Part shown: piece after piece, positions 1-47,370 of the stretch
How positions within the stretch are numbered: the first letter of the stretch is position 1
How the letters are laid out: every line of letters begins with the position of its first letter
Virus record (IMG/VR): IMGVR_UViG_3300045988_092515
Span: 1-47,370 of that record
Strand: one strand, 5' to 3'
Length of the DNA: 47,370 nt
Source: a virus
Notes under the pieces: generated by a model
Databases searched by the model: none
Seen by the model: the letters and a program-made list of their open reading frames with translations, nothing else
Told to the model about the DNA's origin: nothing
Translations under genes and position numbers: made by a program

Positions 1-55
1 CCAACAGAGGTGCTGCAAGGCCGTATCGTTGATTACGATGAACGAACGGCAGAGC
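1..55. repeat. Terminal direct repeat copy 1 (identical to 47316..47370). This overlap closes a circular or circularly permuted genome.
   Basis: The first 55 nt (ccaacagaggtgctgcaaggccg...acggcagagc) recur exactly as the last 55 nt of the window. Confidence 0.95.
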
Positions 56-714
56 TGGTTATTCGGGTGCCCTACCGCGATTGGGAGTTAATGACTAAGC
101 GGCAGTACAAGAAGTGCTTGGTGCAGCCCATTGATAGCAGACCACTATCTGACAGGCAACGTAAAGCCTGTTACGCCCTTCTTGGTGAAATTGCTGACTA
201 CACCGGGGAGGGCAAGGATATGACAAAGGAGCGCATGAAGCTAAAGTATCTTCTGGAAGACACGGAGGATATGGGAAATCAAATCTTTTCCCTGAGCAAC
301 GCTCCTATGTCCCTGGTTTGCGGGTTCCAGCGTTTCCTAGTGCGATTCATCGTTGATTGGGACATTCCGACACGATTCCCGCTGTTGGATATGGTAGACG
401 ATATAGGGGATTACCTGTATAGCTGCCTAGCACACAAAAAATGCTGCATCACCGGTAGACCGGCCCAACTCCACCACATTGATCGGGTGGGCGCTGGGCG
501 AGACAGGACAGACATAGTGCATGAGGGGATGGAGGTTTTACCTCTGTCCCCAGAGATGCACCAGCTAGCCCACACGATGCCGGACAGCGAGTTTTTCGAG
601 CGGTACCACCTGCCGGGTGGTATCGTCCTGGACAAAACGCTCTGCAAAGTCTGGCACCTGAAAAGGAGGAAGGACAATGGAAAACCTGCTGTTGACCAAG
701 AAAGAAGCGGCTGA
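1..714 (+). CDS. HNH/His-Me-finger-like nuclease-domain protein (DUF968-like). Its true start lies across the circular junction at 47307.
   Basis: The frame is open from base 1. The C-terminal part carries CCITGRPAQLHHIDRVGAGRDR...LPLSPEMHQLAH. The gene follows an annealing-protein gene, as is common in phage recombination modules. Confidence 0.6.
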   Translation, partial: PTEVLQGRIVDYDERTAELVIRVPYRDWELMTKRQYKKCLVQPIDSRPLSDRQRKACYALLGEIADYTGEGKDMTKERMKLKYLLEDTEDMGNQIFSLSNAPMSLVCGFQRFLVRFIVDWDIPTRFPLLDMVDDIGDYLYSCLAHKKCCITGRPAQLHHIDRVGAGRDRTDIVHEGMEVLPLSPEMHQLAHTMPDSEFFERYHLPGGIVLDKTLCKVWHLKRRKDNGKPAVDQERSG

Positions 715-892
715 TTGCCTGAGAATCAGTGTTGCAACGCTCGACTGTATCCGCAAGTGCGGATTCATCAAACCGATTAAGATCGGCGCTAGGGTGTACT
801 ACACGCCTGCTGAGCTGCGTCGGTTACTGGAGAAGAAAGAGATTCCTACGTTCATCGAGCGCAACGAAGTGCCCGGAACGTACAGACTGTAA
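677..892 (+). CDS. Excisionase-family (MerR-like) helix-turn-helix DNA-binding protein
   Basis: LLTKKEAADCLRISVATLDCIRKCGFIKPIKIGARVYYTPAELRRLL. GGAGGA lies just upstream of the ATG. Confidence 0.7.
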   Translation: MENLLLTKKEAADCLRISVATLDCIRKCGFIKPIKIGARVYYTPAELRRLLEKKEIPTFIERNEVPGTYRL

Positions 893-907
893 GGAGGATA
901 TACCATC

Positions 908-1303
908 ATGGTAAACCGCTTGATTTTGCAGGGCCGTTTGGTGGCCCAGCCCGAACTTCGACACACCCAGAGCGGCGTTGCTGTTGCATCGTTTCGGGTG
1001 GCGTGGAGCCGTAAATACAAGGAAACGGAAACCAAGCTGTTCTTAAACTGTGTGGCTTGGCGTGGCACTGCTGAGATGCTCTGCAAGTATTTCGGCAAGG
1101 GCCAGGAGATCGTCGTAGAGGGCGAGTTGAACACCAGAGGCTACACCGACCGGGATGGGAACGATCGGCAGGTGACAGAGTTGATTGTGTCGCAGGCTCA
1201 TTTCTGTGGGCCGAAGGGTGGCGGGAACAATCAACCGAGCGGGAACTATACTGAACCGGAGTTCAGTGACCTCACGGGAGATGATGGAGAGCTGCCCTTC
1301 TGA
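908..1303 (+). CDS. ssb: Single-stranded DNA-binding protein
   Basis: OB-fold pattern NRLILQGRLVAQPELRHTQSGVAVASFRVA...EIVVEGELNTRGYTDRDGNDRQVTELIV, a Gly-rich linker and the acidic tail DDGELPF. AAGGAGG RBS. Confidence 0.9.
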   Translation: MVNRLILQGRLVAQPELRHTQSGVAVASFRVAWSRKYKETETKLFLNCVAWRGTAEMLCKYFGKGQEIVVEGELNTRGYTDRDGNDRQVTELIVSQAHFCGPKGGGNNQPSGNYTEPEFSDLTGDDGELPF

Positions 1304-1333
1304 TAGGGCGGCTCTAGGAGTAGGAGGCAAACG

Positions 1334-2113
1334 ATGGAAGAAAGATCGACTTTCCAATTTTTTCGTTCCTTTTATGATGCGGCGCGAAAAATCCCCGACA
1401 AGGAAATGCAGGCAGACTTTTTATTGGCTATCTGCGAATACGCATTGAACGGGAACCCCCCGGAAGAAACCGGCATCATCGGCGCTTTGTTTGAACTGGT
1501 GAAGCCTAATCTGGATACCAGTCGCAAGCGGGCACAAGCTGGACGCGTTGGCGGCGAAGCAAAGCGAAGCAACACGGAAGCAAATGCAAAGCAAGACGAA
1601 GCAAAGTCTAGCAAAGCGCAAAACCCCGTAAGCGATGGGGAAGGGGAAGAAGAAGGGGATGTAGATGTAGATGGGGATGTAGAAGAAAAGAAAAGGGAAA
1701 AAGAAAATGCGGCATCCGCCAAGACGTTGCCGCCCTCCCCTCCCAGACCTCAAATCCCCTATGATTCCATCCGGGATGCATACAACGAAATCTGCGCGTC
1801 GTTTCCCCGCTGTACGGCTATCAACGAAAGTCGGAAAAAGGCGATTCGGGCCAGGTTCAACGCTGGGTATACGCTGGATGATTTTCGACAGTTGTTCCAC
1901 AAGGCCGAAAACAGCAGTTTCCTCCGGGGGCGGAATGACCGCAACTGGTCGGCAACGTTCGATTGGCTGGTGAAGGATTCCAACATGGCAAAGGTGTTAG
2001 AGGGAAATTACGACGATTCCGGGGCTAGATCTGGCCCTGCTCCTAAGCAGCCGAAACGGCAGAGTTGGGCAGACCTGGCCCGGCAGATGGACGAAGAGGA
2101 GGGAGTATCATGA
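1334..2113 (+). CDS. Replisome organizer / replication initiator (conserved phage C-terminal domain of the Phg_2220_C type)
   Basis: C-terminal IPYDSIRDAYNEICASFPRCTAINESRKKAIRARF...FLRGRNDRNWSATFDWLVKDSNMAKVLEGNY. An acidic low-complexity linker is encoded by a C-free repeat tract. Confidence 0.6.
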   Translation: MEERSTFQFFRSFYDAARKIPDKEMQADFLLAICEYALNGNPPEETGIIGALFELVKPNLDTSRKRAQAGRVGGEAKRSNTEANAKQDEAKSSKAQNPVSDGEGEEEGDVDVDGDVEEKKREKENAASAKTLPPSPPRPQIPYDSIRDAYNEICASFPRCTAINESRKKAIRARFNAGYTLDDFRQLFHKAENSSFLRGRNDRNWSATFDWLVKDSNMAKVLEGNYDDSGARSGPAPKQPKRQSWADLARQMDEEEGVS

Positions 2114-2847
2114 CTAGGCAAGAAACCGGCATCATCATGGATATCCTGACCACGGCCTACCCGACTTTCTACAACGGCAGAAACGCTCCTGATATGCGGA
2201 TGACAGTAAATCTTTGGGCGGAAATGTTCGCAGAGGACGATGTGAAGATCGTTGCGGCGGCTGTGAAAGCCTTGATTGCGACGGATGACAAGGGTTTCCC
2301 GCCACATATCGGGGCTGTGAAGGGCCGGATTCGGCAAATCAGCAACCCGGATGAAATGACCGAGCAGGAAGCGTGGGCGCTGATTTCCAAAGCGCTGCGT
2401 GATGGATATTATAACGCAGAAGCGGAATTCGCCAAACTGCCGCCGCTGGTGCAGGACGTTGTACACGATCCCAGGCAGTTGCGGGAATGGTCGATGATGG
2501 ACGAATCGACCGTGCAATCTGTCGTTGCATCCAATGTTCAGCGCAGTTTTCGGGCAAAGGCCCAGAGTAGGCGAGATTTTGAAGCTCTTCCCAAGGACGT
2601 GCAGGTGTTGGCAAAAACATTTGCCGCCGCTCTGCCACAGATGCCGGAAGAACCAAAACCGGCGGCATTGCCGCCCAGGGTGCGGACGGTGGAGGATATC
2701 AAGGCCGACATGGAGAAAACCAAAGCTATCCTGATGCAGCAGGCCGGGACGAAAAAGAAGCCTGCTGACTACACGCCACCTACGCCGGTAGACTGGGAAC
2801 GGCAGAGACAGGATGCGTTGCGTAGATTCCGGGAGGTGGCGCAGTGA
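2110..2847 (+). CDS. Replicative helicase loader/inhibitor (G39P-like)
   Basis: MTRQETGIIMDILTTAYPTFY...VNLWAEMFAEDDVKIVAAAVKALIATDDKGFPPHIGAV. ATGA overlap with the upstream gene. The ORF-track start at 2065 lacks an RBS. Confidence 0.6.
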   Translation: MTRQETGIIMDILTTAYPTFYNGRNAPDMRMTVNLWAEMFAEDDVKIVAAAVKALIATDDKGFPPHIGAVKGRIRQISNPDEMTEQEAWALISKALRDGYYNAEAEFAKLPPLVQDVVHDPRQLREWSMMDESTVQSVVASNVQRSFRAKAQSRRDFEALPKDVQVLAKTFAAALPQMPEEPKPAALPPRVRTVEDIKADMEKTKAILMQQAGTKKKPADYTPPTPVDWERQRQDALRRFREVAQ

Positions 2848-3242
2848 ACGAAGTTAGACGGGTGGCTTTTTTTACCATCCCCTACCCGGAAACCAAGCGG
2901 GGTATGACGGCGTGGAATAAACGGTTTAGCCTGAACGCCTACTATTCCGGGAAAAACTACCACCAGCGGAAACGTGATGCTGACGATATCCACCTGTTGA
3001 CTAGCATAGCTCTAAAACGGGCTAGAGTGAGGAAGGACCTGGTAAAAACGCCCGTGCAGGTGATTTTCTACTGGGACGATGGGCTTGATGTAGATAATCA
3101 CGCAGTCCTGGGGAAGATGATCGTCGATGCACTGAAAGGCTGGATTTTACCGAACGATAACCGCCGCTGGTACAGGAAGGTATCACACGAATTTTGGGAA
3201 CGCCAGGAAATCGGCGTGGAGGTCGTGGAGTGGGAGAAGTAA
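2844..3242 (+). CDS. RusA-like Holliday junction resolvase (putative)
   Basis: GLDVDNHAVLGKMIVDALKGWILPNDNRRW resembles the RusA D-x-DN...DAL...DD motif. GTG start overlaps the upstream stop. Confidence 0.45.
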   Translation: MNEVRRVAFFTIPYPETKRGMTAWNKRFSLNAYYSGKNYHQRKRDADDIHLLTSIALKRARVRKDLVKTPVQVIFYWDDGLDVDNHAVLGKMIVDALKGWILPNDNRRWYRKVSHEFWERQEIGVEVVEWEK

Positions 3243-3278
3243 CCATTTCCGTGACCCCGCGAAAAAGGAGGAAAACCA

Positions 3279-3851
3279 ATGATCAAAATCAAGAAAAACT
3301 GCACCTTGGAAACGACATGGAAGGAACTGAAGGACGATATTGAGTCCGCGTCTAACCCGCTGAATGTCGGCGATGAAATCGACATTATGCTGAAAACTGG
3401 CGAAAAAGTCACGCTGGTGTGTGAACGTGCAGGGCATAGGAGCGCAACGTTTTTTACGAAAAACCTGCTCGAAGATACTCACTGCATGAATGAGAACCGG
3501 AAAGCAAAAAACGGTGAGCAGTTGAGTACGATGGAGGCATATCTGGGCAAGCTCTTCCGCTTGTTGCCGTACGATTTGCAAGAAGTTGTAACTGAGCCGC
3601 TCCGATTGTTGCGAGAGAAGGAAGTCTTTGGAAAAAACAACTACGGGAATGAAGAATTGTGCGAAGTACTCCATCGTTACTCTGAGAAGGAAAACCGGGT
3701 TAAAACGCTGAACGGCGTCCCATTTCCATACTGGTTGGCATCCCCGCATGCGGAAGACCCCGCGTACTTTTGCACTGTGACCGACGGCGGCAACAGCGGC
3801 AACAACGACGCCAGCCACAGCCGCGGTGTTTGCTTCGGCTTCGACATTTAA
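3279..3851 (+). CDS. Hypothetical protein
   Basis: AGGAGG RBS and a 190-aa ORF. The C-terminal YWLASPHAED...SRGVCFGFDI was not assigned to a family. Confidence 0.5.
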   Translation: MIKIKKNCTLETTWKELKDDIESASNPLNVGDEIDIMLKTGEKVTLVCERAGHRSATFFTKNLLEDTHCMNENRKAKNGEQLSTMEAYLGKLFRLLPYDLQEVVTEPLRLLREKEVFGKNNYGNEELCEVLHRYSEKENRVKTLNGVPFPYWLASPHAEDPAYFCTVTDGGNSGNNDASHSRGVCFGFDI

Positions 3852-3902
3852 TCTAAAATCTAACAATCGCGGGGCCTTGTGTCCCGCATAGGAGGAAAAC
3901 AA

Positions 3903-4454
3903 ATGAATGAATTGAACCAATACGGTATTCTGTCGGGCAACGAAATCCGGCAGCGCATGTCCAAAGGGGATATTATCATCAAGCCGTTCGACCCGGCCCA
4001 GCTTGGGCCGAACAGCTACAACCTGCGCCTGCATCCCAAAATGCTTGCGTATACAGAAGCTGTCCTGGACCCCAAACGGGACAACCGTACACGGGAGATC
4101 ATCATCCCGCCGGAGGGCTACGTGTTGAAGCCTGGAAGGGTGTACATAGCGTCCACGGAGGAGTGGACCGAGACCCGGAACCTGGTCCCCATGCTGGTTG
4201 GGCGCTCCTCTGTGGGGCGTCTGGGACTGGGTGTCCACGTCACAGCAGGGTTTGGGGATGTTGGATTCCGTGGGCGGTGGACACTCGAAATGGTGGCAAC
4301 AGAACCTGTGAGAGTGTACCCTGGCATGGAAATCTGCCAAATCTACTACCACACCGTGTGTGGCGAGATTTTGGATGAATACGTTGGGAAATACGTCGGC
4401 CAAGAGGCGGCTACTCCGTCCCGGCTCTTCCAGGAGATGGGGGATGCAGAATGA
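3903..4454 (+). CDS. dcd: dCTP deaminase (dUTPase superfamily)
   Basis: GILSGNEIRQRM...IIKPFDPAQLGPNSYNLRLH...GRSSVGRLGLGVHVTAGFGDVGFRGRWTLEM. AGGAGG lies 7 nt before the ATG at 3903. Confidence 0.85.
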   Translation: MNELNQYGILSGNEIRQRMSKGDIIIKPFDPAQLGPNSYNLRLHPKMLAYTEAVLDPKRDNRTREIIIPPEGYVLKPGRVYIASTEEWTETRNLVPMLVGRSSVGRLGLGVHVTAGFGDVGFRGRWTLEMVATEPVRVYPGMEICQIYYHTVCGEILDEYVGKYVGQEAATPSRLFQEMGDAE

Positions 4455-4816
4455 AAGATTTGCACACCCTGGACAAATACCGAGACAGGGATTTTGGGTA
4501 CCGTATCTACGGCGGACCCGGCGACGCCGGTAACGGTGCTTTCAAAGTTTACGTAGGCGGAAGATCGTTTTTCTGTATCGCCAGCAATGGCGGGGGTTGG
4601 GAGCATGTCAGCGTGTCACCCTGCAACCGCAAACGGGCCACGCCGCCTACCTGGGCTGAAATGTGCGAGATCAAGCACATGTTCTTTGAGGACGAGGAAG
4701 CTGTTGTACAGTACCACCCGCCCAAGAGTGAGTATGTGAACAACCATCCATACTGCCTGCACCTATGGCGGCCTACGGGGGTGGAAATGCCAAAGCCGCC
4801 GAAAATTTTTGTGTGA
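4451..4816 (+). CDS. Conserved phage protein of unknown function
   Basis: GGGWEHVSVS...PTWAEMCEIKHMFFEDEEAVVQYHPPKSEYVNNHPYCLHLWRP is a motif recurrent in phage early regions. ATGA overlap. Confidence 0.6.
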   Translation: MKDLHTLDKYRDRDFGYRIYGGPGDAGNGAFKVYVGGRSFFCIASNGGGWEHVSVSPCNRKRATPPTWAEMCEIKHMFFEDEEAVVQYHPPKSEYVNNHPYCLHLWRPTGVEMPKPPKIFV

Positions 4817-4829
4817 TGGAGGGAAAAGC

Positions 4830-4997
4830 ATGAAAAGTTATATTGAAGAAGCGTTCCAGCGGTTGCGCGGATACTGCGACAAGAAACCAAATTGCGACAA
4901 TTGTCGTTTTGCCGACAATGAAGGGCACTGTGTTATGTATAACACTGTCCCATCTGATTGGAAGATGCCGAAAGAAAGTGAGGAAGGCAATGACTGA
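4830..4997 (+). CDS. Small Cys-rich protein
   Basis: GGAGGG RBS and KKPNCDNCRFADNEGHCVMY. Confidence 0.45.
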   Translation: MKSYIEEAFQRLRGYCDKKPNCDNCRFADNEGHCVMYNTVPSDWKMPKESEEGND

Positions 4998-5289
4998 CTA
5001 CATCGACCGAGAAGCGTTGCTAAAGGCGATTAGCAAAGTGGGCGGAAGCCCTCTCAGCGAGTGGGACACTGTGGGAGTGGTTAGCCTGGTTGTAAACCAG
5101 CCTGCCGCCGATGTGTCCCCGGTGCGGCGGGGGCAATGGAAGCCAGCTGGGTTCGTATTTATGGGCGAATCCGTGGACTGCTCAGAATGTGGGTACAGAA
5201 TTGCTACTAGCATTGGCCGTGGCTGGAACTACTGCCCCAACTGCGGCGCGAAAATGGAGGTAGAGTATGACGAAAGAGGACGCGATTAA
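4990..5289 (+). CDS. Zinc-ribbon protein (paralog of 5267..5581)
   Basis: MTDYIDREALL...VDCSECGYRI...NYCPNCGAKMEVE. The ATG at 4990 overlaps the upstream gene end. Confidence 0.55.
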   Translation: MTDYIDREALLKAISKVGGSPLSEWDTVGVVSLVVNQPAADVSPVRRGQWKPAGFVFMGESVDCSECGYRIATSIGRGWNYCPNCGAKMEVEYDERGRD

Positions 5290-5581
5290 AGAGCTAGAGC
5301 TGCTGCACGTTACAACAGCGGCACCGGCAGGCAGCGTAGCAGGTGAATCATGCCGCGCAGTAAATGATGCGCTAGATATGGCTATCAAGGCTCTAAGGGA
5401 GCCACCGAGAGTACGCGCACACTGGGGACGATACAGAGATATCATACAATGCTCCAACTGTGGATTTGGGATGTTCCCAATAGCCTATGTTTTTGATAAA
5501 GGAGACTGCGTGGGAACCAATGTTATTCCTAGAAATTGCCCAGAATGCAATGCAATGATGGAGGTGCAAAATGGCAACTGA
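5267..5581 (+). CDS. Zinc-ribbon protein (paralog of 4990..5289)
   Basis: IQCSNCGFGMF...RNCPECNAMMEVQ. Same architecture as the preceding ORF. Confidence 0.55.
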   Translation: MTKEDAIKELELLHVTTAAPAGSVAGESCRAVNDALDMAIKALREPPRVRAHWGRYRDIIQCSNCGFGMFPIAYVFDKGDCVGTNVIPRNCPECNAMMEVQNGN

Positions 5582-5813
5582 TTTTGAAAAAAAGAAAGAG
5601 GAAATACGCTCGATTCTGGACGGAATAGAGCAAGAGGCCGAAACACTCCTGAAAAACATCGCAAAATTCCGAAAGGATTTAGAAGATGTGGACGAAAAAA
5701 CGGAATTCAGAGCATTCGACGCAGAGCACGACTTGGAACGTTACTTGGGAAGATATATAGCTTTATATATCTTATTAGAGAAGGAGAAGGAGAATGACAT
5801 TAGAACAAGCTAG
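5571..5813 (+). CDS. Hypothetical coiled-coil protein
   Basis: 80-aa ORF that overlaps both neighbours and has charged helical composition. Confidence 0.45.
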   Translation: MATDFEKKKEEIRSILDGIEQEAETLLKNIAKFRKDLEDVDEKTEFRAFDAEHDLERYLGRYIALYILLEKEKENDIRTS

Positions 5814-6096
5814 AGAGTGGCTCCAACGCCACGCCGACAACACGCCCATGCCTGGGGCGCGGGAGGCGTATCGGACTATTCTGGAGGCGCTTGATGGTAT
5901 GCGGTGGAGACCAGGCAGCGAGAAGCCGACAAAGGCTGGAGAAAAAGCTGTTTGCATCACCGAGTATGGCAACGTGGTTCTTGGCACAGTCATATCTTAC
6001 CAGGGAGAACTGCTGTGGGAGGAATTCACTGTGTATGGAGGAACATTTACGCCAACCAACTGGATGCCCCTGCCGGAACCGCCGGGGGTGGAATGA
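5794..6096 (+). CDS. DUF551-like phage protein
   Basis: The C-terminal ...TPTNWMPLPEPP ending is typical of DUF551. Confidence 0.5.
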   Translation: MTLEQAREWLQRHADNTPMPGAREAYRTILEALDGMRWRPGSEKPTKAGEKAVCITEYGNVVLGTVISYQGELLWEEFTVYGGTFTPTNWMPLPEPPGVE

Positions 6097-6147
6097 CAAC
6101 TAACACGTAACCGTGTTGAAATCGACACGGTTAGAAAGGAGATTAAA

Positions 6148-6366
6148 ATGACACTGACAGAACTGCAAGACAAATTGGGTGAGCAAATCGAGCTGCTTTC
6201 TGATAAGGAAACTCCACACAAAGCCAAAAAGGAACTCGCTGACGTTGCTATGGTAATCTCGTCATTGGCCAAACAAATGATTAACAACGCAGATGTTGTC
6301 CTTCGCACAGAAAAGCTAGTTTCCGAGGGAAAATTGAAAGAATCGGAAATCAAGAAAATGCTGTAA
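6148..6366 (+). CDS. Hypothetical protein
   Basis: AAGGAG RBS and a 72-aa helical ORF. Confidence 0.45.
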   Translation: MTLTELQDKLGEQIELLSDKETPHKAKKELADVAMVISSLAKQMINNADVVLRTEKLVSEGKLKESEIKKML

Positions 6367-7109
6367 TGGGCGGGAAGAAGTACACTCAGGAACAAGTGGA
6401 CTGGATAGGTTGCAATTTTGCAGCCTATCCTACCACAAAAACGCTCACAGAAGCGTTTAATCTGCAATTCGGGGAAAGTAGGACGGAAAGCTCAGTTGCT
6501 CAAACAGCTACTAGAAGGTGCGGCTTAAAGCGCTGGCCCCGTCAATGCTTCACCGAAAAAGAAAACGCTTGGCTTATCGAGAATTATAGCAAAATGAAAG
6601 CCGAGCTTCTGACGGAAAAATTTTGTGCCAAATTCGGACATAAGTGTAAACCGAGGACTATTATCGGGCATTGCAACAGTATTCTAGGCATCCATTCAGG
6701 TAGAAAAAATTTTCCAAAAGGAAACACCCCTTGGAAAGTTTGTGATATTGGGCAAGAAAAGAAAGGGAGTAACGGCTATACTCTCGTGAAAGTCAGCAAC
6801 AAAAAAACGACAAGGGAAAGTAAGGACAGGCACGATAATTGGAAGTTTAAACATATCCTTATTTGGGAACAACATCATGGAAAAGTACCAAAAGATCACA
6901 TGGTTGTTTTTTTGGATGGAGATAGAGAGAATTTTTCTATCGAAAATTTAGCGTGTATCCCATTGCGTTACGCTGGAATAATGGCTAGAAATAAATGGAA
7001 CGGAAAGGGAGGGATAACAAAAACAGCCGTGAAATGGTGTGAGTTGCATTTTGCTATAAACGATGTAAAGGAAAAACGGCTTGCACAGCGAGAAATGGAG
7101 GAAGAATGA
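6366..7109 (+). CDS. HNH homing endonuclease
   Basis: GYTLVKVSN...HILIWEQHHGKVPKDHMVVFLDGDRENFSIENLACIP (HNH_3-type motif). Confidence 0.75.
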   Translation: MGGKKYTQEQVDWIGCNFAAYPTTKTLTEAFNLQFGESRTESSVAQTATRRCGLKRWPRQCFTEKENAWLIENYSKMKAELLTEKFCAKFGHKCKPRTIIGHCNSILGIHSGRKNFPKGNTPWKVCDIGQEKKGSNGYTLVKVSNKKTTRESKDRHDNWKFKHILIWEQHHGKVPKDHMVVFLDGDRENFSIENLACIPLRYAGIMARNKWNGKGGITKTAVKWCELHFAINDVKEKRLAQREMEEE

Positions 7110-7411
7110 ATATCCCGGATGAAATGAACTGCTGGAGCCAATTCCCGGCCATGGTAGGCTATGCTGCTGCACACGAGGCCCTTGCAGAGGAGTGCATGGA
7201 ATTAGCTCATGCTGCTCTAAAAATAGCTAGGTGCCTGCGCGGAGACAACCCCGTCGGAAGCTCCGTTTTGAACTATCGAAATGCGTTGGAAGAGGAATAC
7301 ACCGACGTTGTTTCCTGTGCTATTGCCCTGGGCTTGAAACCCAACGCGGATGTTTCCACTTGGAAGTGGGAACGGCACAAGAAACGACTGGAAGAAATGG
7401 AGGGGAAATAA
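7106..7411 (+). CDS. MazG-like nucleotide pyrophosphohydrolase (putative)
   Basis: A small all-helical protein with LAEECMELAHAALK and ALEEEYTDVV, which are acidic E-x-x-E / E-x-x-D motifs. Confidence 0.45.
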   Translation: MNIPDEMNCWSQFPAMVGYAAAHEALAEECMELAHAALKIARCLRGDNPVGSSVLNYRNALEEEYTDVVSCAIALGLKPNADVSTWKWERHKKRLEEMEGK

Positions 7412-7647
7412 TGGAGCTGGATATCAAGCCCTGCCCATTCTGTGGTGGAAAGGCAAAAATCATGCGAAAGGGAACTAGAAGCGGAAGAATTAGAAGTTAT
7501 TCCGTGGATTGCCCTGGGTGCCTCGCAAACGGCCCTGTATTCTGGGTTGCAGATTGGCACAGAACACCGTTTATCGCGCAAGAAAAAGCGGTGAGGGCGT
7601 GGAACAATCGCGTTGAAGTAATAGAGGAGGTTTGTGATGGAATTTAA
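7411..7647 (+). CDS. lar: Lar-family restriction alleviation protein
   Basis: LDIKPCPFCGGKAKIM...VDCPGCLANGPVF...QEKAVRAWNNR. The TAATG overlap puts the start at 7411. The longer ORF-track start at 7231 overlaps the previous gene. Confidence 0.75.
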   Translation: MELDIKPCPFCGGKAKIMRKGTRSGRIRSYSVDCPGCLANGPVFWVADWHRTPFIAQEKAVRAWNNRVEVIEEVCDGI

Positions 7648-8128
7648 AACAAAGCCCTGCCCTGTGTGCGGTGGGAAGAGTTTGCAAGTTATTGCCGTAA
7701 CTAAGGGTGATGAGACACGGTATTTTGTCCGTTGTATGAAATGCGGCCACGAAGGACCTTTTAGCCTGCGCAGTGATCTGGAAGCAAAAGGAGCTTGGAA
7801 TGGGTGCGTCGATGTGATGGAATACCAGAACGCAAAACCAGCCACCCGCAAAACCATCCTGGACGCCGCCGAAAAGTGCGTGTGCAACGACCGGCAGGAT
7901 CAATACGGAAAACCAGAGGACAGCTTTAGTGCTATCGCTGATTTGTGGACGGCCTATCTGGATATTGGCCGCGAGATCACGCCGGTTGACGTGGCGCAGA
8001 TGATGATCCTGTTAAAAGTCGGCAGGGCAAAGGAGAACCCGAAACACCAGGACAACTGGGTTGATATGGCAGGCTATGCGGCCTGTGCCGGGGAAATTGC
8101 AGCGGATGTGTACGGCAATGATTCCTAA
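7634..8128 (+). CDS. Fusion of a Lar-like zinc ribbon to a DUF6378-type domain
   Basis: N-terminal KTKPCPVCGGKS...VRCMKCGHEGPF...AKGAWNG. C-terminal CNDRQDQYGKPEDSFSAIADLWTAYL...ITPVDVAQMMILLKVGRAKENPKHQDNWVDMAGYAAC. Confidence 0.7.
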   Translation: MMEFKTKPCPVCGGKSLQVIAVTKGDETRYFVRCMKCGHEGPFSLRSDLEAKGAWNGCVDVMEYQNAKPATRKTILDAAEKCVCNDRQDQYGKPEDSFSAIADLWTAYLDIGREITPVDVAQMMILLKVGRAKENPKHQDNWVDMAGYAACAGEIAADVYGNDS

Positions 8129-8312
8129 TCCCCACCGTTGCCGGAAATGCGCCGGAGAACCCGCTGTGCAGTGCATGTACAGAATCGGGGATGATGTAGA
8201 GTTGTACCGGGTTAGATGTGAAAAATGCCAGAACACAGGAAAAACGGAGCCGACCTACGACCTAGCTGTTTTGTCCTGGAACGATGAAAACAAAGAGGAT
8301 GATTCAAAATGA
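8118..8312 (+). CDS. Third Lar-like zinc-ribbon protein
   Basis: HRCRKCAGEP...RVRCEKCQNTGKTEPTYDLAVLSWNDE. The ATG at 8118 overlaps the upstream gene end. Confidence 0.5.
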   Translation: MIPNPHRCRKCAGEPAVQCMYRIGDDVELYRVRCEKCQNTGKTEPTYDLAVLSWNDENKEDDSK

Positions 8313-8635
8313 AAATCTTTATTTCTCAGCCCATGCAGGGCAAAACCGACGCCGAAATCCTGGCAGAACGGGAGCGAGTTATCAAGGCTGCTAAGACCAA
8401 GTGGGGTGACGATGTGGAGGTTCTGGAGAGTTTCTTCCAGGGCGCTCCCGCCGAAGCAAAGCCGTTGTGGTTCCTCGGCGAAAGCTTGAAGGTCATGGCG
8501 GACGCGGATGCTGTTATCGTGTGCAAGGGATGGAGCTATGCCAGAGGGTGCAAGGTGGAGATCGCCGTCGCAGAAGCGTACAAGTTGCCGGTTTTCTTTC
8601 TGATCGGCGATAAATTGCGAGGATACAACGAGTAA
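8309..8635 (+). CDS. DUF4406 / nucleoside 2-deoxyribosyltransferase-like protein
   Basis: MKIFISQPMQGKT...MADADAVIVCKGWSYARGCKVEIAVAEAYKLPVFF. Confidence 0.65.
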   Translation: MKIFISQPMQGKTDAEILAERERVIKAAKTKWGDDVEVLESFFQGAPAEAKPLWFLGESLKVMADADAVIVCKGWSYARGCKVEIAVAEAYKLPVFFLIGDKLRGYNE

Positions 8636-8672
8636 CCTGTGCAAAAAATGCACAAGTTGGAAAGGGGAACCA

Positions 8673-9365
8673 ATGATTACTTTTGAACACGCCGAAGTAG
8701 TGGGCTGGGAGGCCGCTATTAGAGGGATGCGGAACCCTCATAACAGCTGGGACAAGTCGGATAGCAAATACCTGCGCCAAGAAGATGGGCATATCATCGC
8801 AAGCCGCTACGAAATCGGCCCCAACGACCACGACTTAATGATGCGCCTTGTTAAGGCTGGCACCGACCACCGCAAATTTATGCGGATGATCGTTGTGTAT
8901 GTGGATATAACAGCGCCGCTGTACTGGTACAAGGAACTTGAAACGTACAAGGTGGGCACGGTATCTAACTCCTGTTCTACGATGCACAGCATCCATAAGA
9001 AGCCGTTTTTCGTGGACGATTTCAGCTGTGAAGACATTTTGGATTCATGTGATCGGCCTATCATTTCTGCGAGATGGCAAGAACGTGCCGATTGGTCGCC
9101 TTACGAAGTGTTTTGCACTATCGTTGGGCTGCTAAATAGATGCAGAGAAATGTATCTTGAAACGGGTGAAAAAATCTGGTGGAGGCAGATTATTCAATTC
9201 CTTCCCTCTAACTACAACCAGCGCCGAACCCTGATGCTAAACTATGAGGTTCTAGCCAACATTTACCGTGCTCGGCGCAATCATAAGCTCACCGAGTGGA
9301 GGGAGTTCTGCCGCTGGATTGAAACACTCCCGCACTCTGAACTGATAACCGGGGGCGCTGAATAA
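8673..9365 (+). CDS. ThyX-like (flavin-dependent thymidylate synthase fold) protein, divergent
   Basis: AAIRGMRNPHNSWDKSDS, DHRKFMRMIVVYVDITAPLYWYKELETYKVGTVSNSCSTMHS and LPSNYNQRRTLMLNYEVLANIYRARR align by eye to ThyX blocks. The canonical RHR-x7-S appears replaced by TYK-x7-C. Confidence 0.4.
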   Translation: MITFEHAEVVGWEAAIRGMRNPHNSWDKSDSKYLRQEDGHIIASRYEIGPNDHDLMMRLVKAGTDHRKFMRMIVVYVDITAPLYWYKELETYKVGTVSNSCSTMHSIHKKPFFVDDFSCEDILDSCDRPIISARWQERADWSPYEVFCTIVGLLNRCREMYLETGEKIWWRQIIQFLPSNYNQRRTLMLNYEVLANIYRARRNHKLTEWREFCRWIETLPHSELITGGAE

Positions 9366-9907
9366 TGGCCCTGACAGCGCAGGAAATCAGACAACGGGAT
9401 TTGCGGTATAAGAAGCAGAATTACGAATGGGCCAAAGCTAGGGGGCTGTGCGTTCGGTGTATGAAAGAACGCGCCGCCCCTGGGCGGTATAAATGCCTAG
9501 AGTGCCTATCTATCAGCGTAGAGCTAAACAACGCTTGCAACGCTAAACTATCCCAAGACGAAAAGAAAAAGCGTGAAGAGCGCAACAGGGAGAGTATGAA
9601 AACCTTGTACGCGCAGCGAAAAGCGGCAGGGCTATGTACAGCATGCGGCAAACCGGCCTACAAAGGGCAGGCGTTCTGCAACGAATGTAGGTTGCGGCGC
9701 AACAGAACACACAGAGAACGGTATGTACGGAAACCAGCAGGGGAGTGCCGTTACTGTGAACGCCCAGCGCTACCAGGGCGGCAGATGTGCAAAGAGCATT
9801 ATGAGCGTGATTTGGAGATACTGGAATACGCTAGATCACAACGCAAAACGGACCCGGTCCGGGATGCTATCAATGATTTCTGGAAGCTGAAAAAAGCAGG
9901 GGGATAA
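9365..9907 (+). CDS. Protein with three zinc-ribbon repeats
   Basis: GLCVRCMKERAAPGRYKCLEC, GLCTACGKPAYKGQAFCNEC and ECRYCERPALPGRQMCKEH. Confidence 0.55.
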   Translation: MALTAQEIRQRDLRYKKQNYEWAKARGLCVRCMKERAAPGRYKCLECLSISVELNNACNAKLSQDEKKKREERNRESMKTLYAQRKAAGLCTACGKPAYKGQAFCNECRLRRNRTHRERYVRKPAGECRYCERPALPGRQMCKEHYERDLEILEYARSQRKTDPVRDAINDFWKLKKAGG

Positions 9908-9908
9908 T

Positions 9909-10106
9909 ATGGATGATTTCGACAAGAAGGTTCTTCTTTCGCTGGAAAAGAACCGGATGATGATTAGCAAGGTGGCGCGGGAACTGTTTTGTCATCGGCA
10001 CACTATCACCTATCGCCTGGATAAGTTGAAGAAGGAAACGGGCGTTGATCCGTTGGAAGTACGGGGTCTTGTGGCCCTGCTTGATAGAATTGGAGGGCAG
10101 GCTTGA
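9909..10106 (+). CDS. Small helix-turn-helix protein (PucR C-terminal HTH-like)
   Basis: ISKVARELFCHRHTITYRLDKLKKETGVDP. Confidence 0.55.
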   Translation: MDDFDKKVLLSLEKNRMMISKVARELFCHRHTITYRLDKLKKETGVDPLEVRGLVALLDRIGGQA

Positions 10107-10603
10107 AAGAGGTGTGGCTGCCGATTCCCGGCACTGACGGGTGGTATGATGTTTCTAATTTCGGCGAAATCCGAAGCTGGATAAAACAACGTTGGGACCA
10201 TTCCAGAGAAAGGGCTGAAAATCCACGAATCATGCGCCAACAGTCGCACAACGGAAACGCCACTATTAAAATTGCTGGTAAAACAATTCGAGTAAAAGAT
10301 GTTGTGTGTGATGTTTTCCTTGGCGGGAAACGGGTGGGCATGATCCTACGGCACAAGGACGGAAATTATCAAAATTGCGCGGTAAATAATTTGGAGTTTG
10401 TAACAAGGGCGGACTTCAACAAGGAGCGCAGAAGCCCAAATTGCCGAATTGTGGCCAAGACGGACAAATGGGGTAAGGTGCTGAAATTCTATCCCAGTGC
10501 AAGGGCTGCTGCGCGGGAAAATTACCTATCCACAAGCGGCTTGCACAGACGAATTAGAAATAAGTCGTTCATCGACGGCGTGATTTTCAAATATGCTGAT
10601 TAA
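10103..10603 (+). CDS. HNH homing endonuclease with an N-terminal NUMOD4-like motif
   Basis: EVWLPIPGTDGWYDVSNFGEIRSW, then HKDGNYQNCAVNNLEFVT. TTG start overlaps the upstream stop. Confidence 0.7.
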   Translation: MKEVWLPIPGTDGWYDVSNFGEIRSWIKQRWDHSRERAENPRIMRQQSHNGNATIKIAGKTIRVKDVVCDVFLGGKRVGMILRHKDGNYQNCAVNNLEFVTRADFNKERRSPNCRIVAKTDKWGKVLKFYPSARAAARENYLSTSGLHRRIRNKSFIDGVIFKYAD

Positions 10604-10669
10604 CAGATGGACATATTGTCCAAAGAATTAGCAAAAACACAGATTTTCGTGGAACGATACGGTAGAATA

Positions 10670-10678
10670 TGGTATAAT
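10670..10678 (+). promoter_or_regulatory. Extended -10 promoter element (TGGTATAAT) at the head of the non-coding RNA locus
   Basis: tggtataat at 10670-10678, with a second tagaat at 10663-10668. No good -35 was seen. Confidence 0.4.
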
Positions 10679-10803
10679 AATAGCAAGGAAGTCTTTGTCC
10701 TTTCGGGCTTCCGCATGCTTCTTCCGCCGGGTGGCGGCGGCAATAGCCACCCCTCCTATTTGGTATAGGGGCGGGGGTTCTTCCCCTGCCCCACCCTCCA
10801 TAT

Positions 10804-10852
10804 CCTGGGCGCTGGTGTGTATGATTTGGTTCAATCCCGAATCCCAGGACCA
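10804..10852 (+). ncRNA. tRNA-like acceptor/T-arm minihelix ending in an encoded CCA
   Basis: CCTGGG(c) ... 14 nt ... TTTGG-TTCAATC-CCGAA-(t)CCCAGG-A-CCA. There is no D arm or anticodon arm. Confidence 0.4.
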
Positions 10853-11238
10853 TCCCGAAAGGGAAAAAATAAAATACGAAAGGTGGTGAAAGCTTTGCTC
10901 CTACCATCATTTTGTGTTTTGTTTTTCAGCACCTAACCAAGCGCGGCGAGCGTCCTATTATCTGGCACGGTAGGGATGCCACGACCCGCGCAGGTTGGGA
11001 TATATGAAAGAACGCCGCCGGATAACGCAAGGGTGTGTCACCAGCGTCTTCGACGTGGCAGTTGCACCGGGAGTTCTTTCTATATGCTGGCTATCGGTGC
11101 AGGAGCCAATAGCTGGCTTTCCGCTCTGTCGGTTCTCTTTTTTGTTTCCATAGGGAATGCTCCTTCGGTAAGCTGCAGCCTGTAAAAGCAGCTCCATCAC
11201 TCACCTGGTGGCCCCGGTTGGATTCCGGTTAGGCATAC

Positions 11239-11326
11239 GGCGGGATACTCAAGTTTGGTCAAAGAGGCCGCATTGCTAATGCGGTATGGGCTACAGCCTG
11301 CGTAGGTTCAAATCCTACTCCTGCCG
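11239..11326 (+). tRNA. tRNA-Ser, anticodon GCU (class II, long variable arm)
   Basis: Acceptor GGCGGGA/TCCTGCC with one G-U pair. D arm CTC-AAGTTTGGTCAAA-GAG. Anticodon arm CCGCA-TTGCTAA-TGCGG, with GCT at 11275-11277. Variable arm GGGC-TACA-GCCT. T arm GTAGG-TTCAAAT-CCTAC. Discriminator G. Confidence 0.8.
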
Positions 11327-11680
11327 CCGGATGGGTTGTGGTGTAATCCCCTGAAACACCTGGCACCACGGAAAGGCGGGGATATATGCGGAAGGGCTAG
11401 TAGGGGCGTCACCGGATTGGTGAACTGGGTTCAAGGCCCAGCGACTGCACTGTATACAGTAGCCGATGAATGTACTAAGTCGGCGATTCCCCACGGTGGA
11501 ACACTGTTGCGTGTGTGTACAGCACCAACACCGCTGTGGGGCAATATGGCGGGTGGCGATAGCCTATATCCGGGTAGTTACCGGGGCCTGCTACCAGAAT
11601 AGCGGTTAGCATTTGCGGATGCTGGGGCGATGGAAACCCGCCCTGACAGCTCGGAAGAGACGGGCGTAGGAGGATAAAAT

Positions 11681-12841
11681 ATGGAAATCAGAAGCGTGAA
11701 AATTAAAGAGATCAAACCGTATGATCGAAATGCCAAGAAGCATGATGATACCCAAATCAACAATGTGGCTGAAAGCATCCGACAGTTCGGTTTTGTCCAG
11801 CCTATCGTGATTGATTCCAATGGCGTTATCGTCATTGGACATTTCCGTTTTGAGGCGGCTAAGCGGCTGAAATACGCCGAAGTACCCTGCATCATGGTGG
11901 ACGATCTAACGCCTGAACAGGTGGACGCCCTGCGTATCGTGGACAACAAAACCAACGAATCCCCATGGGATATTGATTTGCTGACCGAAGAGTTGCAGGA
12001 TTTGGATTTGTCCATGTTTGATTTTGCATGGGATTTGATGGAGGAAACGGACGAAGCTACCGAAATTACAGAAGATGAAGCACCGGAGGTTGATAAGACC
12101 AACGATCCTATTTCTAAGTTTGGCCAAATTTGGAAGTTGGGCCGTCACCGGCTGATGTGTGGAGATAGCACCTCCGAAGAAAACGTGAAAGCTCTTCTGG
12201 GGGGTGCGAAAGCTGACCTTCTTCTTACTGATCCTCCGTATGGCGTGGACTATACTGGCAAGACTAAGGATGCCTTAAAAATCCAGAACGACGCAAAGAT
12301 GGACGAAGAAATGATCGAATTTCTTTCCTCTGCTTTTCGCTCTGCGGATTCCGTTATGAAGCCTGGGGCTGTGTTTTACATCTGGTATGCTGGAATGAAA
12401 GAACATGCTTTCGATAAGGCTTGCCAGCTAATCGGCTGGGAGGTTCGCCAAATCCTTATTTGGGCAAAAAATACCATGGTAATGGGGCGGCAAGATTACC
12501 AGTGGAGACATGAACCCTGCATTTACGGGTGGAAAGGCGGCGCTGGACACCTCTGGGCGTCCGACCGAAAGCAGACAACGATTCTGGAATTTGACCGTCC
12601 TACCGCGAACAAAGAACATCCTACAATGAAGCCGATTGCGTTGTTCGATTATCAAATTCAGAACAACACAAAAGGCGGTGACATCGTTCTGGATCTGTTC
12701 GGCGGAAGTGGGACAACCATTATGGCTTGTGAACAGAATGGAAGAAACGCATGCGTGATGGAATATGATCCTAAATACGTTGATGTTATCATCAAGCGCT
12801 GGGAAAACTTCACCGGAGAAAAGGCGGTTTTGGAAGGATGA
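11681..12841 (+). CDS. Fusion of a ParB-like nuclease domain to a DNA methyltransferase (beta-class N6A/N4C)
   Basis: N-terminal IKEIKPYDRNAKKHDDTQINNVAESIRQFGFVQPIVID...GHFRFEAAKRL. Then motif IV LLLTDPPYGVDY and motif I VLDLFGGSGTTIMA. AGGAGG RBS. Confidence 0.85.
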   Translation: MEIRSVKIKEIKPYDRNAKKHDDTQINNVAESIRQFGFVQPIVIDSNGVIVIGHFRFEAAKRLKYAEVPCIMVDDLTPEQVDALRIVDNKTNESPWDIDLLTEELQDLDLSMFDFAWDLMEETDEATEITEDEAPEVDKTNDPISKFGQIWKLGRHRLMCGDSTSEENVKALLGGAKADLLLTDPPYGVDYTGKTKDALKIQNDAKMDEEMIEFLSSAFRSADSVMKPGAVFYIWYAGMKEHAFDKACQLIGWEVRQILIWAKNTMVMGRQDYQWRHEPCIYGWKGGAGHLWASDRKQTTILEFDRPTANKEHPTMKPIALFDYQIQNNTKGGDIVLDLFGGSGTTIMACEQNGRNACVMEYDPKYVDVIIKRWENFTGEKAVLEG

Positions 12842-12948
12842 CGATTGCAGAAGCGAAAGAGATCATCAAGAAAACCAAAAGCCAAAAACTAAAGCGAGAC
12901 ATGGAGCGGTTCATAAGAAATAAGAAGCGGAAAGAAAGGGAGAGGTGA
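12838..12948 (+). CDS. Small basic ORF (36 aa), absent from the ORF track
   Basis: ATGA overlap with the methyltransferase stop. Translation is MTIAEAKEIIKKTKSQKLKRDMERFIRNKKRKERER. Confidence 0.3.
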   Translation: MTIAEAKEIIKKTKSQKLKRDMERFIRNKKRKERER

Positions 12949-12952
12949 TTGT

Positions 12953-13321
12953 ATGGGGCGGCGGCCAAAAGAAATTGATCAAAAACAATTTGAAAACCTT
13001 TGTGGGCTGCAATGCACCTACGACGAAATCTGCTCTTGGTTCGACGTTACGGATAAAACGCTTAATAGTTGGTGTAAACGAACGTATGGTAAGAATTTTT
13101 CCGAGGTATTTAACGAAAAGAGAGGGCGTGGCAAGATTTCGTTGCGCCGGACGCAGTGGGAACTAGCTAAGAAAAACGCTTCTATGGCTATTTTTCTGGG
13201 CAAACAATACCTTGGGCAAAGCGACCAGGGCGGCGTTATCACAGAAAAAGATGTACGGCAGGAAGATGCACTCAGCGCTAGCCTAAAGAAGATCGCAGAA
13301 GGGCTTGATTCGGATGATTAG
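12953..13321 (+). CDS. terS: Terminase small subunit
   Basis: MGRRPKEIDQKQFENLCGLQCTYDEICSWFDVTDKTLNSWCK...ISLRRTQWELAKKNASMAIFLGKQYLGQ. It lies directly upstream of terL. Confidence 0.65.
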   Translation: MGRRPKEIDQKQFENLCGLQCTYDEICSWFDVTDKTLNSWCKRTYGKNFSEVFNEKRGRGKISLRRTQWELAKKNASMAIFLGKQYLGQSDQGGVITEKDVRQEDALSASLKKIAEGLDSDD

Positions 13322-14510
13322 CGAAAAGCAGATGAAGATCCTGGCCTTCCCTTACACCAAGTACGAAGCTATCATCTGTGATGGGGCTATCCGTTCAGGG
13401 AAAAGCTCTATTATGATGTGGGCTTTTGTTAAGTGGGGCATGATGAACTTCGACGGCCAGCGTTTTGCTATTTGCGGCAAGAGCGTTGATAGCTGCATTA
13501 AGAACGTTATCCAGCCTTTCCTAGCTATGTCTTTAGCCCGTGAAACCTACCGGCTACGGTGGCGGCGGATAGACAAGGTGCTGGAAGTGCAAAACGGCAA
13601 CACCACAAACCTGTTTGAGGTGTTTGGTGGCAAAGATGAAAGTTCTTTTGCACTCATCCAGGGCAGAACCCTTGCAGGGGTGTTGCTGGATGAGGTGGCC
13701 TTGCAGCCTAGATCGTTCGTGGAGCAGGCGCTTGCACGTTGTTCTGTTTCTGGTTCTCGGTTCTGGTTCAACTGCAACCCAGGCCCACCGTCGCATTGGT
13801 TTTATCAAGAATGGATTAAGCAAACTGAAAGGCACAAAGCTCTGCATCTGCATTTTCTCCTAGAGGATAATCCAGCGCTCGACCCGGAAATCGTGGAGAG
13901 GTACAAGAACACCTATGCAGGCGTATTCTACCGACGCTATATCCTAGGCGAGTGGTGCGTAGCTGACGGCCTGGTTTACCCGATGTTCGATAAATCAAAA
14001 CACATAGCCACGGAACAATACTCCGGTGGTGTGTATTATATCAGCATCGACTACGGCACGTTGAACCCTACGGCTATGGGGCTGTGGCAGCTGCGAAACG
14101 GTAAAGCTGTGATGCTGAAAGAATATTACTACGATGGACGCAAACAGAAGCGCCAGAAAACGGATGAGGAATACGCCGACGATCTGGAAGCATTTGCGGA
14201 AGGGTACCAGATAGAGCGAGTAATCGTCGATCCGTCGGCGGCGTCCTTCAAAGAAACGTTACGGCGGCGCGGCAAATTTGCCGTGATGGATGCCAATAAT
14301 GCAGTGCTAGATGGTATCCGCCTTACTGGTAGCCTGCTGTTAGCTGGTAGAATCCTGTTCGATGCCAGCTGTGAAAACACGTTTGATGAATTCGGTTCCT
14401 ACTGCTGGGATGAAAAAAAAGAAACCGATGCGGTAGTTAAAGAATCGGACCATGCAATGGATATGATACGATATTTCGTATACACGATAATGCGGCGGGA
14501 GGTGCGCTAA
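13314..14510 (+). CDS. terL: Terminase large subunit
   Basis: Walker A CDGAIRSGKS, LLDEVA, and the nuclease-half motif DYGTLNPTAMGLW...VDPSAAS...HAMDMIRY. The ATG at 13314 overlaps the terS end. Confidence 0.85.
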   Translation: MISEKQMKILAFPYTKYEAIICDGAIRSGKSSIMMWAFVKWGMMNFDGQRFAICGKSVDSCIKNVIQPFLAMSLARETYRLRWRRIDKVLEVQNGNTTNLFEVFGGKDESSFALIQGRTLAGVLLDEVALQPRSFVEQALARCSVSGSRFWFNCNPGPPSHWFYQEWIKQTERHKALHLHFLLEDNPALDPEIVERYKNTYAGVFYRRYILGEWCVADGLVYPMFDKSKHIATEQYSGGVYYISIDYGTLNPTAMGLWQLRNGKAVMLKEYYYDGRKQKRQKTDEEYADDLEAFAEGYQIERVIVDPSAASFKETLRRRGKFAVMDANNAVLDGIRLTGSLLLAGRILFDASCENTFDEFGSYCWDEKKETDAVVKESDHAMDMIRYFVYTIMRREVR

Positions 14511-15913
14511 TGGAGAGTTTTTTTACTAGGACGTTCCGAAATCTGAAAAACTGGCTGTTTCCCACTGTTGCCGCTAAAAAAGATTTTGGCGTAGATACGG
14601 CGGTTGGTACCACGATGCAGCAGAATATCAACCTGTGGTATTCTATGTACATCAACGAACCGCCTTGGGCCAAGCGCGACATTATCCCGCTCGGCCTGCC
14701 TGCTGCTATCGCCCGTGAAATGGCGCGGCCTGCACTGGTGGAATTCAACGGAACAGTTACCGGCGGGGCACGGGCTGAATTCTTGGATACGTGTTTCCAG
14801 GATGCCGCCCGGAGCTTTGAGAAAAACTTGGAGATGGGGCTTGCTCTCGGTGGGCTGGCCCTTCGGCCTTATGTGTACAACGGCGCGTTGAAAGTCGATG
14901 CTTCTAGTATCATGGCATTTCAGCCTACCAACTTCGACGAAGCTGGCAAATGCACCGGTGGCGTATTCCGCGAGCGGGTGCAGCTGGCTGGTAAATGGTA
15001 CGTCCGCCTGGAAAGCCATGAGTTTGTGAGAGATGGAGATCGCACAGCCTACGTTGTGCGGAACAAAGCTCACAAGTCCAATCAATACGGAACGGTGGGC
15101 GAGGAAGTACCGCTCGATACGGTCCCAGCCTGGGCAACCTTGGATGATGAAACAACACTCGATGGCGTAGAACGTCCGCTGTTTGCCTTTTTCACCCCGC
15201 CTGTTGCAAACAACATCGACACTGATAGCCGCCTGGGTGTATCTGTGTACGGCGGTTCTATCGTCGGCCTAGTAAAGGATGCAGATGAACAGTGGGATAG
15301 ATTGTGGTGGGAGTTCAAAAGCGGTGAGCGCAAAATTTTTGCAGAATACACCAGCGGGAACGCCCGTGATTTTGGGAGAAACCGGCTCTATGAGTTTGGG
15401 CCGTTTATGTCCCAGGATGGGGATTTCTTCAAGGAGTTTTCCCCGGCGTTTCGGGATGATGCCATTTATAGGGGATTCCAAAACATCCTGAAACAAATTG
15501 AATTCCAGACAGGCCTAGCCTATGGAACGATTTCTGACCCGTCCAGCGTGGAAAAAACATCGACGGAAATCTTAGCTAGCAAGCAGAGACAATACATTAC
15601 AGAGAGCCATATTCAGCAGGCGTTCGGGGATGCTCTGGACGATCTGGTATATGCGATGGATGTATACGCTACACTGTACGCCCTGGCTCCTCAGGGGGAC
15701 TATGAGCTGCATCTCAGTTTCGGCGATGGTGTACTCGATGATCCTGAGAGCAACCGCGCAGAAATGGCGGCTGACCTGCAACTGGTATCTGCTGGTATCC
15801 TGAACGCCTATGAATTCCGACAGAAACATTTCGGCGAGGATGAAGAGACAGCAAAGGCCATGCTACCAGGGATGGAGGAAATGATCGACGAACCACAAGG
15901 GGAACTTGAATAA
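14510..15913 (+). CDS. Portal protein (A118 gp6/SPP1-type)
   Basis: 467-aa ORF directly after terL with a TAATG overlap. The call rests on size and synteny with the minor capsid protein 2 gene. Confidence 0.7.
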   Translation: MESFFTRTFRNLKNWLFPTVAAKKDFGVDTAVGTTMQQNINLWYSMYINEPPWAKRDIIPLGLPAAIAREMARPALVEFNGTVTGGARAEFLDTCFQDAARSFEKNLEMGLALGGLALRPYVYNGALKVDASSIMAFQPTNFDEAGKCTGGVFRERVQLAGKWYVRLESHEFVRDGDRTAYVVRNKAHKSNQYGTVGEEVPLDTVPAWATLDDETTLDGVERPLFAFFTPPVANNIDTDSRLGVSVYGGSIVGLVKDADEQWDRLWWEFKSGERKIFAEYTSGNARDFGRNRLYEFGPFMSQDGDFFKEFSPAFRDDAIYRGFQNILKQIEFQTGLAYGTISDPSSVEKTSTEILASKQRQYITESHIQQAFGDALDDLVYAMDVYATLYALAPQGDYELHLSFGDGVLDDPESNRAEMAADLQLVSAGILNAYEFRQKHFGEDEETAKAMLPGMEEMIDEPQGELE

Positions 15914-16713
15914 TGAAGTACCCATTCAGTCCTGCCGTGTTGGATGCCTTGCCTGAGCCTATCGCCGAGCTATTCCGGGGCCTGGAAGATCGGCTGCTAC
16001 AAGAGATTTGTTGGCGGCTGGTGGTATCCGATGATCTGAATCAGGTGACTGTCGAGGATATCCGGGAACTGCGTGCCCACGGGATAACGCTAGACGAAAT
16101 CACAACAGCCATTGCAGAGACTACGCAAACCAGCCTGGACAAGGTAGATGCTATCATGGATGGCGTAGTAGAGCGCAATCGCAAATACTACGGTACATTA
16201 GCAACTGCGGCAGAGATTACCGCCCCGCGCCACATTGTTGATGATGTGGATGTTGAGGCTATCAGGCGGCAGACCAAAGACGAACTGCGAAACCTTACTC
16301 AATCAATGGGCTTTGCAGTCCGACGCAACGGCAAGGTTGTTAAGTGGTTGGAACCCAAGAAAGCTTATCAATGGGCGCTGGATATGGCAGAAACAGAAGT
16401 TATGTCCGGGACTATCAGCTACAATGAAGCAATAGCCCACGCCACAAAGCAGCTTGCCGCCGGTGGTTTAACGTCTATCCGCTACGAATCCAATGGGCGG
16501 GTACATTACGATCAAGCGGATGTAGCCGCTCGACGTGCTGTGATGACTGGGGTGAATCAAACCTGCCAGCGCTATGCAGAGCAGAGCATGGAGCGACTGG
16601 AAACCAACCTAGTCGAAGTGTCCGCCCATGGCGGCGCAAGAAATGTAAACGGTCCGAATGGCTGGGAAGCACATACTCTGTGGCAAGGAAAAGTTTTCCA
16701 ATGGAATAAATAA
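15913..16713 (+). CDS. Minor capsid protein 2 (Phage_min_cap2-like), N-terminal part of a split gene
   Basis: ...AARRAVMTGVNQTCQRYAEQSMERLETNLVEVSAHGGARN...HTLWQGKVFQ, followed by a premature stop. The remaining conserved blocks resume at 17427. Confidence 0.7.
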   Translation: MKYPFSPAVLDALPEPIAELFRGLEDRLLQEICWRLVVSDDLNQVTVEDIRELRAHGITLDEITTAIAETTQTSLDKVDAIMDGVVERNRKYYGTLATAAEITAPRHIVDDVDVEAIRRQTKDELRNLTQSMGFAVRRNGKVVKWLEPKKAYQWALDMAETEVMSGTISYNEAIAHATKQLAAGGLTSIRYESNGRVHYDQADVAARRAVMTGVNQTCQRYAEQSMERLETNLVEVSAHGGARNVNGPNGWEAHTLWQGKVFQWNK

Positions 16714-16721
16714 GTTTGATA

Positions 16722-16806
16722 CAAGCGGATAGCTCGACGGGGTGAAAAGTGGACTGCCTTACCATCTTCCGCTTGTTCAAAAAACAAGGCAATTACGAAA
16801 GGCAGT
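16722..16806 (+). promoter_or_regulatory. Interleaved (pseudoknot-type) pairings upstream of the homing endonuclease start
   Basis: CAAGCGGA (16722-16729) pairs with TCCGCTTG (16768-16775). ACTGCCTT (16753-16760) pairs with AAGGCAGT (16799-16806), which covers the SD region 3 nt before the ATG at 16810. Confidence 0.3.
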
Positions 16807-16809
16807 AAT

Positions 16810-17481
16810 ATGGCAAGAATGATTGATATAAGTGGTAAAAAATACAACAGGCTTACCGCAATAAAACCAATCGGAAGAAGAAAATCTGGAAATTATATAT
16901 GGTTGTGCAAATGTGAATGTGGTAAATTTTGCGAAGTAGAAGGAAGTCTATTACGAAGTGGAAAACAACTAAGCTGTGGTTGTTACATATCAGAACGTGT
17001 CACAAAAATGAACACGAAACACAACGGATTTGGGACGCGACTTTACGAAATTTGGAGACAAATGCACAGAAGGTGTTACGGCGAGTTCCAACAGAGCTAC
17101 AAAGATTATGGGGGCCGCGGGATTTCTGTTTGCGATGAATGGCATGATTTTTCTGTATTCAGAGAATGGGCTTATAAAAACGGCTATTCAGAAACGCTTA
17201 CAATAGATCGGATTGACGTAAATGGAAATTACGAGCCTTCTAATTGTAGATGGGCGACCATGAAACAGCAAGCTAACAACAGAAGAAGTAACCACACAAT
17301 CAAATATATGGGTGTATCGCATACAATTTCTGAGTGGGCTGATATTCTTGGTGTTAATCAAACCACACTTTGGAAAAAACTTCAAATGAACAATTGGGAT
17401 TTATCTAAAGTGAAGGAGGTGGCAAAGTGGGAGAAGGAAAATACCCCGATTTCGTTAAATCGTGTGGATATGGCGATGTAA
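16810..17481 (+). CDS. Free-standing homing endonuclease (HNH/AP2-associated type) inserted in the minor capsid gene
   Basis: YNRLTAI...WLCKCECG...TRLYEIWRQMHRRCY...YKDYGGRGISVCDEW...TIDRIDVNGNYEPSNCRWATMKQQANN. Confidence 0.75.
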   Translation: MARMIDISGKKYNRLTAIKPIGRRKSGNYIWLCKCECGKFCEVEGSLLRSGKQLSCGCYISERVTKMNTKHNGFGTRLYEIWRQMHRRCYGEFQQSYKDYGGRGISVCDEWHDFSVFREWAYKNGYSETLTIDRIDVNGNYEPSNCRWATMKQQANNRRSNHTIKYMGVSHTISEWADILGVNQTTLWKKLQMNNWDLSKVKEVAKWEKENTPISLNRVDMAM

Positions 17482-17836
17482 CAGGAATCGGGGGAGCTTA
17501 GCTAATTGTAGGCACCATTTTTACCCATATATTGAAGGCGTTTCGACCAGAACTTACACAGAAAAACAACTTAAGGAAATGGACCAACCGCCATTTGAAT
17601 ACCAAGGAAAAACCTACGATCAATACCAAGCATCCCAAAAACAAAGAGAAATAGAACGATCAATACGAAAACAAAAACGTATTCAGATTGCAATGGAAGC
17701 TCTTGGAACAGAGGAAGCCGCCAAGGACGCAACGGCGGCAAAGACAAAGATTCGCCTGCTGAACCGTGAATACAGGTTATTCAGCGAAGCGGCCAACCTG
17801 CCGTTACAGCGCGAAAGGACGAAGGTGGTATACTGA
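17427..17836 (+). CDS. Minor capsid protein 2, C-terminal part. It restarts at a GTG and needs a frame change in the G5 run at 17490-17494.
   Basis: AAGGAGG (17413-17419) plus GTG at 17427 gives GEGKYPDFVKSCGYGDVTGIGGA, then a stop at 17499. The -1 frame continues SLANCRHHFYPYIEGVSTRTYTEKQLKEMDQPPFEYQGKTYDQYQASQKQREIER. Confidence 0.55.
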
Positions 17837-17985
17837 TGAAAATCACAGTAGCAGAAAAAACAGGAGATGTAATCCGCGCCGCTACCGTCGAATTTGATGT
17901 TGTGTTTCAAGAAAGCATGGACGCTATGAAAGAATTTTTCAACCTATATTTCGGCACAGACCCAGAGGAAGAAGACAATGATTAA
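17836..17985 (+). CDS. Small acidic ORF (49 aa), absent from the ORF track
   Basis: ATGA overlap with the upstream stop. Translation is MKITVAEKTGDVIRAATVEFDVVFQESMDAMKEFFNLYFGTDPEEEDND. Confidence 0.35.
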   Translation: MKITVAEKTGDVIRAATVEFDVVFQESMDAMKEFFNLYFGTDPEEEDND

Positions 17986-18139
17986 AACTATCAACGGAAA
18001 AACCTGGTTCTGTTGCCCTGAATGTGGGAAGAAGATTCACCCGATAAAGCCGGGAGCCTGCGGCGTCCTGGTGAAATGCACCGGCAAAAACAACGGTAGA
18101 CGTTGCGATTGGTACGGCGAAATCAAATGGGCCGGATAA
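17978..18139 (+). CDS. Small zinc-ribbon ORF (53 aa), absent from the ORF track
   Basis: MIKTINGKTWFCCPECGKKIHPIKPGACGVLVKCTGKNNGRRCDWYGEIKWAG. It overlaps the preceding small ORF. Confidence 0.4.
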   Translation: MIKTINGKTWFCCPECGKKIHPIKPGACGVLVKCTGKNNGRRCDWYGEIKWAG

Positions 18140-18157
18140 CCAAACAAAACCAAAATT

Positions 18158-18216
18158 AAGCAAGCGTAAGCAAACAAAAAGCAAACGTAAGCAAAAAGAA
18201 GCAAAGTAAAGCGAAT
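18158..18216. repeat. Three degenerate ~20-bp A-rich tandem repeats (AAGCAARCGTAAGCAAA)
   Basis: aagcaagcgtaagcaaac / aaagcaaacgtaagcaaaa / aagcaaagtaaagcgaat, in the gap before the scaffold gene. Confidence 0.5.
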
Positions 18217-18366
18217 AAAACCCAAATAACCTGAGCCTTTGAGCCAAGAATCAACTAAAACGTTGGTTTTTGGCTTATTTTTTATCTTTGACCGCCCCGA
18301 CGTCGTAAAACTACGGGCGACAGCGGATGCAACCCGCGTAAATAAGCGTAGTCGTGGGAGAGAACA

Positions 18367-18990
18367 ATGAAACGCGAATATCTAAAAGAGCTTGGCTTAG
18401 AGGATGAAATCATCGACAAGGTCCTTGCTGAGAATGGCAAGGATATCGAACGGGAGAAGGGCAAGGCTGAAGCTGCCAAGGCGGACGCCGAGAACCTGAA
18501 GACCCAGCTTGCCGACCGAGACAAGGATCTGGAAGAGCTGAAAAAGAACGCTGGTTCTGCCGATGAGATCAAGGCCCAGATGGATGAGCTGAAAGCCAAG
18601 TATGACAAAGACACGGAATCTTTCAAGGCGCAGATTGCGGAGAGAGACTATTCCGCCGCCGCTTCTGCTGCTATCACCGGCGCAAACGTCAAGTTTTCGT
18701 CCAAGGGCGCTGAACGCGCTTTTAGGGACGAACTGAAAGCTAAGGGCCTGACCCTGAAAGATGGCGCACTGGAAGGTTTCGATAACTTCCTGAAAGAACA
18801 GCGTGAAGCTGACCCCGGCGCTTTTGCATCTGATAAGCCTACCCCTTCCTTTGGCCGACCTGTCGGCGCGGGTGGTAAGGACAACGGTACCGAAAACATC
18901 GGTATCGCTCTTGCAAAAAGCATCGGTGCGGCTACCGCGCAGAACAACAAAACGTACAGCGACGTACTGTCGCAATATAAGGGAGAGTGA
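18367..18990 (+). CDS. Capsid scaffolding protein (Phage_GP20-like)
   Basis: MKREYLKELGLEDEIIDKVLAENGKDIEREK..., charged coiled-coil composition, and its position before the capsid genes. Confidence 0.7.
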   Translation: MKREYLKELGLEDEIIDKVLAENGKDIEREKGKAEAAKADAENLKTQLADRDKDLEELKKNAGSADEIKAQMDELKAKYDKDTESFKAQIAERDYSAAASAAITGANVKFSSKGAERAFRDELKAKGLTLKDGALEGFDNFLKEQREADPGAFASDKPTPSFGRPVGAGGKDNGTENIGIALAKSIGAATAQNNKTYSDVLSQYKGE

Positions 18991-18995
18991 AAAAT

Positions 18996-19352
18996 ATGGC
19001 ACTGGGTACCATGAAATACTCTGAGGTTTCCGCACCTTCGGATGTGGAAATCCTGTACAACTCCGAGTATGTGGGCAAGGCTCTTACTCTGGATTCTACC
19101 GCATTTACCAGCGGCGTTTGCAAGGCTGGCACTCCTATGGCGGCTGATGGCAAGAAAGCCGCGACTTCCGGCGAATCCGGTAGTCAGACTTCTACCGCCG
19201 TCGGCGTCCTGCTGTGGGACGTTTACGAGGATCGCCCCCAGGGCACTATCGTAATCGGCGGCTACATCAACACCACCAAGGCACAGGCACATTCCGGTGT
19301 TACCGTGGATGCTACCGCCAAGGCTGCTATGAAGAACGTCGTATTCATGTAA
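18996..19352 (+). CDS. Putative head decoration protein
   Basis: A small ORF between the scaffold and major capsid genes. GVLLWDVYEDRPQGTIVIGGYINT. GGGAGAG RBS before the ATG at 18996. Confidence 0.45.
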   Translation: MALGTMKYSEVSAPSDVEILYNSEYVGKALTLDSTAFTSGVCKAGTPMAADGKKAATSGESGSQTSTAVGVLLWDVYEDRPQGTIVIGGYINTTKAQAHSGVTVDATAKAAMKNVVFM

Positions 19353-19368
19353 GGAAGGAGGATAAAGG

Positions 19369-20439
19369 ATGAACATTTCTGATGTTTTCAGCGCTGCCGC
19401 TATTGCCGTGCAGCAGACCGAAGCTGCGTCTAACCGCATGGCTTACCTGGGTGAGGGTTTCTTCCCTGCCAAGAAGAAGATGGGCCTGGATTTGAAATGG
19501 ATCAAGTCCCACAAGGGCCTGCCCGTTTCTCTGGCCCCCTCCAACTTCGACGCCAAGTCTACCCTGCGTAGCCGCGAGGGTATCAAGGTCGATGAGACCC
19601 AGATGGCCTTTTTCCGTGAATCCATGCTGGTGAAGGAAGAGGATGAGCAGGAGATCATGCGTATCATCGACGGCAATGATCCCTACCTGGCCTCTGTCCT
19701 GTCCTCCATCTATGACGATGCTTCCACCCTGGTTGAGGGTGCCCGCGTCGTGGCTGAGCGTATGCGTATGCAGCTGCTGGCCCCTGTTACCGATGGTTCT
19801 CCCAGAATCGTCCTGGAAGCTGGTGGCGTGCAGTACTCTTACAACTACGACACCGACGGCAGCTACAAGACCAACAACTACAACGCTATCACCACCGCTA
19901 CCAAGAAGTGGAGCGCCACCGACACCGCCGACCCCATGTCTGACATTCAGGACGCTCTGGATTCCGTCGAATCCAACACCGGCACCCGGCCCACTATCAT
20001 GCTGTGCAGCAAGAAGACCATGGGCTACCTGAAAGCCAACGCCAAAATCAAGTCCGCTGTGCTGGCCCAGAACATCACCGCCAACGTGTTTATGACCGAT
20101 GCGCGAGTGAATGAGCTGTTCCAGAACGAGCTTGGCGTGACCATCATCGTGTACTCCAAGCAGTACAAGGATGAGGCTGGCACTGCTCACAAGTTCTATC
20201 CCGACGATATGGTGACCCTGCTGCCTGAGGGCGCACTGGGTTCTACCTGGTACGGCACCACCCCCGAAGAGCGCACTCTGATGGGCAAGGCCGATGCCGA
20301 TGTGTCCCTGGTTGATACCGGCATTGCCGTTGCGGTGACCACCACCTCTGACCCCGTGAACACCAAGACCACGGTTTCCGAAATCGTCCTGCCCTCCTTC
20401 GAGCGCATGGACGAGACTTACGTTATCAAGGTAGCCTGA
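19369..20439 (+). CDS. Major capsid protein (lambda gpE-like family)
   Basis: 356 aa, strong AAGGAGG RBS, LGEGFFPAKKKMGLDLKWIK...APSNFDAKSTLRSREG, and synteny. Confidence 0.85.
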   Translation: MNISDVFSAAAIAVQQTEAASNRMAYLGEGFFPAKKKMGLDLKWIKSHKGLPVSLAPSNFDAKSTLRSREGIKVDETQMAFFRESMLVKEEDEQEIMRIIDGNDPYLASVLSSIYDDASTLVEGARVVAERMRMQLLAPVTDGSPRIVLEAGGVQYSYNYDTDGSYKTNNYNAITTATKKWSATDTADPMSDIQDALDSVESNTGTRPTIMLCSKKTMGYLKANAKIKSAVLAQNITANVFMTDARVNELFQNELGVTIIVYSKQYKDEAGTAHKFYPDDMVTLLPEGALGSTWYGTTPEERTLMGKADADVSLVDTGIAVAVTTTSDPVNTKTTVSEIVLPSFERMDETYVIKVA

Positions 20440-20454
20440 GAAAGGAGCTAACCA

Positions 20455-20871
20455 ATGGCTTACGCAACCTATGAGTTTTACAGGAACGAATACGGCGGCA
20501 ACGCCATTGAAGAAGCCGATTTCAACGGTCTTGCTACCCGCGCTACCGCCTACATCAACGCCGCCACTAGCGGGAAAGCTATGTCGGCGGTGGGAGATGA
20601 TTTAACGGCGGTGCAAATGGCTACCTGTGAGCTGGCTGAAATCTTCCAGGATGAAAACAGGCTGAACGCCCTGACCTTTTCCTCCACCGGTTCCATCTCT
20701 AGTGAATCGGTGGGGGGATGGTCCCGGAGTTACGGCACCAAAACTCTGAGTGCGGCAGACCTGCAACTGCTAACAGCGCGCAAAAAAAGCGCGTTGTTAA
20801 TCTACCTGCAAGGTACCGGTTTTTTACAGGCTACCGGCTACCCGATGGCAAAGTGGGGTGACTGCTGGTGA
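20455..20871 (+). CDS. Head-tail connector (gp6-like)
   Basis: MAYATYEFYRNEYGGNAIEEADFNGLATRATAYINAAT... and its position after the major capsid gene. Confidence 0.55.
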   Translation: MAYATYEFYRNEYGGNAIEEADFNGLATRATAYINAATSGKAMSAVGDDLTAVQMATCELAEIFQDENRLNALTFSSTGSISSESVGGWSRSYGTKTLSAADLQLLTARKKSALLIYLQGTGFLQATGYPMAKWGDCW

Positions 20872-21320
20872 CGATGTTCCCGCATACCATCACCCTGTAT
20901 ATCATCACCGAAGATCAGGTAACATTCGAGCAAGTGACGAATATCACGGTGCTGGAAGGGGTGCTGTTGGACGCTGCCAAGGCCACCAACGTCCGTTCTT
21001 CCGGCATGGAAAACGCCGATGCGGTGACGGTATACATCCCGTTCGGCGTGAAAGCCTACGACGGGCAGACAGCCGAAATCAAACGGTATGTATCCCCGAA
21101 GGAATACCATGCCGCCGCCGATAAAAGCGGCCTGTGGACGCTGGATTCTGCACCGCCTACCGATGTTTCTACATTCATCGTCAAGGGTGAGGTTGTAGAG
21201 CCTGAGAAGGATTTCCAGTGGATTAACCGCACACATGATGATGTATACAGAATCAATTCGGTGGATGCGAAGGATTTCGGCTCGGAAGAGATGAAACATT
21301 TTGAAGTAGGTGGGCGTTGA
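20868..21320 (+). CDS. Head-tail joining / minor capsid protein (Minor_capsid_1-like)
   Basis: Called from synteny in an A118-like module. It overlaps the upstream stop. Confidence 0.45.
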   Translation: MTMFPHTITLYIITEDQVTFEQVTNITVLEGVLLDAAKATNVRSSGMENADAVTVYIPFGVKAYDGQTAEIKRYVSPKEYHAAADKSGLWTLDSAPPTDVSTFIVKGEVVEPEKDFQWINRTHDDVYRINSVDAKDFGSEEMKHFEVGGR

Positions 21321-21718
21321 TGATTAGCGTTAAGGTTGATGTAAAGATTGACGCCGCCAAGTTCGCCCAGCGTGCAGACCGGGCAAAGGAAGTTCTGGCA
21401 AACGAAGCCATGAAGGACACCGACCAGTTTGTCCCAGCTCTTACAGGTTCCCTTGCGGGACGAGCTAGGGTGCAGGGAGATACCATCGTATACCCTGGCC
21501 CGTATGCCCGTTTTCTGTGGGAAGGTAAGGTATTGGTTGACCCGGATACCGGAAGCCCCTGGGCTAGGCCGGGAGCTACTAAAGTGGCAAACGGCAAGAG
21601 CTTGGTGTTCACCAAGGCAATGCACGGACAGGCGCAAAGCCATTGGTTTGACGCTTCTAAGGCTATGAATCTGCCGAACTGGGTAAAGAAGTACAAGGAG
21701 GCGATATTGAATGGATGA
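21320..21718 (+). CDS. Minor capsid protein (Minor_capsid_2-like), a neck or tail-completion component
   Basis: TDQFVPALTGSLAGRARVQGDTIVYPGPYARFLWEGKV...HGQAQSHWFDASKA. Confidence 0.55.
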   Translation: MISVKVDVKIDAAKFAQRADRAKEVLANEAMKDTDQFVPALTGSLAGRARVQGDTIVYPGPYARFLWEGKVLVDPDTGSPWARPGATKVANGKSLVFTKAMHGQAQSHWFDASKAMNLPNWVKKYKEAILNG

Positions 21719-22157
21719 TAAACCATTACGCATGGTATCCAGGGCGGAAACCGACCAGATTTCCAGGAAACTGCTGGTTTGGCTGAATCTTTACGAAAGT
21801 AAACCCGCCAATATCGCCTTTGAATACCTTCCTTCCGATCAGCCTGGTATGGCGCTTTCTACTATCCAAGGGGCCTACAAAACCAAGGAATACGTTCGCG
21901 GGGCGTATCAGGGGCAGTATCAATTCAAAATCATCTACCGCCTGCAACCGTCCAGCAACAATGATCGGTTGAAAGCCGACGAAATCCTGGATGCTATTGG
22001 TGATTGGGCCGTATCCCGCCGCCCATTGCCCTATTTAGGGGATGGGAAACAGGCAACTAAAATTACCTGCAACACCAGGGCGGCAATGTTCGCCCGGTAC
22101 GACGATAACACAGAAGATCATCAAATTCTGATGACTATGGACTACTTTTCCAACTGA
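21711..22157 (+). CDS. Minor capsid protein (Minor_capsid_3-like), a neck component
   Basis: Called from synteny. It overlaps the upstream gene. Confidence 0.45.
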   Translation: MDDKPLRMVSRAETDQISRKLLVWLNLYESKPANIAFEYLPSDQPGMALSTIQGAYKTKEYVRGAYQGQYQFKIIYRLQPSSNNDRLKADEILDAIGDWAVSRRPLPYLGDGKQATKITCNTRAAMFARYDDNTEDHQILMTMDYFSN

Positions 22158-22165
22158 AAGGGGAA

Positions 22166-22675
22166 ATGAAAAAAATGAAACTTTCTACCCTTATGACGGG
22201 CAAGGAGCCGTCTCCTTCCTATTCCGGCGTTGCCACTGCCGACGATTTTGTTCTGGCCGTTGACATTGCCTCTTCTCCCACTGGCAAAATCGGTGACTAT
22301 GTGGTTGTCCAGGGCGGCATCACTAACGTTGATTCCCAGCTGAACCCGGAGAGCGAGGACAAGACCTACATCCGCAACGGCAAAGTGACCACCAAGACCG
22401 CCACTCAGCGCACGTTCAACGTTACCGGTGATCGCATGTTTGGTGACGATTTCCAGGACTACGCCCTGTCTCACGCTATCAAGTTCGGCACTGGCCAGGC
22501 CGTTATCGTGCCCTACGTCTATTTCTCTCTGCTGACTGGCAAGGGCGAAAAGGGTACCGCTGCCGTCATCGTGAACTCGGACGGTTCCGGCGAGGCAGGC
22601 GCTTCCGCTGAGATCGATGTGGATATCATGGCAACTGCCGCCCCCACCGAGTACACCTATTCCGCCGACGTGTAA
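22166..22675 (+). CDS. Major tail (tube) protein
   Basis: 169 aa, positioned before the chaperone pair and the tape measure. TYIRNGKVTTKTATQRTFNVTGDRMFGDDFQDY. Confidence 0.65.
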   Translation: MKKMKLSTLMTGKEPSPSYSGVATADDFVLAVDIASSPTGKIGDYVVVQGGITNVDSQLNPESEDKTYIRNGKVTTKTATQRTFNVTGDRMFGDDFQDYALSHAIKFGTGQAVIVPYVYFSLLTGKGEKGTAAVIVNSDGSGEAGASAEIDVDIMATAAPTEYTYSADV

Positions 22676-22697
22676 CCAAATATAAGGAGGATTAAGC

Positions 22698-23129
22698 ATG
22701 GACACCTACAATATCAACGGCGTTGCCGTGGAGTATGACACCTTCGATACGGTAAACATGGAGTTGTTTATCAATGAGCTGGAACGTGTGCAGAAGGAAA
22801 CCGAAGCACTGCCCAAGAACGCCACCGCCTACATGAAGGGCATGTGTGAACTGGTTCGGGACTTCTTCGATACCATTATCGGGGAAGGTACCTCTGACAA
22901 GTGCTTCGGCCCCAGAAGCAACCTGAAAGCTATCGTGTTTGCATACGGCGATTTCGTCCGCCGCGTGGCGGAAGAGATGGTTTCCATCAAGGATATCGCG
23001 AACGGGCTTCCTGTGCCCGGCGCTGCCGCCACCCCCACCAACCGGGAGCAGAGACGCGCAGAGGAACGGGCACGACGCCGCGCAGAAGCCGCCGAGCGGG
23101 TGAAGCTGCGCAAGTCCGATGCGAACTAA
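22698..23129 (+). CDS. Tail assembly chaperone (putative)
   Basis: AAGGAGG RBS, its position between the tail tube and tape measure genes, and a basic C-terminus. Confidence 0.5.
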   Translation: MDTYNINGVAVEYDTFDTVNMELFINELERVQKETEALPKNATAYMKGMCELVRDFFDTIIGEGTSDKCFGPRSNLKAIVFAYGDFVRRVAEEMVSIKDIANGLPVPGAAATPTNREQRRAEERARRRAEAAERVKLRKSDAN

Positions 23130-23748
23130 CCCGTTTCGAGCGCTACCGGATCATGTTGAAGTCAACGGGAGACAGGTGCCGATAGACCCTAGCTTCCGCG
23201 TTGGAGTGGCTATAGAGCTAGAGGTATTGAAGGAAGAAAAGCCGGATGTAGCTGGCCTATTAAGCCTTTTCTACCAAGGCTCTGTCCCTGCCGATGTTAA
23301 GGGCGCTGTTGAAGCTATGCTCGGATTTTTCCGTGGGTACAATCAGGCCGACGGAGAACCAAAACAAGGGGATAAGAAGAAGGGAGGGAGAGTATACGAC
23401 TTTGAGCAAGACGCCGAAGCTATCTCTTCCTCTTTTCTTACTTACTACAATATCGACCTTACGAAAACAGACTTACATTGGTGGGAGTTCCGCCGCCTGC
23501 TGTTCAACCTGCCGCATGAAAGCAATTTTATGCAACGGATTATGTACCGAACGGCGGACTTAAACAAGCTGGACCGGACGCGCCGCAAGCATTTCAAGAA
23601 AATGCGCGAAATCTACGCTATCAAGGATACCGTAGACCGCAAAAAGCACATGACGGTGGAAGAACGCGACGCCGAATTGTTAGCGCAGATAAACAGGAGA
23701 TACCAGGAGGCAGAGGAATACGTCAAACAGAAGGGGAAAGGTGATTAA
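23119..23748 (+). CDS. Gp15-family tail assembly protein
   Basis: NPFRALPDHVEVNGRQVPIDPSFRVGVAIEL...YYNIDLTKTDLHWWEFRRLLFNLP. Confidence 0.55.
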   Translation: MRTNPFRALPDHVEVNGRQVPIDPSFRVGVAIELEVLKEEKPDVAGLLSLFYQGSVPADVKGAVEAMLGFFRGYNQADGEPKQGDKKKGGRVYDFEQDAEAISSSFLTYYNIDLTKTDLHWWEFRRLLFNLPHESNFMQRIMYRTADLNKLDRTRRKHFKKMREIYAIKDTVDRKKHMTVEERDAELLAQINRRYQEAEEYVKQKGKGD

Positions 23749-23761
23749 GGTGGTGACGTAA

Positions 23762-26700
23762 ATGGCTGATGGTTCCGTTACCATCGAAATTAACGGCGAT
23801 GCCAGCGAAGTAATAAACTCGTTCAAACAAGTTTCATCTGCTGCCGAAGCATTAGCAAACAACCTAAAGGGTATCACTGGCTCATTTGAGGCTGTTTCCA
23901 GCGCTTCGCGGGGCATGTCAGAGGGTATTTCTGGTTCCCTTGGGGACATTGATACATATCTTAATGAAATCGACGCCTCACTGAATGAGCTGAACAACGA
24001 TCCGTTTTCCACGGCGGCGGATGGTGCTCAAAACTTAGGGAATTCACTGAACGATATGGATTCCTACCTAGATGATCTTGAATCATCGTTCGATGAACTG
24101 CGAAACGACCCATTTAGCACAAATTCGGACGGCGCGGACCATCTTCGTGAGGATTTGGACAGGTTGAGCGATTCAGCAGATGATGCCGAGGAAGACCTGG
24201 ATAGATTGGGTGATGCTGCCGATGATGCCGGGGACCAGATGGATGAAGCTGGTGGTAGTGCCAGCAAATTCGGCGAGATTTTCAAAGGCACCTTCATGGG
24301 CAATCTCGCTGCCAAGGGCGTCGAGTTGGCCGTTGAAGCCGTTAAAAAACTCGGCGAGGCTATGATCGACGTCGGCAAGCAGGCCGTCGAAGCCTACGCT
24401 TCTTATGAGCAGAATGTAGGCGGCATTGATACCTTATTTAAAGAAGCCAGCGGCACGATGCAACAGTACGCCGCTAACGCCTACAAAACAGCCGGGCTTT
24501 CTGCCAACCAGTACATGGAGACGGCTACATCGTTCGCCGCGTCTCTGGTTTCTGGTCTGGGCGGTGACGTAAACAAAGCGGCAGAGATAGCAAACCGAGC
24601 TATCACCGACATGTCGGACAACGCCAACAAGATGGGCACCGACATGCAAAGCATACAGGACGCCTACCAAGGTTTTGCTAAGCAAAACTACACGATGTTA
24701 GATAACCTAAAACTGGGTTATGGCGGCACACAATCAGAAATGATTCGCCTAATCAACGATTCAGGCGTCCTTGGTAAAAAAATTAGCAGCCTAGATAATG
24801 TGTCGTTTGCGACAATGATCGAGGCTATCCATGCGGTGCAAAACAATCTCGGTATCACTGGCACCACGGCGAAGGAAGCAGCTACCACTATCGAGGGTAG
24901 CGTAAACTCCATGAAGGGTGCCTGGGAAAACTGGCTCGTCGGGCTGGCAAGCCCGGATGCAGACCTTGGTGCGCTTACACAGAACCTAGTCCAGAGCGTT
25001 GTTACAGTCATTCAAAACGTCGGTCCGACTATCGGACGAATTCTTAGTAATTTGGGAAGCCTCATCCTGGATGGTCTGAGCAATCTATTTCCCGACGTTG
25101 CAGGCTGGATTTCTGGCCCCATTGAAGGTGTGAAATCGGCATTTTCCACATTAGGGGAAGCCATAGGCAAGGTTTTTACACCAGAACGAACGGCGGCAAT
25201 CAGTGAGTTTTTCCAGAAATTTACCGAAATTGCGGCAACGGTAGCTATCACAGCTCTCAGTGCTGCCCTTGAATTTTTGGCAAACGTAATTACCGCCGTT
25301 GTAACGGTAATTGGTGCGCTGATAACCTTTTTCAGCACCACTTTACCCAACGCAATCCAAACGGTAATCACCTGGTTCCAAAACCTGCCTGAAAACATCA
25401 CCAACGCACTGACAGCGGCAGGTGAGGCTATTCGCAACTGGGGCACCTCAGCGAAGGAAGCGCTGGTAAACGCTGTAACCAATGCTATCAATGCAGTTGT
25501 TACATGGTTTTCCGGGCTAGCAAGCAAAATTACCAGTGCTTTAACGGCGGCTGGTGCTGCTATCCGCAACTGGGGCAACAACGTTAAGCAGACGATGGTG
25601 AACGCCGTAACCAATGCCATTAACGCGGTGGTTACATGGTTCCAGAATCTCGCTGGTAAAATCACCAGCGCACTAACAACGGCGGGTGCCGCTGTTCGTA
25701 GTTGGGGATCGCAGATGATAGCCAACATGCGGCAGGCGGCGAGCAACGCCGTCAACGCGGTTATCACCTTCTTCTCGTCCCTTCCTGGCAAAATCAAAAG
25801 CGCTTTAGCAGGCGCTCTTTCCGCCCTGATTAGTTGGGGTTCTCAGATGGCGTCCCAGGCCAGGGCCAAAATGGTGCAGGTTGGCAACAACATCAAATCA
25901 ACGCTTTCTTCGTTGCCTGGACAATTGAAATCCATCGGTTCCAACATCATCCAGGGACTAATCAATGGTATTTCCGGCAAGATCAGCGCGGCTATTGGAA
26001 AAATCAAAAGCTTTGCCGGGCAAATCAAGGACGCTTTCACCAGCCTTTTAGGAATTAATTCGCCGTCCAAAGTATTCTATGAGTACGGCGTGAACATCAT
26101 TCAGGGCCTTGCAAACGGCTTGAAGGAAAACATCAAACTGGCCCGTGATGCAGCTAGAAACGTTGCTAACATCGTTTCCAAAGAGGTTGAAAAGCTGAAC
26201 GAAGAGATTGAAAAAATCGAAACGGCAGCTAATGAACGTGCAGCAGCTAAAGAGCTTGCTGAGTACAAGAAAAACCTAAAGGAAAAGAACGACGAACTAG
26301 CCAAGGCAGAAATCAAGGACAGGGAAAAGATTCAGGCTGATATCGACAAGCTGAATGAAGATTGGAACGAAAAACAGCTCCAAAAGCAGGAAGCAGCTCA
26401 GAAGGAAGCTCTGAAATCCCAAGCGGATGCCCTGAATGAAATCAAGAACAACTACGAAAAAGCACTGAACGCTGTTGAAAGCAGCCGGGATAGTTTGCAG
26501 GGCAAGTTAAGCGACGTTGATCTATTCACCGAGGAAGATGATTTCTTCCAGCTGACAAACCTGCAAAATAGTATCGACGCTATCAACAAGTATGGCGATA
26601 CCATCCAGGCCCTAAAAGACCGTGGCATTGCGGATAGCTTGCTTGATGAAGTCTTGGGGCTGGATCAAGAAAAGGCCATGAAGTACGCCAACGCCCTGTT

Positions 26701-27238
26701 GAGCATGGCGGACGATCAATACGAAAACTATATGTCCCTGTGGCAGGAGAAGGAAGCGGCATCTAAAAAGGTGGCCCAATCCATCTATCAGACGGAAATC
26801 GACGCTATCCATGACGAATACCTGGATAAGTTGCCGGATGAGTTTAAGCCTGCTGGGCAAGAGGCTATGGATGCTTTCGGTGACGGCTTGGCTATCAGTG
26901 GGGAACGGGCCATAGCAATAGCAAAATCCGTATCTGATAGCATCCTGGCAGAACTGGATAGAATCAACGCTGCCGACGTGGTTTCCAGGACGGTAAACGC
27001 CGATGTTTCCGACTTCTCTGGGCGGCTGACTGGTACGGTAAACGACAAAGCGGCACAGGCCGCGTCGTTGAAAACCGAGGATATGACCGGACTGGCAAAT
27101 GCCATTGTCCTAGCATCCAGCGCCCAGGGACGAAGCAAGGAAATCGTGCTGAATCTGAACGGCAAAGAGGTCGCCCGTGGCCTGATTGACGATATCCGAG
27201 CCGTGGAAGACCAAAGTCCGCGCATAGTAAGCGATTAA
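23762..27238 (+). CDS. Tail tape measure protein
   Basis: 1158 aa, helical and low-complexity, with internal repeats, in the canonical position. Confidence 0.9.
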   Translation: MADGSVTIEINGDASEVINSFKQVSSAAEALANNLKGITGSFEAVSSASRGMSEGISGSLGDIDTYLNEIDASLNELNNDPFSTAADGAQNLGNSLNDMDSYLDDLESSFDELRNDPFSTNSDGADHLREDLDRLSDSADDAEEDLDRLGDAADDAGDQMDEAGGSASKFGEIFKGTFMGNLAAKGVELAVEAVKKLGEAMIDVGKQAVEAYASYEQNVGGIDTLFKEASGTMQQYAANAYKTAGLSANQYMETATSFAASLVSGLGGDVNKAAEIANRAITDMSDNANKMGTDMQSIQDAYQGFAKQNYTMLDNLKLGYGGTQSEMIRLINDSGVLGKKISSLDNVSFATMIEAIHAVQNNLGITGTTAKEAATTIEGSVNSMKGAWENWLVGLASPDADLGALTQNLVQSVVTVIQNVGPTIGRILSNLGSLILDGLSNLFPDVAGWISGPIEGVKSAFSTLGEAIGKVFTPERTAAISEFFQKFTEIAATVAITALSAALEFLANVITAVVTVIGALITFFSTTLPNAIQTVITWFQNLPENITNALTAAGEAIRNWGTSAKEALVNAVTNAINAVVTWFSGLASKITSALTAAGAAIRNWGNNVKQTMVNAVTNAINAVVTWFQNLAGKITSALTTAGAAVRSWGSQMIANMRQAASNAVNAVITFFSSLPGKIKSALAGALSALISWGSQMASQARAKMVQVGNNIKSTLSSLPGQLKSIGSNIIQGLINGISGKISAAIGKIKSFAGQIKDAFTSLLGINSPSKVFYEYGVNIIQGLANGLKENIKLARDAARNVANIVSKEVEKLNEEIEKIETAANERAAAKELAEYKKNLKEKNDELAKAEIKDREKIQADIDKLNEDWNEKQLQKQEAAQKEALKSQADALNEIKNNYEKALNAVESSRDSLQGKLSDVDLFTEEDDFFQLTNLQNSIDAINKYGDTIQALKDRGIADSLLDEVLGLDQEKAMKYANALLSMADDQYENYMSLWQEKEAASKKVAQSIYQTEIDAIHDEYLDKLPDEFKPAGQEAMDAFGDGLAISGERAIAIAKSVSDSILAELDRINAADVVSRTVNADVSDFSGRLTGTVNDKAAQAASLKTEDMTGLANAIVLASSAQGRSKEIVLNLNGKEVARGLIDDIRAVEDQSPRIVSD
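25397..25924 (+). repeat. Four tandem 132-bp (44-aa) repeats inside the tape measure gene
   Basis: Units start at 25397, 25529, 25661 and 25793: ITNALTAAGEAIRNWGTSAKEALVNAVTNAINAVVTWFSGLASK / ITSALTAAGAAIRNWGNNVKQTMVNAVTNAINAVVTWFQNLAGK / ITSALTTAGAAVRSWGSQ... / IKSALAGALSALISWGSQ... Confidence 0.8.
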
Positions 27239-27250
27239 GGGGGTGGGAAA

Positions 27251-27646
27251 ATGAACGAAGATACTGGCAACATGTTCCTCTCTATCGACGGAATCGAAGT
27301 CGAAGATTTGGAAGAGGGGGACTACACCGCCTATGAGGAAGAGCTAGGCGTCTCAGAGCGTATGATTTCCGGGCGGCGTATCGAAGAAGTCCGCGCTACC
27401 ATCTGGCACGTGGAACTGGAATGGTCTGCAATCGACTATGCCACAATGCAACGGATTGCAGAGGCCATGAAAGCGAAGCGTCGGCATCAATTGTTTTTCC
27501 TGCCCTCTACCGGCGGGAAAGAGCTGGTGCAGGGGTGGTTCCATCTGGTAGAACAGCCTCAACCCACGCTCACCCGCTGGGGAGACGCTGGCCCCACCTG
27601 GGGCGGGTACAAACTTGTATTCGAGGAGATCGACGGCCATGATTAA
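27251..27646 (+). CDS. Small tail component (possible distal tail protein)
   Basis: Called only from its position directly after the tape measure gene. 131 aa. Confidence 0.35.
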   Translation: MNEDTGNMFLSIDGIEVEDLEEGDYTAYEEELGVSERMISGRRIEEVRATIWHVELEWSAIDYATMQRIAEAMKAKRRHQLFFLPSTGGKELVQGWFHLVEQPQPTLTRWGDAGPTWGGYKLVFEEIDGHD

Positions 27647-29819
27647 ACACAGCGCAGAATATGATGCCGCTATCGTGGCTGATTCCAGAAAACAGCTAGT
27701 CCGGGCAGTGTTCGATCTGGTAGACCCGGATGCAACCATCAACAGCATCACTCCCAATGAGGAAGGGCCTATCTCTAACTCAGCCCAGGTGGCGAATCGT
27801 GGCAACGACGAAAGCCCGGATACCATTGCAACACTGGAACTGAATCGCTGGGTACTGGATGGTAGTTTTACCATCCGGCCCAGCGACCCAGCGGACAGAA
27901 GGGGACAGGTTGGCTGGGAAGGGGAGACCCTATCGGGCCAGGATGGGAGTTTTCCCGAACCCTATCCCTATATCGAAATCGCAGTGTCCAACATCGAAAT
28001 CTTGCAGGCCGTCACGACGCAGTTTTCCAGCAAATCGGCGGACGGGTACCCAACTGAGTTCGATGTTCAGGTTTGGAGCGGTGATAACCTTCTGTATACC
28101 AGGGCTGTGACGAACAACCGAGATACCAGTGTGGTCATTGATGGATTCACGGTGAACTATCCCACACGGGCGCGGCTGACTATTAAAAAATGGTCCCTGC
28201 CTAACCGCGTTGTCCGGGTTCTGCGCCTGCTGTTCGGCCTGTATGAAACATGGGACACGAAAGTTTTGCAGTCCGTGGATATCCTGACAGAGGTGACTTT
28301 CTCAGGGCTGAAAATCCCGTATTCGACCTGTGACATTCGGGTGGAAAACAAAGACCATCGTTTCGACCCCTATGCCCCGAACACGATTTTTACATCTATC
28401 GAAGATCGACAAAGAATCGTCGTGGAGCTGGGCCTATACCTAGAGGATGGCACGATTGAGTGGTTGCCCGGTGGTACCTACTACCAGCAAAGCGCAGGTT
28501 GGAAGCTGCAAGACCTTACTGTTGAATGGTCCCTTGTGGACGTTATCGGGGCGCTGACCAAGAGAAATTTCATCGTCCCCGAAACACTGCCAACGAAAGT
28601 ATCCGGCTGGATAGAGGCTATTATGGCAAGCCTGGGCGCAAACTTCCGCACAAACTACATCGTGGAAGATGCTGTAAAGGATATTTCCATTACAGCCACG
28701 AAGGACGATATCAAGGATAAAAAATGCGGCGAGATGCTACGCTTCCTCTGCATGGCAATCAACGCATGGCCCCGGCAGGATTTCGCGACCGGCTACCTGC
28801 GTGTCGGCAAGCTGGCCCAGGACGAAGGGAACCGAATTACCCTAGATAACATGTACGAATACCCGGAAATGTCGGCAAACGATGATATAGCGGATATCAC
28901 GTTTAAGTTGGACAACAACAACGAAGTTACATTTTCCGGGAATAACACCGAATCCGAGGTATCCCTGAGTGTCGATAACCCGTTTATCCACACAGAAGCG
29001 GATGCCAGAAAGGCAGTTATATCCTGCCTGTTCGAGTACGGCGGGCGTTCGTTCAGCGTGAAAAGTCGGGGCAATCCATCCAGCGAATGCGGCGATATCC
29101 AGGCGGTAGACACGCAATTCAAAAGCACGATTTCCGCCCGACTGTACAAACAGCAGCTTACCCTAGAAGATGGCGTCATGCGTTCCAGTCCGTCCGAACT
29201 GGTGCAGTCTCCCAATGATTCCATGTATCAAAACAAGATAGTTCTCACTGGTTCTGGTACCTGGACAGCGCCCCAGGCCGGTGCAATCAAAATCACGCTG
29301 ATTGGCGGCGGCAACGGCGGCATGGGCGGCGGCGGCGGCAATATGCTGTGGGGTGATTCTTTCGACCCGAAGGACAACGATGGCGGCATCGGTGGCAATG
29401 GTGGCAGGGTGTTCATCATCGAAACAACTGCCACCAAAAACCAAGCATATACCTACGCTTGTGGCGCGGCTGGTACCGGCGGCGCTGGTGGTGCAAAGGG
29501 CCAGGATGGTGCCAAGGGAACGGATGGCATGCCTACTACATTCGGTGTGTTCACGTCCGCCAACGGTAAAATCTACACCTCTGGTTTGATGGACATTCAA
29601 AGTGGCGCTGTGTACGCCCAGAAGGGCGCTGACTATGCCGGTACAATCACCGGCCTGGAAGGTTCCGGCGGCGCAGGCGGCAAGCAAGGCCGCAATGGTA
29701 AATACGCCCAGCGCAAAGACAAAGAAACCGGCATGTATCATACCTATGTAGCCGCAAGAGCTACGGAGGGCACAGCCGGGGAGAACGGAAAACCTGGGTG
29801 TGTAATCGTAGAATGGTAG
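27639..29819 (+). CDS. Tail tip protein (Tal-like) with a C-terminal glycine-rich domain
   Basis: 726 aa from the ATG at 27639. C-terminal LTGSGTWTAPQAGAIKITLIGGGNGGMGGGGG...GGIGGNGGRVFI...AGTGGAGGAKGQDGAKGTDG...GSGGAGGKQG...GENGKPGCVIVEW. Confidence 0.6.
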   Translation: MIKHSAEYDAAIVADSRKQLVRAVFDLVDPDATINSITPNEEGPISNSAQVANRGNDESPDTIATLELNRWVLDGSFTIRPSDPADRRGQVGWEGETLSGQDGSFPEPYPYIEIAVSNIEILQAVTTQFSSKSADGYPTEFDVQVWSGDNLLYTRAVTNNRDTSVVIDGFTVNYPTRARLTIKKWSLPNRVVRVLRLLFGLYETWDTKVLQSVDILTEVTFSGLKIPYSTCDIRVENKDHRFDPYAPNTIFTSIEDRQRIVVELGLYLEDGTIEWLPGGTYYQQSAGWKLQDLTVEWSLVDVIGALTKRNFIVPETLPTKVSGWIEAIMASLGANFRTNYIVEDAVKDISITATKDDIKDKKCGEMLRFLCMAINAWPRQDFATGYLRVGKLAQDEGNRITLDNMYEYPEMSANDDIADITFKLDNNNEVTFSGNNTESEVSLSVDNPFIHTEADARKAVISCLFEYGGRSFSVKSRGNPSSECGDIQAVDTQFKSTISARLYKQQLTLEDGVMRSSPSELVQSPNDSMYQNKIVLTGSGTWTAPQAGAIKITLIGGGNGGMGGGGGNMLWGDSFDPKDNDGGIGGNGGRVFIIETTATKNQAYTYACGAAGTGGAGGAKGQDGAKGTDGMPTTFGVFTSANGKIYTSGLMDIQSGAVYAQKGADYAGTITGLEGSGGAGGKQGRNGKYAQRKDKETGMYHTYVAARATEGTAGENGKPGCVIVEW

Positions 29820-29827
29820 GTGATTCA

Positions 29828-30343
29828 ATGGGTGTAAAGCGTTCAGCAATTACAGAAAACGGTAGTATAATCGACGCCCTAATCACGGACCGTACAGCAT
29901 CGGATGTTTCCGAAGCCGTTAGTTTGGCCCAGAAAATCAGCACAGGAAACGCAACGGAAGCGGAAATCACCGAGTTTCTGACCGTGATGAAGGGGAGTTA
30001 CAACTACACCGACATGAATCGTGTTGGCCAGGCAGTGGCTTACCTTCGGGATAGACTGCGTGACGATGCTGGTACTTCTGTGGAGGTAGCCCCTAAAACG
30101 GACTGGGCCAACGGTGATATCCCAACCCCGGAGCAGGCGGCGCAGTATATCAGCAATGTAAAAAACATCCGTGCGGCGTTCATCCTGCCGGAGAACACAC
30201 CACCAGCTCCCGAATCCCTGTCCAACCTAACCTATTCCCAGGCGAACAATATCGAAACGATATTCCGAAACCTGGACAAAACAATCGAATCGCTGAAAAT
30301 CACGCTGATAACCAGCGGCGAAGTTTTCAGCGGGGAGGTGTAA
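29828..30343 (+). CDS. Tail fibre-associated protein
   Basis: Called from synteny between the tail tip and fibre genes. ...ITDRTASDVSEAVSLAQKI...YNYTDMNRVGQAVAYLRDRL. Confidence 0.45.
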   Translation: MGVKRSAITENGSIIDALITDRTASDVSEAVSLAQKISTGNATEAEITEFLTVMKGSYNYTDMNRVGQAVAYLRDRLRDDAGTSVEVAPKTDWANGDIPTPEQAAQYISNVKNIRAAFILPENTPPAPESLSNLTYSQANNIETIFRNLDKTIESLKITLITSGEVFSGEV

Positions 30344-30344
30344 C

Positions 30345-31856
30345 ATGATCGATTCTGTATTAAAGGGGACTGGTAACAGCCGATTCCTGAAAAGTGCGGT
30401 GCCCGCTGGGACTAGCTGGGCGGACGCCCTTGCAATGCTCCAGGCCGGTACATTCCCCATTGATTTCAACGGTATCAATGCCGAAGGATTCCAACAGGTG
30501 GGAACGCCTCTGAACAAGGCAAACTTGCTGAAAGATGCAACTGCCGCTCAAATCGGCCTCCCCCCCTCCACCACCCCCGACGGCATGTTTCAGGCGTTGG
30601 GGAATACGGGGGAGTTGCATGTGTGGCGGAAGACGGTAAAAAATGCGGCGGATATACCGGCAGGTTACACGTTGGAAGCGGCGCAATCTAACCTGCATGT
30701 TCCGACAGCTGGACAGTCGATTGATTTCGTCTTTTCTGCATCCATCACCGTGGGCGACGATGGAACGGTTTCCCAGCCGTCATCCGATTGGAAGAGCGTG
30801 TATGCAACCGATACATACGTGTCAGTTCTCCAGTCTCTTTTGGCTGGTAAATTTTTCACCACTAGAAGCATTTATGCCACTGGTATTGAGGGTGTGTGGT
30901 ACTGTCCATCTAACCTAACTGTTTCTGTGTCTGACAACGACATAATCCTAAGTCAGGCACAGAAAGTTAACGCCCACGGCATCATCCCCGCCGGAACAAC
31001 CAGCACCTACCCTGTATCAACCAACCCCAATGCGTATCAAGAGAGCGACGATGCGAAGGCGGCGGGGTATACGCTGGGGGAGGTGGAAACTGGTAAATTT
31101 GTGCTGGGGACCGGTATGGGTAGCAACGCGCAAAATATGTTCTACATTTCGAGCAGCGTAACCGTCGATGATAGCGGAAACATTTCGCAAGAAAACCAAG
31201 GAGCCACTTATATCAACGGAGAAGACAACAATACCATGCAGGGTAATGCGAACAACGTTATCGGGAAATTTGTGGTTCTAAATTCCAAAAAAAGCAATTC
31301 CGATTTCGACGTTGGAACGATTTGGTACATCCCGCCTGATGCAACTATCGGAAACAGTTACCTCACGGACGGCGGGGCTTACGATCAATTTAACATCACA
31401 AACTACGTCAACAAGCGCCAACCCGTCACCGGCTACGCCGCTATCCCTGCTGGAACCACTATCGAATACCTGGGGAAGCTTGGGGATAAAGCGAGGGTGC
31501 AGGTTGTGTCCTATGTGGGGACGGGGACGTATGGGGAGGATAATCCGTGTAGCATCTCGGTTGATTTTCCAATGAAAGCCATTGTATTCCTTGCTCGCGT
31601 TTATACGAATGAGAGCGACAAGAAAATAAGTACGTATTTTGTTAGCTCAAGTTATGCAAATGATGTGTCCAGCGTCCTTGTCGAACAAGTGCCAACGACC
31701 TATTCGCAGTCTCTTGGTCTTGGTAACAATTATTATAGCAATAATTTCGGCAAGAGAAGCAAAGATCGTAAATCTTATTACTGGTATAACACTAATAACG
31801 AGAGCGATCAAGGTAATTTTGCAGGCACTATCTACTATTTTCTTGTCATCGGCTAA
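30345..31856 (+). CDS. Tail fibre / receptor-binding protein
   Basis: N-terminal LKGTGNSRFLKSAVPAGTSW...FPIDFNGINAEGFQQVGTPLNKANLLKD is typical of Firmicutes prophage fibres. The C-terminal half is variable. Confidence 0.6.
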   Translation: MIDSVLKGTGNSRFLKSAVPAGTSWADALAMLQAGTFPIDFNGINAEGFQQVGTPLNKANLLKDATAAQIGLPPSTTPDGMFQALGNTGELHVWRKTVKNAADIPAGYTLEAAQSNLHVPTAGQSIDFVFSASITVGDDGTVSQPSSDWKSVYATDTYVSVLQSLLAGKFFTTRSIYATGIEGVWYCPSNLTVSVSDNDIILSQAQKVNAHGIIPAGTTSTYPVSTNPNAYQESDDAKAAGYTLGEVETGKFVLGTGMGSNAQNMFYISSSVTVDDSGNISQENQGATYINGEDNNTMQGNANNVIGKFVVLNSKKSNSDFDVGTIWYIPPDATIGNSYLTDGGAYDQFNITNYVNKRQPVTGYAAIPAGTTIEYLGKLGDKARVQVVSYVGTGTYGEDNPCSISVDFPMKAIVFLARVYTNESDKKISTYFVSSSYANDVSSVLVEQVPTTYSQSLGLGNNYYSNNFGKRSKDRKSYYWYNTNNESDQGNFAGTIYYFLVIG

Positions 31857-31874
31857 CTGAAAGGAGGGACACCC

Positions 31875-32231
31875 ATGTACTACATCAACCCAACAGGCCA
31901 AAACCACGGCAACCCTATGGGCCAACCCTTCCCCGGCTGTGTAGCTCTGCCCGATGAGCTGCTGATGGACTACATCAACACCAAGGGCTTCTGTACCATC
32001 ACCGTGCAGGACGGCGCTGTGACGGCGCTGGTGGTGGACCAGGAGGCGCTGGACGCCTACAACGCAGAGCACCCGGACGTGGAGCCGGAGAAGCCGGTGA
32101 CTGTGGAGGATTTGCAGGCGGAGAACAAGCTGCTGAGAGCCCAGGTGCAGGCCCAGACCGACCGGTCGGATTTTATCGAGGACTGCATCGCAGAAATGGC
32201 AGGCGTGGTCTACGCCGCCGGTGAAACCTGA
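31875..32231 (+). CDS. Hypothetical protein (tail/lysis junction)
   Basis: GGAGGG RBS and a 118-aa ORF. Confidence 0.45.
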   Translation: MYYINPTGQNHGNPMGQPFPGCVALPDELLMDYINTKGFCTITVQDGAVTALVVDQEALDAYNAEHPDVEPEKPVTVEDLQAENKLLRAQVQAQTDRSDFIEDCIAEMAGVVYAAGET

Positions 32232-32287
32232 TGATTCGGGGCATCGTGTCCCTTGTCATAAAAATTCTGATGAAAGGAGAGTTTGTG

Positions 32288-32446
32288 ATGATGGCTATGT
32301 TTTTTGCACAGCGCGTGATCCTGGGCAAGACCGCCTTTGATCAGGTGCCTAAGGCTCTGAAGAAGGGCGTCGCCGAAGTCTTGATTGATTCCGGTCTGCC
32401 CGAACTGGTGCCCTCCGAATACGGTGGCACTGCTGACGCACAGTAA
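32288..32446 (+). CDS. Small hypothetical protein
   Basis: AAAGGAGAG RBS before the ATG at 32288. Translation starts MMAMFFAQRVILGKTAFDQVPKALKKGVAEVL. Confidence 0.45.
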   Translation: MMAMFFAQRVILGKTAFDQVPKALKKGVAEVLIDSGLPELVPSEYGGTADAQ

Positions 32447-32453
32447 GCATAAC

Positions 32454-32483
32454 GGCCCCCGCGCTTTGCGGGGGCCAATCTTT
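32454..32483 (+). terminator. Intrinsic terminator-like hairpin
   Basis: GGCCCCCGC-gcttt-GCGGGGGCC followed by aatcttt. Confidence 0.55.
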
Positions 32484-32503
32484 CAGAAATGAGGTGCCAT
32501 TAT

Positions 32504-32923
32504 ATGGAACCTGAGCAGATCATTACGGCGCTCCTGGCTGTGCTGGGTTCGTCCGTCGCGATTGAAATCATCCCCATTAAAATCAATCCTTGGACGTGGC
32601 TGGCCCGGAGAATCGGGAAAGCTATTCTAGGAGATATTGCAGACCAACTGTCCGGGATTTCCGAACAGCTAAAAAGTCACATTGAAGAGGATGCTAGGGA
32701 CAAGGCCAAGCGCCTGCGGGTGCGCATCTTGCGATTTGCCGATGAGTTACTCCAGGGGGAGAAACACAGCCAAGAGCATTTTAATGAGATTTTGGAAGAC
32801 ATCACCGAGTATAACCGATACTGTGCCACACACCCGGATTTTCCGAATGACAAGGCTGCTATCTCCATCGGGCATATCGAAAACGTGTATCGGGCGCGGC
32901 TGGAAAACAACGATTTTTTGTAG
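32504..32923 (+). CDS. Membrane-anchored protein upstream of the holin (lysis-associated?)
   Basis: GAGGTG RBS before the ATG at 32504. One N-terminal TM segment (IITALLAVLGSSVAIEIIPI) followed by a helical domain. Confidence 0.45.
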   Translation: MEPEQIITALLAVLGSSVAIEIIPIKINPWTWLARRIGKAILGDIADQLSGISEQLKSHIEEDARDKAKRLRVRILRFADELLQGEKHSQEHFNEILEDITEYNRYCATHPDFPNDKAAISIGHIENVYRARLENNDFL

Positions 32924-32935
32924 GGAGGGACGCAC

Positions 32936-33127
32936 ATGAAACAACTGCTGAAACTGCTGGACGTGAAGAGCCTGGTGACGCTGGCTATGACCGGGGCGAT
33001 GATCGCCTTACTGTTTGCGCCGGTGAACGTGAATCAGGACGCTGTGACGCTGTTCTGCACGGCCTACGGGGCTATCATCACGTATTTCTTTACCAAAAAA
33101 ACGGAGGGAGGGACGAAAAATGAGTGA
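32936..33127 (+). CDS. Holin
   Basis: 63 aa, two TM segments (LVTLAMTGAMIALLFAPV and LFCTAYGAIITYFF), a charged C-terminus, directly upstream of the endolysin gene. Confidence 0.65.
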   Translation: MKQLLKLLDVKSLVTLAMTGAMIALLFAPVNVNQDAVTLFCTAYGAIITYFFTKKTEGGTKNE

Positions 33128-33902
33128 ATCCAGCTTAGCTACCTACGTCCACTACTCCCCCAACTGCACCAAGCCCCGACAGGGGACTATCCAGGGCGTG
33201 GCAATCCACTGCACCGCCGGAGGGCGGAACTTGCCCGCCCGCAGCTTTGCGGACATGAACCGCTTTGCCGTGAAGCAAAAAAACGGGGCATCCTGCCACT
33301 ATGTGGTAGGCGGTGACGGCTCCATTGCCCAGGTTTGCCGGGAGGAAAACCGGGCCTGGTGTACCAGCAACCCGATCGACCACCAGATCATCACCATCGA
33401 GGTTGCCAGCGACGCCGACGGGGTGTGCAAATGCAATGCGGCGGCACTCAACAGCCTGATTGAGCTGCTGGTGGATATCTGCCAGCGGAATAACATTCCC
33501 CGCCTGCTGTGGCGGGGGGATAAGGCGCTGATGGGGCAGTGGGATGAGCAGAACATGGTGGTGCATCGCTGGACGGCGAACAAAGCCTGTCCGGGGGACT
33601 ACCTGTATAATAAGCACGCGGCGATTGCCCAGGCCGTCAATGAGCGGCTTGGGGCGGAAATGGAGGATGAGGATATGGATATCAACAAGTTGTTGGCAGA
33701 AATGACGGGGGCGCAGGCCTACACACTGTATACCAAGGCCATGACGTTTGCTGCCGCCGTGGCGGAACCGGAGTGGAGCCGGAAGCAGGGCCATTGGGAA
33801 AAGGCCACCCTCAAGGGCATCGTGGACGGGCAGGAGCCGGAGCGGCCCGTCAAGCGGGATGAGCTGGCCGCTGTGCTGGGCCGTCTGGGGGTGCTGGATT
33901 GA
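33120..33902 (+). CDS. N-acetylmuramoyl-L-alanine amidase endolysin (Amidase_2/PGRP type)
   Basis: GVAIHCTAGG...SCHYVVGGDGSIAQVCREENRAWCTSN...ITIEVAS...HRWTANKACPGDYLY, plus a C-terminal putative wall-binding region. Confidence 0.9.
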   Translation: MSESSLATYVHYSPNCTKPRQGTIQGVAIHCTAGGRNLPARSFADMNRFAVKQKNGASCHYVVGGDGSIAQVCREENRAWCTSNPIDHQIITIEVASDADGVCKCNAAALNSLIELLVDICQRNNIPRLLWRGDKALMGQWDEQNMVVHRWTANKACPGDYLYNKHAAIAQAVNERLGAEMEDEDMDINKLLAEMTGAQAYTLYTKAMTFAAAVAEPEWSRKQGHWEKATLKGIVDGQEPERPVKRDELAAVLGRLGVLD

Positions 33903-33914
33903 GGGGGTGGTACC

Positions 33915-34109
33915 ATGCCCAGGTATCGGTACAGCCCCGCTCAGTTGGAGAAAATGCACGGGAACCCTTGGCTCACAGACCGGGAGAGGGCGGCGTTTGA
34001 GTTGCACTATCGGAGAGGTTGGGCGATTGAGGATGTGGCGGCGGAGTTGGACGTCTCGCGGGGGACCGTGAATAATGATTTGGCGTCGATTCGGCGGAAG
34101 AGCCTGTGA
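33915..34109 (+). CDS. Small sigma-70 region-4-like HTH protein
   Basis: LTDRERAAFELHYRRGWAIEDVAAELDVSRGTVNNDLASIRRK. Confidence 0.6.
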   Translation: MPRYRYSPAQLEKMHGNPWLTDRERAAFELHYRRGWAIEDVAAELDVSRGTVNNDLASIRRKSL

Positions 34110-34111
34110 AG

Positions 34112-34138
34112 AAGCCCCTTGGTGTGACCCAGGGGCTT
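34112..34138. terminator. Bidirectional terminator hairpin between convergent genes
   Basis: AAGCCCCT-tggtgtgaccc-AGGGGCTT followed by gcttttatttt. Confidence 0.6.
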
Positions 34139-34142
34139 GCTT

Positions 34143-34925
34143 TTATTTTGGTTCATCTTGATTGTCAATGCGCCTTTGAATCAATCCCCGTACATACTCA
34201 CTGACTGAGATGCCCTGCGCTTTCGCGGTGTTTCTAACATCACGCAACATCTCCGGTGGAACTGTGATAGTGAGCGACTGCATGTGTTTGTTGGACGGTT
34301 TTCGTCCCCTTCCTTTCTTCTCTGGGTGTTTTATTTCATAATTTTCCCTGGATCTTTGTTTATTCAGCATCTTCGAACATTCGTCGGAACACGTTTTTGC
34401 CCGGCGGCTGCGATTTTCTGCTATCTCATTCCCGCAAACAACGCAAATTCTTGGCGGGTCTTGGATTTCGCCTCTTTTGATTAGCTTCATTTTTCGGGCG
34501 GATTCCATTACCTGCACGGAACGGCGCTCCCTGGAACAGCGCGGGCAGAAACGCGCCTTGGATTCCCCTGGGATACTCTCCCCGCACATCTCGCATTTTT
34601 TGAGTGCTTTCACTGTGGATGTTTTGGGGGCTGGTTTATTCATCTTGTAATCTGCGTATTTTGTTGCCATATAACGCCGATCTTTTTCTCTCACGCACTC
34701 ATCCGAACAGGTTGTTGCGTTCGGATGCCTATCCGGTGGGATAGGTCTTCCACAAATCACGCAAAAACGCTGTGGCTCCATCAATTCTATTTCTCTGCGC
34801 CTTTTTATGGCGTCTTCGACGTGGTCAAAGCTCCCAAAATATTTTTTTCGGCGCATTACGATCCACTTTTGGCCCTTCTCGTTCCAGGTGACACCCTTCA
34901 CGCCGGACTTCTTCTTTTCCTCCAT
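34143..34925 (-). CDS. DNA-binding protein with an AP2 domain, three zinc ribbons and a C-terminal ribbon-helix-helix
   Basis: GVKGVTWNEKGQKWIVMRRKKYFGSFDHVEDAIKRR. Three repeats of C-x2-CG...TCSDEC/FCPRC type. C-terminal LTITVPPEMLRDVRNTAKAQGISVSEYVRGLIQRRI. AGGAGG RBS. Confidence 0.65.
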   Translation of the reverse strand: MEEKKKSGVKGVTWNEKGQKWIVMRRKKYFGSFDHVEDAIKRRREIELMEPQRFCVICGRPIPPDRHPNATTCSDECVREKDRRYMATKYADYKMNKPAPKTSTVKALKKCEMCGESIPGESKARFCPRCSRERRSVQVMESARKMKLIKRGEIQDPPRICVVCGNEIAENRSRRAKTCSDECSKMLNKQRSRENYEIKHPEKKGRGRKPSNKHMQSLTITVPPEMLRDVRNTAKAQGISVSEYVRGLIQRRIDNQDEPK

Positions 34926-34987
34926 GGTTCCTCCTGATGAAGTGATGGGGCGGCGTTATGCCGTCCCCCTCTTCATTATGCGGCATT

Positions 34988-35422
34988 TTAGTCCATTGTC
35001 AGAACGATGTTCCAAGCGCGGAATTCCCGCTCCCACGGTTCTCCGTGCCAGAAGCTGGCATCAACGTTTTCGGCCTGCTTTGCTAAGTCGCTTATTTCGG
35101 CGCTTATTTTCTTTTTAATCTCCGTGTGCCGCTCAGCGATTTTGAACTCACTGTAATATTCATTGATGTAGGCGGCTGCGTCTCTGTATGCATTTTCACA
35201 ACGTTCGTTGTACTCCTCTTCCTCTGGCGTCTCCTCAAAATCTTCTCTCCACTCGTTCTCCTCATAGTAGTGATAGCGCTCGCTGTCATACTCTGGGAAA
35301 AACTTTTTTGCCAGATTCTCGATGGTTTGATTCTTGGCGGCAATCTCTGCCTCGCAGGCGATATTGCAGTGATCCCACGCGGTTTTTAGACCGATGTATT
35401 TTTCCTTCAGCCATTCATACAT
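34988..35422 (-). CDS. Hypothetical acidic protein
   Basis: AGGAGG RBS and a 144-aa ORF. It is the first gene downstream of promoter cassette copy 1. Confidence 0.5.
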   Translation of the reverse strand: MYEWLKEKYIGLKTAWDHCNIACEAEIAAKNQTIENLAKKFFPEYDSERYHYYEENEWREDFEETPEEEEYNERCENAYRDAAAYINEYYSEFKIAERHTEIKKKISAEISDLAKQAENVDASFWHGEPWEREFRAWNIVLTMD

Positions 35423-35450
35423 TTTTGATTCCTCCTAATTTTTATTTCTT

Positions 35451-35547
35451 GGGTCTCTCTTAACTGTCCTTATTATACACCAGCTAGGTATAAAATGCAA
35501 TTGACATACTGCACAAATATGCACCTGCTAGGTATATAAAACGACGA
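35451..35547. repeat. Promoter/operator cassette copy 1 (about 97 bp, near-identical to 36638..36735)
   Basis: gggtctctcttaactgtccttattatacaccagctaggtataaaatgcaattgacatactgcacaaatatgcacctgctaggtata... aligns with a few mismatches to the second copy. Confidence 0.85.
35472..35500 (-). promoter_or_regulatory. Sigma-A-type promoter (minus strand), TTGCAT-17-TATAAT
   Basis: The minus strand reads TTGCATtttatacctagctggtgTATAAT, about 45 nt upstream of the 35422 start. Confidence 0.6.
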
Positions 35548-35581
35548 AGCTGGAAAGTACCAGGGGAAACCCGGTGCTTTT

Positions 35582-36094
35582 TTATTCTCCGAAATCTGCT
35601 TGAACCGCACGATCTAGCAACAGACGGACGTATTCCGGGCAGGGTGCTATCCCAAGCTCCCAGTTTTGCCAGGTGCGGTATGGGATTTTGTATCGCGCCG
35701 TAAACTCCTTTTTGTTCAGGCCTGTGGCGGCGCGAATTGCGGCAGGCGAAAGCGCGTCTTGACCGTCTTTCTGGTGCTCCTCCACGGCGTGGACGATCCG
35801 CTGAATCAAATCGTCCCAGGTTTCGCAATTCCCAAACCAGTCCTCGATCTCGCTGGTGATCTCCAGGCTGTTGCCCTTGTAGTCGTTGGCTTGGCGGCTC
35901 TCCTGCTCAAAATACATACGGATGTCGGTTACCACGCCGTCCTCTACATCCGCATAGGCATGATCTAGCATCCGATCCACGCCGTCCTCCAGGGTATGGC
36001 CGGGCATTTTGCCCTGCACGACGATGTGACCACTTCGCAGGGCGGGGCCGTAGGAATTCATGCAGCTGCGGATGCTTTTTTCTAATTTTTTCAT
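35582..36094 (-). CDS. Protein with a C-terminal XRE/MqsA-like HTH
   Basis: IRAATGLNKKEFTARYKIPYRTWQNWELGIAPCPEYVRLLL. GAGGAGG RBS. Confidence 0.55.
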   Translation of the reverse strand: MKKLEKSIRSCMNSYGPALRSGHIVVQGKMPGHTLEDGVDRMLDHAYADVEDGVVTDIRMYFEQESRQANDYKGNSLEITSEIEDWFGNCETWDDLIQRIVHAVEEHQKDGQDALSPAAIRAATGLNKKEFTARYKIPYRTWQNWELGIAPCPEYVRLLLDRAVQADFGE

Positions 36095-36106
36095 GGTGTT
36101 GCCTCC

Positions 36107-36610
36107 TCAATTCATTCCCTTAATCCAGTAGGGGTTAAATTTGAATGTTTTCATTTCGGGGTTGCTAGCCAGTTCAGAAACCAGCCAACTCCACTCTTTG
36201 AAATTAGGCGCTTCTGGATTGTTCAGGCTGTAGCGGTCGCTGTTGTCTAGCCACCAACCGGCGCGGGTTGCGCGGGAGATCAACCAGGCGAGTGCGTTGT
36301 TATTTTTGTTGATGCGGTCCTTGTATTTTTCTACCCGATCAAGCTTGCCCTTGGCGGCAGCTTTGCCAGCTAGTTTCTCGAAATGGGCGTTGTCGCGTTC
36401 AACCCATGCGATGTGGGCGGCGCGGATTTTCTCAGCCCACATAATCTGTTTCTCGCTCCCGGTTAAGGCAGGAAGCTTGTCCATCTTATTTTCCTCCTTT
36501 GCGGCCACCCAAGCCAGATGGAGGCAAAAACCAAAAGAAACACGTCCAACGGGAATGGACTTGTAACGCACCCAAGCGTTCTTCATGATCTCAGACTTGT
36601 TGTACTTCAT
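36107..36610 (-). CDS. Hypothetical protein
   Basis: GGAGGA RBS. LTGSEKQIMWAEKIRAAHIAWV is a motif recurrent in phage and plasmid proteins of unknown role. It is the first gene downstream of promoter cassette copy 2. Confidence 0.5.
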   Translation of the reverse strand: MKYNKSEIMKNAWVRYKSIPVGRVSFGFCLHLAWVAAKEENKMDKLPALTGSEKQIMWAEKIRAAHIAWVERDNAHFEKLAGKAAAKGKLDRVEKYKDRINKNNNALAWLISRATRAGWWLDNSDRYSLNNPEAPNFKEWSWLVSELASNPEMKTFKFNPYWIKGMN

Positions 36611-36637
36611 GGTGTTTTCCTCCGTTTTCTGTTTCGT

Positions 36638-36735
36638 GGGTCCCTCTCTTAACTGTCCTTATTATACACCAGATAGGTATAAAACGCAATTGACATGCTG
36701 TACAAATATACACCTGCTAGGTGTACAACATGACG
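36638..36735. repeat. Promoter/operator cassette copy 2
   Basis: gggtccctctcttaactgtccttattatacaccagataggtataaaacgcaattgacatgctgtacaaatatacacctgctaggtgta... Confidence 0.85.
36661..36689 (-). promoter_or_regulatory. Sigma-A-type promoter (minus strand), TTGCGT-17-TATAAT
   Basis: The minus strand reads TTGCGTtttatacctatctggtgTATAAT. Confidence 0.6.
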
Positions 36736-36742
36736 AAACAAA

Positions 36743-36780
36743 AGCCCCCGCCGGTTTTCTGCAACGTGCCGGTGGGGGCT
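36743..36780 (-). terminator. 12-bp hairpin with a minus-strand T tract, an insulator upstream of promoter copy 2
   Basis: AGCCCCCGCCGG...CCGGTGGGGGCT. The minus strand continues TTTTGTTTC. Confidence 0.5.
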
Positions 36781-36838
36781 ACCTTTTCTCTGGGGGAGAA
36801 TAAGGTATCTATAAAATACCACATTCCCAGTGTCGAAA

Positions 36839-36868
36839 CCCGTCCCATTTTGGGGGCGGGCTTTTTTG
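36839..36868 (+). terminator. Plus-strand intrinsic terminator with no annotated upstream plus-strand gene
   Basis: CCCGTCCC-atttt(g)-GGGGCGGG followed by CTTTTTTGTT. Confidence 0.55.
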
Positions 36869-36876
36869 TTGGGCAG

Positions 36877-36919
36877 AAATTGAGCATAAATTGAGCAGGA
36901 ATTGGGCATCATTTGAACA
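36877..36919 (+). repeat. Four direct repeats spaced exactly 11 bp apart, upstream of the cassette promoter
   Basis: AAATTGAGCA (36877), AAATTGAGCA (36888), GAATTGGGCA (36899), CATTTGAACA (36910). Confidence 0.6.
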
Positions 36920-36936
36920 AGCAAGGGAGTGGGAGA

Positions 36937-36945
36937 TGGTAAAAT
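36937..36945 (+). promoter_or_regulatory. Extended -10 element TGGTAAAAT for the 36971-40143 cassette
   Basis: tggtaaaat lies 25 nt before the ATG at 36971. There is no consensus -35 at 17 bp. Confidence 0.4.
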
Positions 36946-36970
36946 TTATTCAGAACGAGGGGTGATAACT

Positions 36971-37426
36971 ATGGCTGCTTACAGTGTGCCGAACTACAAC
37001 GTCAACTATCAAATGCCAAACCAGATGCAAAACGTGCAGGGCTATCAGCAGAATCAGGTATACCAGCAGGGGCAGAACTACCAGCCCTCTATAATCCAGC
37101 AGAGCAACAGCGGATATATCTGCCGCCCAGTAACAGGCCGGGAGGAAGCGGTTGCCATGCAGGTTGATTTTCTGGGGTCTGGTACGTTGATGCCTGATTT
37201 TCCCCACGGAATCATATATTTTAAGCGATTCAACCCAAACACTGGGGCGGCGGATTTTGCTGAATTCCGTTTAGCGCCGCCACAACCGGAACCAAAACCG
37301 GCGCAAGGCGTAACGATGGACGATTTCAACGCCCTAGCAGATAGGGTTAGAAAACTAGAGAAAATGGAAGGTGGGATAAAAAATGGTGCAGATGAACCCT
37401 ATGATGTTTCTGATGCAGGCCGCTAG
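36971..37426 (+). CDS. Hypothetical protein with a Q/N/Y-rich N-terminus (cassette gene 1)
   Basis: MAAYSVPNYNVNYQMPNQMQNVQGYQQNQVYQQGQNYQPSIIQQSNSG, then ICRPVTGREEAVAMQVDFLGSGTLMPDFPHGIIYFKRFNPNTGAADFAEFRL. Confidence 0.55.
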   Translation: MAAYSVPNYNVNYQMPNQMQNVQGYQQNQVYQQGQNYQPSIIQQSNSGYICRPVTGREEAVAMQVDFLGSGTLMPDFPHGIIYFKRFNPNTGAADFAEFRLAPPQPEPKPAQGVTMDDFNALADRVRKLEKMEGGIKNGADEPYDVSDAGR

Positions 37427-37619
37427 AAGCGGGAATCCAATGGGTATGCTCCAACAGTTGGCGGGCCAGAATCCACAGATTTCTCAGGCCATGCGGATGA
37501 TGCAGGGCAAATCAACCAAGCAGTTGCAGCAGATGGCCCAGAACATGGCGAACGAGCGAGGCGTTAGTCTCAACGATGTGGCCCGGCAGTTAGGAATCAC
37601 GATTCCTAGCAACCGGTAA
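37383..37619 (+). CDS. Small Met/Gln-rich protein (cassette gene 2)
   Basis: 12 Met in 78 aa (MVQMNPMMFLMQAARSGNPMGMLQQLAGQNPQISQAMRMMQGK...). GAAGGTGGG RBS. It overlaps gene 1 by 44 nt. Confidence 0.45.
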   Translation: MVQMNPMMFLMQAARSGNPMGMLQQLAGQNPQISQAMRMMQGKSTKQLQQMAQNMANERGVSLNDVARQLGITIPSNR

Positions 37620-37690
37620 CAAAATATAACCCTTTCAGTTGGCGAATCTTGACAAAAATCGTCAAATCTAACTGAAAGGTGGTTTGTCGA

Positions 37691-38533
37691 ATGGCAGACG
37701 AAATGATGACTGGTTATCTGGCCGGACAGGCTGATAACAACAACTGCAACGGCGGCGGTATGTGGGGCGGTGATGGTTCCTGGATTTTCGCATTCCTGAT
37801 TATCGCCCTGATCTTCGGCGGCAACGGCTTCGGCTGGGGCAACAACGGCGCGAATGGCGGCGCTTTACAGGGGGCTATCACCCGCGCAGACCTGTGCGAA
37901 TCCTTTAACTTCAACGGCCTTGATAACGCCGTTCGTGGTGTGCAGAGCGGCCTCTGCGATGGATTCTATGCTATGAATACCGGGATGCTGAACGGTTTCA
38001 ATGGCATGCAGCAGGTGGTTTCTAATGGCTTCCACGGCGTTGATAATGCTATCTGCGCTATGGGTTACCAGAATGCCCAGCTTATCAACGGCGTAACCCA
38101 GAACATGAACACCGGTTTTACCGGCGTGACGGCTGGCCTCACGGCTCTGGGCAATCAGATGCAGTCCTGCTGCTGTGATACTCAGCGGCAGGTGGAGCGC
38201 GGCTTCTGCGATACCAATTACAACGCTGCAACCAACGCCCGTGATATCATCCAGTCCACCCACAACGACACCGACCGGATCATTGCGCGAATCGACCAGA
38301 TGGAAACCGCACGGCAGGCCGAGAAGATCGCGGCGCTTCAGGCCGAAAACCAGGGCCTGAAATTTGCCGCATCCCAGGCCGCACAGAACACTTACCTGGT
38401 GGCGTCCCAGGCGGACCAGACGGCGAAGATCATCAACGCTATCAACCCGGCACCGATTCCGGCTTACCAGGTTCCAAATCCCTACACTGGTGTAGGGGTC
38501 TCCTGTGGCTGCAATAGCGGCTGCGGTTGCTGA
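37691..38533 (+). CDS. Membrane-anchored Gly/Asn-rich, 12-Cys protein (cassette gene 3)
   Basis: GGGMWGGDGSWIFAFLIIALIFGGNGFGWGNNG (TM), NGF/NG-type repeats, SCCCDT, a coiled coil (IARIDQMETARQAEKIAALQAENQ) and the tail VSCGCNSGCGC. Confidence 0.6.
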   Translation: MADEMMTGYLAGQADNNNCNGGGMWGGDGSWIFAFLIIALIFGGNGFGWGNNGANGGALQGAITRADLCESFNFNGLDNAVRGVQSGLCDGFYAMNTGMLNGFNGMQQVVSNGFHGVDNAICAMGYQNAQLINGVTQNMNTGFTGVTAGLTALGNQMQSCCCDTQRQVERGFCDTNYNAATNARDIIQSTHNDTDRIIARIDQMETARQAEKIAALQAENQGLKFAASQAAQNTYLVASQADQTAKIINAINPAPIPAYQVPNPYTGVGVSCGCNSGCGC

Positions 38534-38566
38534 TTCAACACATTCCGGCTATGCCGTGATACTAAA

Positions 38567-38596
38567 GGCGGCAGGTTTTTCCTGCCGCCTATTTTT
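38567..38596 (+). terminator. Strong intrinsic terminator inside the cassette
   Basis: GGCGGCAGG-ttttt-CCTGCCGCC followed by TATTTTT. Confidence 0.8.
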
Positions 38597-38608
38597 GAGA
38601 GGTGACGC

Positions 38609-38788
38609 ATGGAAAAAGAAATTTTTGATAGAGCAGTTGACATGCTACAGGACGGAAAACGGCAGGAGGCTGTTATCATGCTGCGAGACAACGGATTCCC
38701 TTGTACCTCCGAGGACGGCGGCTTATCCGTTTCACTTATGCTTCTGATGATGGCGTTTTCTGATTGTTTCGATAGGGAAGGGAAATAA
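38609..38788 (+). CDS. Small ORF (59 aa, cassette gene 4), absent from the ORF track
   Basis: GAGAGGTG RBS. Translation is MEKEIFDRAVDMLQDGKRQEAVIMLRDNGFPCTSEDGGLSVSLMLLMMAFSDCFDREGK. Confidence 0.4.
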   Translation: MEKEIFDRAVDMLQDGKRQEAVIMLRDNGFPCTSEDGGLSVSLMLLMMAFSDCFDREGK

Positions 38789-38789
38789 A

Positions 38790-39014
38790 ATGTTAGATTT
38801 CAACGAATTCCAGGAAGCGGTTTGGCGTAGCAAGATGGCTAACGCGGCAAGTAAGCCTTGTGAAGGCTTCGGGTTGGGGCGTTCTTCTGCACCGGATTAC
38901 CAGGATAACAGCAGCGATTTCTTCATGTTCGCGGTAATTATGATAATTTTCGGCGGTGCATGGATGCGTGAAATTTCCGAAAAACTCGATGAACTGAAAG
39001 GGGACAAAAAATAA
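38790..39014 (+). CDS. Small membrane protein (cassette gene 5)
   Basis: TM segment FFMFAVIMIIFGGAWM. It starts 1 nt after the upstream stop. Confidence 0.5.
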   Translation: MLDFNEFQEAVWRSKMANAASKPCEGFGLGRSSAPDYQDNSSDFFMFAVIMIIFGGAWMREISEKLDELKGDKK

Positions 39015-39424
39015 TGGCCTGTAAGACGATTTGCCGCCTGTGCGACAAGTTGGTGATTTCCCAGGCGGTGAACTATTCCGCTGCATCCGGGCTTATCATC
39101 AACATTCCGGCAGGTAGCTACACCAATGGGCAAAAAGCCTGCTTGGTGATCGCACAGAACATCCCGGCGGCGGCTACTATCAATGCACCGGTATTTATCA
39201 CTATCGGCACCGGCACCCAACTGTACCCGCTGAATCGTGCAGACTGCACCCAGGCAACGGCCTGCAACCTGCGAACCAGAACACGGTACAGCACCAGAAT
39301 TTCGACAACGGCCACGGGTGGCGCTTTCAAACTGCTGGGCCGTCCATGTTGTGCACCTAACAACGCCCTGGCTTCCATCGACGGAACGGCCCCGACAACT
39401 AACGAAGGAGGCGGCGCAGGATGA
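39014..39424 (+). CDS. Cys-rich protein (9 Cys, cassette gene 6)
   Basis: MACKTICRLCDKLV...KACLVIAQNIP...ADCTQATACNL...RPCCAPNN. TAATG overlap. Confidence 0.55.
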   Translation: MACKTICRLCDKLVISQAVNYSAASGLIINIPAGSYTNGQKACLVIAQNIPAAATINAPVFITIGTGTQLYPLNRADCTQATACNLRTRTRYSTRISTTATGGAFKLLGRPCCAPNNALASIDGTAPTTNEGGGAG

Positions 39425-40143
39425 GTAAATTTAGCAGAATGATGCTCCTAAACTCTGGTAGCAAAAAGGCTTCCGATGATCGCGAGGAAAACGAACACCG
39501 CGACCAGCAGGAACGTCACCATGACTACAACGTAGACGATCGTTTCCGTGATACCCGTGGCCGTGAACACTACGACAATGGCCGCTACGCACCCCAGGAC
39601 ACTATGCCCTATTACTACCCTTATGGAGGCTACGACGCTAGGGGAGGGCGTGAGCCTGGCTATACGTTGGCTAGAAACGGCGGATACGCGGAACCTGCTA
39701 AAACAACCCGCCCCATTGGGTTCGAGCGCGGTGACGGTCCTTATATGGGCGGCGCAGATGCTACCGTTCCCCGGTACAACGAAATGGAACGTATGCCCGG
39801 AAACCGTGCCATGACCGGCGGTGCAGAATCCAACGTTTCGCCGCGTTTCGACATGCAGATGGCCCAAGAGTGGACGCGCCGGATGCAGAATGAGGATGGC
39901 ACCACCGGCCCACACTGGACGATTGACCAAACCAACAAGGTGATGGAACAGCGCGGGGTAAATGAGGACCCTGTTAAGTTCTGGGCGGCGATGAATATGA
40001 TCTATTCCGATTTCGTCAATGTAGCCAAAAAGCTTGGCATTTCTAACGTAGATTTCTACACTGAAATGACCCGTGCTTTCCTGGATGATAAGGACGTTTC
40101 GGGGGATAAACTGGCAAAATATTATGAATATGTTGTGAAATAA
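39421..40143 (+). CDS. Protein with an Arg/Asp/His/Tyr-rich N-half and a globular C-half (cassette gene 7)
   Basis: DDREENEHRDQQERHHDYNVDDRFRDTRGREHYDNGRYAPQDTMPYYYPYGGYDARGG..., then MAQEWTRRMQNEDGTTGPHWTIDQTNKV...FWAAMNMIYSDF. ATGA overlap. Confidence 0.55.
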   Translation: MSKFSRMMLLNSGSKKASDDREENEHRDQQERHHDYNVDDRFRDTRGREHYDNGRYAPQDTMPYYYPYGGYDARGGREPGYTLARNGGYAEPAKTTRPIGFERGDGPYMGGADATVPRYNEMERMPGNRAMTGGAESNVSPRFDMQMAQEWTRRMQNEDGTTGPHWTIDQTNKVMEQRGVNEDPVKFWAAMNMIYSDFVNVAKKLGISNVDFYTEMTRAFLDDKDVSGDKLAKYYEYVVK

Positions 40144-40200
40144 CGAATAAACAACCGAATCCCCCAGATTTTTCCAAAATCAAAGAAACGGCCAAGGATT

Positions 40201-40218
40201 TTGACTAAAATTTGACTA
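40201..40218. repeat. Arm-type direct repeat copy 1 (TTGACTAAAATTTGACTA)
   Basis: An 18-bp perfect repeat of 40391..40408. Each copy holds two TTGACTA half-sites 11 bp apart. Confidence 0.7.
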
Positions 40219-40280
40219 AAACCTGGGTGTATTTCGGGGCATCTCAAGGGCCTTCAAAGTACCACCAAAAACAGCAAAAA

Positions 40281-40327
40281 ACCGTTGAGAATCAAAGGAA
40301 ATCCTTGAAACTCAACGGTTTTCTGTT
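40281..40327 (+). terminator. Hairpin plus T tract downstream of the cassette
   Basis: ACCGTTGAG-21 nt-CTCAACGGT followed by TTTCTGTTT and preceded by an A tract. Confidence 0.5.
40284..40298. repeat. Core-flanking direct repeat copy 1 (GTTGAGAATCAAAGG)
   Basis: 14 of 15 positions match 40364..40378. AAATCAAAG also occurs at 40177. Confidence 0.6.
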
Positions 40328-40351
40328 TGGCGGAGAAGGAGGGATTTGAAC
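40328..40351 (-). mobile_element. attP core candidate: the 3'-terminal 24 nt of a class II tRNA (Ser-type), minus strand
   Basis: The reverse complement reads GTTCAAATCCCTCCTTCTCCGCCA, i.e. T loop, T stem 3' strand, acceptor 3' strand CTTCTCC, discriminator G and CCA. Similarity to a tRNA stops inside the T loop. Confidence 0.6.
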
Positions 40352-40363
40352 TATCACTTTTTC

Positions 40364-40378
40364 GTTGAAAATCAAAGG
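40364..40378. repeat. Core-flanking direct repeat copy 2 (GTTGAAAATCAAAGG)
   Basis: See 40284..40298. Confidence 0.6.
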
Positions 40379-40390
40379 TTTTTTACGCCA

Positions 40391-40408
40391 TTGACTAAAA
40401 TTTGACTA
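40391..40408. repeat. Arm-type direct repeat copy 2 (TTGACTAAAATTTGACTA)
   Basis: Perfect copy that abuts the integrase stop codon. Confidence 0.7.
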
Positions 40409-41455
40409 TCATTCCTTTTCTGGGGTTTCAAACTCATAATTTGCCCCTAGTAGTTTTTTGTTCACCTTCCTGGAATGTACCTCTCGGATGTGTGTATAAA
40501 TATCCTTGGTAGTGGATTCTTGGGCGTGTCCCAATAATTTTTGAGCGTCTTTCGTTCTGATGTCTTCTTCGTACAACAGGGTAGCGTATGCGTGGCGGAT
40601 AGGATGTGGAGTGCAGGTTACGCCGGATTCGCGCTTATATTTTGCCCAGCACCCTTCAAAAACCCCTTCTGTCATCAGCTTTCCGTATTTGTCCGGGAAA
40701 ATCAATCCCTTGCTCTTCTGGGTGATGATTTTATCTTCCAGGGCTTTCAACAGGGGTAAGGGGCGGATTCCGTTCTCGGTCTTTGGGGCTTTTATTTTTT
40801 TTACACCGAGAGCAGACACGCGGGATTTAGTAACGTGAATCAATTTTTCTTTGAAATCCACGTCCTCCCAGCGCAGGGCGAGTAGTTCACCACGCCGCAA
40901 TCCTGTGTAGAGCGTCCAATATGCGAACATCCCGAATGTGCATTCTGTCGAATGGATCACTCGCTTTATATCATCGTCGCTAGCTATCTGCCGTTTCTTT
41001 TTTGGTAGGCCTGCCGGTATCTCTATCTCCCGACAAGCGTTGATCCTTGTGTATCCGTGCGCCACGGCGTACTTGCAAATCATGTTGATAACAGAACGCT
41101 GTGTGCTAGCTGTTTTCCGCGCTGGATGCTGTTCGGCAACATAGCGCATTAAAAATGCGTTGATGTCCACGGGTTCAATTTCGGTTATCTGCCTATCGCC
41201 TAGAGCCTCGATAGCTCGGCGGATGGGGGCATAGTACGATTTCTTTGTGTTGATTTCCAGCCCTTCAACGTAGTTCTCCTGCCACTCTTCGGCGATAGCG
41301 CCAAATGTCCGGGCTTGTTCCTGTTCCTGTTCGTACTGGTTAATCTTTTCCAGCACTTCCCGTTTTGTCCTGCCATAGAAAAATTTGGTTTTCTTTTGGC
41401 CGTTTACAACAATGGGCAAGTTTTCTTGCCATCTTCCGTCTACGCGTTTGTACAT
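40409..41455 (-). CDS. int: Tyrosine recombinase (phage integrase)
   Basis: N-terminal SAM-like region. Catalytic region RRGELLALRWEDVD...PHPIRHAYATLLYEEDIRTKDAQKLLGHAQESTTKDIYTHI. Confidence 0.9.
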   Translation of the reverse strand: MYKRVDGRWQENLPIVVNGQKKTKFFYGRTKREVLEKINQYEQEQEQARTFGAIAEEWQENYVEGLEINTKKSYYAPIRRAIEALGDRQITEIEPVDINAFLMRYVAEQHPARKTASTQRSVINMICKYAVAHGYTRINACREIEIPAGLPKKKRQIASDDDIKRVIHSTECTFGMFAYWTLYTGLRRGELLALRWEDVDFKEKLIHVTKSRVSALGVKKIKAPKTENGIRPLPLLKALEDKIITQKSKGLIFPDKYGKLMTEGVFEGCWAKYKRESGVTCTPHPIRHAYATLLYEEDIRTKDAQKLLGHAQESTTKDIYTHIREVHSRKVNKKLLGANYEFETPEKE

Positions 41456-41696
41456 TGAATTTTCCTCCTGTGTGTGCTACACTAGCAGGGACTAGCAGCG
41501 TAGCAGCGTTGTCTAGTCGGGTTTATAGGGGGAGCTGCCTGCACTCGAATTTTGGGCGGCTCCTCTCTTTTTGTTCAATATGTCCATGCTCCACCCTTGC
41601 ATTGGCACAGCGTCCCTGCTATACTGATACCGATGCAACGCGGAGAAGTTAAAAAGTTGCAGTTTTCTCCTAGCCGTGGGGGCTAGGTGCAAGAAA

Positions 41697-41736
41697 GCCG
41701 TCTGGGAATTCAGGGTCCCGGACGGCTTTTCTTTTT
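41697..41736. terminator. Terminator hairpin between the lipoprotein gene and int
   Basis: GCCGTCTGGGA-attcaggg-TCCCGGACGGC followed by TTTTCTTTTT, with an A-rich tract on the other side. Confidence 0.6.
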
Positions 41737-42277
41737 AGCTTAATTGTGCAGGATCAAATTCCTGTGTTGCTTTGTCAGCGCCGCCAAGGAAAACGCTCAA
41801 TTCAAATTCTACCTTAGATGTTGTGTTGGGTAATTCGTAGGCAAGCTGAAAATCTTGGGTGGTTCCAGGGCGAATATCCTTCCATTGTGCATCCCCGTCA
41901 TAAACACCATCCCGATCTTCGACAGCAGCGTTTTCTAACTGTACGCCGTCCTGGAACGCCTGCCCCATCAAAGCGGCCAGCGCGGATGTGGTTTCTTCGC
42001 TGTTGTTCGTCCAGGTGCAATCAACGATGATAGCATCGTTTCCTTCTATGTCTTTCGCGAGGGAAGCGCCCTTGATGGCGAAATCATAGCTATCAGTGGA
42101 AATGCTTGCAGTATCTTTGGGCGTTTCTTCGTCCTTGGCAGTGTCAGCGGCCTGGGTGGTATTCTCTGCGTTGTTTTCGTTGGTATCAGTTGTCGTACCA
42201 GCATCACCACCGCCACAGGCGCACAATGTCAGGGCCAGGGCAGAGCCGAACAGAATAGCGGCTATACGTTTTTTCAT
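41735..42277 (-). CDS. Lipoprotein (DUF4352/DUF5067-like Ig-fold domain)
   Basis: Signal peptide plus lipobox MKKRIAAILFGSALALTLCACGG. C-terminal ...DAIIVDCTWTNNSEETTSA... Confidence 0.7.
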   Translation of the reverse strand: MKKRIAAILFGSALALTLCACGGGDAGTTTDTNENNAENTTQAADTAKDEETPKDTASISTDSYDFAIKGASLAKDIEGNDAIIVDCTWTNNSEETTSALAALMGQAFQDGVQLENAAVEDRDGVYDGDAQWKDIRPGTTQDFQLAYELPNTTSKVEFELSVFLGGADKATQEFDPAQLS

Positions 42278-42720
42278 TGGGCACCATCCACTTTCTCTAG
42301 GGTGGCGGTAACGGTGCTACCGTCCACAGTCACGTCATAAGTGATCTTGCCGTCCTGGTAGGTGAATGTCTTGGTTTCGTCCGGGGATGCCATGAGCGCG
42401 GTGCTAGTCTGCTCTGTGTCGTTCTGGGAATCCCAGGTGTAAGGTTCATCTGCCGTGGTGGGTGCGGTGTAGGTACCAGCCCAGTACAGCATAGAATCAC
42501 CATCTACCACCCAATCGACCGTGATGGAATCGTCGGTGATGGTGGCTTTCTGGCTCACCTCATCGGACAGTTTGGCTTCCCATTCGCCCACCAAACTAGG
42601 TGGGGTTGCCTGCTTGGAATCTGCTGCCGGTGCATCCGTCGTGCTGCCACTGCTCCCACAGGCGCACAAGGACAGCATCAACAGGGTACCGGTCAGGCCT
42701 GCTAAGACTCTTTTATTCAT
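42274..42720 (-). CDS. Lipoprotein (second, tandem)
   Basis: GGAGGT RBS before MNKRVLAGLTGTLLMLSLCACGSSG. It has the same LxLCACG lipobox as its neighbour. Confidence 0.7.
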   Translation of the reverse strand: MNKRVLAGLTGTLLMLSLCACGSSGSTTDAPAADSKQATPPSLVGEWEAKLSDEVSQKATITDDSITVDWVVDGDSMLYWAGTYTAPTTADEPYTWDSQNDTEQTSTALMASPDETKTFTYQDGKITYDVTVDGSTVTATLEKVDGAQ

Positions 42721-42768
42721 TTTTACCTCCAAATATATTTATTGCCGCCCTCCGGCGGCATTGGGAAC

Positions 42769-43194
42769 TCAGTACCTCACCCAACCCAGTCCACCGTTGA
42801 ATATGTCGATCAACAGGAACACAATAGCCCCGAATAGGGTAGCCAAAAGCGCAATGGAAAATATGCGCTTCTGCTTTCGTTCGTATTCCAGGTGCTTCAA
42901 CAGCCCTGCAATGCGCTGCTTATAAGCTTCCTCTAGGTGGTTCTGTGATTCCTCTAACTGGGCCAGGGTGGTATTACTTCTCATGGCGCGTTCATCCTGC
43001 GCCGCTTTCTCCGCTCTTAACATTTGCATGATTGCGTCCGCAATGTCCGGCGGCGGTTCGGATTGCCCGTTGATATAACGGCTCACCATACTCTCGGAGC
43101 TGTTACATGTAGCGGCAATTTCTCTTAGTGTTACTCTTGTTTCTTCCTTCAACTCCTTTGCTGCCTTGGCAAATTTTCCACCATCATCACCCAC
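42769..43194 (-). CDS. Membrane-anchored XRE-type HTH protein
   Basis: VTLREIAATCNSSESMVSRYINGQSEPPPDIADAIM, a coiled region, and the C-terminal TM IFSIALLATLFGAIVFLLIDIF. Confidence 0.6.
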   Translation of the reverse strand: MGDDGGKFAKAAKELKEETRVTLREIAATCNSSESMVSRYINGQSEPPPDIADAIMQMLRAEKAAQDERAMRSNTTLAQLEESQNHLEEAYKQRIAGLLKHLEYERKQKRIFSIALLATLFGAIVFLLIDIFNGGLGWVRY

Positions 43195-43388
43195 GTTTCT
43201 ACATCTCCGTTCATTGCAAGGGGGGATGCAAAATATTGAAAGGCCCCTTGCGTAGTTTGCAATGGATATTCCACGCCTTCCATGTTATGGTAATCCAAGG
43301 AAAATTGGGAAAGGGACGATCGGGGAAGGGAACTCGCAAACCACCCCGCGCCCCACGTTTACACCACGGGTATAATGGAGGTACAGGG

Positions 43389-43505
43389 ATGGATCGCTTA
43401 CTGTTGCTGGGGAAGATTCAGGCTATTCTTAATGGCCTGACAGACAGAGAGCTGCGGATGTTGTACAACCGCCTACTCACCGCGAAAAATGGGAGGATAA
43501 CATGA
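43389..43505 (+). CDS. Possible small ORF (38 aa)
   Basis: GGAGGT-like RBS before the ATG at 43389. Translation is MDRLLLLGKIQAILNGLTDRELRMLYNRLLTAKNGRIT. Confidence 0.25.
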   Translation: MDRLLLLGKIQAILNGLTDRELRMLYNRLLTAKNGRIT

Positions 43506-43573
43506 CTACAACCTATGGAAACAACGACCGATTGACGGAAATCATCAACCAGTGTCAAGAGCCGCGCAGGGTG

Positions 43574-43963
43574 TTAGCCCTGCTTGCCCTTATTGTTAAA
43601 CCATGCTTGAATCAGAACGACAACACTAGAGAGGAAATCCAGATCAGCGTCGGTGATGTGTTCACCCGGCTTGGTGATACCCAGGCCGACTAACACAGCC
43701 TCGACCTCTTCCTTCGTTACAAGGTCCTTCTGTCTCGCAGATTGCGGGGCGGGAGGATCTTTTTCGTTCCCATCAGCGAAGCCAAGTAAGAAATCAACGC
43801 TTGTTCTGCAAAATCTCGCTATTTGAACCAGTAAGTCAGACTTAGGATCATGTTTCCCGGTTTCGTATCCATGCAGTGTTGCCGGGGCGATTCCGAGAAG
43901 TTTTGCGAGTTCTCTTTGCGACAGGTTGGCCGCTTCCCGCGCCTCTCTGATTTTGAATTCCAT
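43574..43963 (-). CDS. CI-like repressor (XRE HTH)
   Basis: MEFKIREAREAANLSQRELAKLLGIAPATLHGYETGKHDPKSDLLVQIARFCRTSVDFLLG. It is divergent from the cro-like gene. Confidence 0.8.
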   Translation of the reverse strand: MEFKIREAREAANLSQRELAKLLGIAPATLHGYETGKHDPKSDLLVQIARFCRTSVDFLLGFADGNEKDPPAPQSARQKDLVTKEEVEAVLVGLGITKPGEHITDADLDFLSSVVVLIQAWFNNKGKQG

Positions 43964-43994
43964 ATTGAAATCCTCGCTTTCTTTCGACAGCTAT

Positions 43995-44023
43995 ATAATA
44001 GCGCATTGCTTTGGAAATGTCAA
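43995..44023 (-). promoter_or_regulatory. Leftward promoter for the repressor gene, TTGACA-17-TATTAT
   Basis: The minus strand reads TTGACAtttccaaagcaatgcgcTATTAT. Confidence 0.6.
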
Positions 44024-44027
44024 CAAG

Positions 44028-44042
44028 AAATTCGAGATTCTC
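44028..44042. promoter_or_regulatory. Operator 1 (AAATTCGAGATTCTC, palindromic core GAGA-T-TCTC)
   Basis: It shares 14 of 15 nt with operator 2. It lies next to the leftward -35. Confidence 0.55.
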
Positions 44043-44063
44043 TAACTTTTTGCGAAAAACCTC

Positions 44064-44092
44064 TTGACAAATTCGAGAATCTCAACTATGAT
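44064..44092 (+). promoter_or_regulatory. Rightward promoter for the cro-like gene, TTGACA-17-TATGAT
   Basis: TTGACAaattcgagaatctcaacTATGAT. Operator 2 (44069-44083) fills the spacer. Confidence 0.65.
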
Positions 44093-44102
44093 ATAACCAG
44101 AG

Positions 44103-44117
44103 TTTGAGAAACTCAAA
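44103..44117. promoter_or_regulatory. Operator 3 (TTTGAG-AAA-CTCAAA palindrome)
   Basis: Perfect 6-bp arms, located between the rightward -10 and the RBS of the cro-like gene. Confidence 0.5.
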
Positions 44118-44141
44118 TTTTTACTAGAAGGGAGAGGTTAG

Positions 44142-44354
44142 ATGAGGGCGAACATCGAGGCCGAACGTGGCCGCAAGCGGATTCCAAAGTATAAGTTATC
44201 CCGGATGCTTGGCATCTCCCAGGAAACTTATAACCGGTATATCAACGGCGAGAATTCTATTCCGTCCGATGTGCTTGTAAATATGCGAAACATCTTCGGG
44301 TGTTCCATTGATTATCTGCTCGGTGTCATTGACGAACGACAGGAAATCAGCTGA
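44142..44354 (+). CDS. Cro-like XRE HTH regulator
   Basis: KYKLSRMLGISQETYNRYINGENSIPSDVLVNMRNIFGCSIDYLLG. GGGAGAGG RBS. Confidence 0.75.
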   Translation: MRANIEAERGRKRIPKYKLSRMLGISQETYNRYINGENSIPSDVLVNMRNIFGCSIDYLLGVIDERQEIS

Positions 44355-44368
44355 AAGGAGGCGATACC

Positions 44369-44785
44369 ATGGCGAAGAAGTTTGTAGTGAAACCAGAGAA
44401 CGGCAAGGTTGCCGTCCTGGTTGATGGGACGGAGATCGAGGACGTTACCGCCTACACCATCCGGGAACACGCCGAGAACAGCTATGCGGAAGTCACGCTG
44501 TCCTTCATTGTGTTGGACAAGTGGCTTGTGTTCAAGGGTGAGGATACCGACGGGCCGAAGAAACCTGACCCGGCCTATCTGAAAGTCCTGCAAGAGGACC
44601 TAGCCCACGCAAAAACCAGGCTGGAAAACGCCGACCCGGAAGGTAAGCTGTACGCACTGCAAGTGCTGTGCGAAGTGTTGCGAGAGATCGACCGCTACAT
44701 GGCTTACAACAAGGAAAGGGGGAAAGAAGATGGAGAAAGCAACATTTCACGACCATCTGACCCGTCTCCGGGAACTGTTTCCTGA
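44369..44785 (+). CDS. Hypothetical early protein
   Basis: AAGGAGG RBS and a 138-aa ORF. Confidence 0.5.
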   Translation: MAKKFVVKPENGKVAVLVDGTEIEDVTAYTIREHAENSYAEVTLSFIVLDKWLVFKGEDTDGPKKPDPAYLKVLQEDLAHAKTRLENADPEGKLYALQVLCEVLREIDRYMAYNKERGKEDGESNISRPSDPSPGTVS

Positions 44786-44942
44786 GCGGGAGACGATCAC
44801 GGTAGCGGAAGCCGCCCGACTGGTGGGGTGTAAGCCCCAGACCTTGCGGGAGAGCCGCGATTTCCCGATGAAGCCCGTTGGACGGGCGAAACGGTACCAC
44901 GTAGTACCTATCATCAACTTGGCCCGTTGGATGGCCTGTTGA
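44730..44942 (+). CDS. Small DNA-binding (excisionase/PrtN-like HTH) protein
   Basis: ITVAEAARLVGCKPQTLRESRDFPMKPVGRAKRYHVVPIINLARWM. Confidence 0.5.
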   Translation: MEKATFHDHLTRLRELFPERETITVAEAARLVGCKPQTLRESRDFPMKPVGRAKRYHVVPIINLARWMAC

Positions 44943-44973
44943 AAGGTTGGTGTAGGAAACGCGAAGAAAATAT

Positions 44974-45327
44974 GTGCTGACCGATGAGGTTAAACGAATC
45001 GGCGATAAAAAGCTGTATCGCATTCGTGCTGCGGTATCGTTTGGAGATGTGAAAGAGTGGGACAAAGGTGGGTTTGTTCAATCCACCGCGAACCTGTCCC
45101 ACGCAGGAATGTGCTGGATATACGACGGTGCATGTGTGTTTGATTATGCGCGTGTTTCTGATGATGCTATCGTCTGCGAAAACGCCTGGGTATACGAACG
45201 GGCGAAAATCAAGGAGCGTGCCTGGGTTGGCGGAAACGCCGAGGTCTACGGTTTTGCCACGATAACGGGCGAGGCATGGATTGGAGACGATGCCGTTGTA
45301 TCTGGTAGGCAAACAATAGCGGAATGA
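44974..45327 (+). CDS. Left-handed beta-helix (hexapeptide-repeat/bactofilin-like) protein
   Basis: Periodic ...ACVFDYARVSDDAIVCENAWVYERAKIKERAWVGGNAEVYGFATITGEAWIGDDAVVSG. GTG start with a weak RBS. Confidence 0.45.
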   Translation: MLTDEVKRIGDKKLYRIRAAVSFGDVKEWDKGGFVQSTANLSHAGMCWIYDGACVFDYARVSDDAIVCENAWVYERAKIKERAWVGGNAEVYGFATITGEAWIGDDAVVSGRQTIAE

Positions 45328-45340
45328 AAGGGGAACAATA

Positions 45341-45568
45341 ATGACTACTGTACAGGAAATCAAAACCCGCAACACCGAGCGGGAATGGGCTGATATCGAG
45401 GCCCTGGTACGGGCTATCAGCCCCACGCTGGAAAAGAACGCCAAGAATCGGCGTGATGAGGAAGTCCGCAAGGCGCGGGAAGCCAGGCGGAAGCGTATCC
45501 GCAACCGGCGCAAGGCGAACATCAACGCCGCCTTGCATAACGCCGGTATCCCACTGCGGTTGGTGTGA
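45341..45568 (+). CDS. Small basic hypothetical protein
   Basis: RBS-like GAAAGGGGA and a 75-aa Arg/Lys-rich ORF. Confidence 0.45.
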   Translation: MTTVQEIKTRNTEREWADIEALVRAISPTLEKNAKNRRDEEVRKAREARRKRIRNRRKANINAALHNAGIPLRLV

Positions 45569-45879
45569 GCGTCATGAAGCACGAATTCACGGTGTCCGCT
45601 CAGAAGCCATGGCGGGATACCAAAGTGGGTAGCGCTGAACGTCGTGGGCCGTACCGTAAAGGCGAAAACCCGGAGCTGGTTGAAATCTGCCTGAAATGCC
45701 CACGCGAGACGTGTAGACCGAATGACTGCAAGTATTTGCAGAACCCACGGGAAAAGTTCCCGATTCCACCCTATTTTGCCGTCCGGCTTCGGGCTGGGTG
45801 GTCAAAAGCTAAACTGGCCCGGCAGTACGGCGTCACGGTCTACCGGGTGCGGAAGTGGGCCGAAAAGCTGGGGAAATGA
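45565..45879 (+). CDS. Small protein with a Cys cluster and a C-terminal HTH
   Basis: CLKCPRETCRPNDCKY and AGWSKAKLARQYGVTVYRVRKWAEKLG. Confidence 0.45.
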   Translation: MSVMKHEFTVSAQKPWRDTKVGSAERRGPYRKGENPELVEICLKCPRETCRPNDCKYLQNPREKFPIPPYFAVRLRAGWSKAKLARQYGVTVYRVRKWAEKLGK

Positions 45880-45969
45880 AAATGCCGCCCACAGGGGGGT
45901 GAAACCCTGCAAGCGGCAAAGGAAAGAAAAAGCTATGGACATAGTACCAGAAAGGACGGGATTTGTCAA

Positions 45970-46188
45970 ATGGAAAACAATGAACAGAAGTTGGAACTGT
46001 TCCCGATGAATGTGAGCATTTCGCTCCCTTTGGAAAAAGCGAAAATGTTCATCGCGGCTGATTTCGATGATTTCATCGACTATCTGATCGGAAATTACTG
46101 CTACGCAGTGTACCGCTATTTCGCCGAGCACGACGAGCAGCTTAAAGGCTGGATTCGACAAGGAGGTATGGCAGATGACCCTTTTTGA
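45970..46188 (+). CDS. Hypothetical protein
   Basis: 72-aa ORF with no clear RBS. Confidence 0.35.
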   Translation: MENNEQKLELFPMNVSISLPLEKAKMFIAADFDDFIDYLIGNYCYAVYRYFAEHDEQLKGWIRQGGMADDPF

Positions 46189-46681
46189 GATCGACGGCAA
46201 AATTCTGACGGCTATCGCCCACGGCACCGACCCGGAGACCGGGGAGATCAACAACCTGGACGAACTCATGGGCCTGCAAATGGAGCGGGACCAGAAGATC
46301 GAGAACATCGCCTGCCTGATTAAAAACTTGAAGGACGATGTGCGCGGCCTGAAAGCAGAGGCCCAGGCCCTCACCGAGCGCCGCCGGGTGGCTGAGAACA
46401 AGGTAGCACGGTTGGAAGCCGTGCTTGACGAGGCCCTGGATGGGCAGAAGTTCCAGACGCCCCGCTGTGTGGTATCCTTCCGCAACAGCAAGGCCGTAGA
46501 GGTGGACGATGAGGATGCCCTCATCAATTGGGCTTGCCTGAATGGCCAGGAGGACAATTTCGTCCGCTACCGCGCCCCGGAGATCAACAAAGCTAATCTG
46601 CTGCGGTACCTGAAAGAGGAACACCTGCTGGACCCGCCTGGTGTGCGGCTGGTGGAACGGCGCAGCTTGGGGGTGAAATGA
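46175..46681 (+). CDS. Siphovirus Gp157-like protein
   Basis: MTLFEIDGKILTAI...DELMGLQMERDQKIENIACLIKNLKDDVRGLKAEAQALTERRR. GGAGGT RBS. It lies upstream of the annealing protein gene. Confidence 0.55.
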   Translation: MTLFEIDGKILTAIAHGTDPETGEINNLDELMGLQMERDQKIENIACLIKNLKDDVRGLKAEAQALTERRRVAENKVARLEAVLDEALDGQKFQTPRCVVSFRNSKAVEVDDEDALINWACLNGQEDNFVRYRAPEINKANLLRYLKEEHLLDPPGVRLVERRSLGVK

Positions 46682-47310
46682 TGGACAACATGGAACTGTA
46701 CAACGCATTGCGCGAGGTACCAGGAAACGCCCAGAAACATATCGGCGGCGGCCGGTTGAAGGGTATGACGGACATCAATCCCATGTGGCGCATTCAGGCG
46801 TTGACGGAACAGTTTGGCCCCTGTGGTATCGGTTGGAGATACGAGATCACCAACAAAACGTTACAGCCTGGAGCCAACGGCGAGATTGCTGCATTCGTTG
46901 ATATTATGCTGTACTACGTTGCTAAGGACACCGGCGAGATTAGCGCCGGAGTTCCTGGAACTGGTGGCTCGATGTTCGTCACCAAGGAAAAGAATGGCAT
47001 GTACACCAGCGACGAGTGCTTCAAAATGGCGCTTACTGATGCTATCAGTGTAGCAGCAAAAGCTTTGGGTGTTGGGGCGGATGTTTACTGGCAAGCTGGC
47101 CGGACAAAGTACAACAACCCGGAACCGGCAGAACAAACCACTCTGCCAAAATGTGAACAGTGCGGCAGTGATATTATCGCCACGTTCTCCAAAAAAGGGC
47201 AACTTCTCAGCCCTAATTTCCTGGCTGACTACAGCCGGAAAAAATTCGGGCGGTGCCTGTGTTCCGATTGCATGAAACATGCAGAACAACAGGATGAAAG
47301 CGCCGGATGA
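46678..47310 (+). CDS. Rad52-like single-strand annealing protein (Sak-type)
   Basis: GGGRLKGMTDINPMWRIQALTEQFGPCGIGWRYEI..., plus a C-terminal C-x2-C...C-x2-C zinc ribbon. Confidence 0.55.
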   Translation: MMDNMELYNALREVPGNAQKHIGGGRLKGMTDINPMWRIQALTEQFGPCGIGWRYEITNKTLQPGANGEIAAFVDIMLYYVAKDTGEISAGVPGTGGSMFVTKEKNGMYTSDECFKMALTDAISVAAKALGVGADVYWQAGRTKYNNPEPAEQTTLPKCEQCGSDIIATFSKKGQLLSPNFLADYSRKKFGRCLCSDCMKHAEQQDESAG

Positions 47311-47370
47311 GAACGCCAACAGAGGTGCTGCAAGGCCGTATCGTTGATTACGATGAACGAACGGCAGAGC
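47307..47370 (+). CDS. 5' end (first 21 codons) of the wrap-around HNH-like gene that continues at 1..714
   Basis: The ATG at 47307 overlaps the TGA of the upstream gene (ATGA). The frame ATG AGA ACG CCA ACA GAG GTG... runs in phase into the ORF listed at 10..714. Confidence 0.6.
   Translation, partial: MRTPTEVLQGRIVDYDERTAE
47316..47370. repeat. Terminal direct repeat copy 2 (identical to 1..55)
   Basis: Exact 55-nt identity with the window start. Confidence 0.95.

Follow-up and report, generated by a model that had tools for sequence, protein, structure and literature searches.

A probable island of several RNA genes, with a tRNA-Ser(GCU) and an orphan DUF3800-VII RNA, in the largest non-coding gap of a gut phage genome

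A Non-Coding Gap Read as an RNA Island

The window analysed here is a stretch of 47,370 nucleotides (positions 1 to 47,370 of the IMG/VR virus record IMGVR_UViG_3300045988_092515), and its largest non-coding gap, 10604-11680, appears to be a compact RNA island. We lean, with a little more than even confidence, towards several separately folding RNA genes of the + strand and not one RNA and, as part of the same reading and with the same confidence, towards carriers that form one lineage of temperate human-gut Clostridia-type siphophages. Four units can be delimited in the gap. The first would be a moron-like unit, whose own extended -10 promoter and intrinsic terminator would yield a small RNA (sRNA-1) of about 245 nt with an ACCA-ended minihelix as its 3' domain; the second would consist of a long hairpin followed by an orphan DUF3800-VII RNA; the third would be a functional tRNA-Ser(GCU); and the fourth, a hairpin-rich trailer of about 350 nt containing a second T-arm mimic, would run into the leader of whichever gene follows. 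The gap is bordered by two genes:

10103-10603, +: NUMOD4 + HNH_3 homing-endonuclease-type gene (Pfam), directly upstream of the gap
11668-11683, +: SD AGGAGG (11668-11673) and ATG (11681) of a ParB_N/N6_N4 methyltransferase gene (Pfam for the gene), end of the island

All relatives have the NUMOD4 + HNH_3 gene alongside the island. An integrase, repressors and a terminase are encoded in the window, and the carrier is a temperate phage, probably of Firmicutes type, in which the island separates the replication/early genes from the packaging genes.

The first-pass annotation described the gap as the largest non-coding one and as free of ORFs, and this description stands: with its three internal ORFs discounted it extends over 1077 nt, versus 379 nt for the runner-up. 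None of these ORFs, of 107 aa (-), 80 aa (-) and 88 aa (+), is matched in Pfam or PHROG, and they display no excess of changes at the third codon position, or a mild one at most for the 80-aa ORF (17/36 changes). In many relatives, frameshifts or truncations disrupt the 88-aa and the 107-aa ORF. A small protein encoded in the gap is thus very improbable, even for its best candidate, the 80-aa ORF (10958-11200, -), which is intact in 18 of 20 relatives and carries the mild third-position excess. Indeed, this ORF has a poor SD, lies antisense to an Rfam-validated RNA with covarying stems (the DUF3800-VII RNA), and stays open across relatives because the underlying stretch is nearly invariant. 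We conclude that the gap contains no credible gene and reject the coding potential of its internal ORFs.

The motif GGTTCRANNCC, searched on both strands, has three matches in the 47-kb window, all of them in the gap and on the + strand (chance mean, 0.97 per window). These are the T-loop GGTTCAAnnCC elements already noticed in the first reading, at 10828, 11305 and 11428 (the last given there as 11427). The description of the gap as hairpin-dense has to be restricted: it applies to the first 260 nt and to 10932-11000, and not to the segments 10930-11240 and 11325-11685 taken as wholes, which fold no better than shuffles (z about -1.1).

A Predicted Small RNA with a tRNA-Like 3' Domain

The first unit is made up of the following elements:

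10650-10678, +: putative sRNA-1 promoter, with an extended -10 TGGTATAAT (10670-10678) and a weak -35-like TGGAAC (10650-10655), from reading of the sequence
10682-10800, +: 5' body of sRNA-1, with hairpins H1 (10682-10719), H2 (10729-10757) and H3 (10761-10800, GC-rich core 10768-10792)
10803-10852, +: tRNA-like minihelix (sequence and MFE fold)
10853-10927, +: small hairpin (10853-10864), then an intrinsic terminator of bidirectional type, composed of an A-tract, a hairpin and the U-tract UUUUGUGUUUUGUUUUU

The extended -10 reported earlier is present at 10670-10678 and is shared unaltered by 30 of 31 distinct relatives, the remaining one having TATAAC; transcription is predicted to start near 10685. 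A consensus promoter scan did not list this promoter because its -35 is poor, and the promoter is therefore a putative one. The Rho-independent terminator predicted at 10866-10927 (dG -23.8 kcal/mol, z = -5.1) exists in a second natural allele with a different stem sequence (dG -22.6, z = -4.5), and was missed by a simple consensus scan because of its internal loop. It lies 245 nt past the only visible promoter. The earlier statement that no clear terminator precedes 11681 thus holds for the last ~500 nt, and had overlooked this strong one inside the gap. From the sequence we infer the sRNA-1 promoter, the efficiency of the terminator and the processing of the RNAs.

The segment 10680-10940 folds far better than shuffles (z = -4.9). 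It includes the two GC-rich hairpins pointed out in the first reading, CCGCC-GGGT-GGCGG at 10724-10737 and GGGGCGGGGG-TTCTT-CCCCTGCCCC at 10768-10792. Among relatives, H1 displays one compensatory pair (G-C to A-U, in 3 sequences) as well as wobble-preserving changes, and H2 and H3 are invariant. Within the lineage, covariation does not exceed that of shuffle controls in sRNA-1 or in the DUF3800-VII segment, since both are nearly invariant.

The CCA-ended minihelix proposed earlier is found at 10803-10852. An acceptor-like stem, CCUGG/CCAGG, is stacked on a 7-bp T-stem with the T-loop UUCAAUC, for a total of 12 bp, and the 3' end carries a discriminator-like A followed by an encoded CCA (10850-10852). 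The D arm and the anticodon arm are lacking, and a 4-bp stub takes their place. All variable stem positions keep pairing, one singleton excepted. Neither ARAGORN at its default threshold nor Rfam (E<=10) calls a tRNA here. The acceptor/T-arm minihelix is the minimal substrate geometry of RNase P and of the CCA-adding enzyme.

An Orphan DUF3800-VII RNA

Downstream of the terminator lie:

10932-10999, +: long irregular hairpin of ~26 bp, ending in GGG and followed by AUAUAUG (fold)
11007-11084, +: DUF3800-VII RNA, Rfam RF02967 (44.6 bits vs a gathering score of 36.2; full length, model positions 1-90)
11086-11148, +: hairpin 11086-11118, then the U-rich tract UUCUCUUUUUUGUUU (fold, dG -16.5 to -18)

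The long hairpin (10932-10999/11000) has a dG of -34.2 and folds better than shuffles (z = -3.7). Six of its pairs vary on one side with pairing kept, and broken cells occur in three pairs. A second copy of the motif GGG(G)AUAUAUG is found at 11379-11388, and from its predicted fold the hairpin is a possible processing stem.

The DUF3800-VII RNA motif (RF02967) was described by Weinberg et al. 2017 (PMC5737381), and the DUF3800 domain is reported to have an RNase H fold and to be associated with defence systems and with mobile elements (PMC10910872, PMC13594972). The copy in the gap is full-length, scores above the gathering score and retains the three-stem architecture of the model. Scores in relatives are 55.9 bits (L084), 62.3 bits (L094) and 44.4 bits (L034), and the L001 copy falls below the gathering score. 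Compensatory changes separate the window copy from L084 and L094, from A-U to G-C in P2 and from G-C to A-U in the second internal hairpin; this latter hairpin also covaries within the lineage (C-G to U-A, plus wobble changes).

Elsewhere, the DUF3800-VII RNA is autonomous, with a TTGACA-17-TATACT promoter and a terminator made of P1 and a U-run. In the canonical, stand-alone L094 locus, it comes with a sigma-70 promoter, a terminator and a DUF3800 gene, to which it is convergent, beside a skipping-rope RNA and an integrase. On the contrary, the gap copy is embedded and has neither a promoter nor a DUF3800 gene of its own: Pfam detects no DUF3800 (PF12686) among the 39 ORFs of the window, and a tblastn search of the window with the L094 DUF3800 protein matched only a 9-aa tail overlapping the motif.

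The element at 11086-11148 is, according to the modelled fold, a possible weak terminator or spacer after the DUF3800-VII RNA. Its hairpin (11086-11118) folds no better than shuffles (z = -0.85). Variants of its 3' arm keep or improve pairing, with one compensatory pair and a C.A to C-G change in 6 sequences.

The tRNA-Ser(GCU) and Its Structured Trailer

The second half of the gap contains:

11135-11238, +: near-invariant tRNA leader with small hairpins, including CCGG-UUGGAUU-CCGG
11239-11328, +: tRNA-Ser(GCU), class II, with a long variable arm, a G73 discriminator and no encoded CCA (ARAGORN; Rfam tRNA, 54.8 bits)
11329-11667, +: structured trailer, doubling as the 5' leader of the next gene (RNAalifold and pair counts), with the components below
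11333-11349 and 11366-11381, +: hairpins
11409-11423, +: anticodon-arm-like hairpin
11425-11441, +: T-arm mimic, T-loop UUCAAGG
11449-11460, +: palindromic hairpin
11462-11484, +: hairpin
11486-11545, +: long hairpin
11547-11593, 11608-11623, 11624-11644 and 11649-11665, +: further hairpins

The leader has just 1-2 variable columns among 30 distinct sequences. The class II tRNA-Ser that had been noticed near the middle of the gap is a true one, called as Ser(GCU) by ARAGORN and recovered by the Rfam tRNA model (RF00005, 54.8 bits), and relatives display compensatory changes in its anticodon stem and T stem. AGY codons represent 37-49% of the Ser codons of the phage.

Covariation among homologs, the check proposed with the first-pass annotation, is clear in the tRNA and the trailer. 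Indeed, double changes affect 13 pairs, 8 of them outside the tRNA, and 0/500 shuffles reach the observed values; in the pair test of the trailer, 99.4% of all cells are paired and slid controls give 0-3. The compensatory changes of the trailer stem from few linked cassette alleles and so represent few independent events. Outside the trailer and the tRNA, stem substitutions almost always preserve pairing.

The second mimic (11409-11450) is tRNA-like in its T-arm only, whereas the first comprises a T-arm and an acceptor stem; its acceptor closure is weak in one allele. It gives no tRNA by ARAGORN at default threshold or by Rfam (E<=10), and a weak mascRNA-menRNA match lies on it (E = 7.5).

Conservation, Distribution and Modularity

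The island is common to about 40 contigs from a single lineage of human-gut phages, with 94-98% identity, and its neighbours are less conserved (65-98% for the HNH gene and 87-96% for the upstream genes). In most relatives, homology breaks off precisely at the SD, beyond which lies another ORF, of 80 aa. Otherwise intact relatives have natural deletions of 30, 114 and 149 nt (11330-11359, 11353-11466 and 11389-11537), and two allelic cassettes occupy 11390-11460. These deletions and swapped cassettes show that the island is modular.

In pattern scans of IMG/VR with modules 1, 2 and 4, an identical set of 20-22 contigs came back each time, and a degenerate pattern added L084 (DUF3800-VII only). 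The nhmmer profile of the whole island, run against the fetched loci, returned the same lineage and isolated DUF3800-VII copies only, and the HNH-anchored search gave this lineage again. Scans of GTDB genomes gave no island copy, and blastn in its 'distant' setting against INPHARED gave no cultured-phage relative. The closest TerL is 64% identical (Dulem virus 33), followed at ~50% by those of Clostridium, Eggerthella and Oenococcus phages. Phages related through the ParB-methylase alone have other, shorter gaps and, in distant ones, the same slot is taken by a tRNA-Met that has a promoter and a hairpin/T-run.

One RNA, a DNA Element or a Decaying Array?

RNA families were sought with cmscan in 10500-11800 with permissive filters (E<=10) and in the whole window at gathering score. 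The tRNA and the DUF3800-VII RNA are above the gathering score, and nothing else is. The membership suggested at first in GOLLD (RF01998) or ROOL (RF03087) found no match at E<=10 in 10500-11800, nor at gathering score window-wide, and the tmRNA and RNase P models, likewise proposed for scanning, gave none at E<=10. No riboswitch or self-splicing intron (group I/II) was matched at E<=10 in this gap beside an HNH gene. Two candidates were rejected: YrlA (RF02553, Y RNA-like), at 20.9 bits vs a gathering score of 69, with a match that overlaps the T-arm of the real tRNA; and a tmRNA at 11058-11450 with the tag AAPSLTWWPRLDSG*, which appears at lowered ARAGORN thresholds only (2 calls window-wide at ps90 and 25 at ps80), and not at the default one.

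The first reading had nevertheless captured a non-coding RNA locus enclosing a true tRNA; what did not hold is its GOLLD/ROOL class, and a single RNA appears unlikely. Resemblance to these families lies in the prophage context, the adjacent or enclosed tRNA and the long, ORF-free, GC-rich structured interval, the first two of which are not family-specific; the gap differs from them by the missing covariance-model match, its internal terminator, its modularity and dispensable parts, and its confinement to one phage lineage. A new-class ornate RNA of ~1 kb, GOLLD/ROOL-like in lifestyle, with the tRNA embedded and the terminator and motifs as structural domains, is an unlikely alternative, despite the co-inheritance and high conservation of the interval as a unit, the single visible promoter and the enclosed tRNA, as in some GOLLD loci. 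The whole-region alifold also nests long-range stems, and the most invariant blocks, 11196-11234 and 11562-11606, are complementary, the partner ranking first of 9440 windows and beating 1000/1000 shuffles. This pairing is suggestive and may point to a larger fold that surrounds the tRNA, but both blocks are invariant, the partner has near-ties elsewhere in the genome, and the sole informative variant (G11585A, in L095) favours a local hairpin. The other long-range pairings tried, 10739-10760/11543-11564 and the anti-SD 10718-10728/11663-11673, lose pairs in majority alleles, which leaves no long-range helix supported by variation. Moreover, an allele swap has left the terminator structure, with its A and U tracts, intact, the DUF3800-VII RNA is a self-contained gene elsewhere, and deletions of 30-149 nt are tolerated.

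A gap of mainly DNA-level function (cos/pac, late-promoter or regulator-binding site, or recombination hot spot upstream of the terminase), in which the RNAs are merely lodged, strikes us as rather improbable too. The gap lies directly upstream of the packaging module and adjoins an HNH endonuclease, it contains a perfect palindrome, ACTGTATACAGT, and some of its blocks vary less than even RNA stems would be expected to; the extreme invariance of the sRNA-1 and DUF3800-VII parts could equally reflect a role at the DNA level. Assembly ends lie within ~3 kb of the gap in about 8 of 22 IMG/VR contigs, but these ends are scattered (about 8.3, 9.7, 10.1, 11.2 and 13.5 kb in window coordinates) and not focal, and the cos-site reading was rejected. 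Against a DNA element also speak the compensatory changes that preserve RNA hairpins, including that of the second allele of the palindrome, ACGGTACCGT, the strand polarity common to all elements, T-loops and DUF3800-VII RNA included, and a promoter/terminator architecture that points to transcription. We also doubt, quite strongly, that the gap is a decaying array of phage tRNA genes, of which the tRNA-Ser and perhaps the DUF3800-VII RNA would be functional and the tRNA-like pieces roleless pseudogenes. Neither T-arm mimic has a full cloverleaf, and the region of the second tRNA-like element (TL-d, 11409-11441) is deleted in several relatives; yet the minihelix retains a perfect 12-bp and ACCA geometry, stem substitutions are overwhelmingly pair-preserving and several are compensatory, and conservation is higher in the island than in the protein genes around it. 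The degenerate cloverleaves that low-threshold ARAGORN sees at 10726-10796 and 11157-11238 were discarded as pseudo-tRNAs, such calls occurring at background rate (33 per 47 kb).

Possible Functions and Comparable Systems

If the gap is an island of several RNA genes, units 2-4 would be produced by read-through or by late transcription. Indeed, no promoter is visible for them in the gap, so that they would depend on read-through of a strong-looking terminator or on an unrecognised phage promoter. The precursor would then be cut by host RNase P, RNase Z and the CCA-adding enzyme at the tRNA and the two tRNA mimics, yielding stable pieces, and the stem-plus-AUAUAUG sites may serve as extra punctuation. 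The tRNA-Ser would aid the decoding of the abundant AGC/AGU codons, and the mimics and the orphan DUF3800-VII RNA might be regulators or decoys against host factors.

A more specific proposal, drawn by analogy and to which we give little credence as a whole, is that the island might jointly constitute a set of anti-defence RNA decoys. The DUF3800-VII RNA would mimic the RNA partner of host DUF3800 nuclease systems and neutralise them, like pseudo-ToxI versus ToxN; the minihelix, the T-arm mimic and the tRNA-Ser would soak up or replace the targets of tRNA- and CCA-directed immunity, which might include anticodon or acceptor-end nucleases, nucleotidyltransferase toxins, and collateral tRNA cleavage by Cas13/Cas12a3 that generates CCA signals.

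Phage morons are promoter-gene-terminator cassettes inserted between phage genes. The sRNA-1 unit resembles them by its own constitutive-looking promoter and its bidirectional terminator, wedged between two phage modules, and differs by its cargo, a non-coding RNA whose 3' domain is tRNA-like, in place of a protein gene. The minihelix at 10803-10852, with its coaxial acceptor/T-arm helix, canonical T-loop and 3' ACCA, is comparable to tRNA-like elements of RNA processing and stability, namely the 3' module of the mascRNA/MALAT1 type, the tRNA-like domain of tmRNA and minihelix substrates of RNase P and the CCA-adding enzyme; it lacks a G3:U70, a tag ORF and pseudoknots, and its processing is a prediction. 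Another comparison is with phage tRNA clusters such as the T4 tRNA region, in which tRNAs lie with RNAs C and D and segB. In both cases, a phage tRNA stands beside small structured RNAs and a free-standing homing-type endonuclease gene, and processing by host enzymes is expected. On the other hand, the island has one true tRNA, truncated mimics and a DUF3800-class RNA, and no sequence relationship to such clusters, and its phage is temperate with a gut-anaerobe host.

For the DUF3800-VII RNA, the gap adds a second genomic context quite unlike the first, in a phage and with the usual nuclease gene missing, which is the arrangement to be expected were this RNA able to act in trans on a protein of the host. 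The truncated tRNA mimics of this phage are tightly conserved and are candidates to hijack tRNA-processing enzymes or to disturb tRNA-targeting immunity. The gap also advises caution, a long, ORF-free, GC-rich, tRNA-containing phage interval not being a GOLLD or ROOL RNA without a model match and a check for internal terminators. With about 40 contigs, the lineage is abundant in metagenomes of the human gut, and experimental material should therefore be obtainable.

The island and its genome

The 1.08-kb gap at 10604-11680 (the island) lies in a temperate, siphovirus-like genome that carries an integrase, HTH repressors, SSB, a G39P-type loader, a dCTP deaminase and three HNH genes. These three are separate genes within 47 kb: HNHc_6 (10-714), HNH_3 (6366-7109) and NUMOD4+HNH_3 (10103-10603). 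The small and large terminase genes come after the methylase ORF that bounds the gap downstream. Each sequence feature listed for the gap in the first-pass annotation was found again, in place or at most one base away, and the gap is indeed the largest non-coding one of the genome (1077 nt versus 379 nt for the runner-up, internal ORFs discounted). Its description as non-coding is also borne out: the internal ORFs reach at most 107 aa, have no match in Pfam or PHROG and no codon-position bias, and two of the three longest are broken in many relatives. We conclude that the island is a phage tRNA/sRNA cluster, a known kind, probably made of several RNA units rather than one.

Features of the island and its flanks (all island elements are on the + strand)
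10103-10603, NUMOD4/HNH_3 endonuclease ORF, upstream flank
sRNA-1, +, extended -10 promoter TGGTATAAT, followed 3' by three hairpins
10803-10852, +, tRNA-like minihelix, an acceptor-like stem on a 7-bp T-stem (12 bp in total)
3' end of the sRNA-1 unit, +, small hairpin, then A-tract/hairpin/U-tract terminator
10932-10999, +, long hairpin ending GGG-AUAUAUG, 5' of DUF3800-VII
11007-11084, +, DUF3800-VII RNA, then a further hairpin and a U-rich tract
tRNA leader, +, nearly invariant 100-nt block abutting the 5' side of tRNA-Ser
11239-11328, +, tRNA-Ser(GCU)
Trailer, +, hairpin chain 3' of tRNA-Ser, including a second GGGG-AUAUAUG junction
11409-11441, +, anticodon-arm-like hairpin and T-arm mimic with T-loop UUCAAGG (trailer)
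Palindromic hairpin, + (trailer)
11486-11545, +, long hairpin (trailer)
11681-12841, ParB_N + N6_N4 DNA-methylase ORF, downstream flank

RNA families and predicted units

Inside the gap, Rfam 15 at gathering thresholds finds only the tRNA (54.8 bits) and a DUF3800-VII RNA (RF02967; 11007-11084, 44.6 bits versus a gathering score of 36.2). A permissive search (10500-11800, E ≤ 10) added sub-threshold noise only, nothing beyond it for Y-RNA, and gave no match to tmRNA, RNase P or intron models, nor to GOLLD or ROOL, the class first proposed for this locus. ARAGORN reports a single gene in the whole window, the tRNA-Ser(GCU); tmRNA and additional tRNA calls appear only at thresholds yielding 25-33 such calls per window, and were rejected. 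Elsewhere in the window, Rfam detects two + strand RNAs: int-alpA (RF02996) at 16722-16789 (54.5 bits versus 35.8 for gathering), in the head-morphogenesis region with ORF 15913-16713 on one side and ORF 16810-17481 on the other, and GP20-b (RF03003) at 18289-18350 (46.9 bits versus 36.2), directly 5' of ORF 18367-18990.

The 5' part of the island is predicted to encode sRNA-1, a promoter-to-terminator RNA of about 245 nt with a moron-like architecture. Its promoter is kept in 30 of 31 distinct sequences, and its minihelix, with T-loop UUCAAUC, is followed by an A and an encoded CCA. The T-loop pattern GGTTCRANNCC, which chance alone would place about once per window, has three matches in total when both strands of the 47-kb window are counted, and all three are on the + strand of the gap. 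Compared with dinucleotide shuffles, 10680-10940 folds 4.9 sd better; the terminator element (10866-10930) and the hairpin at 10932-11000 also fold better than shuffles, by 5.1 and 3.7 sd. As whole segments, 10930-11240 and 11325-11685 fold unexceptionally (z about -1.1). The two natural alleles of the terminator are equally stable when folded (-23.8 and -22.6 kcal/mol).

Covariation, which the first-pass annotation proposed as a test, is clear in the tRNA and trailer; sRNA-1 and the DUF3800-VII segment vary too little to give a significant signal. An alignment of tRNA plus trailer from 24 distinct sequences has 99.4% of all cells paired, and 13 of its 126 predicted pairs, 8 of them outside the tRNA, have compensatory double changes, although these stem from a few linked cassette alleles and hence from few independent events. 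The observed values were matched by 0 of 500 column shuffles, and controls with slid partners yielded 0-3 pairs of this kind. In sRNA-1 and the DUF3800-VII segment, changes nearly always preserve pairing, with many G.U to G-C or A-U switches in either direction, and pair-breaking changes are mostly singletons; H1 (the first hairpin of sRNA-1) and the hairpin after DUF3800-VII each show one compensatory pair.

An orphan DUF3800-VII RNA

Two independent lines validate the identity of the DUF3800-VII RNA: the score against the covariance model, and compensatory differences relative to two out-group copies. At 11066 the window has an A where 29 of 29 other distinct relatives have G, giving a C.A mismatch in the P2 stem; this probably reflects either a mutation that arose recently and is mildly harmful, or a fault in the assembly. 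The same subfamily occurs in two gut contigs, L084 and L094 (55.9 and 62.3 bits), where it is a gene by itself, driven by a textbook promoter (TTGACA-17-TATACT). In L094, the P1 stem followed by a U-run forms a terminator.

The original description of the motif (PMC5737381) already linked this RNA with a DUF3800-domain gene. DUF3800 is reported to adopt an RNase H-like fold and to occur alongside mobile elements and defence systems, among them Cas12a2/a3 and a Cas13-kinase operon (PMC10910872, PMC13594972, bioRxiv 10.64898/2026.08.25.746378). L094, a human-gut metagenome contig, holds a complete canonical DUF3800 locus (900-3545). A PBECR3 nuclease gene comes first, then a skipping-rope RNA (76.7 bits) and the DUF3800 gene; convergent to the latter is the DUF3800-VII RNA under its own promoter, followed by three GGTGTTGGTAGC repeats and the adjoining tyrosine integrase and tRNA-Leu(CAG). 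L084 has the RNA, its promoter, the repeats and the integrase in common with L094, and differs beyond the RNA. Unlike this canonical locus, the window has neither a detectable DUF3800 gene nor a dedicated promoter for the RNA. In non-gut metagenome contigs, an unrelated bacterial intergenic region (L110 2989-3120, and L088) carries the 22-nt DUF3800-VII 5' core AAGAACGCCGCCGGATAACGCG, with a long perfect hairpin after it; it has no Rfam match at gathering score and is either a divergent relative or a chance resemblance.

Conservation and modularity

No cultured phage in INPHARED has a DNA match, and the nearest TerL is 64% identical. Searches with the methylase gene and with DNA patterns, together with a scan of metagenomes, gave about 22 related contigs from IMG/VR and about 18 from human-gut metagenomes (about 24-47 kb, and one of 154 kb containing a prophage), all with the whole island. 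They form one lineage: search patterns from modules 1, 2 and 4 return the identical contig set, and the island profile has no match in more distant methylase-bearing phages or in GTDB genomes. Nucleotide identity is 94-98% in the island, 65-98% in the adjacent HNH gene (10103-10603), which is far more divergent, and 87-96% in genes further upstream. Hence, this non-coding DNA is at least as constrained as coding DNA. Conservation higher than in the surrounding genes fits poorly with a decaying tRNA array.

In most relatives the downstream gene is an unrelated 80-aa ORF instead of the methylase, and homology ends exactly at the Shine-Dalgarno; the island is thus an independent unit, not the 5' UTR of one particular gene. 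It is modular, with two alleles at the terminator stem (10884-10912), two at 11390-11460, and clean natural deletions (11389-11537, 11353-11466 or 11330-11359) in otherwise intact genomes. The sequence GGG(G)-(C)A(A)UAUG recurs as a junction at the 3' foot of three hairpins (10997-11006, 11379-11388, 11537-11546). The 149-nt deletion 11389-11537 joins two of its copies, which suggests recombination at this microhomology; the motif is perhaps also a shared processing signal.

One RNA or several

A single large RNA spanning the island would agree with whole-region RNAalifold, which proposes nested long-range stems, and with the pairing of the most invariant blocks, 11196-11234 and 11562-11606 (including GGCCCCGGU/ACCGGGGCC), whose partner ranks first of 9440 windows and beats 1000 of 1000 shuffles. 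However, near-equal partners exist elsewhere in the genome, both blocks are invariant, and the sole informative variant favors a local hairpin. With a predicted internal terminator, DUF3800-VII autonomy elsewhere, tolerated deletions and cassette swaps, and no supported long-range helices, we consider one spanning RNA improbable and favor several units. Of the large RNA locus with embedded tRNA proposed at first, the RNA locus with its tRNA stands; the GOLLD/ROOL assignment does not, nor, probably, does the single RNA. The two blocks, complementary over about 24 bp in colinear segments and bracketing the tRNA and dispensable modules, could form a processing stem.

A role at the DNA level, as cos/pac or regulatory sequence, has one point in its favor, the location upstream of the terminase genes. 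Against it, all elements share one strand, compensatory changes occur and the contig ends are scattered.

Proposed expression and function

In the model that we propose for the cluster, sRNA-1 would be expressed from its own promoter, and the remainder through late transcription or read-through. RNase P, RNase Z and the CCA-adding enzyme would be drawn to the tRNA and to both tRNA mimics, and would cut the precursor into pieces with stable tRNA-like ends. The tRNA-Ser(GCU) would serve AGC and AGU, which account for 37-49% of Ser codons in the phage, and the orphan DUF3800-VII RNA and the mimics may act in trans on host factors, speculatively host DUF3800 nucleases or tRNA/CCA-directed defence. 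What is new here is the orphan DUF3800-VII member and the lineage-specific tRNA mimics, in an assemblage that is unusual and conserved but limited to one lineage, with partial covariation support and a putative function.

The slot and contig ends

In distant ParB-methylase phages (about 53% aa identity), the equivalent position is a gap of about 430 nt holding a tRNA-Met(CAT), a TATAAT-like promoter and a hairpin/T-run (L017 3573-4000, also L015 and L018); this slot thus seems to be one where RNA cargo generally lands. About 8 of the 22 related IMG/VR contigs (063316, 069275, 072688, 073795, 085846, 095641, 103679 and 017001) end within about 3 kb of the island (window-equivalent about 8.3-13.5 kb), more than expected from random breakpoints, yet not at one site. 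This may reflect cassette polymorphism breaking assemblies, or closeness to the packaging start.

Follow-up and report, generated by a model that had tools for sequence, protein, structure and literature searches.

The described systems closest to the locus studied here are lambda Rz-type spanins and similar lysis accessory membrane proteins, stalk-and-knob fibres (phage collagen-like and tail fibres, and BclA with its C1q/TNF-like C-terminal domain), and lipid-surface binders with 11-residue repeats, of the apolipoprotein, perilipin and alpha-synuclein type. The protein families of the locus and its relatives, DUF7841 and PHROGs 16490, 20016, 21718, 22984 and 28802, are unannotated: none has a function, and none is recorded as belonging to one module. 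We found no literature on these families and no characterised homologue for any cassette product.

A five-gene core with a variable insert

The window, a 47,370-nt stretch of viral DNA, contains all seven co-directional ORFs of a preliminary description (g1 to g7, plus strand), with small corrections. The cassette indeed lies between the lysis genes and attP/int: the upstream lysis gene encodes an amidase (33120-33902), and the tyrosine integrase gene int (40409-41455, minus strand) lies downstream, outside the module. The attP core (40329-40352, minus strand) is a 24-nt copy of a tRNA 3' end, GTTCAAATCCCTCCTTCTCCGCCA, bracketed by perfect 18-bp direct repeats (40201-40218 and 40391-40408). 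The reading frames of g1 (36971-37426, 151 aa) and g2 (37383-37619, 78 aa) share 44 nt, and the downstream gene junctions read TAAAATG, TAATG, and ATGA, matching the TAA-n-ATG, TAATG, and ATGA couplings noted before.

Selection was measured as synonymous versus non-synonymous codon differences between close relatives. The counts are 170/75 for g1, 169/23 for g2, 154/10 for g3, 279/55 for g6, and 379/186 for g7, compared with 143/85 for g4 and 134/167 for g5. The genes are real by these counts. Purifying selection acts on g1, g2, g3, g6, and g7, a core of strict synteny, into which g4 and g5 are inserted as fast-evolving genes specific to the lineage. The cassette is a five-gene core with a variable two-gene insert rather than the seven-gene unit first described. 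We found g4 (38609-38788, 59 aa) only in the window's own phage species. The fast-evolving g5 (38790-39014, 74 aa) encodes a small membrane protein with one transmembrane stretch, FFMFAVIMIIFGG, and a short helical tail; two related loci (L053 and L012) have analogous small transmembrane genes between g3 and g6.

The core recurs in viruses of unrelated gut hosts

The preliminary description had called for a survey of co-occurrence, in which the five genes indeed recur together. The core was found at about 130 fetched loci, and the order g1-g2-g3-g6/F2-g7-like is kept at about 45 diverse loci and at 75 of 80 IMG/VR loci. Carriers include temperate phages of Clostridia and Bacilli, to which most hosts belong, as well as Butyrivibrio phage Ceridwen, crAss-like and Bacteroides phages, and viruses of Methanomassiliicoccales; the module occurs across three host phyla, and every sample came from gut or rumen. 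Judged by these homologues, the gut viruses that carry the core number in the thousands and infect Firmicutes, Bacteroides, and methanogenic archaea. The g3 family by itself comprises 2,575 clusters at 50% identity. Ceridwen lacks an integrase, has been seen only in the lytic cycle, and is virulent in its authors' judgement (PMC7372960). We considered and rejected both a moron confined to temperate phages, as the module is also present in Ceridwen (PMC7372960) and crAss-like phages, and a restriction to spore-formers, as Butyrivibrio, Bacteroides, crAss-like, and Methanomassiliicoccales viruses carry homologous modules too.

The genomic setting varies with the carrier. In temperate Firmicutes phages, the module follows the lysis genes and adjoins int/att, and in crAss-like phages it adjoins holin and endolysin genes. 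In Dulem virus 35 it lies among head genes, between the portal/minor capsid and major capsid genes, in Bacteroides uniformis phage C3_41T2LP amid recombination genes, and at four further loci (L004, L010, L014, and L024) directly 3' of large tail proteins. The 129 upstream neighbour ORFs include 11 holins plus amidase and XhlA, and seven small sigma70_r4-like HTH genes; the genes met most often on this side are holins and endolysins. At every locus inspected, the surroundings are phage genes or a prophage integration border, and none of these loci is in a bacterial defence island.

g3 is the signature protein of the module

The g3 ORF would encode 284 aa from a GTG at 37679 and 280 aa from an ATG at 37691. 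The ATG is the more likely start, because the ribosome binding site (RBS) GAAAGGTGG precedes it and homologues open with MADE; g3 is hence placed at 37691-38533. The protein matches phrog_16490 (E 3.8e-51), with which an archaeal-virus homologue is annotated too. It begins with an acidic N-terminal tail free of K and R, followed by one Gly-rich transmembrane helix, IFAFLIIALIFGG, with Gly/Trp/Asn flanks, and by amphipathic helices with an 11-residue period. Next come a nearly invariant CCC motif and a helix some 115 residues long, and a Pro-rich linker then leads to a tail rich in Cys and Gly, with the sequence CGCNSGCGC. The polypeptide has 12 Cys. In other annotations, homologues of g3 bear the names "outer capsid protein/viral fiber" and "spike protein".

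This architecture is conserved. A Trp-flanked, transmembrane-type hydrophobic segment is kept in 226 of the 267 family members tested, starting at about aa 31. Among these 226, the N-terminal tail has 0.38 K+R against 3.5 D+E, CCC is present in 215, and 217 have at least two Cys within the last 15 aa. The 150 best-scoring family proteins listed range from 128 to 340 aa and carry no added domain. An AlphaFold2 model of low confidence (pLDDT 52) predicts the transmembrane helix and helices at 76-113 and 136-251. A helical periodicity of 3.6-3.67 residues is significant (reached in 0/5000 and 8/5000 shuffles), whereas the heptad periodicity of 3.5 residues was not significant in the shuffle test. 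The membrane-proximal part has an 11/3 amphipathic periodicity, with GF-x-G repeats about 11 residues apart. Next to the transmembrane stretch there is hardly any charge on either side, and the predicted topology follows from a weak charge bias.

Partner proteins and their families

The biased compositions noted previously were borne out. Within g1 (Q16, N12), the N-terminal 45 aa are Q/N/Y-rich; this disordered N-terminus, also described as Q/N/Y/P-rich, is followed by a conserved domain of about 65 aa and a helical, charged tail. The small helical g2 (12 Met, 13 Gln) has NP-x-Q/M repeats, and its matches to STI1/XPC-binding domains are all sub-threshold. Like g1, g7 (39421-40143, 240 aa; R22, D22, Y17) is half disordered: its first half is R/D/Y/G/H-rich, with the motif RFRDxRGREHYDNGRYAP, and its C-terminal part (aa 130-236) is a Pfam DUF7841 domain (106.4 bits, cut-off 25.2; E 1.3e-30). 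This domain (PF25223) is present in all 120 listed g7 homologues (120/120).

The g6 protein (39014-39424, 136 aa) starts with MACKTICRLC and has 8 Cys, not 9 as first counted; C3-x3-C7-x2-C10 is invariant. Its predicted fold is an eight-strand beta-sandwich (pLDDT 72), which resembles parts of tail-fibre, collagen-like, RBP, and tail-collar proteins among the predicted structures of BFVD (E 2e-4 to 2e-2) and has no match among solved structures (best E 0.28). A radical SAM enzyme (CX3CX2C) was considered and rejected, as g6 has no Pfam match, comprises only 136 aa, is predicted to be all-beta, and shares only the three-cysteine motif. Many sister modules have, in place of g6, an unrelated protein of about 145 aa (phrog_20016) with weak BclA_C matches (15.9-17.5 bits, cut-off 38). 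An exosporium likeness proposed earlier finds an echo in these matches; it is undermined by the non-sporulating hosts and the missing coat-family matches.

Matches of the seven products are confined to DUF7841 and function-less PHROGs, in keeping with the earlier view of an accessory cassette outside characterised families. The g1 and g2 homologues at sister loci match phrog_21718 and phrog_22984, respectively, and together with their g7-like partners they fall in PHROGs 20016, 21718, 22984, and 28802; the window's own g1, g2, g6, and g7 match no PHROG at a meaningful score. Searches of all seven products against Pfam and NCBIfam gave no YjcZ, Cot, Exs, Cde, or BclA_C match, which speaks against a spore-coat or exosporium role. 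We found no signal peptide or lipobox in g1-g7, which makes the proposed contribution to a cell-surface layer unlikely. The cassette products also have no collagen-like repeats, no spanin-family profile similarity, and none of the usual effector domains, such as nuclease or NADase.

Regulatory elements within the cassette

Terminator-like structures bracket the cassette, as had been reported: a hairpin with an 8-bp stem (7 GC) and a T-run at 36839-36860 (plus strand), and an inverted repeat with 21-nt arms and a T-run at 40275-40325. The former closes the upstream region and divides the cassette from minus-strand genes. About 50 bp 5' of g1, five TTGRGCA motifs with an exact 11-bp spacing (36869-36919, plus strand) occupy the upstream region, in which there is no sigma-70 consensus promoter. 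These motifs are a candidate binding array for a dedicated regulator. The array is kept at L053 and L054; at L048, the module is preceded by a phased array of similar kind, which immediately follows a small sigma70_r4-like gene. As for control of its own, by which morons are judged, the cassette has flanking terminator-like hairpins and a phased repeat array, without a sigma-70 consensus.

A stem-loop at 37631-37680 (plus strand; dG -26.5 kcal/mol, z -4.4) occludes the g3 RBS, with the Shine-Dalgarno sequence inside its 3' arm. In the versions at L048 and L035, both arms have changed and pairing is retained. Between g3 and g4, a hairpin with a 10-bp stem (8 GC) and a T-run (38566-38590, plus strand), with analogues 3' of g3 at L001 and L012, is likely an attenuator that separates g1-g3 from the downstream genes. 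The preliminary description did not include the g3-g4 hairpin, the RBS-occluding stem-loop, or the TTGRGCA array without a sigma-70 consensus.

Possible functions of the module

The cassette serves a phage function rather than being a spore-coat or lysogenic-conversion add-on. We tentatively propose that the products form a membrane-anchored complex that is built late in infection, works in the infected cell as part of the lytic programme, and probably acts at lysis or egress. With similar reserve, the five-gene core may be regarded as a module of tailed gut viruses that is complete in itself and mobile by horizontal transfer. Since its upstream neighbours are most often holins and endolysins, the likeliest task would lie at the cytoplasmic membrane, close to the time of lysis or egress.

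In such a complex, g3 would be inserted so that its short acidic N-terminal tail is external and its helical body cytoplasmic. The membrane-proximal 11-mer helices could lie on, or remodel, the inner membrane face, and the long helix would form a stalk of about 17 nm. Its Cys-rich tip might join the Cys-rich N-terminus of the g6 knob via metal or thiols, and the Met/Gln-rich g2 might act as a chaperone that handles the hydrophobic segment of g3; both the junction and the chaperone role are purely conjectural. The half-disordered g1 and g7 would serve as adaptors, the RBS-hiding stem would throttle g3 synthesis, as fits a membrane-active protein, and g4 and g5 would be a variable add-on.

Some observations count against a role at lysis or egress. 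Proximity to lysis genes may merely mark the end of the late operon, and the module sits among head genes in Dulem virus 35 and among recombination genes in C3_41T2LP. A lysis function specific to one envelope type is hard to fit to a module common to monoderm, diderm, and archaeal hosts.

The main alternative, though a doubtful one, is an accessory fibre of the virion, in which the helical shaft of g3 is anchored in the particle by its hydrophobic N-terminus, g6 or its BclA_C-like alternative forms the distal knob, and g1, g2, and g7 assist assembly or serve as adaptors. The target would be common to the gut, e.g., mucin glycans, rather than a host-specific receptor, and would therefore explain the spread over viruses of unrelated hosts, which fits three host phyla sampled throughout from gut or rumen. 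The BFVD matches of g6, the weak BclA_C matches at its position, the labels given to g3 homologues, the placement between capsid genes in Dulem virus 35, and the four modules directly after large tail proteins all point the same way. However, the Trp-flanked segment kept in 226/267 g3 proteins is of the transmembrane type, g5 is a second small transmembrane protein within the module, and the RBS-occluding stem suits a membrane protein better. The g3 helices also lack the heptad periodicity, g6 matches no solved fibre structure, and the usual site is after lysis genes and not among tail genes, with recombination genes as the setting in C3_41T2LP.

Exclusion of competing phages, or abortive infection, is improbable. 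Here g3 would be a membrane effector held by its partner proteins and freed when a competing phage infects, which would suit the moron slot adjoining int/att in temperate phages, the tight translational control of a membrane protein, and the hypervariable g4-g5 island. Small peptidase-like proteins are frequent module partners, one with Cys-His-Asp (about 130 aa) and one with HExxH (about 105 aa), and one relative has anti-CRISPR-like and further conflict genes beside the module. PADLOC 2.0, however, gave as its only match a ZorA helical (coiled-coil-type) tail (14.9 bits, E 0.0016), the module runs in the same orientation as the late genes and lay outside bacterial defence islands at every locus inspected, the usual effector domains are missing, and the five conserved proteins evolve slowly, unlike fast-turning defence genes.

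The lysogenic conversion originally proposed, in which the module would construct or alter a cell-surface layer of the lysogen or one resembling a spore coat or exosporium, agrees with the Cys/Tyr/Gly/Gln-rich compositions, the moron position, the weakly BclA_C-like alternative to g6, and one related prophage that adjoins cotJA/cotJB in a presumed spore-former, but it is very improbable and largely refuted by the distribution of the core, which occurs in Ceridwen, seen only in its lytic cycle (PMC7372960), in crAss-like phages, in a head-gene cluster, among Bacteroides phage recombination genes, and in viruses of non-sporulating Bacteroides, Butyrivibrio, and methanogenic archaea, and whose products have neither export signals nor coat-family matches or collagen-like repeats.

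Conceivably, though this is unlikely, the core is an unrecognised machine of the gut virome common to bacterial and archaeal viruses, a Cys/metal-linked membrane stalk-and-knob complex that carries out a lytic-cycle step beyond holin, endolysin, and spanin. At the cytoplasmic membrane, the only envelope layer common to all module hosts, such a step might remodel the membrane or release progeny.

Comparison with known systems

Like lambda Rz-type spanins and lysis accessory membrane proteins, g3 has an N-terminal transmembrane anchor and a long helical body, and it shares with them functionally conserved cysteines, a tight size constraint, and proximity to holin and endolysin genes. The lack of a lipobox in g1-g7 and the hosts, which are mostly Clostridia and Bacilli, speak against a two-component spanin. 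Unlike the Rz type, the module has no outer-membrane lipoprotein partner and its hosts mostly lack an outer membrane, the body of g3 is apparently cytoplasmic rather than periplasmic, given the N-terminal tail without K or R, and there are four more conserved partners.

The resemblance to stalk-and-knob fibres lies in the predicted g6 beta-sandwich, which matches parts of fibre proteins, in the weak match of the g6-position alternative to the C-terminal domain of BclA, and in the long helical g3, which could be a shaft. In contrast to such fibres, shaft and knob would be separate polypeptides, collagen repeats are missing, and the shaft anchor is of the membrane type; the matches are all sub-threshold or to predicted structures only, and the module is independent of spore-forming hosts. 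With the 11-residue-repeat lipid binders, g3 shares the predicted 11/3 amphipathic periodicity of its membrane-proximal part, which is highly significant, and it differs from them in having no sequence homology to them, in being transmembrane-anchored, and in being Cys-rich.

Gene content and context of the cassette

The seven co-directional genes reported in the preliminary description were all found on the plus strand of the window: g1 (36971-37426), g2 (37383-37619), g3 (37691-38533), g4 (38609-38788), g5 (38790-39014), g6 (39014-39424), and g7 (39421-40143). Re-reading the ORFs bore out the odd compositions claimed for their products, save that g6, said to carry nine Cys, has eight. The N-terminus of g1 (151 aa) is Q/N/Y-rich, 12 of the 78 residues of g2 are Met, g3 combines a Gly-rich transmembrane stretch with 12 Cys and a CGCNSGCGC tail, g5 also has a transmembrane stretch, g6 begins with MACKTICRLC, and R, D, Y, and H are abundant in the first half of g7. 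The most likely start of g3 is the ATG at 37691 (giving 280 aa), because a proper ribosome-binding site precedes it and homologues likewise begin with MADE. Genes g1 and g2 overlap by 44 nt, and the TAAAATG, TAATG, and ATGA junctions described previously are real. The terminators said to bracket the cassette correspond to terminator-like hairpins on its 5' flank (36839-36860) and 3' flank (40275-40325), and a third hairpin (10 bp followed by a T-run) lies inside it, between g3 and g4 (38566-38590).

The gene context agrees with the proposed location between lysis genes and attP. An Amidase_2 endolysin gene (33120-33902) is followed by four minus-strand genes and then by the cassette. Next comes a 24-nt copy of a tRNA 3' end (40329-40352, minus strand) with perfect 18-bp direct repeats on both sides, an arrangement typical of attP. 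The gene for a tyrosine integrase follows, and past it are lipoprotein and repressor-type genes. Given this lysis-cassette-attP-integrase order, the window looks like a temperate phage genome. It has its own tRNA-Ser(GCT) gene (11239-11328), the 3' end of which is unlike the tRNA-like attP core.

Other features flank the cassette. In the minus-strand block that separates the lysis genes from the cassette, one gene (34143-34925) encodes a 260-aa protein that matches a DUF2116 treble-clef, a DksA/TraR zinc finger, and CopG/RHH; the equivalent block of a close relative (L053, 2632-3633) has an AcrVA2-like gene, and this block looks like a conflict-gene slot. Just past the integrase gene are two tandem paralogous DUF5067/DUF4352 lipoprotein genes (41735-42732, minus strand). 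Superinfection-exclusion lipoproteins in Gram-positive prophages usually sit just beyond the integrase. The hairpin between the integrase and lipoprotein genes (41662-41741, 15-bp stem) scores 34.5 bits against Rfam ctRNA_pGA1, below the gathering score of 45 (E 5e-4), and is probably just a bidirectional terminator.

A conserved five-gene module with a variable insert

The real unit is a five-gene module, and the cassette is this core plus an insert. The first two loci inspected already showed the order g1, g2, g3, g6, g7, with g4 and g5 absent, and the same core order holds in 40 genome-bin loci and several annotated phages. The g6 position of these loci is occupied by either g6 or an unrelated protein of ~145 aa (hereafter the sister family), and the g7 position by DUF7841 or by other helical proteins rich in R/D/Y/G. 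Of the 80 closest loci in IMG/VR, 60 have the five core genes and no more, 13 have g4 and g5 in addition, all of which belong to the species of the window, and one adds g5 alone; the remainder are ended by contig borders. A 98% relative has a g5 homologue and no g4. The core recurs across loci, and the g4-g5 pair is lineage-specific. Frequent extra members are a Cys-His-Asp protein of ~130 aa (phrog_3754) and a HExxH protein of ~105 aa with weak similarity to Peptidase_M78/SprT.

Synonymous and non-synonymous codon differences counted among close relatives show that the core genes are under purifying selection (170 synonymous and 75 non-synonymous in g1, 169 and 23 in g2, 154 and 10 in g3, 279 and 55 in g6, and 379 and 186 in g7). 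The counts are 143 and 85 in g4, and in g5 non-synonymous differences (167) exceed synonymous ones (134); g5 is barely constrained. The g4-g5 island (38609-39014) is a hypervariable spot within the conserved module, with 82-89% nucleotide identity among genomes in which g3 is 97-100% identical.

Properties of the module proteins

Scans of the seven products against Pfam, NCBIfam, PHROGs, and PADLOC found no family of known function, and when g1, g2, g3, g6, g7, and the sister family were compared as profiles with PDB sequences, no match was meaningful, the g3 profile returning generic coiled coils. The only named sequence families with cassette components are DUF7841 and phrog_16490, both function-less, and literature searches on DUF7841, the PHROG numbers of the module, descriptive terms, and Bacteroides uniformis phage C3_41T2LP, which carries the module, gave nothing relevant. 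No cassette product has a signal peptide or lipobox.

The architecture of g3 is consistent across 226 family members. The N-terminal tail is acidic and almost free of K and R (K/R 0.38 versus D+E 3.5), the transmembrane stretch starts near residue 31, and a mean of 11.9 Cys follow it; CCC is present in 215 members, and in 217 the last 15 residues include at least two Cys. AlphaFold2 predicted the transmembrane helix and two further helices (76-113 and 136-251) at low confidence (pLDDT 52), too poor a model to enter a fold search. These helices have a hydrophobic period of 3.6-3.67 residues (reached in 0/5000 and 8/5000 shuffles) and lack one of 3.5 residues; they are therefore amphipathic with an 11-residue period, and canonical heptad coiled coils were rejected. 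A g2 domain fused to the N-terminus of crAss-type g3, which would fix the topology, was likewise rejected (1.5-3.6 bits, within the range of shuffled controls).

The g6 protein has invariant Cys at positions 3, 7, 10, 43, 78, and 113 and was modelled by AlphaFold2 as an eight-strand beta-sandwich (pLDDT 72). No solved structure in the PDB matched this fold (best E 0.28). Beyond its own homologues, the model matched BFVD entries annotated as collagen-like, tail fibre, tail-collar fibre, and receptor-binding proteins (E 2e-4 to 2e-2). Homology between g6 and the sister family was undetectable (hhalign probability 0.5%); two members of the latter weakly match BclA_C. Gene g2 encodes a Met/Gln-rich helical protein with NP-x repeats, single relatives of which hit XPC-binding, STI1 DP, and ubiquilin models, all below threshold. 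In the g1 protein, which matched no known family, a conserved domain of ~65 aa lies between a variable P/Q/Y-rich N-terminus and a helical tail; in g7, the conserved motifs RFRDRRGREHYDNGRYAP and PIGF precede DUF7841.

Putative regulatory elements

A stem-loop between g2 and g3 (37631-37680; dG -26.5 kcal/mol, z -4.4) has the Shine-Dalgarno sequence of g3 in its 3' arm. In the equivalent stems of two other loci (L048 and L035), both arms have changed and pairing and geometry are kept. The buried Shine-Dalgarno sequence and the stems in these relatives suggest that g3 is under translational control. Hairpins also lie 3' of g3 in the window and in two related loci (L001 and L012). Upstream of g1, no sigma-70 consensus promoter was found; there are five TTGRGCA motifs (36869-36919) spaced by exactly 11 bp, and the phased array recurs in relatives. 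In L048, a similar array lies directly 3' of a small sigma70_r4-like gene, itself just upstream of the module; the window has no homologue of this regulator. No Rfam family scored above threshold in the region.

Distribution of the module

The g3 family comprises 2,575 clusters in a library clustered at 50% identity, with at least 6,957 relatives in a database clustered at 90%, and at least 574 sites that encode a g3 relative were confirmed in a scan of IMG/VR. The best-scoring 150 proteins listed are 128-340 aa long and include no domain fusions that would reveal a function. At the nucleotide level, GenBank phages yielded just two short matching pieces for the cassette and no relatives for the structural region. 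Matches to g3 among 50,697 GenBank phage records all come from gut, rumen, or faecal sources, with zero in cultured phages of Bacillus, Staphylococcus, Streptococcus, and Lactococcus.

Carriers of the module include prophage-like contigs binned with Clostridia, Bacilli, and others, and a prophage of the cultured lysogen Vescimonas fastidiosa MM35, a human-gut isolate (NZ_AP023416.1, 251813-254547), where the module lies 3' of holin and amidase genes and 5' of host lactate genes and all its genes are annotated as hypothetical. It is also carried by Butyrivibrio phage Ceridwen, for which only a lytic cycle was observed and which its authors regard as virulent (PMC7372960). In Dulem virus 35, it sits between the portal/minor capsid genes and the major capsid gene, in the crAss-like phages cr116_1 and cr125_1 it adjoins holin and endolysin genes, and in C3_41T2LP it is found amid recombination genes. 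In the Bacteroides and crAss versions, the architecture of g3 is preserved down to its details, and the neighbours of g3 look like divergent counterparts of g6, the R/D/Y disordered segment, DUF7841, and the small HExxH peptidase. Viruses assigned to Methanomassiliicoccales also have the module, so that bacterial and archaeal viruses share it.

According to Pfam scans, upstream neighbours include holins (11/129 ORFs), amidase, XhlA, and PG-binding proteins, as well as small sigma70_r4/GerE-type HTH proteins (7/129); downstream are tyrosine integrases (6/104), serine recombinases (3/104), and host genes. The module is thus the last block before int/att in temperate Firmicutes phages.

The annotated g3 homologue of cr125_1 (5658-6557 of its locus) has in-frame stops under table 11, indicating stop-codon recoding, and ORFs are similarly broken up in several 'uncultured Bacilli' loci. 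One and the same g3 gene turned up close to each end of a 46.7-kb contig binned as Alloprevotella (CAVEPP010000001.1), which suggests that a circular phage genome was assembled with terminal redundancy.

A possible membrane complex of the lytic programme

The earlier claim of an undescribed accessory system is upheld and reinforced. Our tentative reading is that the module encodes a complex put together on the cytoplasmic membrane during the lytic programme. The core is conserved and found in phages without lysogeny, and it occurs in viruses of monoderm, diderm, and archaeal hosts with no export signals in the partner proteins. The conserved membrane anchor of g3, its lipid-type amphipathic repeats, and its apparent translational control also point to the membrane, as does the presence of a second small transmembrane gene; the link to lysis we infer from the usual neighbours. 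Since g6 is knob-like and both g3 and g6 have Cys-rich ends, the two may form a stalk and knob, in which these ends would be joined by metal or thiols. The anatomy and the distribution are shown; the topology, like any part played by g2, is putative.

An accessory fibre of the virion would account for the fibre-like fold of g6, the placement in the head module of one phage, and the spread across hosts, but leaves the transmembrane segment, g5, and the translational control unexplained; we consider it unlikely. That the module is a phage-borne exclusion or abortive-infection system seems more doubtful still. The lysogenic-conversion cassette of the preliminary description, building a surface layer or spore coat, is highly improbable, the distribution being strongly against it.

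A module this widespread and conserved likely encodes a general phage step in the anaerobic gut, and once this step was identified, thousands of dark-matter genes could be annotated together. Ceridwen (Butyrivibrio), C3_41T2LP (Bacteroides uniformis), and the Vescimonas fastidiosa MM35 prophage are cultured systems in which its role could be tested directly. In outline the module resembles the inner-membrane subunit of a spanin, in its parts a stalk-and-knob fibre, and in its periodicity lipid-binding proteins that have 11-residue repeats, but it does not clearly share the properties that define any of them and fits no known kind of system.
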